Source: Paragordius varius (lineage: Eukaryota > Animalia > Nematomorpha). From it: a DNA stretch of 64,000 nt. The notes beneath the pieces are model-generated. The model was given only the letters and a program-made list of their open reading frames with translations. It was not told where the DNA came from and made no database searches. The position numbers and the translations under genes are program-made. Shown piece after piece: positions 1-64,000 of this stretch (position 1 is its first letter; each line of letters opens with the position of its first letter). The stretch spans positions 12,276,001-12,340,000 of the forward strand of contig OZ176053.1 in the NCBI GenBank assembly GCA_964247055.1. The letters run 5' to 3'.

Positions 1-727
1 TGGAAAAGCGATTCTCTAGGCTAAGAGATGTAAATTCTAAATTTGGATATGTGTCAGTTATCAAAAATTAATTGACACGCAATAACAATAATGATTTAAA
101 AAATTATTGTAAATCTATAGGCGAATTTTACCAAACAGATTTTATAGGAACAGATCTTTTTATAGAAATTTGTTAATTGGAGAATGTTACTCCTAAGTCG
201 AAAAGATGTCGAACCTAAAACTCTGTACAGAACTTTTAACCTTTATAATTTCGTAGGGCGAAGATATGTATCCCAATTTAAGTGTTGCACTTCAAATACT
301 TTTAACTAATTCAACGTCAGTCACTAGTTGTGAAAGGTCATTCAGCTATTTGAAATTAATTTTAACATACATGCAATCGACGATGGGTCAAGATCGTTTG
401 AATGACTTAACATTGTTGGGTGTGGAAAAAGAAAATTTAATATGATAGATTTTAATGATATAATTGATAAATTTGCAATATCAAAAGCCAAAAAAATTTT
501 ACATAAAAGAAATTTTTTCTCTTAATTGCCTCTTTCCATTTTAAGTAGTAAAATCTCATTTATATACTTAATATTTTAGGATTAAATTGCATTACATAAG
601 TTGTCATAAAATTTAATTCCGTCAAAATCTGTGTTATAAAATTTCCCTATATTTATTATTATTTTTTAAATCTTTATTGTTTGCCATTATCATAAGATCA
701 ATTCAATATATGCAACGAACAATGTGA

Positions 728-767
<40 letters not shown>

Positions 768-971
768 CCATATTATAGAATTTATTAGAATATTTACATG
801 TATGTATATGTATATGAATAAATTTTGTTTCTTTTATATATATTTTTAATAAATTTAAAATTTATATAACTGTGATCATTTATCTATGATCTTTAGGTTA
901 CAACGTTTGAATTTTTTTTATTAAATTGTTTTATTGGATTTCAAAAAGAGAAGGGGGGGGGTACGCCACTG
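1..971 (+). mobile_element. 3' remnant of a hAT-superfamily DNA transposon (decayed transposase C-terminus plus right end)
   Basis: About 265-430 translates as YPNLSVALQILLTNSTSVTSCERSFSYLKLILTYMQSTMGQDRLNDLTLLGVEKE, a hAT dimerisation-domain motif, in sequence broken by stops. It ends in GGGGGGGGGTACGCCACTG (952-971), resembling a hAT terminus (CAGTGGCGTA.. on the minus strand). Confidence 0.8.
736..763. repeat. (TA)n microsatellite
   Basis: Direct TA run in the sequence. Confidence 0.95.
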
Positions 972-1044
972 AAGTGACTGATATGTTTTTTTATATCTAT
1001 TCTATGGTTTTAATATTTTACTAAATTTATTTTATTAAATTTAG

Positions 1045-13581
<12,537 letters not shown>

Positions 13582-13867
13582 TTTCTGGTTAATGAATGAA
13601 AAATTATACATTTAAGGCATTTAAATTATTTATATTGATACACCAAATCTCTGCTTTTAAATTTTTAGCTGTCCTTTGTTGTCACATATTTGTGTACTTA
13701 TATTTATTAAACAATTGTAAATTTGGTGATAAAATTTTATAGCACACAGGATCATAGTTGTAGAATAAATTTTTATGATAATTTATTAATCTTATTATTA
13801 CATTGCATCCGAAATTGGGGGGTATAAAAAATAACCTGATGAAATATATTTATGAAAGGCAAATGTA

Positions 13868-14602
13868 TCAGGATTATGGTTGTGCATTTGACTGCTTTTT
13901 TTAAAAAATTCCAGTCAGAAACAGTCAGACCATGGTCATGACCACTTTTTACTTAGCGATATTGGATTGTGAAAATAATGTTCGTACGACAACTTGCGTT
14001 TCACTAATAATGTCATGTTTTTTCTAAAAAGTTTATATTACACTTTTTTGATAATTATTTAAAAATATTTTAAATCAAATTTAATTAAGAATTTTGTTTT
14101 CAAATAAATTTTGACACTGTGGCCCTCTGAATCTTCATAAACATATTTAATACTGGATATTTCAAATAAAATTTAAGTTTGTTTTAAACTTTCTTTCATC
14201 ATTCAAATATCCAATTATGATATGTTTTTTCATTTTATTGGTTCAAATATTACTGGATATTTCAAATAAAATTTAAGTTTGGTTTAAAATTTCTTTCATC
14301 ATTCAAATATCCAATTATAATATGTTTTTTCAATTTATTGGTTCACATATATGGAATAATTGCATATTTTGCAAAGTGTTTGATTGTTTTGTTCGTAATA
14401 ACTGGAATGCTAAAGTTATAACGATTATTTAAATATTTAATTTATATTTTTTTAGAAATATATTAAAAAACAATAAAATATTACTATTTTTCTTCCAAAA
14501 AAATTATCAGCATTTTTTAAAAAATGTTTTAAATGACCATTGTCAAAAAATAAATAGTCACTGACCTGGTCATGACTTATTCAGCACAACCCTAATCAGG
14601 AT
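13868..14602. mobile_element. MITE-like element with imperfect terminal inverted repeats
   Basis: Left tcaggattatggttgtgca versus right gcacaaccctaatcagga. Palindromic ggtcatgac subterminal motifs occur at about 13933 and 14567. No TSD was established. Confidence 0.4.
14151..14345. repeat. Tandem duplication, about 100-bp unit x2
   Basis: tactggatatttcaaataaaatttaagtttg...ttattggttca starts at 14151 and again at 14251, with few substitutions. Confidence 0.9.
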
Positions 14603-15965
14603 TATCATGGTGCTTTTGGTTTTGGCTTTTAAGGATTCAAGCAAATTATTTACGTCTTTATGAAGGCTGCTCATTATCAAAAATTGATTTGCTCACATTT
14701 TGCTGGATAACGTTTTTGGTAAAGAGGCTTCGTTCAAAAGTATCACTAAAATATATCTTAAATTACCTATAAAAAGCCATACAATATTTTTGAAATATTT
14801 TGATTTTTAGTAGTGGGTTGCGAAAGTTCCAAATTTTATCGTCTTCTAAAATGGACTAGTTTTAATATAAACGCAAATATTCCGTAATTATATGCTAAAT
14901 TATGACAAAAAATAATTTTAAAAATGCATACTTTTCATTTTTTGCAAAATTTTGTTGAAGCGTACTTCATATAATTTTTAGGTATAATGGGAAAATATTT
15001 AAAGATTATAAAAAAGCTTTTTTTATATAATTCGATTATGTTGAACATTTCAATCGCTTTAGAATATAAATTTAATGGTTTATTAACTTTCTAAATTTTA
15101 ATTTTCATAAAAAACACAGTTTATGTTTGACATATATATGAAACGAACGAATATTATAATCAAAATTTTGAGATGGTAGAAATATTCAGCACCATCGAAT
15201 TATATAGAATAATGTTTTTAAAAAATATTAAAGCGTTTTTTTTACCGTTTCCATCATGCCACTATAAAAAATTAAATTTTTATAGCGCAATTTTGTCACT
15301 TTTGCATTTATTTTAGCACAGTTAGCCCATCTTAGAAGAACAAATTTCAAATTGGGACTCCGGGACCCAAAAATTGTATTTTTGTGGTATATTTTTGGCT
15401 TTTATATGTAATTTTTGATATATATTAGTGATATTTTTTGGAATAAAGCTAGTTTATACCAAAAAATTTATTTTTAAGAAAATGTGCCCAAATTTTGCGA
15501 TTACGCGATATGGAGTTACCAGTAATTGTAAATCATTTTCTACCACTCGTAGGGTCCAGAAGAAACCAAGATAATCCCGATATATTTTCCTATCATACGT
15601 CCAAAATGGGGGGTATAAAAAAAGATGAAATATATATATTTTTGAGTCATGGCATTAATTACCAATACACACAAAACCTGAATATATATAGCAGTGCGGT
15701 CGTAAATAAAGACTAAATCGTTTGACCCACGAATACTATAGTTTAAAATAAGTGTATAAAAATTAAGGGGAACTTTAAATATATACTCAAATGATCGGTA
15801 CTATGTTAAATATTTGACAATTTATTATTTAAAATATATAAAATTATTATTTTTATATCCTTTTTAGTATTTTTAAAAATTAATATTTTTTGACCAATTA
15901 AAGAAATTGTTGTGTTTGAAAACAGTTTCCCATACCACATTTTTACTATATATTTTTACTATTTC

Positions 15966-18900
15966 ATGTCCTTAGTGTCTAGTTTAAATCAGGATGGAAA
16001 ATATGCCATAATGGAGACGGATATCGAAAGCAATAAATATTTGCTCAAAAAATATTTTGAAGACATTTACAATGGGTACGGATTTTATAATATTAGGAAA
16101 ACGATATCGTTACATCCTATCTTGCAGCAATATATGGATAAAAATGATTTCAGTATTACGCTAGATGCATTTATAAATATTCCCCAGGTTGCTAATCTGC
16201 AACTTGATTCCCAATGCATTTTAGATTTGATCAAAGGTGTTTATTTATTTTATATCATGTAGCAAATGATCATATCGTGTTTGCCGAGAAAGATACTAAA
16301 ATAATACCTATGTATTCTAGTAGATCCTGCCTTATAGTACGGGATATGCCTAGTCACACCACTTTTCAAGTTTTTGAAATAAATATTTTTAGGATATGCT
16401 AAATATTTTTGAGGGAGTAGAGCCAAAACCTCTTTATATTGAGGGTGTTGGGAATGAATGTTGGTACATTTATTTTGAGAAGCGTTCTTCAGCTAATCAA
16501 TGTTATCTTGTTTTGTTGGCCAAGGATCCAACAATTTCTAATAAAGTATTGCAACTATTGCTTTTGTACAATACAACCATAAAATGATTTAAATTTTTAT
16601 TAATAATTGATTTATTTTGATCTTAGCTAATCGCTGATTTTTGATTAAAGTAATCGATTGGGAGATTATATAATTTATAATTAAAAATGAAAGCATTTTG
16701 CGCCGTGCCTCAATTTCAGACTTAGTAAAATCTATTTGACCTTTCCAAATTATGGCCAATAAATTAATCATTTCTGGTAGAACCTAAATGCTATTAAAGC
16801 GGATTATTATATCCAAATAAAAAAAGTTAGACGCTCCGAATTTTACAAATTTTTAGAATCTTATAGCTAGCGTTTTAAAAAACATGATTAGATTTTTAAA
16901 CGTGCTAAAAAACTTCTTATAAAAATGCCCACTTTGCTTTAAAATTTTAATTTTGTCAATGCTTTTAAACCTACATTATTTTATTTTTCAGCATAGTGGA
17001 GACCCAATAAAAATGTTTTAAGATATAATATCAATGAGGCTTATAACCTAACAATATTCATTAAAGTTCGTTTCCTTGTGAATTTGTTTAAAATTTCCTG
17101 AACATTACACTTATCTTATATTTAACAAATCTCTAAATTAAATTATAGAAAAGTCCATCATTATGAATTATATTAAAAAAGTTTCTATAGAATTTCCACT
17201 ACGCCTTAAAATATGAAAGTTAAAAATTGCCATTATTTAAATATTAAATTAAAATATTTTTGATGTCCATCTAGCATTTATTAAAATGCATATCGAGCAA
17301 TCTCGGTATTTTTCCGAAAAAAATCAGCCCATAAATTCTTATGGAGGCTAAAATTTAAGTTTATTTATTATAATTATTTTTTCTCACTACAGTTTATGAT
17401 ATATTTTAATTTTAAAATTAATCCTTTAGTTTTTACTATAAATTTTATTTATCATATGTGTTCTTCTTTATATGGATTGGATAGCACAAAAGTAGTAATT
17501 ATTTTATTTAATCACTCGTAAGGCCCAAAAACATGAAATCAAATTATATATTTTATCAAGATGTTGTGCATTGTGGATAGTTTATTGTTTTTGGCCTAAT
17601 GGTTTTGTTTTCAATTTTTTTGTTTTAAATGTCTCATAAGCTTCAATACTATAAGCACAATGGCACCCTATATATGTATGTTTTATTTTCTACTAATTTT
17701 GTTTGTACCCTTTCAGTCCAATTTTTAATAAAGAAAATTCGTATTGTTAGATTAACACCAAAATTTAATGATGGTGGCACAAATTTTATTACAGCTTTCT
17801 ACATACATTTTTGTTTTGGTATATAAAATTATGTGCCCGAAATGTATGCTTATCTGGTTAAAACATATAAGGAAACTGTTTTTTAGTGCCCAAAAACTCC
17901 TCCTTTTATTTATATCTTTATTATGCTATTATTGAGTTTCTTTTTGGAGATTCACTTTTTATTGACTTTTGACCCAAAAATGGTGTAAAATTATATTGAG
18001 AAAGTTTGAACGTTTGACCGGTCTAAGCGTTGAATTTGTACTTTTGAAAATTCAATATTCTTTTTTGATTATGTTTCTTAAATAACTTTAATTGATAATG
18101 ATTTAATTTTATTATTAAGATGCGGCCAAAATACAAAGACGCAATTTTACCCGGTAACTTAACATATGCAAAAGCCAAATATAGTGAACAATTTCAAATT
18201 GTTGAAAGCGAACAAAAAGAACAAGAACAACACCCATTTTCTATGTCCCAATCAGGTTTGCCAAATACTTTTTCCTCCTCTGAGCCTATTACTTTAGTTT
18301 TACCCGCAAAGGAGAATCGTAACGCTAATCATGCTGCCACTCCGGCATATAATAACTCAGGTCATCATCAAGGATTCTCTAACATGAATAAAGCCCATTC
18401 TATCGATGTCTTAAATACAGTTACACCCCCTGCTATAATGTATGTAGCTTTATATTTAGTTAGTTATTTACCTTATGTTCTGGTATTTTATTTATAATGT
18501 CGTGTTTTTATATTTTTAGAAAGGATTTGATTCCACCCCAGTTGTCAAATTATGGATTAATAGTCAGTAATAAACAGGTCTATATATATATATATTTCCC
18601 AAAATTTAAGTTGTTTTTGAGAGTTTAATAGATTTTTTGGTAAATTCCTTATTTAATTTAAATTTTCTTAATACATATAATAGCATTATGATGGACAACA
18701 TAAAACTTTGGATTATATTAAGGCATCGTCGAATAATATGTTGTATCCTACCCCACCTTTGCAGCAAAACCAAGCTGGTGCCGGTAATAAGTACGCTACC
18801 AATACCCATTACTTTAACAACAAACAACAGCATTTGGTACCAAATTACAATAATAAAAACGCTCCTTTGGCTTACAAACAACAGCACTTATATCCCTCCT

Positions 18901-21900
18901 CACTACACAACCACAATAATACTGGGATGATAAGCAACAAAAATAATTTAAACAGAAATTCTTCAGAAAGAAACTTAATAACCAACGGATCAGGATCTGT
19001 TTTAAATTCGTTTGTTTTGTCACACAATATATCGCCTTCCTACGCAAATAACATTAGTAACAGTAATCCTAAACAGCAACATGGTTTTGAGAGTGCGAAC
19101 ATTCATAGTGTTAATTCCAACAAACATTCTCAAACAGCTTTTGTTGCAAATCCACAAGGTTATATGCCTCCACCTCCTCCTTCTGCTCTGTTACCGCCGC
19201 CTCTGGTAGGATCTTCAGTTTTTAAGACAACATCAGCAGCGACCCAAAATAATAATTGTGTGAATGAAAATGCGGGACTTATTTTTCCCCCTTTACCACC
19301 ACCTCCTCCACCCTTTATGGGTTCAACTCCATCAACTCTGGCTTCCACTTTACCTTATCCTTCTAACGTTGTTCCCACAAATAATCAATTTGGTGGGCAA
19401 GCAGCACCAGCCAATGTCTTTTGGTGTATGCCTCCCCTCCCTCCATCCCTTTTACCATTACCTCCACACCATCACCCTCATCATCTCCCATTTCCTCCTT
19501 TGCCACATTATCAACAACAAATAATGCCAACACCACCAATGTTGGCTCCAGCTTATCAACAACAGCAATTGCAACGTTCTCAATCATCTCAAAACAATCT
19601 CAACATATCAACCAAACCCCCAATGAATAATGGAAATAGCAACGCATTTTACATGACACCCCGAGGAGTAGATGGTAATATGTTTGCCGGTATGAACAAA
19701 ATGGTCCAAGTACCGCCTGGTCAGGTACCTTTCTTTTTGCATCAAGCTGCTGCTGCGGCTAATTCATTCTTACTCCCTCCTCCGTATCCCCATCATTCAC
19801 AAATAAATCATAATGCCAACAGTATTCACAAGTATAAACTCGCTGCCACACCAGAGCCAGTGAGCCAATCCAATAAACTTCCATACTATCCTCTTAACAA
19901 TAGCAACAACAAGATTAATACTGCTAATCCTAGCTCCATTTCACCCAAAAACTATTCCCCACCTTCCCAAGCAAAAGATGCCTTTATTGTCTCCAAATTA
20001 ACTTTGGCGGCGTGTGGTGTCGGACCTTTATCTACTATTCCGCCACAATCGACAGCCCTTAGATCACAAGTCACGTCTATAAACATGTATAATAGCATAG
20101 CAACTCCCTTTTACTATTATCCACCTCCCCCTGTATCTCAATCAGGAGGAGGAACTCATCTCCAATTTCCTCAAATGCTACACCACCCAACACCTACGCC
20201 CCTTCTGATTCAACCGACCCCACCAACAGAATTAATGAATGATTCTTCCAATGCTTTTCGTCCCACATACAATCAATACGCACCTCGCAACCCCGTTAAT
20301 AACAATATTAATGCCTTTGGAACAAAAAAAGAGGCCAAATCTCATCAGACAAATCATCGAGTTAATTTAAGCTCTCATGATTCAACAGGAATCAATAACT
20401 ACAGTAATAATGGGGGAGGTAAGGCAAATTTCCAAACTGGTAAACCGCTGCCCTTATTGCCTCCACCGTTGTCAGTGGCAACAGCAGTTTATCCAAAAGA
20501 TATCGCCCCTATAAATAAATCCTATGAATACAAATATAAAGGCAAACACAATAATAACATGAGTAATACGGATTTTAATCCGTCAATAACCGTATCTCAC
20601 ACCTTATATAATAGCAATAATTATACAGCGAAAAATCATTACAATACAACTGGATATAAGTATATTGATTTGACCAATCAAAATGCAGTGGACCTACCTG
20701 TCTTTCTATATAACCCCCATTCCTAACAAACTTATATTAATAATTTGCACTTTTTCGATTCCTTTATAAGGACTCTTAAAATTTTCCACAAAATTATAAG
20801 TTTTTTTTGACTAATATAAAATTAAATTTTTATATTTATTTAATGCAGGTTTTTTTAAATTTAAGTTGGGGAGGGTAGATGGAGGTCCACTGTATCGATT
20901 ATAATTTATATAATTATATATAATATATATTTACATAAACTTAGCCGAAATAAACGAGATTTTCAAACTGTAATAACAAGTACCCCGACTTGCTTTACCA
21001 ATTTGGTAAAGTATAACCAAACTAGCAATATCTATCCTCATAAAACTTCTAATAAACACCAAGCAGTAATAGCGAATAGCAAATTTAATCACCATACTAA
21101 CTCTTTGAGTAATGATAATACAAATTCTTTGGCCACGTTTAATAACTCTGAAAGGAAATTCCAACATAAATCTCAATCAGATAATGCTTCTACAAACCTC
21201 AATATTTCTCTTTATGCTGATTCTCGTTTTTCACAAGCTGAAAACACATTCAAACCTAATAAGGAGTATTAATATACACTTAATCTTAAATCTTTTTCAT
21301 TACTTAAATTTTTATTACATTTTTATATCTTTTACTATTAAATAGAATAACACCGAAAAACGCCAGTGAGGCAAAAGCTTCCATAGATTTGGCCAACTTG
21401 GAAAGGTACACTATTTAAACAAATATAATTTTAATGCGAAGTTCGTTAGCTGGAACTTGTTAGTTTGCTAGTTTTCATTACTTCGCTACAAAAATTTAAC
21501 CAACTATCCTAATTACATTGTTTCATCAATGTGGTTATTTGGAATTGAATTAAACATTTTTATTTTAAAACACTATTTACTCTTTTTAAATCATAATTAT
21601 ATATTATAAATTTGTATCTTTAATTCTAGATTATCCATATCTGAACGGAATCATGAACAGGTATTTTTAATGTTTTTACTTTTAACTAATGAATTTCTAC
21701 TAAACTTAACACCAGCATAATGTACATATTATTTAACGATAAATAATTATTTAAATGTTTATGGGAAGCCTTTTATGTTTAATTTTACCAATTTTTTAAT
21801 ATAAATTAGACTGGACTTGTTTTATACTAATTAAACTGGTGTTAAAAAAGAATTGGTATAATTTTTATCCCTAATATCGATTAAAAAATATATATAGTTT

Positions 21901-23637
21901 TTTGACCGGCAAAAATGATTTACGATTAATTTGTAATGCATTTATTAATGGTGGTCATAAGCAGTCAGGATCATTAAATATGAGATATTATAAAACCAAA
22001 AACATAAATTAATCAAATAGATCCAAAATTCAATTTTTATGTGGGATGTTTATCCTTAAACTTTTTGCTTAGTTTTTATAACACGGTCATGAATCTATTC
22101 ATTACTAGTGTTAATTTTAATCTTTATGTTGATTTTTAAGGAAAGTGCAATATGCAGTATAGCAACATCACCCACTCCAACAAATATATTTTTGGATGCC
22201 GTTTTGAATGATGTTGAAGAAAGTTTCATGAACGGAGGAAAAATTAGTTATGCACAAATCGTTAATCGTAAAATGATTGCCAACAACACAAAAATATTGT
22301 CAAACCATCAAATATCACCAAAATCCTTGAAAGCAACCACGTCAATAAATATGAGTGTTAGCCATGTGGTTGATAAGCAAACTATCACGTCCAACACTAA
22401 AACTTGTAATAATGATGTTTTGGTGGCTAAAATCGATGAAAAAATTGTTGCATCTACATTAATTGAAAATGGTAATGCTAAGAATATTAAATCAAGCCCT
22501 ATTGCTAATGAATGGACAACTGCGACAGGACCTAATAATTCTAGGCGACACAGGGGACCCCTGAAAAATAGATCCACTGATTTATCAAAAAATATTGGAG
22601 AAGAATCTGCAAAAGCTATTGTAAGTGCGCCCGCTTCTAAAATTAACGTCCATAATAACATTGAATCTCATTATGCCACATCATCTATTAAAATGACGAA
22701 TAATACATCACCAGGCAGTAAAACAACTACCCAGGGGAAAAATACTTGTTCAACTACATTAGCATCATCAAGCATACTACCTATAGTTACTACTAGCAGC
22801 GCTAGAGTTACAAAAACTCATCAATCAAACATCAAAATTTCACAAAACACAAATAAAACAACAACTGTTAATTCAAACACGACTCAACGTGCAAATGTCA
22901 GGCCTGCTGGTGCCGCCCCTTCACAGACACGTAAAAACAGATCTTATAAATTTAAGCTTTCTGAGCTACCTTTCCACCCTCTCAATGTTCGCGCACGTGA
23001 ATTGGAGAAACAGCGGCTTGAACAACAACAGAAGGGAAGGGAATCGCAGCAAGACTCTAAAACGGTAAATTATGATAAAGATAGGAATGATATTGACTTC
23101 CCACCCATAACTCATAAAAATTCTACTGGGATAGCTAACAAACTGTCTCCTGAAGGCAATCAATCTGACACCAAGCGCAATCACACGTTGACTGATAAAT
23201 TTGAGAGTAATAAATCAATTGCTATCATCACATCTGCAAATGACGCCAAAAATGAATCGATTATAACCGCTAACAATAATGCGAGTTTGGATTCGAAATC
23301 CGTTGCCTCTTCTAATGATGAATCTAGCGCCGCATCATTTAAATCAAGTTCATCAACTTTTTTATCTAGCTCGTTGGATCCTTCATCTCCCCCTCAATTG
23401 AAAGTAAAGAATTTGGAAAATAAAACCTCAACAACCTCCTATTTAGCGACAACGCAACACCCTCCTTCTGTTCGATCCAATTCATATAACCGGGAACGAT
23501 CTGTTAAAAATAATGAGGATAATAAGAATTATTTAAAGATTGACAATAGTGCGTCAAATTCATCTTTAGATAAAAAGGAGATGATGGATACAAAAAAGCA
23601 TACTACTGAAAGATTACTTAATGGTTATGTCATATGA
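15966..23637 (+). CDS. LARP4: La-related protein 4-like (divergent La motif + RRM, long Pro/Asn-rich region), about 1570 aa, 10 exons
   Basis: Exons 15966-16236, 16263-16369, 16393-16545, 18120-18439, 18520-18577, 18723-20659, 20981-21265, 21346-21405, 21630-21660 and 22141-23637 sum to 4719 nt in one frame. Motifs: La-motif-like LLKKYFE...QQYMDKNDFSITLDAFINIPQVANL..DSQCILDLIK; LARP4-type RRM SCLIVRDMPSHTTFQDMLNIF...GNECWYIYFEKRSSANQCY; C-terminal KISYAQIV resembling LARP4 KPSYAEV. The start codon is uncertain (15966, 16011 or an upstream exon). Confidence 0.75.
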
Positions 23638-24158
23638 AACGGAAAGAATGATGATGGATAAATTTTTATTTATTTGTGCTGTAAAATTATTATTAAAACA
23701 AAACCGAATCAAAATAATTATTTTGTATATAGAGTAAGATTATTTTTTACTTATTTTAGCTTTTTTTAATGAGTCAATTATTTTGTATCAACAAATTCAG
23801 AAATAAATTTTTCGATATGAATTATTTTATTTATAGAGTTATATAAGCCGTCATTAACTATTATATAGAAAGCAGGGTATTTTGGCAAAGTATTTTTATG
23901 AAAATAATAGGATAAATACAGTTAAGAGGGGCATGGCAAAACTGAAAACGCGAGGACGCCATAGACAGGGTTCTATGACGTAATAGTTTACGGATATGAC
24001 CGCTTGAAAGAGTTATATCATATAATGTATTTATTATTTTGTTATGTCTTGTTTACTTTGTGCATTGAAAAAATAGTTTTTCACAATTCGACATAGTTAT
24101 TTAACTTAAATTTTTTACCTAATTATAATTTTGGTATCAAGAATTTATATATCTAGAA

Positions 24159-24240
24159 CAGTGGTTGTCAACCTTTTTCTGTTCACGCCCCACCAATTAT
24201 AAAAAATTCTTGCGCCCCTCTCAAAATAAAACAAAAATAA
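24159..24240 (+). mobile_element. Isolated hAT-like left end
   Basis: CAGTGGTTGTCAACCTTTTT followed by gcccc motifs, resembling hAT/Charlie termini. No partner end with a matching TSD was found. Confidence 0.45.
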
Positions 24241-25829
24241 AAATGGAAAATTATATTATAAAAATGTAGTCAACAAATTTGGACTTTTTCGAGCACCACC
24301 ACTTAAAATTTTTTATTAGACCAATTTCAGTGTACTAAAACTCAATCTGGAAAATTTTTGATTGCCCCCAGAATTTTGAGATATTACGGGTTTTTCGATT
24401 TCTCAATGCCAGAAAATAGACAAATCAAACAAAACTTTATAATAAAAAGTTATTAAATAATAAACTCTCTTTTGATTGCAAATATGTCATTTAAATATTA
24501 GGGAGAAAAAAGTAGTACGGGTATAAACGTTAAAATTTGGCTTTTTTAAAACACTAATTTTAAACAGTTGTATAATATAAATAAAATACTAAAAGTGAAT
24601 TTTGTGGTTAAACCATCGGCTTTCAGATAAGCTATATTTTGTTAGTTTTGGTTATTTTATTTGGGTTTTTCTCTTCGGTTAATTTTTACAAAAAAAACAT
24701 GTTAATTATACTTAGTGGATATAATTAATTATTTTCAAATATCATTGGCTGCCAAGGATATGTTTGAACCCAGACCACAAAAAGAAATATGAACATAATA
24801 CAAAGTTTAATATTACATTTATTTTATAGATATATTTATTAATAAATTGTGCATTTAAAATATTTTATATAGCATTACAATTTTTTTATAATCCAAATTG
24901 TGTTTATAGTGCTCCGGGAGTTATATCTTGTTTCAATATCGTTCAATATGTTCATCGATTATATGGAGCTTCATGGTCATTGCTTATATTTTATAAAATA
25001 ATAGACCCATTTGATGGTAACTTTTACGAGCTTTTGGGCTTATTTAATATTCCTTCCAGCGTTAAATTTTTTTAGAGCTAACAAATGCTATTTGCTTTAT
25101 TAGCATCGATATTTCGTAAATTATTTTTCTTATATATATATATGTTTACCACAACTGCTGCATTATTTGGATCATTTTTGCATATTCGTTCTAAAATTAT
25201 AACTTAGCTGTAAAATCCACTTGTATCGACTTGTTTGATTAAATTTCAATATATTCACACGAGAATTAATTGCAAAATTGAGAGAATTACGCATTATATA
25301 TTATGAAATTTATTAAAAATTAAGCTGAAACGCGTATCTTATAAAAATATAAATTTTAATTTTCGACTTTTATTTATTGTAAAGTCTTTATCAAAAAAAA
25401 ATGGAATAGATTATAACGTAATAAGATGCCTTATCTAGTGTGATATAGGTAAGGTGACCAGACGTCCCGCTTTTTCACACTTTGTCCCGCCTCCCGCTAC
25501 GTTTTAAAATGTCCCGCTTTTTCACGATTATATAAAAAAAATTTTTAATACAAATAAATTTTTTTATCCGTTTAAATTTTAAATTAAAATTTTTTTATTT
25601 TAAAAATATTTATTTTTTTTCGAATTTATATCATATGATTATACACTTTGCTTCCTACTACTACTGTCATCATTATCAAAAGCCAAGTTAATTCCACAAA
25701 TCGGTAGCTTAAAAGACAAATTGATACCGCAAATCGGTACCTTACAAGTTTATTCTAGAAAATTAAGGTAATATAACATTTATTATACTAATAGTAGTTT
25801 ATAAATATGAGCACAAAAAGAGGTAATTC

Positions 25830-27530
25830 AACGATGAATTAATGAAAGATTTTCCTTTAGCAAAAAAACGAAGAATGAATCATTTGTTAAATGTCTTATA
25901 TGCGAGGGGGAATTCACCCTAGCACATGGAAGCATGATACTACAAAGCATATGGAAACACAGAAACATAAAAAACGTTTAGATATAGCGGCATCCTCTTA
26001 CAAAATAAGCGATTTTTTTCGAAAAACCGCATTTGGAGTGTTTTCACGCCGTTTATCACAATCATTCCTTTAGATCTATGGACTGTATCTAGGTTATTCG
26101 CACATTATTCCATAAAAAAATTACATGTGCCCGTATAAAGGCCAAAGCCATTGTGTGCAATGTCCTTTCGCCACATGCATTTTCTGAAATACAAAAAGAT
26201 TTGCTGAAAATTAATATCTTATCCCTATACTCTGATGCATCAAATCACCATGAAGCAAAATTATTTCCCAAAATTTTAGATTTAATTTCCCTACCCGGTG
26301 TAAATTCCGAAATAATATTTACTCCAATAATGAATATTCTAGAAAAAAATAATTTAAAAGACAAAATTATCGCATATTGCGCTGACAACACCAATACGAA
26401 CTTTGGTGGAAAAGCAAGGAGGGGAACAAAAAATACTTTATAAATTAACAGATAATCTTAATCAAAACATTATTGGCGTTGGGTGTGCAGTGCATATAAT
26501 ACACAAAGCTATTCAAACAGCTGCTGATTTGTTACCCTTAGATGTGGAAAGTGTAGTTGTTAAAATATATTCCTATTTTTATGTATACACGGTACGTGTT
26601 GAAACGATTAAAGAATTCTGTGAAAATGCAGAAATATCAAAAAATGCTTGGATATTGTACAACTCGTTGGTTAGCTTTTATGCCAGCTATCGAAAGTTTT
26701 TTAAAAATGTATGATCCTTTAAAAAATTTTTTTATCACGGGACAAATGTCCTTCAACTTTAAAAAAGTTTTTTGAAAGTGATTCTTCAAAAATATGGTTA
26801 TTCTTACATAATCAAGCTTCTCTGTTTCAAAATGTTATTAAATTTATAGAAGGTGACAAAATTTCGGCAATCGAAGTAGCCAATGAAGTTAGTAACCTAA
26901 AATTCCAATGTCAAGAACGGTTAGAAAATAATTTTATACCATTAATCATCCGTAATATAATAAATAATTTAGAAAAACAAGGAATAATAAATCGCCAAGA
27001 TATCCTGTACCATATAAAAATGTTTTATACAAACTGTAAAGATCATTTGGAAGATTGGACGACGCAATTTTAATAAAATGGATCATTTTCATTGGATAAC
27101 ATTAAAATCAGAATTAATTGGTGTGATGTTCAAAAATCATTTGGTTATATCTGCTCCCAAAAATTCTCAAAAAGTAATCTCAGAAAATGATCTTTTTTCT
27201 GAAGTATCATTAGTTAAAAGATATATTAATAATGAAAATTTAAATTATGGACAAAAGAAAAATATACAGTAGAAAAGAAATGGTTGGAAATATTTCATCA
27301 TTTTGAAGCCAAAAAATTGTGGAATTCGCACTATCTATACCTGGAACCAACGCTGCTACTGAGCGCGTTTTTTTCCACAGTAAATCAGGCGTGGACATTG
27401 GAAAAATCAAATTTAAATGTTGAAACTTTAAAGGCCGTCTTATCTGTCAAATATAATTTGACAAATTCTTGTAAAGACTTTTCTACAATATTTTAAAAAA
27501 TGATGACAATCTGCTAAAACGCATTCGCTC
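25830..27530 (+). pseudogene. Frameshifted hAT transposase
   Basis: Overlapping ORF fragments carry LYSDASNH, YCADNTNTNFGG, GVGCAVHIIHKAIQTAAD, GYCTTRWL and a dimerisation-like segment (..GTNAATERVF..). They are split over several frames by indels. Confidence 0.88.
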
Positions 27531-27599
27531 AAAAAAATATACCAATGAATAAAATATTTTCTTATAATTATAAAGTTTTTTTGTTAAAAAATAAACAAA

Positions 27600-28420
27600 A
27601 TTACTTAAAATATTGTATAAGTCTTCATAATTTGTCAAATTATATTTGAACACATAAAATGGTTTTTATTCAACATTTAAATTTGATTTCGTGTCCTTAC
27701 TTAATTTACTGTGGAAAAACGCGTTCAATAGCAGTGGTTCAGGTAAAGATAATGCAAATTTTATAATTAAAATATTTTTGTATGGAACTTAATTTGTTTA
27801 AAAATGATTATTTTAACCATTTCTATCCTACGTTTTTTCTGTTGTCCATAATTTAAGTTTTCATTCAATATATTTATTTAATAATGAAACTTCATAAAAA
27901 GTGTCATTGTGCACCGTCTTGTCTTCCAAATAATCGTCTCTGTTTGTATAAAACATTTTTATATTCTGGATATTCATTGAACCTTGTTTTTCTGGATGTT
28001 TTATAATATTGCGATTAGGTAATGGTATATTTTCTAACCTTTTTTGACTTGGAATTTTGACCTTTGTCCTGTGATAAAAAATAGGATTCTAGGAGATCAC
28101 ATTTTTATAAATATTTCAATCGCTGGCAAAAGAGCTTACCAACAGTTCTACAATATCCAAGCATTTTAACATCTATATTTTCTACATCCAGGGTTAACAA
28201 ATCAGTAGCTGTCTGAATAGCGTTGTGTATCTGCCAATAATGTTTAATTAAGATTATTCGCTAAATTGTGAAAATATTTTTTGTGCCGCTTCTTGCATCA
28301 CCCAGCGCACTTTGTGATGATTTCGTCTTTATTATTCTTTTCTAGAATATTACAATCACTTCACCCTTTGTTCGTGCACATGTAAATTTAATGAATAAGG
28401 TACAAACAACCTGTAAGGTA
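27600..28420 (-). pseudogene. Inverted, internally deleted and diverged copy of a hAT transposase inside the same element
   Basis: Reverse complement matches collinear blocks of 26110-27500. Example 1: atacacaacgctattcagacagctactgatttgttaaccctggatgtagaaa versus atacacaaagctattcaaacagctgctgatttgttacccttagatgtggaaa. Example 2: aaatcaaatttaaatgttgaa in both copies. Confidence 0.85.
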
Positions 28421-29099
28421 CAAATTTTTTATTTTTATAATGTATTTGTGTTAAAAATAAATAAATATTACAATAATTTTTTGTATAAAAATTATTGGTT
28501 GTACCCCCCAATGACCCCCCTCTCAGATTTGTCCCGCTTTTTCCTTAAAAAAATCTGGTCACCTTAGATATAGGTAATTGATGAAAAAAACCAGTAACAT
28601 CAAAATTGTTGTATATTGGTGTTTTTTTATATTAAATAAATAAAAAATTAAATCAAAAAATCTTATTCCTAAATTTTTTCGTTTTGGTCTCTCCATGCCA
28701 GGTAACAAAAAATACTTAAAATGGGGTGGTGCAAAACCTAGTCATTAAGTATCTAATGAGATCCATGTATGTGCAATTGTTGATTTTCCCATATCGAGGA
28801 AAAATTTAGATAAAAGTCACTTAAGATAATGTTAATAAATGTATACTATGAAGAAATAAAAATATGCATAAATGTATTGCAGACTTCTTTAGAATTAAAT
28901 TTATTCATATAATGTCTTACATTTGGTGTTGCTTTTTAACGCTATTTTTAATGTTTAATAAGAACCAGGAAAAAAATAATAGATACAATATGTGTCAATT
29001 TATCAATATAACAATGATTTTTTCCTAATATTGTAACTTTATAATTTAAATTAAATAATATTAACCTTAATTTAAAGTCGTGTTGGCCCCCTTCTGGAA

Positions 29100-29944
29100 A
29101 CAACTGACCTATTGGAACTTAAACTTTCTCCACTGTTAGATAGGGATGGTCTCTATAATTTTATAAGAACGCGAGGGTGATTAAGTAAATGGAACCGGGT
29201 TATGGTTCCAAATTATTATACATTCTTCCACCAACACATCGGTTTCTTTTTTCCTATAATATGAAGCGAATGTTACGCTTATCCAGTAATTACAAACATA
29301 TATCTTTCTGTTATGATTGTTTAATCTTTAAATCTGTCTGATTTATTAGTGTTCAAAGGTAATTTATGAGGAGATAGTTAGTGAAATGTCGTTCTATTTT
29401 CATTTTTTTAAAAATGTTTCCTTTATAAATGAAGCTTAAGCAGATTATTATTTTCATATTACAAAATAATTTTCTTTCCATTTTTGAAAGAGCGTCAGGG
29501 AATAATTTTCGTTTTTCAGCAATGATAACATTCATTGTATTATTCAATAGTAAATATTATCATTAGTAAAAACAAACAAATTTATATGAAATTTATCAAT
29601 GTGAAAATATTAATAATAAATAACAATGTAAAACAATAAATCAGAAATTTTGCATAAATTATTTTAAAACCCTGATATTTTTACCGTATTTATCAATATA
29701 TCATTTATATGCAAAAATATGCCCATAAAATCGTAAAATTCATATTTCTTACCCAATTATTCCAAATGAGTCTATTAAATTGGCAACGAATTAAAAAAAA
29801 TTGTTATATTTCGTTTGTATTTTACAATCTTATGACTAAAATCGAATAAATTATTTATGTATGCCCGTATATATATCGAATGCAGACCCCGTGCTTTTTG
29901 CGTTAAAAATGCGGTCCGCGAAGCCATTTGGTTGAACACCCCTA
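29100..29944 (-). mobile_element. Probable decayed hAT/Charlie-like remnant
   Basis: The minus strand reads TAGGGGTGTTCAACC..GGCTTCGCGGACCGC from about 29944, resembling a Charlie-type end. A weak, degraded dimerisation-like stretch (IIETIPI..) lies near 29130. A related short remnant is at about 30538-30588. Confidence 0.35.
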
Positions 29945-31299
29945 TTTTAGTCTATCCTTTTTTATTAAATATTAAATCAAAAACATTTTTATCAAAAAAA
30001 TATTTTTTGTTTAGATATTTTTGACAGTATTTTTATCGACAAACTTGACATGTTTAAAAACCAATTTGAAGTGTTTACCTTTGAGACAAAAATGGTATAT
30101 ATTTATAAATTTTATTTTTCATCCGTAACTATAGATTTTATAAGTCCAAATATTAATGCGAACCATCGATAAAATAAAAAAAATATTAAATATTTTCTTA
30201 AAATTTAAATTCCAAAAAATAATCATCCAGATAATTAAATATAACTTTTAAAGAATAAGTCATTATTGATTGTGCATTGGAATATAATAGGAAAAATTGT
30301 CATTCAATAATTGTGCTTTTATAAAAAATAATATTCCAATATTACGCTGATAATGGTTAAAAGTATTTTTATATCATGTCCTGATATTTATCATCAAAAT
30401 AAAACCGTTTTTATTGACTGGGAAAACGTTTTTTTGTATAACAAAATATCCATCAAATTAAGCCTATGTTAGTTCACGTCAATATCTTTCATAGGTGAAG
30501 TATGAAATAATTTTGTCTGCTCTACCATTTGCTAAACCAGTGGCCTTCAAAATAAATGGCTTCGCGGGCCGAACATAGGACATCTCTGCTGTAAAAGAAA
30601 TCACAAAAACTATTTATTTAACATTCCATTACCTTTTAGGGTAGTTTCATATTGCAGAGCGATTCGAATGAATATCTAATAAAGTATTTAAGCTTTTAAG
30701 CCGAATTTGAAATATGCTTTCTTTACTCTCTTAAACGCATTGTACAATTATTTTTAAAAATGTAAAATGGTAAATGAATCCCCATCTCAAACTTTTTTGC
30801 TGCCATTTTTTTCTATTTTTTAAAACGCTTATGCAACAGGCAAATGAATGTATAATATGATAAGAAATTGTAAAAAATCAACTTTAGAAACAGGCTACAT
30901 TTTCTCCGATTTATTATATTTTGATTTTAATGTCAGGTGTTCGTTTCCATCGTGTTTTGCCAATTTTATACTCTAGAAGTCAAAAAAAATGTAAAAAATA
31001 TAACCTTTTATCCAATACATAAGAACTATGTTTGATAATTAAATTTAACTAATATAAATTTAAACTGTTGCTTATTTACAAAATGCTCTGGGATAAAATA
31101 TTACCCCAAAAGGTAAACTAGGACAAAGAAATGGTTATGAAATGTTTAACATTTTGCTTTCATTGCCGAAACCTGGAAGGCCCTATTGAGAAAATTTGCT
31201 TAAAAAATATTTATTTTGCTTAAATTTTGTAAAAAGCATTCTTTTTAATTATAAACCATTTATATGTTTATTGAAATCACATTGCTCATAGCCGTCTAC

Positions 31300-31830
31300 T
31301 GATTGTGATATAAGTGATGTTTTTGCCAATCGCCTTTGTGTCACCCAACAACTCTCGCGCGAATATTGCACTTCTGGGATCTACCAGAGCCCCAGCTCTT
31401 TTTCACATTGGAATCACAACTTTATTTTTTCGTTTGCATCAAACTCGTACGGGTGATCAGAAGTGGCTCTATTTTAAATATCCAAAGTGGTAAAAATCGT
31501 GCCTTTCACCTTTCCAAACCAGTTCATAAACACCAAGGTCAAATCGTTTCAAGAAGTAGAGCATGGTCGGTGTCTGGTGGGACCAGAACGGTATTGTGTG
31601 TTAACTTTTGAAATCCGTTGAAACCGTTAATCCACAGCGCTGTGGCCAACAAATGATTAATTCAAACCATGTATTGAAAAAAAACGATCAAAATGGGTCC
31701 GAATACATGGCAAAATGATATGATTTTGCTAAATGAAAATGCTAGGATTCTGCAGCACAATCAGTGAAAGGCACTAAAAATTTCGCCATAAGACCAATAC
31801 CTTCTCACATTAATGAGGCCCATGCTCGCA
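31300..31830 (+). mobile_element. Decayed mariner transposase
   Basis: RLHQTRTGDQKWLYFKYPK (about 31430-31485) and LLKSVETVNPQRCGQQMINSNHVLKKKR (about 31605-31690) resemble Mos1-type mariner catalytic-domain motifs (TGDEKW; LLKPGETVN..RYQQQL). Stops and frameshifts are present. Confidence 0.8.
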
Positions 31831-33074
31831 GGTTAAAACTTCAATAATTTTAAAGACGTTGGATAATGGCTAGGCGAAAGGTTTGGTACCAAAGAGAATT
31901 AGTTTATCCATGACATGCATATATTCACTGGAAAAGGGGCAAACATGCAGAAGCCGAAGGACAATATTTTTTAATACAATAATTGCTTTCCTTTCAAAAT
32001 TACATGTATTTTTCCCTAAAAACCGGTAAAAACTCATGACTACTCCTGTTAACATCTAACATATTATATTATAATTTATTTTTTGTTGACAGATATAATA
32101 TAATAAATGTATACGATTTGAAAGATGGTTCGATACATGAAATGAGAATAAATTTTTGTTTTATTTGCAAGAAGTGGATAAATATAGATGGATAGATATA
32201 GATATATTAATATAAAATAATTTTTTCACATTAAATATGACGTAAAATATTATATATTATTTAGGAAAAAAATAATTTTGAGAGATAAATTGTACATAGA
32301 ATACAAGAAAATCATTGAGGAATAAATCAAATTATTTAAAATATGATAAAAATAGGAAAATGATTGTTTTATTGGACACAATTTTTCTTGTCAAATGAGA
32401 GTAAAGGGGCGAATAAGTAATAAAAACAAGATATGTATAAAAAATATTGTAATGTGCATCTTTAGAGCTCACCCGCTTTAGAAAAAAAATATAATAAATG
32501 ACAAAATCTATAATTTACTTAGGGTTGTTTTTATTTAATATATGGATTAATTAATATATATATAAGATTGTCCAAAAATGGAACAACATATCATCATCTC
32601 ATACATAATAAAGGTATCACAGTAAATTTTTGCATGAATAAAGTAAATAAAATATTACATATTTTTGAGGTTATATATTAATATTTTTTTTTCGTAAACT
32701 AGTAGTCGAATAAATATGTGATATAATAAAACATAATATGTACTTGGCACTAAATTCAAATAAAAATTAGACGTCCATCTATTATAATCATATATATATT
32801 ATAATGAATATAATGAGCTGAAATGTAGACAAAATCGAGATATAGCTTTAATCAGAAAATTTCATCCATGGGAACAATTGTCAATGGCAAAACACACGTG
32901 ATGTCCATGATGTTTCTATAAAACCCAAAATTAATTAAAAAAATAATAGGTTCATTAGGGCTGTTAAATGTTAAAATCGTATTTACAGTTTATATTGTTA
33001 CTTTATACAATCGCAAGTAAATCCATCCATGCGAAAGAAATTATATTCAATTTTATACCTAATTCATATACGGT

Positions 33075-33527
33075 ATGATTAAGGCGATTGTTTTACAATT
33101 TGCATGCCTTTGCAAATCAAAGGACTATTTCGGTGTCCCTGACCTATGGAATTGCCTTTCTGGGCTTACGGAACTCCTGTATGGTAGCGAGACGTGGCCG
33201 ATGACAGATTCAATCGAGAAAAAACTAATGAACTTAGAAAAACGGATGCTAAATTTATTCCAACCCAATAAGTCAAATTCATATTTACATCAACTGTACC
33301 AAATCGAACCTTTAAATGTTATGCTCAGAAAAATAGGCTTAGATATTTCGGACACATCAAACGTGCTCCAGAACAATGGACAAATAAAATTTTTACATCC
33401 CGAAGGTAACAATCGCAGGGGTAGACCAACATTTAACTGGAAAAAAACAATAAATAATGATTTAAGTGTTGCCAACATTGATGATAACGCCTGGCAGGAT
33501 CGCAAATATTACAGACAGCTTCTCTAG
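33075..33527 (+). mobile_element. 3' fragment of a non-LTR retrotransposon (RTE/CR1-like ORF2 C-terminus)
   Basis: LLYGSETWPMTDSIEKKLMNLEKRML and RRGRPTFNWKKTINNDL are typical post-RT motifs of LINE ORF2. The fragment is 5'-truncated. Confidence 0.8.
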
Positions 33528-33769
33528 CCATTACACAAAGACGATACGAGATACCTAATTCAGCCCCATGTATCTGTTATATTAAAAAGGATCCAACATA
33601 TTATATATAAACGAATTTCGGTTTCAATTATTTATAGTATTTCAAAAATCTTTAAGTCGGAACCTTATTTTATCACCAGTAACGAAAATGGAAATGCAAC
33701 CGAATCAAAAACAGTTACGCGGTTCCAGCAATGTTATAGATAAAATAAAAATGATTAAAAAACAATACA

Positions 33770-36700
33770 TCATAACTTAACCTCATATGCGGAATTTGGA
33801 TTTTGCAAAGGAACACCCATCATAATTGCCACGTCTTCTTCGTCGTCGATAGTGCAATAATTTGTTGGACTGCTATTATTATCCTCATTGATGTATTTGC
33901 TTCCATTCGAAGCTATAACCTTACTGTAAGTACTTAGCGGGTGCTGCGATGTTGTTGAATTAAAACTCGTATTTTTGCCACCATTTTTATTATTTATATT
34001 ATTATTATTAACATTGATTTTATTGGCATTTCGAGCAAATAAACTTGCATACGAACAGGATAATGGATTATTTTGTACATATTGGGTTGCATTTTCACTC
34101 GTGTTTGAAGAGATGAGACCAGGGGATTCCGATTTAACATAAAGTGTGGAAAAAACTTTTTCATTCTTGTTTGCCGTCATACAAGGTGATACAGACCCCA
34201 AATAAAGGGTAGGGGAAGGACAATGATTATTTTCTTCTTTGTCAAAGTCACTAAGTACATGTGTGATAAAAAATAGATTAATGAAAAAAATAAATATTAA
34301 ATTGATTTGAATTACAGTCGCGATTGCCAAACTTTTTTGTTTCGTACGCTATTTTAATTTTTATATTATTCTATCAACATGCGCACATTTGAGTCTTAAA
34401 ATTAAAATAATAGTCTATGTCTTGTCATAAATATAAAAGAGACATGACTGTACAGATCCTAATAAACATCGTACTGTTGCAATATTATTTTTTTCATAAA
34501 AAGGAATCTCCGATTATTAAGCGGTTAAATTTGAAAATACATCTTTCAATATTAACTTACGATTACCCCCAAAATTACCATGTCAATTCTCTCCAATTAT
34601 CAATCAATTAAAACCCTTTAAATGATATTACTTTTTTTCAAAAAATCAACCAAAAAACACCTACTTTTGTTCCGTTTGATGATTATGATTGTTAGCACCA
34701 ATATGATGTTGACGGTTTCCCTTTTCCTCTATTATTGCATTATTAGTTTCCCCTGCCAAAGAAAATTTGCTATTATCGCCTAAACATTTATTTCCACCAT
34801 TTGTACTTTTATGTGTAGTAGGACTACCAGAGATGGTTTGTGAATCGTTTATTTTAATATCATCATTTCGATAACTAATGACTGAACTATAACTTGGTTT
34901 AACATTTTTTTCATCCTTTATCAAGTTAATCGAGGATGTGGTTAACATTTCAACAGAATAATCGTCAACAACATTTCCCTTAGGATTTGGTAAGGGTTCA
35001 GAAGGTGTAGAGATATTATTATAGGAGGTGGTGGTATTAGTCGTAGAAGGTGCCGGGAAATGTAAATCAAGTGTGTCAGCTTCAAAGAAAACTTCAATAT
35101 TTGTGGCGGGTGAATTGGCATAATTATCGCCAGTATTCTCATCAGGATCCGTGGTTGATGAAAAGGATGTAGTATCTGAACCATGCGAATTTTTTAAGCG
35201 ATTTATTCTAGGCGCTGCTTTTTTATGATGATGGATTTTATTGTGGTGATAAGTATGAGAAGATGGGAATTTATTGCGCTTATCAAGTGTACTATTACAA
35301 CTGTTATTATTGCCACTGGTCTTATGATGTTCATTATATCGTTTTTCACGCACATAATTTTTGTTGCCACCATGATGAGCTTAAATATGCACATAAGGAA
35401 TGTAACAATTACAGTAAAAATCAATAATAAAGAAAAATAGGTTATATTTGAAAAAAAACCATATATTTTAAATACAACCCATAGTATTGCTTTGCAAAAT
35501 AGAAAAACAAATTGATAATACACCAATCTATTCTACAATCTCAACCACGATTGAAAAATAAAGTTTAATTTATAAATAAAACTTAATGCTTGTTTTATTT
35601 ATGAGAACTGATATAAAACAAAGTCTGAGTTTAATAAAAAAAATATTAACTAGGTGTTAAAATATCATACTTTTCAAACCAATATTGAATCCATGATTTG
35701 CGGTATTATCGAAAGAATTTTGGTCAGTTAAAAATGTAGGGGATGTCGTCGTGTTTGTCGCCATCATGAGTGGATTCAAAAACGAATAACAAAATTCATT
35801 ATTGTGTGCAGCAAAGGGAGACGTGGGAGTCGCCATAATAACTGTACAAAAATGTTATACAACACAATATAAAAATGAAAGTAAGCAAGCTACGGAATTT
35901 GAAAAGTAACCGATATAATTAGGGTAAATTGGAATATAATCGAGTTGAAAGTCCGATTTTAGATATACTTGTTAAAATATACAAAAATTGGAGAAAATAG
36001 TGAAATTTAAAAAAAATCGACATTTTAATTTTTATGCTTACATATTTTAAGACATATATTAAATTTTAATCTTATCTTTACTCATGCATTGAACATATAA
36101 TGATAATAAGAGAAAAATTATACTTTTAGAGAAATAATTGGGCGAACCAGTTGGAGCAGCAGCTAAAATATACGATTCGTTCCCGTAAACATCAGTGCCT
36201 GAGTTGTGCGATCCTAGGATATAATTCAAAATCTTTAGACATATCCTTCAAAATTACAGTTTATTATAAACGAAAAATATTAATTACACTTACTTGGGTT
36301 ATCTCCTATATTGCAATTTTTATCGCCATTTTTCGTATCTTCCTTGGTTAAAGTTCCATTTTCATTCAAAGACGGTTCCGATTGTTGAGGTAAACTATAG
36401 GTAAATAAAAGTGGCATATCATTTGAATGAGCCATGCCAAAATTTATGGGTTGCTGAGTAAAGTAGGCTTCACTCATAGGTATTTTGTTTCTATCATCAT
36501 TGTGATTTGCGTTGGGCAATGATGTGGGGGACATAAAAGCTAAATCATCATTTACGGACATAATAAAAATTTTAAAATCCTGTAATTTGATTTTTGTCCA
36601 AAAAATGTAAAAAATAAATTGAAATGTTCACATACTTCCTACTTGTTGGGGAGGGAAAGTGTTAGCCCCAAAAGCAGCTAGGGGTGATACATTTTGTTGT

Positions 36701-39700
36701 TGTTGATGTTCTTTTAAAGAAGGGGTACCAACCTGCCCCAAACCCATATTTGCCAAATTAGAGGCTAACAAGGCATTCGTGAATTGCGAATAATCGAAAT
36801 GGTGATGATGATTTAAGAGCGGTGTTGTATGGTTGTTACCATGGTGATGCTGCTGATGATTTGCATTACTATTGCCATGGTTTTGAAGGTTTAAAAAGTC
36901 TGAAGGAGTATTGTTGGGTAAGTGTTGGTGATTAGGGCTTATTAAACCTTATAGTAAGTGAAAAAAAAGTAAAAAAAACATAAATAACTTTTAATGTTAG
37001 GTCGAAAATGTTTTCCCAGTAATGTGCAGCTTCTTAGAATAAATTTTTTAGCCTTAAAGATATAAAATATAATTATCATATGTGGATACATTTTACCTCT
37101 TCATTACCTTTTCACTTTTTTTGTCCTAGATTACTTTTTGGGGTGGTTTTATATCCACAGAGCTTAATTTGTAAATATACTACAGTTTTGAAAGTTACAT
37201 ATTTTAGTTAAAATTTAATTATCAAACAATGTTCTCATTTACAGTTTTGTGACTTCTAAAGTCTAAATTTGAACAAGAAAGAAGCAGCTGATTTTAAAAA
37301 AATATAAATCAAGTTTTTGCCGGTAAAATAAAGCTGGAATTTTATAATTAATTTACTTTTTTAACCATAATATACATTTTGCCTGTTACATTAACGATTT
37401 ACCAAAAAAATTTTGAAGAAAATGGCGGCAAAAAAGTTTAGAATGAGTTTAAACAATTTTACATTTTTTAAAAAAAAATGCATAAGGCGCCTAAAAGATT
37501 AAAGAGACCATATTTTTAAATTGGCTAATACTTTGAATTTTTAATATATTCAAATTTTAAATCGCGTTGGGACATACTGCTTCAAAAGGTTATGGATGAT
37601 AAAAATGAATTTACCGTCTTGCAAAAGCATTAAAATGCTTAATATGTTGTGTAAACAAAATTACAATAAAATATTAGTATTATAATGCCAAAATTGTAAA
37701 TTTAATCAGTATGTTTTCGCTATTATTTTTTGACTATAAAGAAAGATAAAGTGACACAAAAAAATAGAAAAAAATAGCTGGTCAACAACTTTGTTTATTA
37801 GTAAAAATAGAGTAGTAAAAAAATTGTGTGAACAATATTTTCTTAATTAATTAAATAAATGATTAAAAATTCATTAGTAGTTGCTTAAATAAGTTTTAAC
37901 AAAATAGAGGCAATCCATTCTTAAATCTTTTTTGGTAAAAAATATTTTTTTAACGTTTTTTTTTTTAAAATTTTCCTCATCAAAATTAAAAACGATTAAT
38001 AAACTATTTTATGTTATTTTTTTCATAAATTCCATTTGACATATATAATAAATCAAATAGTAAAATGGTTATAACACTCACTTCTAACTATATAAATTTT
38101 TTCGTAACCACACCATTTTACCCAAATAAAAAAGTTTAATTAGAATCAATCTTCAAAGATAATTTTTCATAATAAATTAACCAGACAAACCCGTATAAAA
38201 GGCTATTATTGTGTAATAATGTCTAACCTGCAGGAAAAATAAAAGGATTGGGCGGCGGCCCTGGAGATGGGCTAAAAGAGAGCGGAGAATAAAATTTTTG
38301 TTGAGGGGCCACCGAGCCAAAACTGCTAAACAGAGGTGACGTTCTTTGGAACAAAGGCGATAACAATCCAGCATGCTGATGATGAATGGGGGAAAGTGGT
38401 GAAATTTGGCCAATCAAGGCACCTTTAAAAATAAAATTTTAGCACATATAAATATTAAATATAAGTGAATCTCCACTTATATTAACACACATTCTTCTTA
38501 AAACTATGAAAAATTACTCGGTTGAACTACCAGCGAAATCCGGCCGACCCCATACCACATAGCTCAATACAAAAACTAAAGACATCGAATCGCTTAATTT
38601 ATATCTCTAGATTTAGCCAAATCAAGAAAAGAGTGGAAAAAAGGGGTGTACCGTCATCTAATGGCGAATCCCCATACAAATGAGTGAATGAAATTATACA
38701 GTACACCCGCCTATTTTGAGACCTTTGGAAATTTTTAATATAAAAGGTGAGTACATAAAAACTAATTGGCTCATGTTGATCATCATGCATTCTTCCGATT
38801 TGGGAAGGCCATTTATAATGTTATAATCGTTCAAACTCTGAATAATGAACCAAAAATATCATTTTTTATAAATATTTTTACAAACTATTGTTGATAATTA
38901 TAATTAATTCCATATAATAATTTATATTAGTGATTCAAATGTTTTATATTTTTAAAAAGAGGTTACGATGCAAATCATAAATTTTTTCCCCAACAGGGGT
39001 CATTACGGGATGAATTTGTAATGGGGTAGAAATGGTCAAAACTAGAAAACCAATTTATATATAAATAAGATTTGATGCGTATATTAAAAAAAATGATTTT
39101 AATGTTCGGCACTCTTAAAACCCTCGGAAAAAAACATATGCATTAAAGAGTTATTTTATCAAAATAATTATTTGTTGTTCTAACAATTTCGCTAAACCTA
39201 ATTATTTTTGAATAAAACATATTTTATATAAAACTTATTATATATATCTTTTATAATGAAGGGGTGCGTTTATGGTTAAAGTTTTATTAATTTGTGATTA
39301 TGTAAGAGCAATATAATAGAAGAGTTTTTTACCTGGAAACCGAATATTAGCTGATGAAACCGCTTGTAAAACCTCTTTCGGTTGAGCCTTTTTACATTCC
39401 ACCTGTAAAAACGTTTTTGTAGTATAAAAAATTCTTTTTTTAAAAATTAAAAACAATCAATAACACTTTCAAAAATAGATTTATAAAAAATATGCTATAT
39501 GTTTAACCAAAGAATTAGGATTTATTCGATAAAAATTTTTTAAAATAAAAAAAAGATTTAAAATAATACTCACCATTTTATTATTAATTTCGTGGTAATG
39601 GATTTCACACACTTTTTCGGCAACGTCTTCAGAATCAAATGTAATAAAAGCAAATCCTAAATAGAATTAATTTTAATGTGAAAAAAGCTTAATATGTTTA

Positions 39701-40284
39701 GCAATTATCGCAAAAAAGAGTAAGAAACAAAACCTCTATGGCGATTTGTGTTCTTGTCAAACATTAACATAGAATCTTCAATCTAAAATTAGAATAAATA
39801 TCAAATATCTTTTTATACCTTTCCAAAGTTCTCAAAATATTGTTTAATATCATCAATGTTGGTGTTTACAGATATGCCTCCAATAAAAACTTTTTTCGTC
39901 TTGGTTATTATCTGTGAATAAATTATAAGGATGTAAATTAAACTTTTGGTTGTCCTTTCTTTGGAAAAGCAACTTTAGGATCAATCGTTTTCCCATCAAC
40001 TTCATGATGGCTTTCAGCAAGCACGTTATCAATAGATTTTGGATCCACAAATGTGACAAACCCAAACTTACGCGATCGTTTGGTTTCGGCATCTTTCATG
40101 ATCATACAATCTTGAATTTCACCAAATTTACTAAAATATTCTTTCAGTGTTTCTAAAAAATATCATATATACCAAAATACCAGTAGTGGTCTGCCAATTT
40201 AAGCCTCCAACAAACATTTTTCTAAATTTTAGCAATAAATAATTACCCTTTCTCCGAATTATCTGACTTAGGCGATGTATCCAT
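33770..40284 (-). CDS. msi: Musashi-family RNA-binding protein (2 RRMs) with a long low-complexity C-terminal tail, about 930 aa, 14 exons
   Basis: Exons 40284-40247, 40221-40181, 40152-39944, 39911-39819, 39782-39734, 39656-39574, 39402-39333, 38422-38228, 36947-36643, 36579-36294, 36213-36148, 35841-35680, 35379-34665 and 34250-33770 sum to 2793 nt in one frame. RRM1: [24 protein letters not shown]...[17 protein letters not shown]2: [11 protein letters not shown]...[51 protein letters not shown]. The RRM part is secure; attachment of the tail exons is inferred from splice phase only. Confidence 0.9.
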
Positions 40285-41199
40285 AAGCGATATGCAAAAT
40301 TTATTATAAAAAAACTAAACTATGCTACTTAATAAAAAAAAACTACAGCTACTGTACCGAATTGTATGTTTGCGTATAATATGTGTATATAATTAGTGTG
40401 CACTATCAAGTGTGCCAAATAATTGTCAGTTGTTAACCAGTCATATTATCAATTAAACAAATAAATTACCTTTAGATCCACGGGGAAAAACCTAAAAGCT
40501 TAAATACAGTCGTAAAATTTTTTAGGCTTATTTATTTGAAATATAAATAAAAACTCATATAATTCTGCAAATATACTATTAAAACGCTCATTAATTTAAA
40601 AATATTGATCTTATTTATACATTTTTATCCTATTATAATTGTAAGTTAATTCAAAATAATATTTTATTAACCCAAAAAATGCATCAAATTCGATTTATTT
40701 TGTGTCAAAAGCATATGAGCCAAATAATGCATTCTTTATTAATTTTAGTGGAAAATGGTATTTAAAGCTTATAATTTTGAAACATAAATCACCCATTTAT
40801 GAGTGGTCATGAACACGGTTTGAATTCGATGATTTTATTAAAATGGAAGAAGTCCGGTGAGGGGGCTTTATCTCCCTGAACCGGGTGCCAGAAACAAAGC
40901 TAAGTCTCTTTCAGGGGGGCAAATGTATATTTTGATAAAAATATGTAAATAATATAGAAAAGCTTTTACATTTTTGAAAAAAAAATAGATTTTATAAATT
41001 TTAAATTTTTTCTCAACATCTCCCGATTTTTGACTCATTAGAAATTACACAATATTTATTTTTCCCCTAGAAGAAACGCTTTAATTTTTTAAGCATTTCA
41101 AACAGCATGTTATTTTCGAGCTCTGAAAAAATAACCCGAAATGTAATGATCTACAGAAAAAGTAATGGAGTACTCGGTAAAAACACATTTAACACTTTG

Positions 41200-42300
41200 A
41201 TTTAAATTAGGGTATCTAGGAGATTTTAAAACTATTTAAAGAAACGGTCCCAATTTAAATTTAGCTTCTATCCTAGAAAAAATGGATAAGCCGAAATATA
41301 AAATAAATGTTCCATATCAAACTGCTTCGATGCCATTTTCATTTTACGACATTTTTACAAAATATCATGTTTTTTAATTTTTTAAGCTAAAATTTAAACT
41401 AATTTTGTATTTTAATCCCATATAACATTAACAAAAACAGAAAAAGTGGTTTATTTTGTATTTTTTTAACACTTGGATACAACACACTCATTTTCGTCTT
41501 TCGATTCAAATTGGGATAGTTGAATACCCTAGGCCTGTTTAAAATCAAATACTTAAAGAAGTATGGAAGGAATCGAAACCATGACAAAATTTTGCACTTA
41601 TATAACATTAATAAACCGAAATATATAAAAATTTAATTCAAAAATACTTGATATTACTTATTTTAAGTAAAACCGAAATGTATAAATTTCGTCAACGTGA
41701 CATGTGTCAAATTGTAAAATTAAAAAATAATACAAATAAACCGCTTTTTCATTTCTATCACTGTTATATGTAATTTATTTAAAAAATTAGTTTTAGTTTT
41801 ACCCTTAAAATAAAATGAAAACGATATTTTGTAAAAATTTTGTAAAATAAAAATGGCGTCGAAGTAGTTTGAAATGGAACTTTTTTTTCAAAACAAAATT
41901 TTATCAAGCTATTTTGGCATATTTATATAATTTTTATCGGGATAGAAGCATAACTTTAAATTGGGACCGTTTTCTTCAATACTTTTTTAAAAATATTAAT
42001 TTAAATTTAGTCTGGGGTATTTAGAGCCCCAATTTGAATCGAAGTGTTAATTGAGCTAACGGACATATATCATGTTTACAAAAATTTTACATTAGGTTTT
42101 ACCTTAAAATAAGTATTATTGTGTTTTTGTAAGAACTTTTTTATATATTTCGGTTTATTAATGTTATCTGAGTGCAAATTTTGCCATAGCTTCAATTCTT
42201 TCATTTTTTGAATTATTTAATTTTAAACAGGCCTGGTATCCCAATTTGTAATGGACCTAAATGAATGTGTTGTATCCAAGTGTTAAGGCAACACACTTTT
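41200..42300. repeat. Degenerate inverted-repeat (foldback) region upstream of Musashi
   Basis: About 41241-41275 is the reverse complement of about 41941-41975 (aaacggtcccaatttaaa / tttaaattgggaccgttt). About 41470-41630 is the reverse complement of about 42140-42290 (cacttggatacaacac / gtgttgtatccaagtg; ttcggtttattaatgtta). Confidence 0.75.
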
Positions 42301-42889
42301 TCTTTTTAATTAGATTTGTTTGTCTAAATATTGGCTAGATATTTAATGTGTTTTTCATTGTAAGAAAAATGTTTTATTCAAATTACTTTGGATGTTTACC
42401 GTTAAATTATTTAAAAACTGTTTTTAATGTCTTGAGGTGTTTTATAGCTTTTCCACTCTACTTACTTAATATACCAAATTCCCTTTTACAAAATCTTGCT
42501 AAGAAACAAATTTTCAAATCAAGTATATTTAAAAATTTTAACTATACTACACAATAACACATTTAAATTGAAGGCATTTAATTGATTATGTAGATACTAA
42601 CATCACACCAACCTCCGATGTACGTCCCTGCTCTTACACTTCAATGTGTTACAGGTGAGGGAATGCCTTGAAGGCAGGTGGACCAATATACGCTTCCTCG
42701 TTTACTTGCTAGTTCAAAGTTATCGTTGGCTGGTAAACATATGGGGAACATACTCCATCGATTAAAACATTAATATGTTTTCGAAAATCTATATGTTGAT
42801 ATCTATGGAAAGAGGGTGAGTGCTCTGGTAGATGCGAAAATAAAATACAAGAGTTATTGCATGAATAACCAGCTCAAACTCAATGCTAA

Positions 42890-43520
42890 TTAGCAGCATT
42901 ACATGTATCCAAAACAACAATCAGTAAACATCTACGGGAAATGGGAAAGACTAATAATAAACTCGATAAATGGGTTATACGCATATCAAATGAAACTCAA
43001 ATCGAAAATTTTAAAGTGACTTGAGAAATGCTGATTTAACGTCGGGAAAGAAAATATTTTTGCATCGAATTATAACGGGTGATGAGAATCGGCTTTATTT
43101 TGAAAAAAGAAAAAATTGTGGCTTTCGCCTCACGCCGGTCCATCTTCGTTAATGCCAAATCGCTTTGGTGACCTTGCTCTGTCTGGTGAGATATTGTGCA
43201 TTATTAACTTTTGCCCGATGATATTGCTAATACACAACGCAATCACCAACAAATAATAAATATAAACGATGCCTTAACTGAAAGTTACCATATTGGATGG
43301 GATGACATAGCGAAGTGATTTTGCTATACATGACAATGTTCCGTCTCACACAATCAAACTGAGAGATAGCCGATGGGAAATTTTTGCTCATCTGTCTAAC
43401 ACTCCTGACCTGGTGTCATTCGATTATTAACTCTTTGATGTTTATAGAACATCACTTTAAGAATTTGAAAAATGTTAGAAATTGGCTTGATGGATGATTT
43501 GTTGCAAGACAATGAATATT
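42890..43520 (+). mobile_element. Decayed mariner transposase
   Basis: FLHRIITGDEN (about 43058), HDNVPSHT (about 43329) and WEIFAHLSNTPDLVSFDY (about 43375) correspond to the three mariner catalytic motifs. Many stops and indels are present. Confidence 0.85.
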
Positions 43521-43926
43521 TCTAGCATGGCATGAAAGCTAAGCGAAATGATAAGCCTTAGAATAATTTTTGAATTGAATAGATTAATTTTTTTGAATAC
43601 CGGTCTATCCTGAGAAAATATATGGAAATAAATAGCTTATAAAATCAATAAAAATGGGTGTTATAGAGGAATATTTTTCAATTTTAGATCATTTTTGTTT
43701 AGAAAAAACAATATATAAAAAATATATATCTACCTATTTTGAAAAGTTTTAAAAAAGAGGTTGATTGGTTCAGCTCCGTGTATCATTGGGTTTACATCAA
43801 TTAATAACAGATTTTGATCCTATCCAGGTTTGTTTATAAAAAATAATGAACGAATTGTGTATTTATCCAAATCCACGTTATAAAAATATATAGTTTATAG
43901 TCTCTTTTTACCTTTATTTATTAAAT

Positions 43927-44061
43927 TTTTCCGGACTTTTAGGTTTTAACACTCGCCTGCCCAGGGCTGACAGTGATGATGGAGAAATTGCGTAGTTTCG
44001 GGGCTCGAATTCTGGCACGCAGCTTAAGAGTCCGGCGCTATACTTACTATACCATCACGCC
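43927..44061 (-). mobile_element. tRNA-derived SINE, copy 1
   Basis: The minus strand reads GGCGTGATGGTATAGTAAGTATAGCGCCGGACTCTTAAGCTGCGTGCCAGAATTCGAGCCCCGAAACTACGCA, with A-box and B-box-like motifs and an acceptor-like stem GCGTGAT/ACTACGC. A tail of about 60 bp follows and is shared with the copy at 47460. Confidence 0.75.
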
Positions 44062-44270
44062 TTCTATTTATCAAAACCTTCATTAATTTTACTGTAAAAA
44101 AATTAGGAATAGAATTTCTTTGAATTATATTTAATTTAATCAATATAATTCAAAGACATAACTATGATATAACCGAAGATTGGAAATACTTAACCTAAGC
44201 AAAACTTAAAACATACCATACTTTGCAACATATTTGTCTTCAATAAAACTTCTTTTTAATTTTTATATTT

Positions 44271-46340
44271 TACTAGATGGCCCTGTAACGCTTCGCTGTG
44301 TCGTCCCGATAAATTTTCTTTATAATTTGCAATAAATAGAGGTAATGGAGATAAAATAATGAAAAACATATTAAATATGTTTTTAATTATTTTTTTACGG
44401 GTTTTTGCATAGGCTCATATATAGTCTCGAAATTGACCATATTTAAACTGTTCCTTATAAAACTTAATATTCAACTATCATTGGATTTTATTTAAGATTT
44501 TCGTTTTACGAAATTATGGTTAAAAGTTTATTTGAAATTGTGTTCATACGGGATCAAGGGATATAAAAAGTAACTCATTTTTGGTCCCCTTCTAAAGGAG
44601 AAAATGATATACAAATTTGCCAGAAATGTGTTTAACTGAACTCGTATGTCTTCTTAAGTTTTTTATTCATCTCCAAAACCACACCATTTTTGTATGGCGT
44701 CTCAGTTTTAAAACGGTAAACCCCTACCCATAGACCTATATGGAAAAGCGCTGAGTTAAATTCTTTGCCTTTATAGGACAAATATTTGATTTCATCTTCG
44801 ATACCATCGTCTCATGGGGTTTTCCAAAAAATTCCTCAACACTAAATAATCTTATGTGATGGCGTATTTTTAGGGCGTAAAGGTTGTATAACGGCTGATT
44901 AAAAAAAGTCCGAACTTATTTTTTATCTAGTTACGGGTAATATTTCAAGCTTTTAATGAAATCATATGGCTTCATAAATTTTCTGTAAATAAGTTCCAAA
45001 ACAACGCAATTTCCATATAGTGGCGCAGTTTTTGGCGGGTAGCTCCTTACCCAGGGGGTAAATAAAGCGTTGGGCAAAATTTTTGACTTTATTTCGGGAA
45101 TATCTAAATTTATCATGGAATATGTTCCTATTAGACACATAGGTTTTATAAAATTTGGCTCCAAAGCATGCTGTATCGATATGGTGTCCCAGTTTTATGA
45201 GGGTAGCCCCCTAACTAAGGGCGAAACAAAAAAACGCTCGATTAAAAATTTTGCCTTAATGATTCCATATGCTCTCGTGGGATTTACGAAAAATTGCCTC
45301 AAAACCAAAAGTCACTCTATGGTAGCGCATTTTTCAGGGCAAGGACCCAATTAAGGGGTAATTAATAAAACCACTCTACTTAAATTTTTGCCTTTTTACT
45401 GGTAATATTACAAGCCCTTATGGAACACATATGGCCTGATATGTTTTCAAAAATTTGCCTCCAAAGTCAGGCTGTATCGATATGGTGCGGAGTTGTAGGC
45501 GGGTAGCCCCCTACCCAGAGGCCAATATAAAAAAGTCGTTCGTTAAAAAATTTTGCCTTTATACGGGAATACCTGGAACAATCATTTATTCCATATGTTC
45601 TTAATAGTTTATGGAAGAATGGCTTCAAAACTGAATAATAATTGTATGATAGCGCATTTTTAGAGCGTAAAGAGCCTAATTGACGGTTAATTTAATAAAA
45701 CCGCTCGACTTAAATTTTTGCTTTTTTACGGGTAATATTTCATTATTAAACTTATAAAAATTAACTCCTAATTAACTACTAAACAACGCAATTTTGATAT
45801 GATGGCGCAGTTTTAGGCGGGTAGCTCCCTACCCACAGGCTGATCCAAAAAAAGCGCTTGATTAAAATTTTTGCCTTTTTACGGAGAATACCTGGAATCA
45901 TGAATGATTCCATATGCTCTCATTAGTTTTTGAAAAAATTACCTCAAAATTATAAACTCAATCTATGGTGGCGCATTTTCCAGGGCGTGAATGGCCTAAT
46001 TGAGGGCCAATTTTAAAAACCGCACGATCTAAATTTTTGCCTTGTTAGGGGTAATATTTTAAGCAGCTATTGAACTCATATGGCCTGATAGGTATTTTGA
46101 AATTTAGCTCTAAAAGCACGTTATTTCGATATGACGGATCAGTTTTTAGCGGGTAGCTCCTTACCCGGCAGCCAATGTAAAAGAAACGCACGACTAAAGT
46201 TTTTGCCTTTTAACAGGAAATACCTGTAATCCATATTAAATTTTTACGGTTTCATACCTTGAGCGAAAAATAGATTCAAAAAATTATTTTTGTGGACTCT
46301 TTGTAAAAATTAGCATTTTACGGGGGGAGCGGGTATTAAG
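44271..46340 (+). mobile_element. Possible non-autonomous Helitron/Helentron-like element enclosing the tandem array
   Basis: Begins TACTAGATGGCCCTGTAACGCTTCGCTG, like 5' ends of insect non-autonomous Helitrons. Ends near GGGGGGAGCGGGTATTAA, like DINE-1/Helentron-type ends. The end assignments rest on recalled resemblance only. Confidence 0.4.
44600..46230. repeat. Degenerate tandem array: about 165-bp subunits arranged as about 320-330-bp dimers
   Basis: The GCGGGTAGC(T/C)CC(T/C)TACCC motif occurs at about 44714 (variant), 45037, 45203, 45501, 45820 and 46151. TAAA(A)TTTTTGCCTTT occurs at about 44760, 45070, 45243, 45382, 45545, 45712, 45863, 46030 and 46197. Confidence 0.9.
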
Positions 46341-46910
46341 AGGACATAAATTAAAAAAGCGAGCCGACTATGTTCGGCGCAATCGATAAAAAGTAAAAAA
46401 ATCATATTTGAAATCGAATGGTTTTACACGTTTTCCGGGGACTTCTGTTTTTTAAAAAACACCGTTTTTACGAGGTAGGCCCGAACTGGGGGCCTAATTC
46501 AAAAAATAGCGAAGCTATTATCGGGGCATTCATTAATAATTTATTTTTTCGACATTTGTATTTGAATGGGTCTACCGGTTTCCTGAAACAGATCACAAAA
46601 CCAGCATTTTCCATTTTTATAAATATATGGATTACGACACACCACCGCAAATGTTTAAATAAAGTGGTAAACAGGCGTTATAGTCGATAAACTGTTTACA
46701 TTTGATTTTTAACTCACATTTATGCTAAACAATAAGGTGCCTTTAAATTATTTTAATTGTAGCCTGCAGCATTAAAACAATGTTTTGCTGTTATAGTCAA
46801 ATTTAAACCTTTAACTTTATTGCTATTCGAATGGGATTTAACATTCACAAGAATAAATGTTTGATAATATTGATATTTTCAATATTTTTTTGGAACAATA
46901 TTTTTGCAAG

Positions 46911-48122
46911 TCGCTCGGTGGATTCTGACGATAATGATAGAGAAGGTAGTTGATTTTAACATTTGAAACTCTTTGTTAATCTATAAAAAAAGCGCATGCT
47001 TATATTTCATACTAATTACAGAGAAATCGGGCGAAATTTGGATTGATAATTTGCGACATAATCTGAATCGATTCGATGATGATGATAACGTAACAAACAA
47101 TAGACAATTGGAGAGAGTTTTACGACCCTATTTGCAGCAAATAGAGGTTATTTCACAATTGGACAATCATTACCCCTACAAATATTTAAGTATCTACTTT
47201 ATTTTACAATTATTTTCTACCTACATATAATACAGTGAAAATTAGAAATATACAGATAAAAAAAACCATGCTTTTTCAATCCTTGATTTCCTACATAAAC
47301 TATTATTTACAATTTTGGAATTAATTGACTGTATTTCTGGTCCTTTATCTGCAATCAAAAACAATATGTTATAATTAATAAATTAAGTTTCCAAATACAA
47401 TTTAAGCCCTTACCTTTTAATAAAAAAGGAAAAAAGAGACTCTAAACTGTATATTTTTGAGTGATGGTATAGTAGGGCGCCGGACTCTCACACTGCGTTC
47501 CTGAGTTCCAACGCCGGAACTACGCAATTATTCCATCATCACTGTCAGCCCTGGGTAGGCGAGTGTTAAAGCCCTAACAAGTCCGGATAAAATTCAATAA
47601 AAAAGGAAAAAAGATATATTTTTTATTACATTATTTCTATTCCTTTATCTGCTAAGATTCAAATTCACTCTAAAAACAAATTATATGTTTTTTAAGATTA
47701 AAAAAACCTTTATTTTTATATATTTTTAAAAAATAAAATTTTGTTTCAAATTAAAATAATACTGAAAATATAATAAACTATGCAATAAAGATATAATTTA
47801 TATCAATAATGAGTTATATGAGTTTGATCACACAATTTATTTTTAGGGTGAATTTGAATTGTTCAAGGGTGAATTTGAACAGTAAATGGTATATTTAAAA
47901 AGGTTAAGTTTCAAAAAATATGGGTAAATCCAAAATATTTATATGTCTTTTGGTTTTTACGTTTTTTGTCTGTATGATTTTACTGTACGTTGGCCTGACC
48001 TTTTTTAGACCTTAAGACAGAAGAAGAAGGAGGAGATGACGAACCTGTGGAAAGAAATGATGAAAGTGATTGGGGTATTCTTTACTCAAAACAACCTACG
48101 AGATGGCGAGCTCGGATTATAA
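46911..48122 (+). CDS. Small unidentified spliced gene, 3' part (3 exons; start not found)
   Basis: Exons 46911-46945, 47022-47146 and 48009-48122 have canonical GT-AG boundaries and join in frame: RSVDSDDNDREEKSGEIWIDNLRHNLNRFDDDDNVTNNRQLERVLRPYLQQIETLRQKKKEEMTNLWKEMMKVIGVFFTQNNLRDGELGL*. No family was recognised. Confidence 0.5.
47460..47592 (+). mobile_element. tRNA-derived SINE, copy 2
   Basis: GTGATGGTATAGTAGGGCGCCGGACTCTCACACTGCGTTCCTGAGTTCCAACGCCGGAACTACGCA plus tail CATCATCACTGTCAGCCCTGGGTAGGCGAGTGTTAAA. It is collinear with the reverse complement of 43927-44061. Confidence 0.75.
47655..47885. mobile_element. MITE-like foldback, related to 6131-6390
   Basis: tcaaattcactctaaaa at about 47659 and ttttagggtgaatttga at about 47841. 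Confidence 0.5.
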
Positions 48123-49123
48123 ATCGAACCAGAATTCAATGGGTAGGAAATGTGGGATATCGCAACCGTTATTCAACCCGAAACAGAATGAGCAAAATAT
48201 CAAATGGTGTCGGTGAATATTACAGGTTACTTTGGCATTGATTTAAATTGATTATTTACAAAATTATTTACTTTCCCAGCAGGCCATTTTTAAGAAATTA
48301 TGGTTTGCAGGTGTTTAATTATTAAAAATTATTTTTTTAGCTTTACAGTTTTAATTTATTGGTATTTCCAAAAATAGCCGATTTAAAAACAATTTTGTAA
48401 TAACTAAATTTTTTCCAATCGTTTATTAATGTATTCAAGGTATAGGGCAAAATTTTGGGGCTCTAACCAAACATAATTCTCTTAGAAAATTAACCATTTA
48501 AAAAGATTATATCAACGGCCAAAGTTCGCAAATATCTTATATAAGCATATCTAATTTAAACTTTTATGAAACAAAAAAACATATTTTAGGCTAGATTAAG
48601 CCTATAAATTTGAAAGCAGAAAATCAAATTTATCGTAAAAGACTGTGCGTCTCTTAGCATTATTAACCACTGACGTTGATGTATTTGATGTTAATTTTTT
48701 TTAATTTTTATGACAGAAGAAAATGGTATCCAAGTAGAAATCGAAATAAATTCTTCCATGACAGTTTTGACCAGATCAAATAAAAAAATTTACGCAATCC
48801 CAATTATATATAATAATTTGCAATAATTAAAGTGCTTAATAACTTTATTATGTTCAATTCCTATTTATTAAAAAAATGTGTATTAAAATTATTAAAACAA
48901 ATTTAAAATTTATTTCCGATTCAATGTTAGATTGATTTAATTTGATTGTATTGATCATTTTATTGTATAAAATATATGTAAATTTTGTATTAGTTTGACA
49001 AAAAATTTATGTTTAGAAATTAACTTATGCACTATATTCAACAAATTATTCAAAGCATTTTGGTGTAATAAAATTACAAATAATTTAATATAAATAAGTA
49101 TTTGTATAAATGTATAAATATGA

Positions 49124-59023
<9,900 letters not shown>

Positions 59024-60700
59024 TCTAAATTATCCCAAGATATTAATTTATTTTCGTAAATTTCGTTATCTTGATTTTTCGAATTGAGCAGACGAAAATT
59101 AAAATGAATATTGGAAAAGGGCAGATGATTCATTACATATGAATTTCTTGGTGGGACGAAATCCCAAACATATTAATACAGGAATTCGTGATGCAAAGGC
59201 GTAAAAATGAATGGATAACAACATCAAATTGGTATGGAATGCATGATCGATACATTGTTTAAGGGTTGAATAATTATATGAAATAAAGGACAAAAAACCG
59301 GGCGTCAATTAAATACTTTTGAAAGGAAAACAAGTATAGTTAGTTACATAATCCCATAATTGGTATATGGTATAGATGCGAGGAAAAATATGAAATTGAA
59401 TGCGTATTTTTTACAAAAAAGAGGTGGTGGTGCGCCTTTTGCCATATCAAGGTGTAGTTGATTTTAAAGTATGCATATTATTAAATTATTATTTTATCCA
59501 CAGTTTTATATGCACAAAATAACAATTGATCAATATATGAGTCATTTATTATTATTATGCAGGATATTTGGATTGGCTATAAAAGCAAAGTGTCCCTTTA
59601 ATGACTTATGTAATTAACTTGAATATTTCATAGAAAATGGCTTTGTTTTTTATGTATTTATAGGATAATTTATCATTCCTTAAATAAAAAAAAGTTTCTA
59701 ATAAAACAAATTTTATATCAATTTTCCTTTTTTTCTTCTTGTGTTTTTACAATAAAATTAAATTTTAATATATAATTTTTTTATAATATATATTTACAGG
59801 TGGATATAAATAAAAATATTTTATAAAAAAAATAAGATTAAATTACTTAATAATAAAGAAGGTATTTATATTTATATGTATATGGATTTATGATTTATTT
59901 TTTATATTTATTATCATTATTATATGCTTTTAGGGAATTATTGAATGATAAAAGAAGATGAGCACCATGGCACGACCTGACACAAATAAAATATTCTCAG
60001 AGATAAAAAGCCTACTAAAAATTATTTTTTTTCTATAATTTTTGATAAAGGGGTATAGCAAGCAAAATTTTACAAAAATCAAATAATAAATAATAATAAC
60101 ACTTTCAATTTGTTTGTAGCTAGTAATAAATAAAAATATAAAAATTGTTAATAAAAATTAATGAAAACCGCTTTTTTACTCTTTATAATTTTATTTTATG
60201 GAAAATATAAAAATTCCTTCATTAACATTAAAATTATTTAATTTATAAGAAAAATATAGTTAACGGAGAGGAATAGGTGGCAAAGATATTGAAGCCTAAG
60301 AAAACATGTTAATTAATTGATATAAAAAATTATAATTAAATTAATGAACAAAACAATAAAAATAATTGTGAAATGCTTTTATTTTTACACAGGTAAAAAT
60401 TTATATATATTAAACTTGAGTTTATGTTAATTATACAATCATTCCATTGTTTTATTATACAAATGACTTATACAAATATACATATATATAATTGTAAGAC
60501 AAGCCAAGAATTTCTGACAATCGAATTAATTTAGCATAAATGATGACCTTTTGAAAGAAAAAAAAGGCTAATACATCGAAAAATACATTAAAAAAGCTTC
60601 AAAATATAACATTGTAATGATAAAAAAACAATTCAAGTGAGATATTTATTGAATCAATCATTATTGAATATAAGTAATATGCATAAAGAATTCAAAGCAT

Positions 60701-61914
60701 TCAATATTGAGTGTTTGATCCAGGCTGGTCATCATCAATTCTTACCTGGAAATAAAGGGTAGATTTTTTAAAAATTTAAACAACTTCAAATGTAAAATTA
60801 TTTCAAAGGCGAGAAATATTATATAAGAGATGATCTATAAACTAGTTTTGTAATTTTAACAAATAAATATGTAATAAAAAAAGAAATAAAACTTTTATCA
60901 ATATACCACAAATATAATATGTATCAATTTTAATTCAATATATATTTTGGCGTTTTTTTCTAGCAAGGTCACACCAGTTTATAATAGGCGTTATTAACAT
61001 ATAAAATGGAATAAAAATTTATATTGAAAGCATTTTTAGTAAAAGCATAACCATTGGTGGCTTTTCAGAAAAGTATTTAATGGATTTCGGTTCCAATTTT
61101 TAATTTTTAATACTATGATAAGCATCATTTTACACATGTTCTTTTTGATATAAAAGTTTGGAAATTAGCAAAAATAATTCTTAAATTAGTTACGGATAAT
61201 TCTTATTTCATGGGCGGAACTGAAATACCATTTGAACAGACATAACAAAATTTAAATTTGCGAAAATAGATTTGTATTATAAAAATAATTTTTAATAATT
61301 TCTTATATTTTATTTAAGAGAATTGCTTTTTAATGATATGATGCCTAATATGTTGTTGTTAAATGAAAAGTTTGGTTTTATATGAATAGAAAACATTACT
61401 TGTTTAAAAATCTATAAGTTATAAAAAAAGTTGGTCTTTGACTGGAAATAATATTGTAAATAAATAACTTAAAAAAAATAAATTAATCTGACAGATAGCC
61501 GTCAACTAAAACATGTTGCTTCAAAAAAGATTACAATTTTTATAATAATGTTGTTTTTAACCGAAAAAAAAACTGAACAAAAGTTACTTATAGACGAAAG
61601 AGAACTTCTTAATTATAAACGAAATAGCAAACAAATCTTTACCCATAGAATATAAACAATTTTTTAGCTATGGACTTACTTCAGGTTGCGTAGATGTATC
61701 AGGACCAGGTAAGGGAGCAATGTCTCTCATTTCGGCCAAATTCTCATCGGTTTGAAGGGGGATTTGGGCACGTGAGCTGGCTTTTGCTGTCATCCATTCT
61801 TTAATGGCTACTGGGACCTGGGTAATAAAAATTATTTGAACAAAAAAAACTATATTTTAATTTTATTTTTTATGTTTGACAAAGATTACTTACTTGTAGT
61901 AATCGAAATATCAT
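60701..61914 (-). CDS. Unidentified spliced gene (short ORF or 3' end of a larger gene)
   Basis: Exons 61914-61894, 61817-61680 and 60745-60701 have GT-AG boundaries (GTAAGT donors) and read MIFRLLQ|VPVAIKEWMTAKASSRAQIPLQTDENLAEMRDIAPLPGPDTSTQPE|VRIDDDQPGSNTQY*. The middle exon is GC-richer than its flanks. The 5' structure is unresolved. Confidence 0.5.
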
Positions 61915-64000
61915 ATAATAAATTTATATAATTTTAGCTGAATTATTGCATATATAATAAACATTATTGCTAAATGTTTACCAATTCTCAACTCTGTTTT
62001 GGTACCAAAAAACAAGGTTTATTTTTTATTACATTTGTTTTTACATTTTTAGACCAAATGTTAAAATTTTATATATTACTATAAGCTTTTAATAAAGTAT
62101 ATTTTTACAAATTTAATGTATGTGGACAATTTGTTTAACTATTTTTTAATAAAAAAATATAAAACTATCTGCTGTTATCTAAATGAAATTTCTAAATTAA
62201 GCATAAAAAATATATCACTGTTCGTTTTTCTTGGAAAAAGTGTTAAATTATTATGGCAAAATGGTTAATAGTGTAAAGCCGGGACGTTCAACGCTCGGCC
62301 CTCCAAAATATGCGCGGCGCGCGAAATATATAGAAATCCATAATTTGCAAAAAATTGTCACAGAATTTGATAAATTAACATTACTTAAACAAATTTTCTA
62401 TGAATTATTAAAAAAACAATGTTATATTTTGTTTGCATTTACAGTCTTATGTTTTGAAGTTAATCAAATAAATATTAATGCCCATATTTATTTCGAACGC
62501 GACACGTCGTATTTTTGAGTTGAAATTAGGGTTCGCGAAACTATTTGTGTTAAGCACTCAAAATATTAATGTTTAATATGAGAAAACATTAATATCAAAG
62601 GATTTTTGACAAATAAGAAAAAATATTTACATGTTTATTGACTTCATCTCGATCACAAATGCGGAAAGGGCAATCCCGACCCACAATACCGATCTGACAA
62701 TTCTAAAAAATGGGTAATAAAATACATTTGCAATATTGATGGTGTTTATTTAAACCAAAAAATTATTTTTTATAATTTTATAAATAATTTAATAATCTAA
62801 CATATCCATAAGAATTAATAATAACACTGGACAACAAATTTTTCTGCCACTCGAGTTTTATAAATTTTCTGATATTTAGTATCATTTTAACAGTAAATCT
62901 GAAATAAATATTATAACTCGTTGGAAGAATTTTGTATTATTTCATTTTTTTGATTATGCGCCCTCTTTATCAAAATTTTACTAAAAAAATATTTTTCTTT
63001 GAAAATATACAAGTAATGGCCATTTGTAATATATCATTCGAAAGAGTAATAAAAACTCTATAAAATTCATACTAATATGTATTACATCGACAGTTAACAT
63101 TGGACACAAAGAGCGACAGACGCGCGAAGCGAGAGCATTTTTTTTAATTATTATATTTTTAAAACTAATGGATGAAAATAGCTCAAACTTTGTTTAGATG
63201 GTGATGAATGTCCAAAAAAGATAACACAAGAAAGTTTTTTTGATTAAAACATTTTTTTATTGCTTTTATGTCACTCAAAACAACCATTTTTAAGTTTTTT
63301 GTTTTTTTAAAAATTACCATCTCATAAATATTAATTTATTTTCTTTATATGGCTGATAATTTCGAAATTTTAAAGATATAAATAAAGTTTAAGGTATTTT
63401 TGATCTTTTATAGCCATTATGTAATAAATTTACAGTTATAACTATGCATTTTAGTATCCACTAGGTAAAATATTTATGATAATAATAATTTTTATTAAAA
63501 AAGCAAACCAAAAGCTTTTTCAAACATTTTTTTAAAATCAAATATTAATATAACCCTAATAATTATATTAAAATAATTTATATGATTTTCAAATTAGTTT
63601 GTCTGTGAAAATTCTTGACTTATTTATGGATTGAAAATTTCGACCATTTAAATCCAAATAACTTTTACATCCGATTGATTTAAATTACTTCCTACCATTT
63701 AAAAGATGCAGTTTTTTGCGCTCTTTCGAATGATATAAAATACATGGCTTCATATCTAAAACTTTTAATTTTCGAAATTTCGAATTTAATGTTAAATCGG
63801 GGCCAAAAATTATCGATAAACTCTAATATAAAAAAATTCTTCCATGCTAGACCAATTTTCTTTTCAGATATACTAATTATGTACTTTAATGAAATAAATT
63901 TTAAATTTACAAGAATGGCAGTTAAAAAAAGTTAAAATTTGTTGTCTAGTGTAATATATTCCACTATATTCAAAAGTAAATTCCAAAAAAATTAAAAAAT

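Follow-up and report, generated by a model that had tools for sequence, protein, structure and literature searches.

Two segments of 26 and 23 nt in the genome of Paragordius varius are most likely micro-introns of a real-looking, very divergent, LARP4-like protein-coding gene; from the sequence we put the probability of this reading at about 0.75. The window is the whole 64,000 nt stretch at positions 12,276,001-12,340,000 of contig OZ176053.1 analysed here. It is very AT-rich, with 23-37% GC, and belongs to an assembly of 110.6 Mb in 44 contigs; Gordionus likewise has a GC content of about 27%. As predicted, the gene is readable only with both introns removed. The features of the locus, in window positions, are the following.

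15966-16236, plus strand: exon 1, starting with the ATG at 15966 and holding 90 codons and the first base of a split alanine codon (from the translation)
About residues 20-90 of exon 1, plus strand: putative La motif, based on look-alikes in the ESM Atlas; negative for Pfam La
16076-16096, plus strand: possible further micro-intron of 21 nt with GTACGG...TTAG ends, phase 2, keeping the frame and free of stops
16237-16262, plus strand: intron 1, 26 nt, GTG...TAG, phase 1, 19% GC
16263-16369, plus strand: exon 2, two bases finishing the split alanine codon (G-CA), then 35 codons at 16265-16369 (from the translation)
Content of exon 2, plus strand: by reading, the wing strands of the putative La motif, followed by a short linker and by the first RRM strand
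16337-16342, plus strand: alternative in-phase donor GTACGG, giving with the acceptor at 16392 a 56 nt intron and the loss of 11 residues, including the first RRM strand
16370-16392, plus strand: intron 2, 23 nt, GTT...TAG, phase 0, 13% GC, with an A-rich run 5' of the AG
16393-16587, plus strand: exon 3, 64 codons followed by a TGA at 16585-16587 (from the translation)
Content of exon 3, plus strand: the putative remainder of the RRM, based on the PDB match and the ESM Atlas

A sequence-only reading of this DNA had proposed the two introns, and the sequence, the translations and the ORF list agree with it on all coordinates, lengths and stops. In the ORF list, retention of intron 1 leads to the stop TAG at 16260-16262 and retention of intron 2 to the stop TAA at 16400-16402. 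We enumerated the frame-preserving GT..AG pairs and found, for each junction, a single segment of 18-40 nt that connects the frames; no other donor reaches the frame of exon 2 by a short intron. The same enumeration contains the in-phase donor at 16337 and its 56 nt intron, which the earlier reading had pointed out as an alternative. There are no internal stops or frameshifts across the proposed exons 1-3, and the exons have a GC content of approximately 33%, versus the 19% and 13% of the two introns. By reading, the end of exon 1, the split alanine and the start of exon 2 appear collinear, without gaps, with what we take to be the last helix and the wing of the human LARP4 La motif (E-K-x-x-K-x-x-P), which gives a lead only. 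The locus is single copy; a search of the genome for paralogues gave none.

Micro-introns of this size are routine in the genome, and the locus is an ordinary member of the class with a slightly unusual GTG donor. As a comparison sample we used 12 micro-introns of 22-37 nt from conserved genes of this genome, each of them verified.

Musashi, 39783-40246 of the window, minus strand: introns of 36, 32, 28 and 25 nt
HSP70, 140 kb downstream: intron of 28 nt with a GTT donor, between positions 90 and 87 of adjacent matches to Pfam HSP70
Proteasome beta subunit: intron of 27 nt, in frame, starting with GTAAGT
CCT subunit: introns of 28 and 36 nt, the latter starting with GTT
HSP110-like gene: intron of 30 nt
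LARP7-like gene: two introns of 22 nt each, both within its own La motif
LARP1-like gene: intron of 37 nt

In Musashi, the exon that follows the 28 nt intron has a Pfam RRM_1 match of 7e-14 that begins at profile position 15, and the exon after it aligns with positions 1-24 of a second RRM in Pfam. All 12 verified micro-introns are AT-rich and 11 have a TAG acceptor. Their donors start with GTA (9/12) or GTT (3/12), and none starts with GTG. The same conserved genes also hold introns of approximately 60-160 nt and of several hundred nt, and the micro-introns therefore form a class beside the ordinary introns.

Introns 1 and 2 at the LARP4-like locus have the GT..AG ends, the AT-rich body and the TAG acceptor of this class, and their lengths lie within its range. 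Removal of each restores one open frame and retention leads to a premature stop. At donor position +3, intron 2 (GTT) resembles three of the 12 verified introns and intron 1 (GTG) none, where a sample of this size allows a frequency of up to approximately 20%. The general GTRAGT consensus, however, readily accommodates a G at +3. The earlier description of both donors as non-consensus was too strong: GTT is a common variant in this genome, and GTG, although absent from the 12 introns, agrees with the general consensus.

A 2026 paper described ultra-short animal introns in myxobolid myxozoans and in Dicyema japonicum (Hadjez et al. 2026, PMC13644364). Their 5' signal is cut to "GTa" and a few A residues precede the AG; horsehair worms are not mentioned in the main text of that paper. 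Intron 2 carries such an A-rich run before its AG.

To which family the product belongs is less firmly indicated than that the gene is split by micro-introns. Similarity searches were run exon by exon, on the separate exon pieces. A search with exon 3 against 177,635 PDB sequences gave a sole match, chain 115-157 of 6i9b_A, the La module of human LARP4, with an E value of 1.3. Within RRM1 the alignment spans the second and third strands together with the second helix, and it takes in the W-Y-I-x-F strand. An E value of 1.3 is not significant by itself, as approximately one chance match is expected among 177,635 sequences, yet the one match obtained is to the family that had been named beforehand. 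In the language-model-based ESM Atlas, the top three clusters for exon 1 are all La, with values of 0.87, 0.85 and 0.85 that fall short of the threshold of 0.9 and so give a lead only, and exon 3 finds RRM clusters (recognition 2703). By reading, the first RRM strand (LIVRDM) has no aromatic residue; with an E value of 1.3 for the PDB match, the assignment of the RRM to the LARP4 type, which lacks the RNP1/RNP2 aromatic residues, is tentative.

A real spliced gene whose product is not a LARP4 orthologue, but an orphan or another protein with a La module and RRM, is a possible though less likely explanation, and several results speak for it. Pfam La and RRM gave nothing at E values up to 1 on any exon piece, where the La motif is split by intron 1, and a genome-wide scan with Pfam La at E values up to 10 gave seven matches, none of them at the LARP4-like locus. 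The three-residue interdomain linker HKR is invariant in LARP4A and invertebrate LARP4 (PMC6486636). HKR is absent from this product; MYSSRS stands between the final proline of the wing and the cysteine that opens the RRM, with SSRS at the linker. The PAM2/PAM2w motif, consensus xxLxxxAxxFxP, is located N-terminal to the La module (PMC6486636). It is absent from the 20 residues before the La-like domain, which start with L-N but lack both an aromatic residue at position 10 and a proline at position 12; an upstream exon may exist. Of the six residues of the La pocket, one or two at most are recognisable by reading. What speaks against a protein outside LARP4 is that the sole PDB match among 177,635, an E value of 1.3 notwithstanding, is to the family named in advance and falls at its signature W-Y-I-x-F strand. 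The order of a La-like domain followed by an RRM fits as well, and the LARP4 slot is otherwise empty in the genome: a census of La proteins, made by reading the Pfam matches, found genuine La and LARP1-like, LARP6-like and LARP7-like proteins, and no other LARP4 candidate.

The other searches gave little. No La-family match in PDB was found for exon 1, for its second half or for exon 2, which is only 35 aa long, and a word-based homologue search with exon 3 found no relative. Neither exon 1 nor exon 3 matched a protein derived from transcripts. Aligning exon 1 with hhalign against the four La motifs of the genome itself covered residues 54-83 only, at a probability of 0.5%, and an AlphaFold model of exon 1 alone had a pLDDT of 45 and was unusable for a fold search. 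The only phmmer match of exon 1 among 1.84 billion representatives was a bacterial repeat protein; it was rejected for its biased composition and because nine repeats were matched.

The label "LARP4 La module" of the sequence-only reading is thus only partly supported. The likeness of exon 3 to LARP4 RRM1 (E 1.3) and of exon 1 to La in the Atlas (0.87) agrees with it, and the missing Pfam La and RRM matches, HKR linker and PAM2 do not. We suggest that the product is a divergent, LARP4-like protein with a La module rather than an established LARP4 orthologue, and probably the LARP4 counterpart of this genome.

How far the gene extends at its 3' end can be read in two ways. The TGA at 16585 directly follows the expected last strand of the RRM, and the protein may therefore consist of the La module only, with approximately 183-190 residues. 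Further open reading frames are found downstream, with introns of 80 and 106 nt between the first three.

18120-18439, plus strand: first downstream exon
18520-18577, plus strand: second downstream exon
18684-20726, plus strand: third downstream exon
22108-23637, plus strand: fourth downstream exon

These exons are of low complexity, rich in proline and asparagine, and have codon scores (see below) of +0.21 to +0.32 bits per codon. They match no Pfam family above the cut-off, and a word-based search with the downstream ORF 22108-23634 (509 aa) found no homologue. They may form a gene of their own or else the C-terminal portion of the LARP4-like gene. In the second reading, the micro-introns are real and the La module would form the 5' end of a long gene of LARP4 type, in which an intron of approximately 1.6 kb leads from a donor at 16546 or 16566 to the exons at 18120-23637.

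We consider such a long gene possible and rather doubtful. The downstream exons share the strand of the La module and look coding, with no gene in between. Exon 3 has possible donors in the GT at 16546 (phase 0) and the GT at 16566 (phase 2), and the donor at 16546 agrees in phase with the exon start at 18120, which is also phase 0 and directly preceded by an AG. LARP4 proteins, moreover, have long disordered C-terminal regions (PMC6486636). However, agreement in phase is a one-in-three event, and the exon at 18120 begins with an ATG of its own. The PDB alignment extends past 16546, so that splicing there would remove the last RRM strand, and the TGA at 16585 coincides with the end of the domain. 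No homologue links the La module with the downstream exons, and a scan of acceptors for a downstream extension gave too many frame-compatible options to decide.

A chain of open frames that arose by chance, or a dead gene that is untranscribed or decayed, is an improbable alternative. We defined a chain as three runs of open codons, of no fewer than 90, 35 and 64 in turn, linked by GT..AG segments of 18-40 nt, and took as null 613 windows simulated with a first-order Markov model and counted on both strands. The real window contains one such chain, which is the LARP4-like locus, versus one in total across the 613 simulations, a significant result for a single window. This chance rate of 0.0016 per window, taken over approximately 1,700 windows, leads to about three chance chains expected genome-wide (110 Mb), a number that favours chance. 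At looser thresholds chance chains do occur, and a junk-like chain is located at 17285-17823, only 700 bases from the locus. That exons 1 and 3 found no relatives in the searches points in the same direction.

Since about three chance chains are expected genome-wide, frame logic alone is insufficient, and a test of codon usage was therefore added. The codon score was trained on the long open frames of HSP70, La, LARP6-like and LARP7-like genes of the same genome, against the trinucleotide background of the window. Exon 1 scores +0.12 bits per codon in its proposed frame, versus -0.76 and -0.81 off frame, exon 2 scores +0.14 in frame and -0.63 and -1.04 off frame, and exon 3 scores +0.10 in frame; the other two frames of exons 1-3 range from -0.53 to -1.04 bits per codon. 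For comparison, a Musashi exon scores +0.15 bits per codon, and the three parts of the junk chain at 17285-17823 score -0.33, -0.25 and -0.07. The coding-like codon usage of exons 1-3 is confined to the proposed frames. Its presence in all three of them argues against chance or decay, as do the independent leads from exon 1 to La and from exon 3 to RRM/LARP4, the uninterrupted frames and the typical intron ends.

The choice between the 23 nt and the 56 nt form of the second intron can be judged by the spacing to LARP4 RRM1. In the PDB sequence search, residue 11 of exon 3 aligns with residue 225 of human LARP4A, in which RRM1 begins at residue 200 (PMC6486636). From the cysteine in exon 2 to the aligned point there are 24 residues, and the gap in LARP4A is 25 residues. 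The 23 nt intron is favoured because the 24 residues fill this gap only with exactly 16370-16392 removed, and the donor at 16337 is disfavoured because its use would delete the first RRM strand. Frame logic, codon scores and spacing are concordant on this point, and the preference of the sequence-only reading for the 23 nt intron is upheld. Main splicing from 16337 to 16392 (56 nt) or from 16239 to 16392 (154 nt, skipping exon 2), with the micro-introns as parts of larger introns, is the least probable of the explanations considered, for although both keep the frame and the donor at 16337 has the commonest start (GTA, 9/12), both remove residues of positive codon score that fill the exact spacing to LARP4 RRM1, and exon 2 is left as an unexplained stretch of 35 open, coding-like codons.

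A third micro-intron may be present in exon 1. The segment 16076-16096 keeps the frame and contains no stop, which hides it from frame logic; without it the protein would lack seven residues (YGFYNIR). Its GC content of 0.24 and its codon score of -0.33 bits per codon are both intron-like. By reading, with this segment removed, the stretch becomes collinear with the fixed-length FS..NL..D.FL of the four other La motifs of the genome. There are seven in-frame GT..AG pairs of 18-40 nt inside the exons, so 16076-16096 is not statistically special. We regard it as a serious candidate, with the odds leaning somewhat against it. Also against it, MAFFT with the four La motifs of the genome gives a rival alignment for the La stretch of exon 1, with the first La helix at residues 5-28 and an insertion of 27 residues; it was judged less likely since it needs this large insertion and because the first long helix lies at residues 20-37 in the low-confidence model.

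We suggest that the LARP4-like locus represents a single-copy protein-coding gene, either its 5' portion or possibly all of it, in an animal genome of very high AT content with a class of ultra-short GT-AG spliceosomal introns. Both introns would be spliced out to give the protein, and retention of either would stop translation within a few codons. The 26 nt intron would separate the last helix of the La-like domain from its wing strands, and the 23 nt intron would lie approximately 15 residues into the RRM. The product would be a fast-evolved La-like domain directly joined to an RNP-less RRM that is closest to LARP4, and it would presumably bind mRNA. The anatomy of the sequence, its frames and codon bias, and the presence of the same kind of intron in conserved genes are shown directly, whereas the splicing of both introns, the fold of the La module and this function are what we infer from the evidence above. 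More speculatively, the genome may provide a further independent animal case of introns below 30 nt, forming a separate, 5'-biased class, and the gene may have three of them, with the 21 nt one optionally retained to give two forms of the protein that are seven residues apart in the La-like domain.

By itself the locus matters little, being one more gene with introns of 21-37 bases in this genome. The size class was published for animals only in 2026 and for two parasitic groups. Gene finders that forbid introns shorter than approximately 30 nt will fragment this gene, and many more in the genome. The locus also indicates how a fast-evolving RNA-binding protein may escape standard domain models when micro-introns cut its domains as well. 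The GTG donor and the possible stop-free intron of 21 nt could serve as test cases for how little signal defines an intron.

The introns described here resemble those of myxobolid myxozoans and Dicyema japonicum in being animal GT-AG introns of 20-30 nt in conserved genes, with a 5' signal of roughly GT plus one base, no polypyrimidine tract and a small number of A residues preceding the AG (PMC13644364). The genomic median in those animals is 22-27 nt (PMC13644364), whereas here the micro-introns are mixed with introns of approximately 60 nt to several hundred nt. A further difference is that nearly all of the introns here end in TAG and that GTT donors are frequent.

The La module of human LARP4A (6I9B; Cruz-Gallardo et al. 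2019, PMC6486636) would be alike in its La-type domain, very short linker and RRM without RNP aromatics, as far as these are putatively assigned here. The total size of the module, approximately 165-175 residues, is similar, and it is to chain 115-157 of this structure that exon 3 aligns. Unlike LARP4A, the predicted protein has no La motif detectable by Pfam, HKR is replaced, PAM2/PAM2w is missing and the pocket is mostly changed. LARP4A also has a long C-terminal region with parts that bind PABP and RACK1, whereas the ORF here may end right after the module.

The two introns are also like the other micro-introns of the same genome, which are 22-37 nt long and AT-rich, end in TAG, have GTA or GTT donors and in several cases lie inside La motifs or RRMs. 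They are found in strongly conserved genes where the junctions are fixed by homology, whereas at the LARP4-like locus homology is weak and one donor is GTG. The 28 nt intron of Musashi and intron 2 of the LARP4-like gene both lie approximately 15 residues into an RRM, a putative one in the latter gene.

A third micro-intron may be present in the LARP4-like gene. Exon 1 contains a 21-nt GTA...TAG segment (16076-16096, plus strand) that is in-frame and free of stop codons, and it was overlooked in the sequence-only reading because the reading frame stays unbroken. The hexamer GTACGG is found on the plus strand both at 16076, the donor of this candidate intron, and at 16337, the alternative donor of a 56-nt intron. 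At 17285-17823 (plus strand), three open frames can be joined via GT..AG segments, with noncoding-like codon usage. This chain is a chance product, and it illustrates that frame logic alone gives rise to false micro-introns in this AT-rich DNA.

Two other LARP-like genes of the genome, both outside the window, were found to carry short introns. In the LARP1-like gene (L001), a 37-nt intron directly follows a La motif piece. The LARP7-like gene (L004, G000:C5:1201343-1204417, minus strand) has two GTA...TAG introns within the La motif:

L004, about 1467-1494, minus strand, 22-nt intron
L004, about 1349-1370, minus strand, 22-nt intron

The 28-nt intron of Musashi (40153-40180, minus strand) and the 23-nt intron of the LARP4-like gene (16370-16392, plus strand) both lie approximately 15 residues into an RRM, where its first helix begins. 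Their common position could be a coincidence, or a preferred or ancient site.

An ORF-chain scan detected several overlapping open frames at 26093-27269 (plus strand), whose translations look like a decayed, frameshifted transposase, possibly hAT-like. The minus strand harbors a 345-aa ORF (50106-51143) that matches no Pfam family and whose tail is rich in histidine, arginine and lysine.

A multi-exon coding region, low in complexity and Pro/Asn/Ser-rich, with introns of 80 and 106 nt, is located at 18120-23637 (plus strand); it gave no Pfam families above cut-off, and no homologues were found. The region may be a gene of its own or the tail of the LARP4-like gene. It encodes the motif K-I-S-Y-A-Q-I-V, which we take to resemble a C-terminal motif of LARP4.
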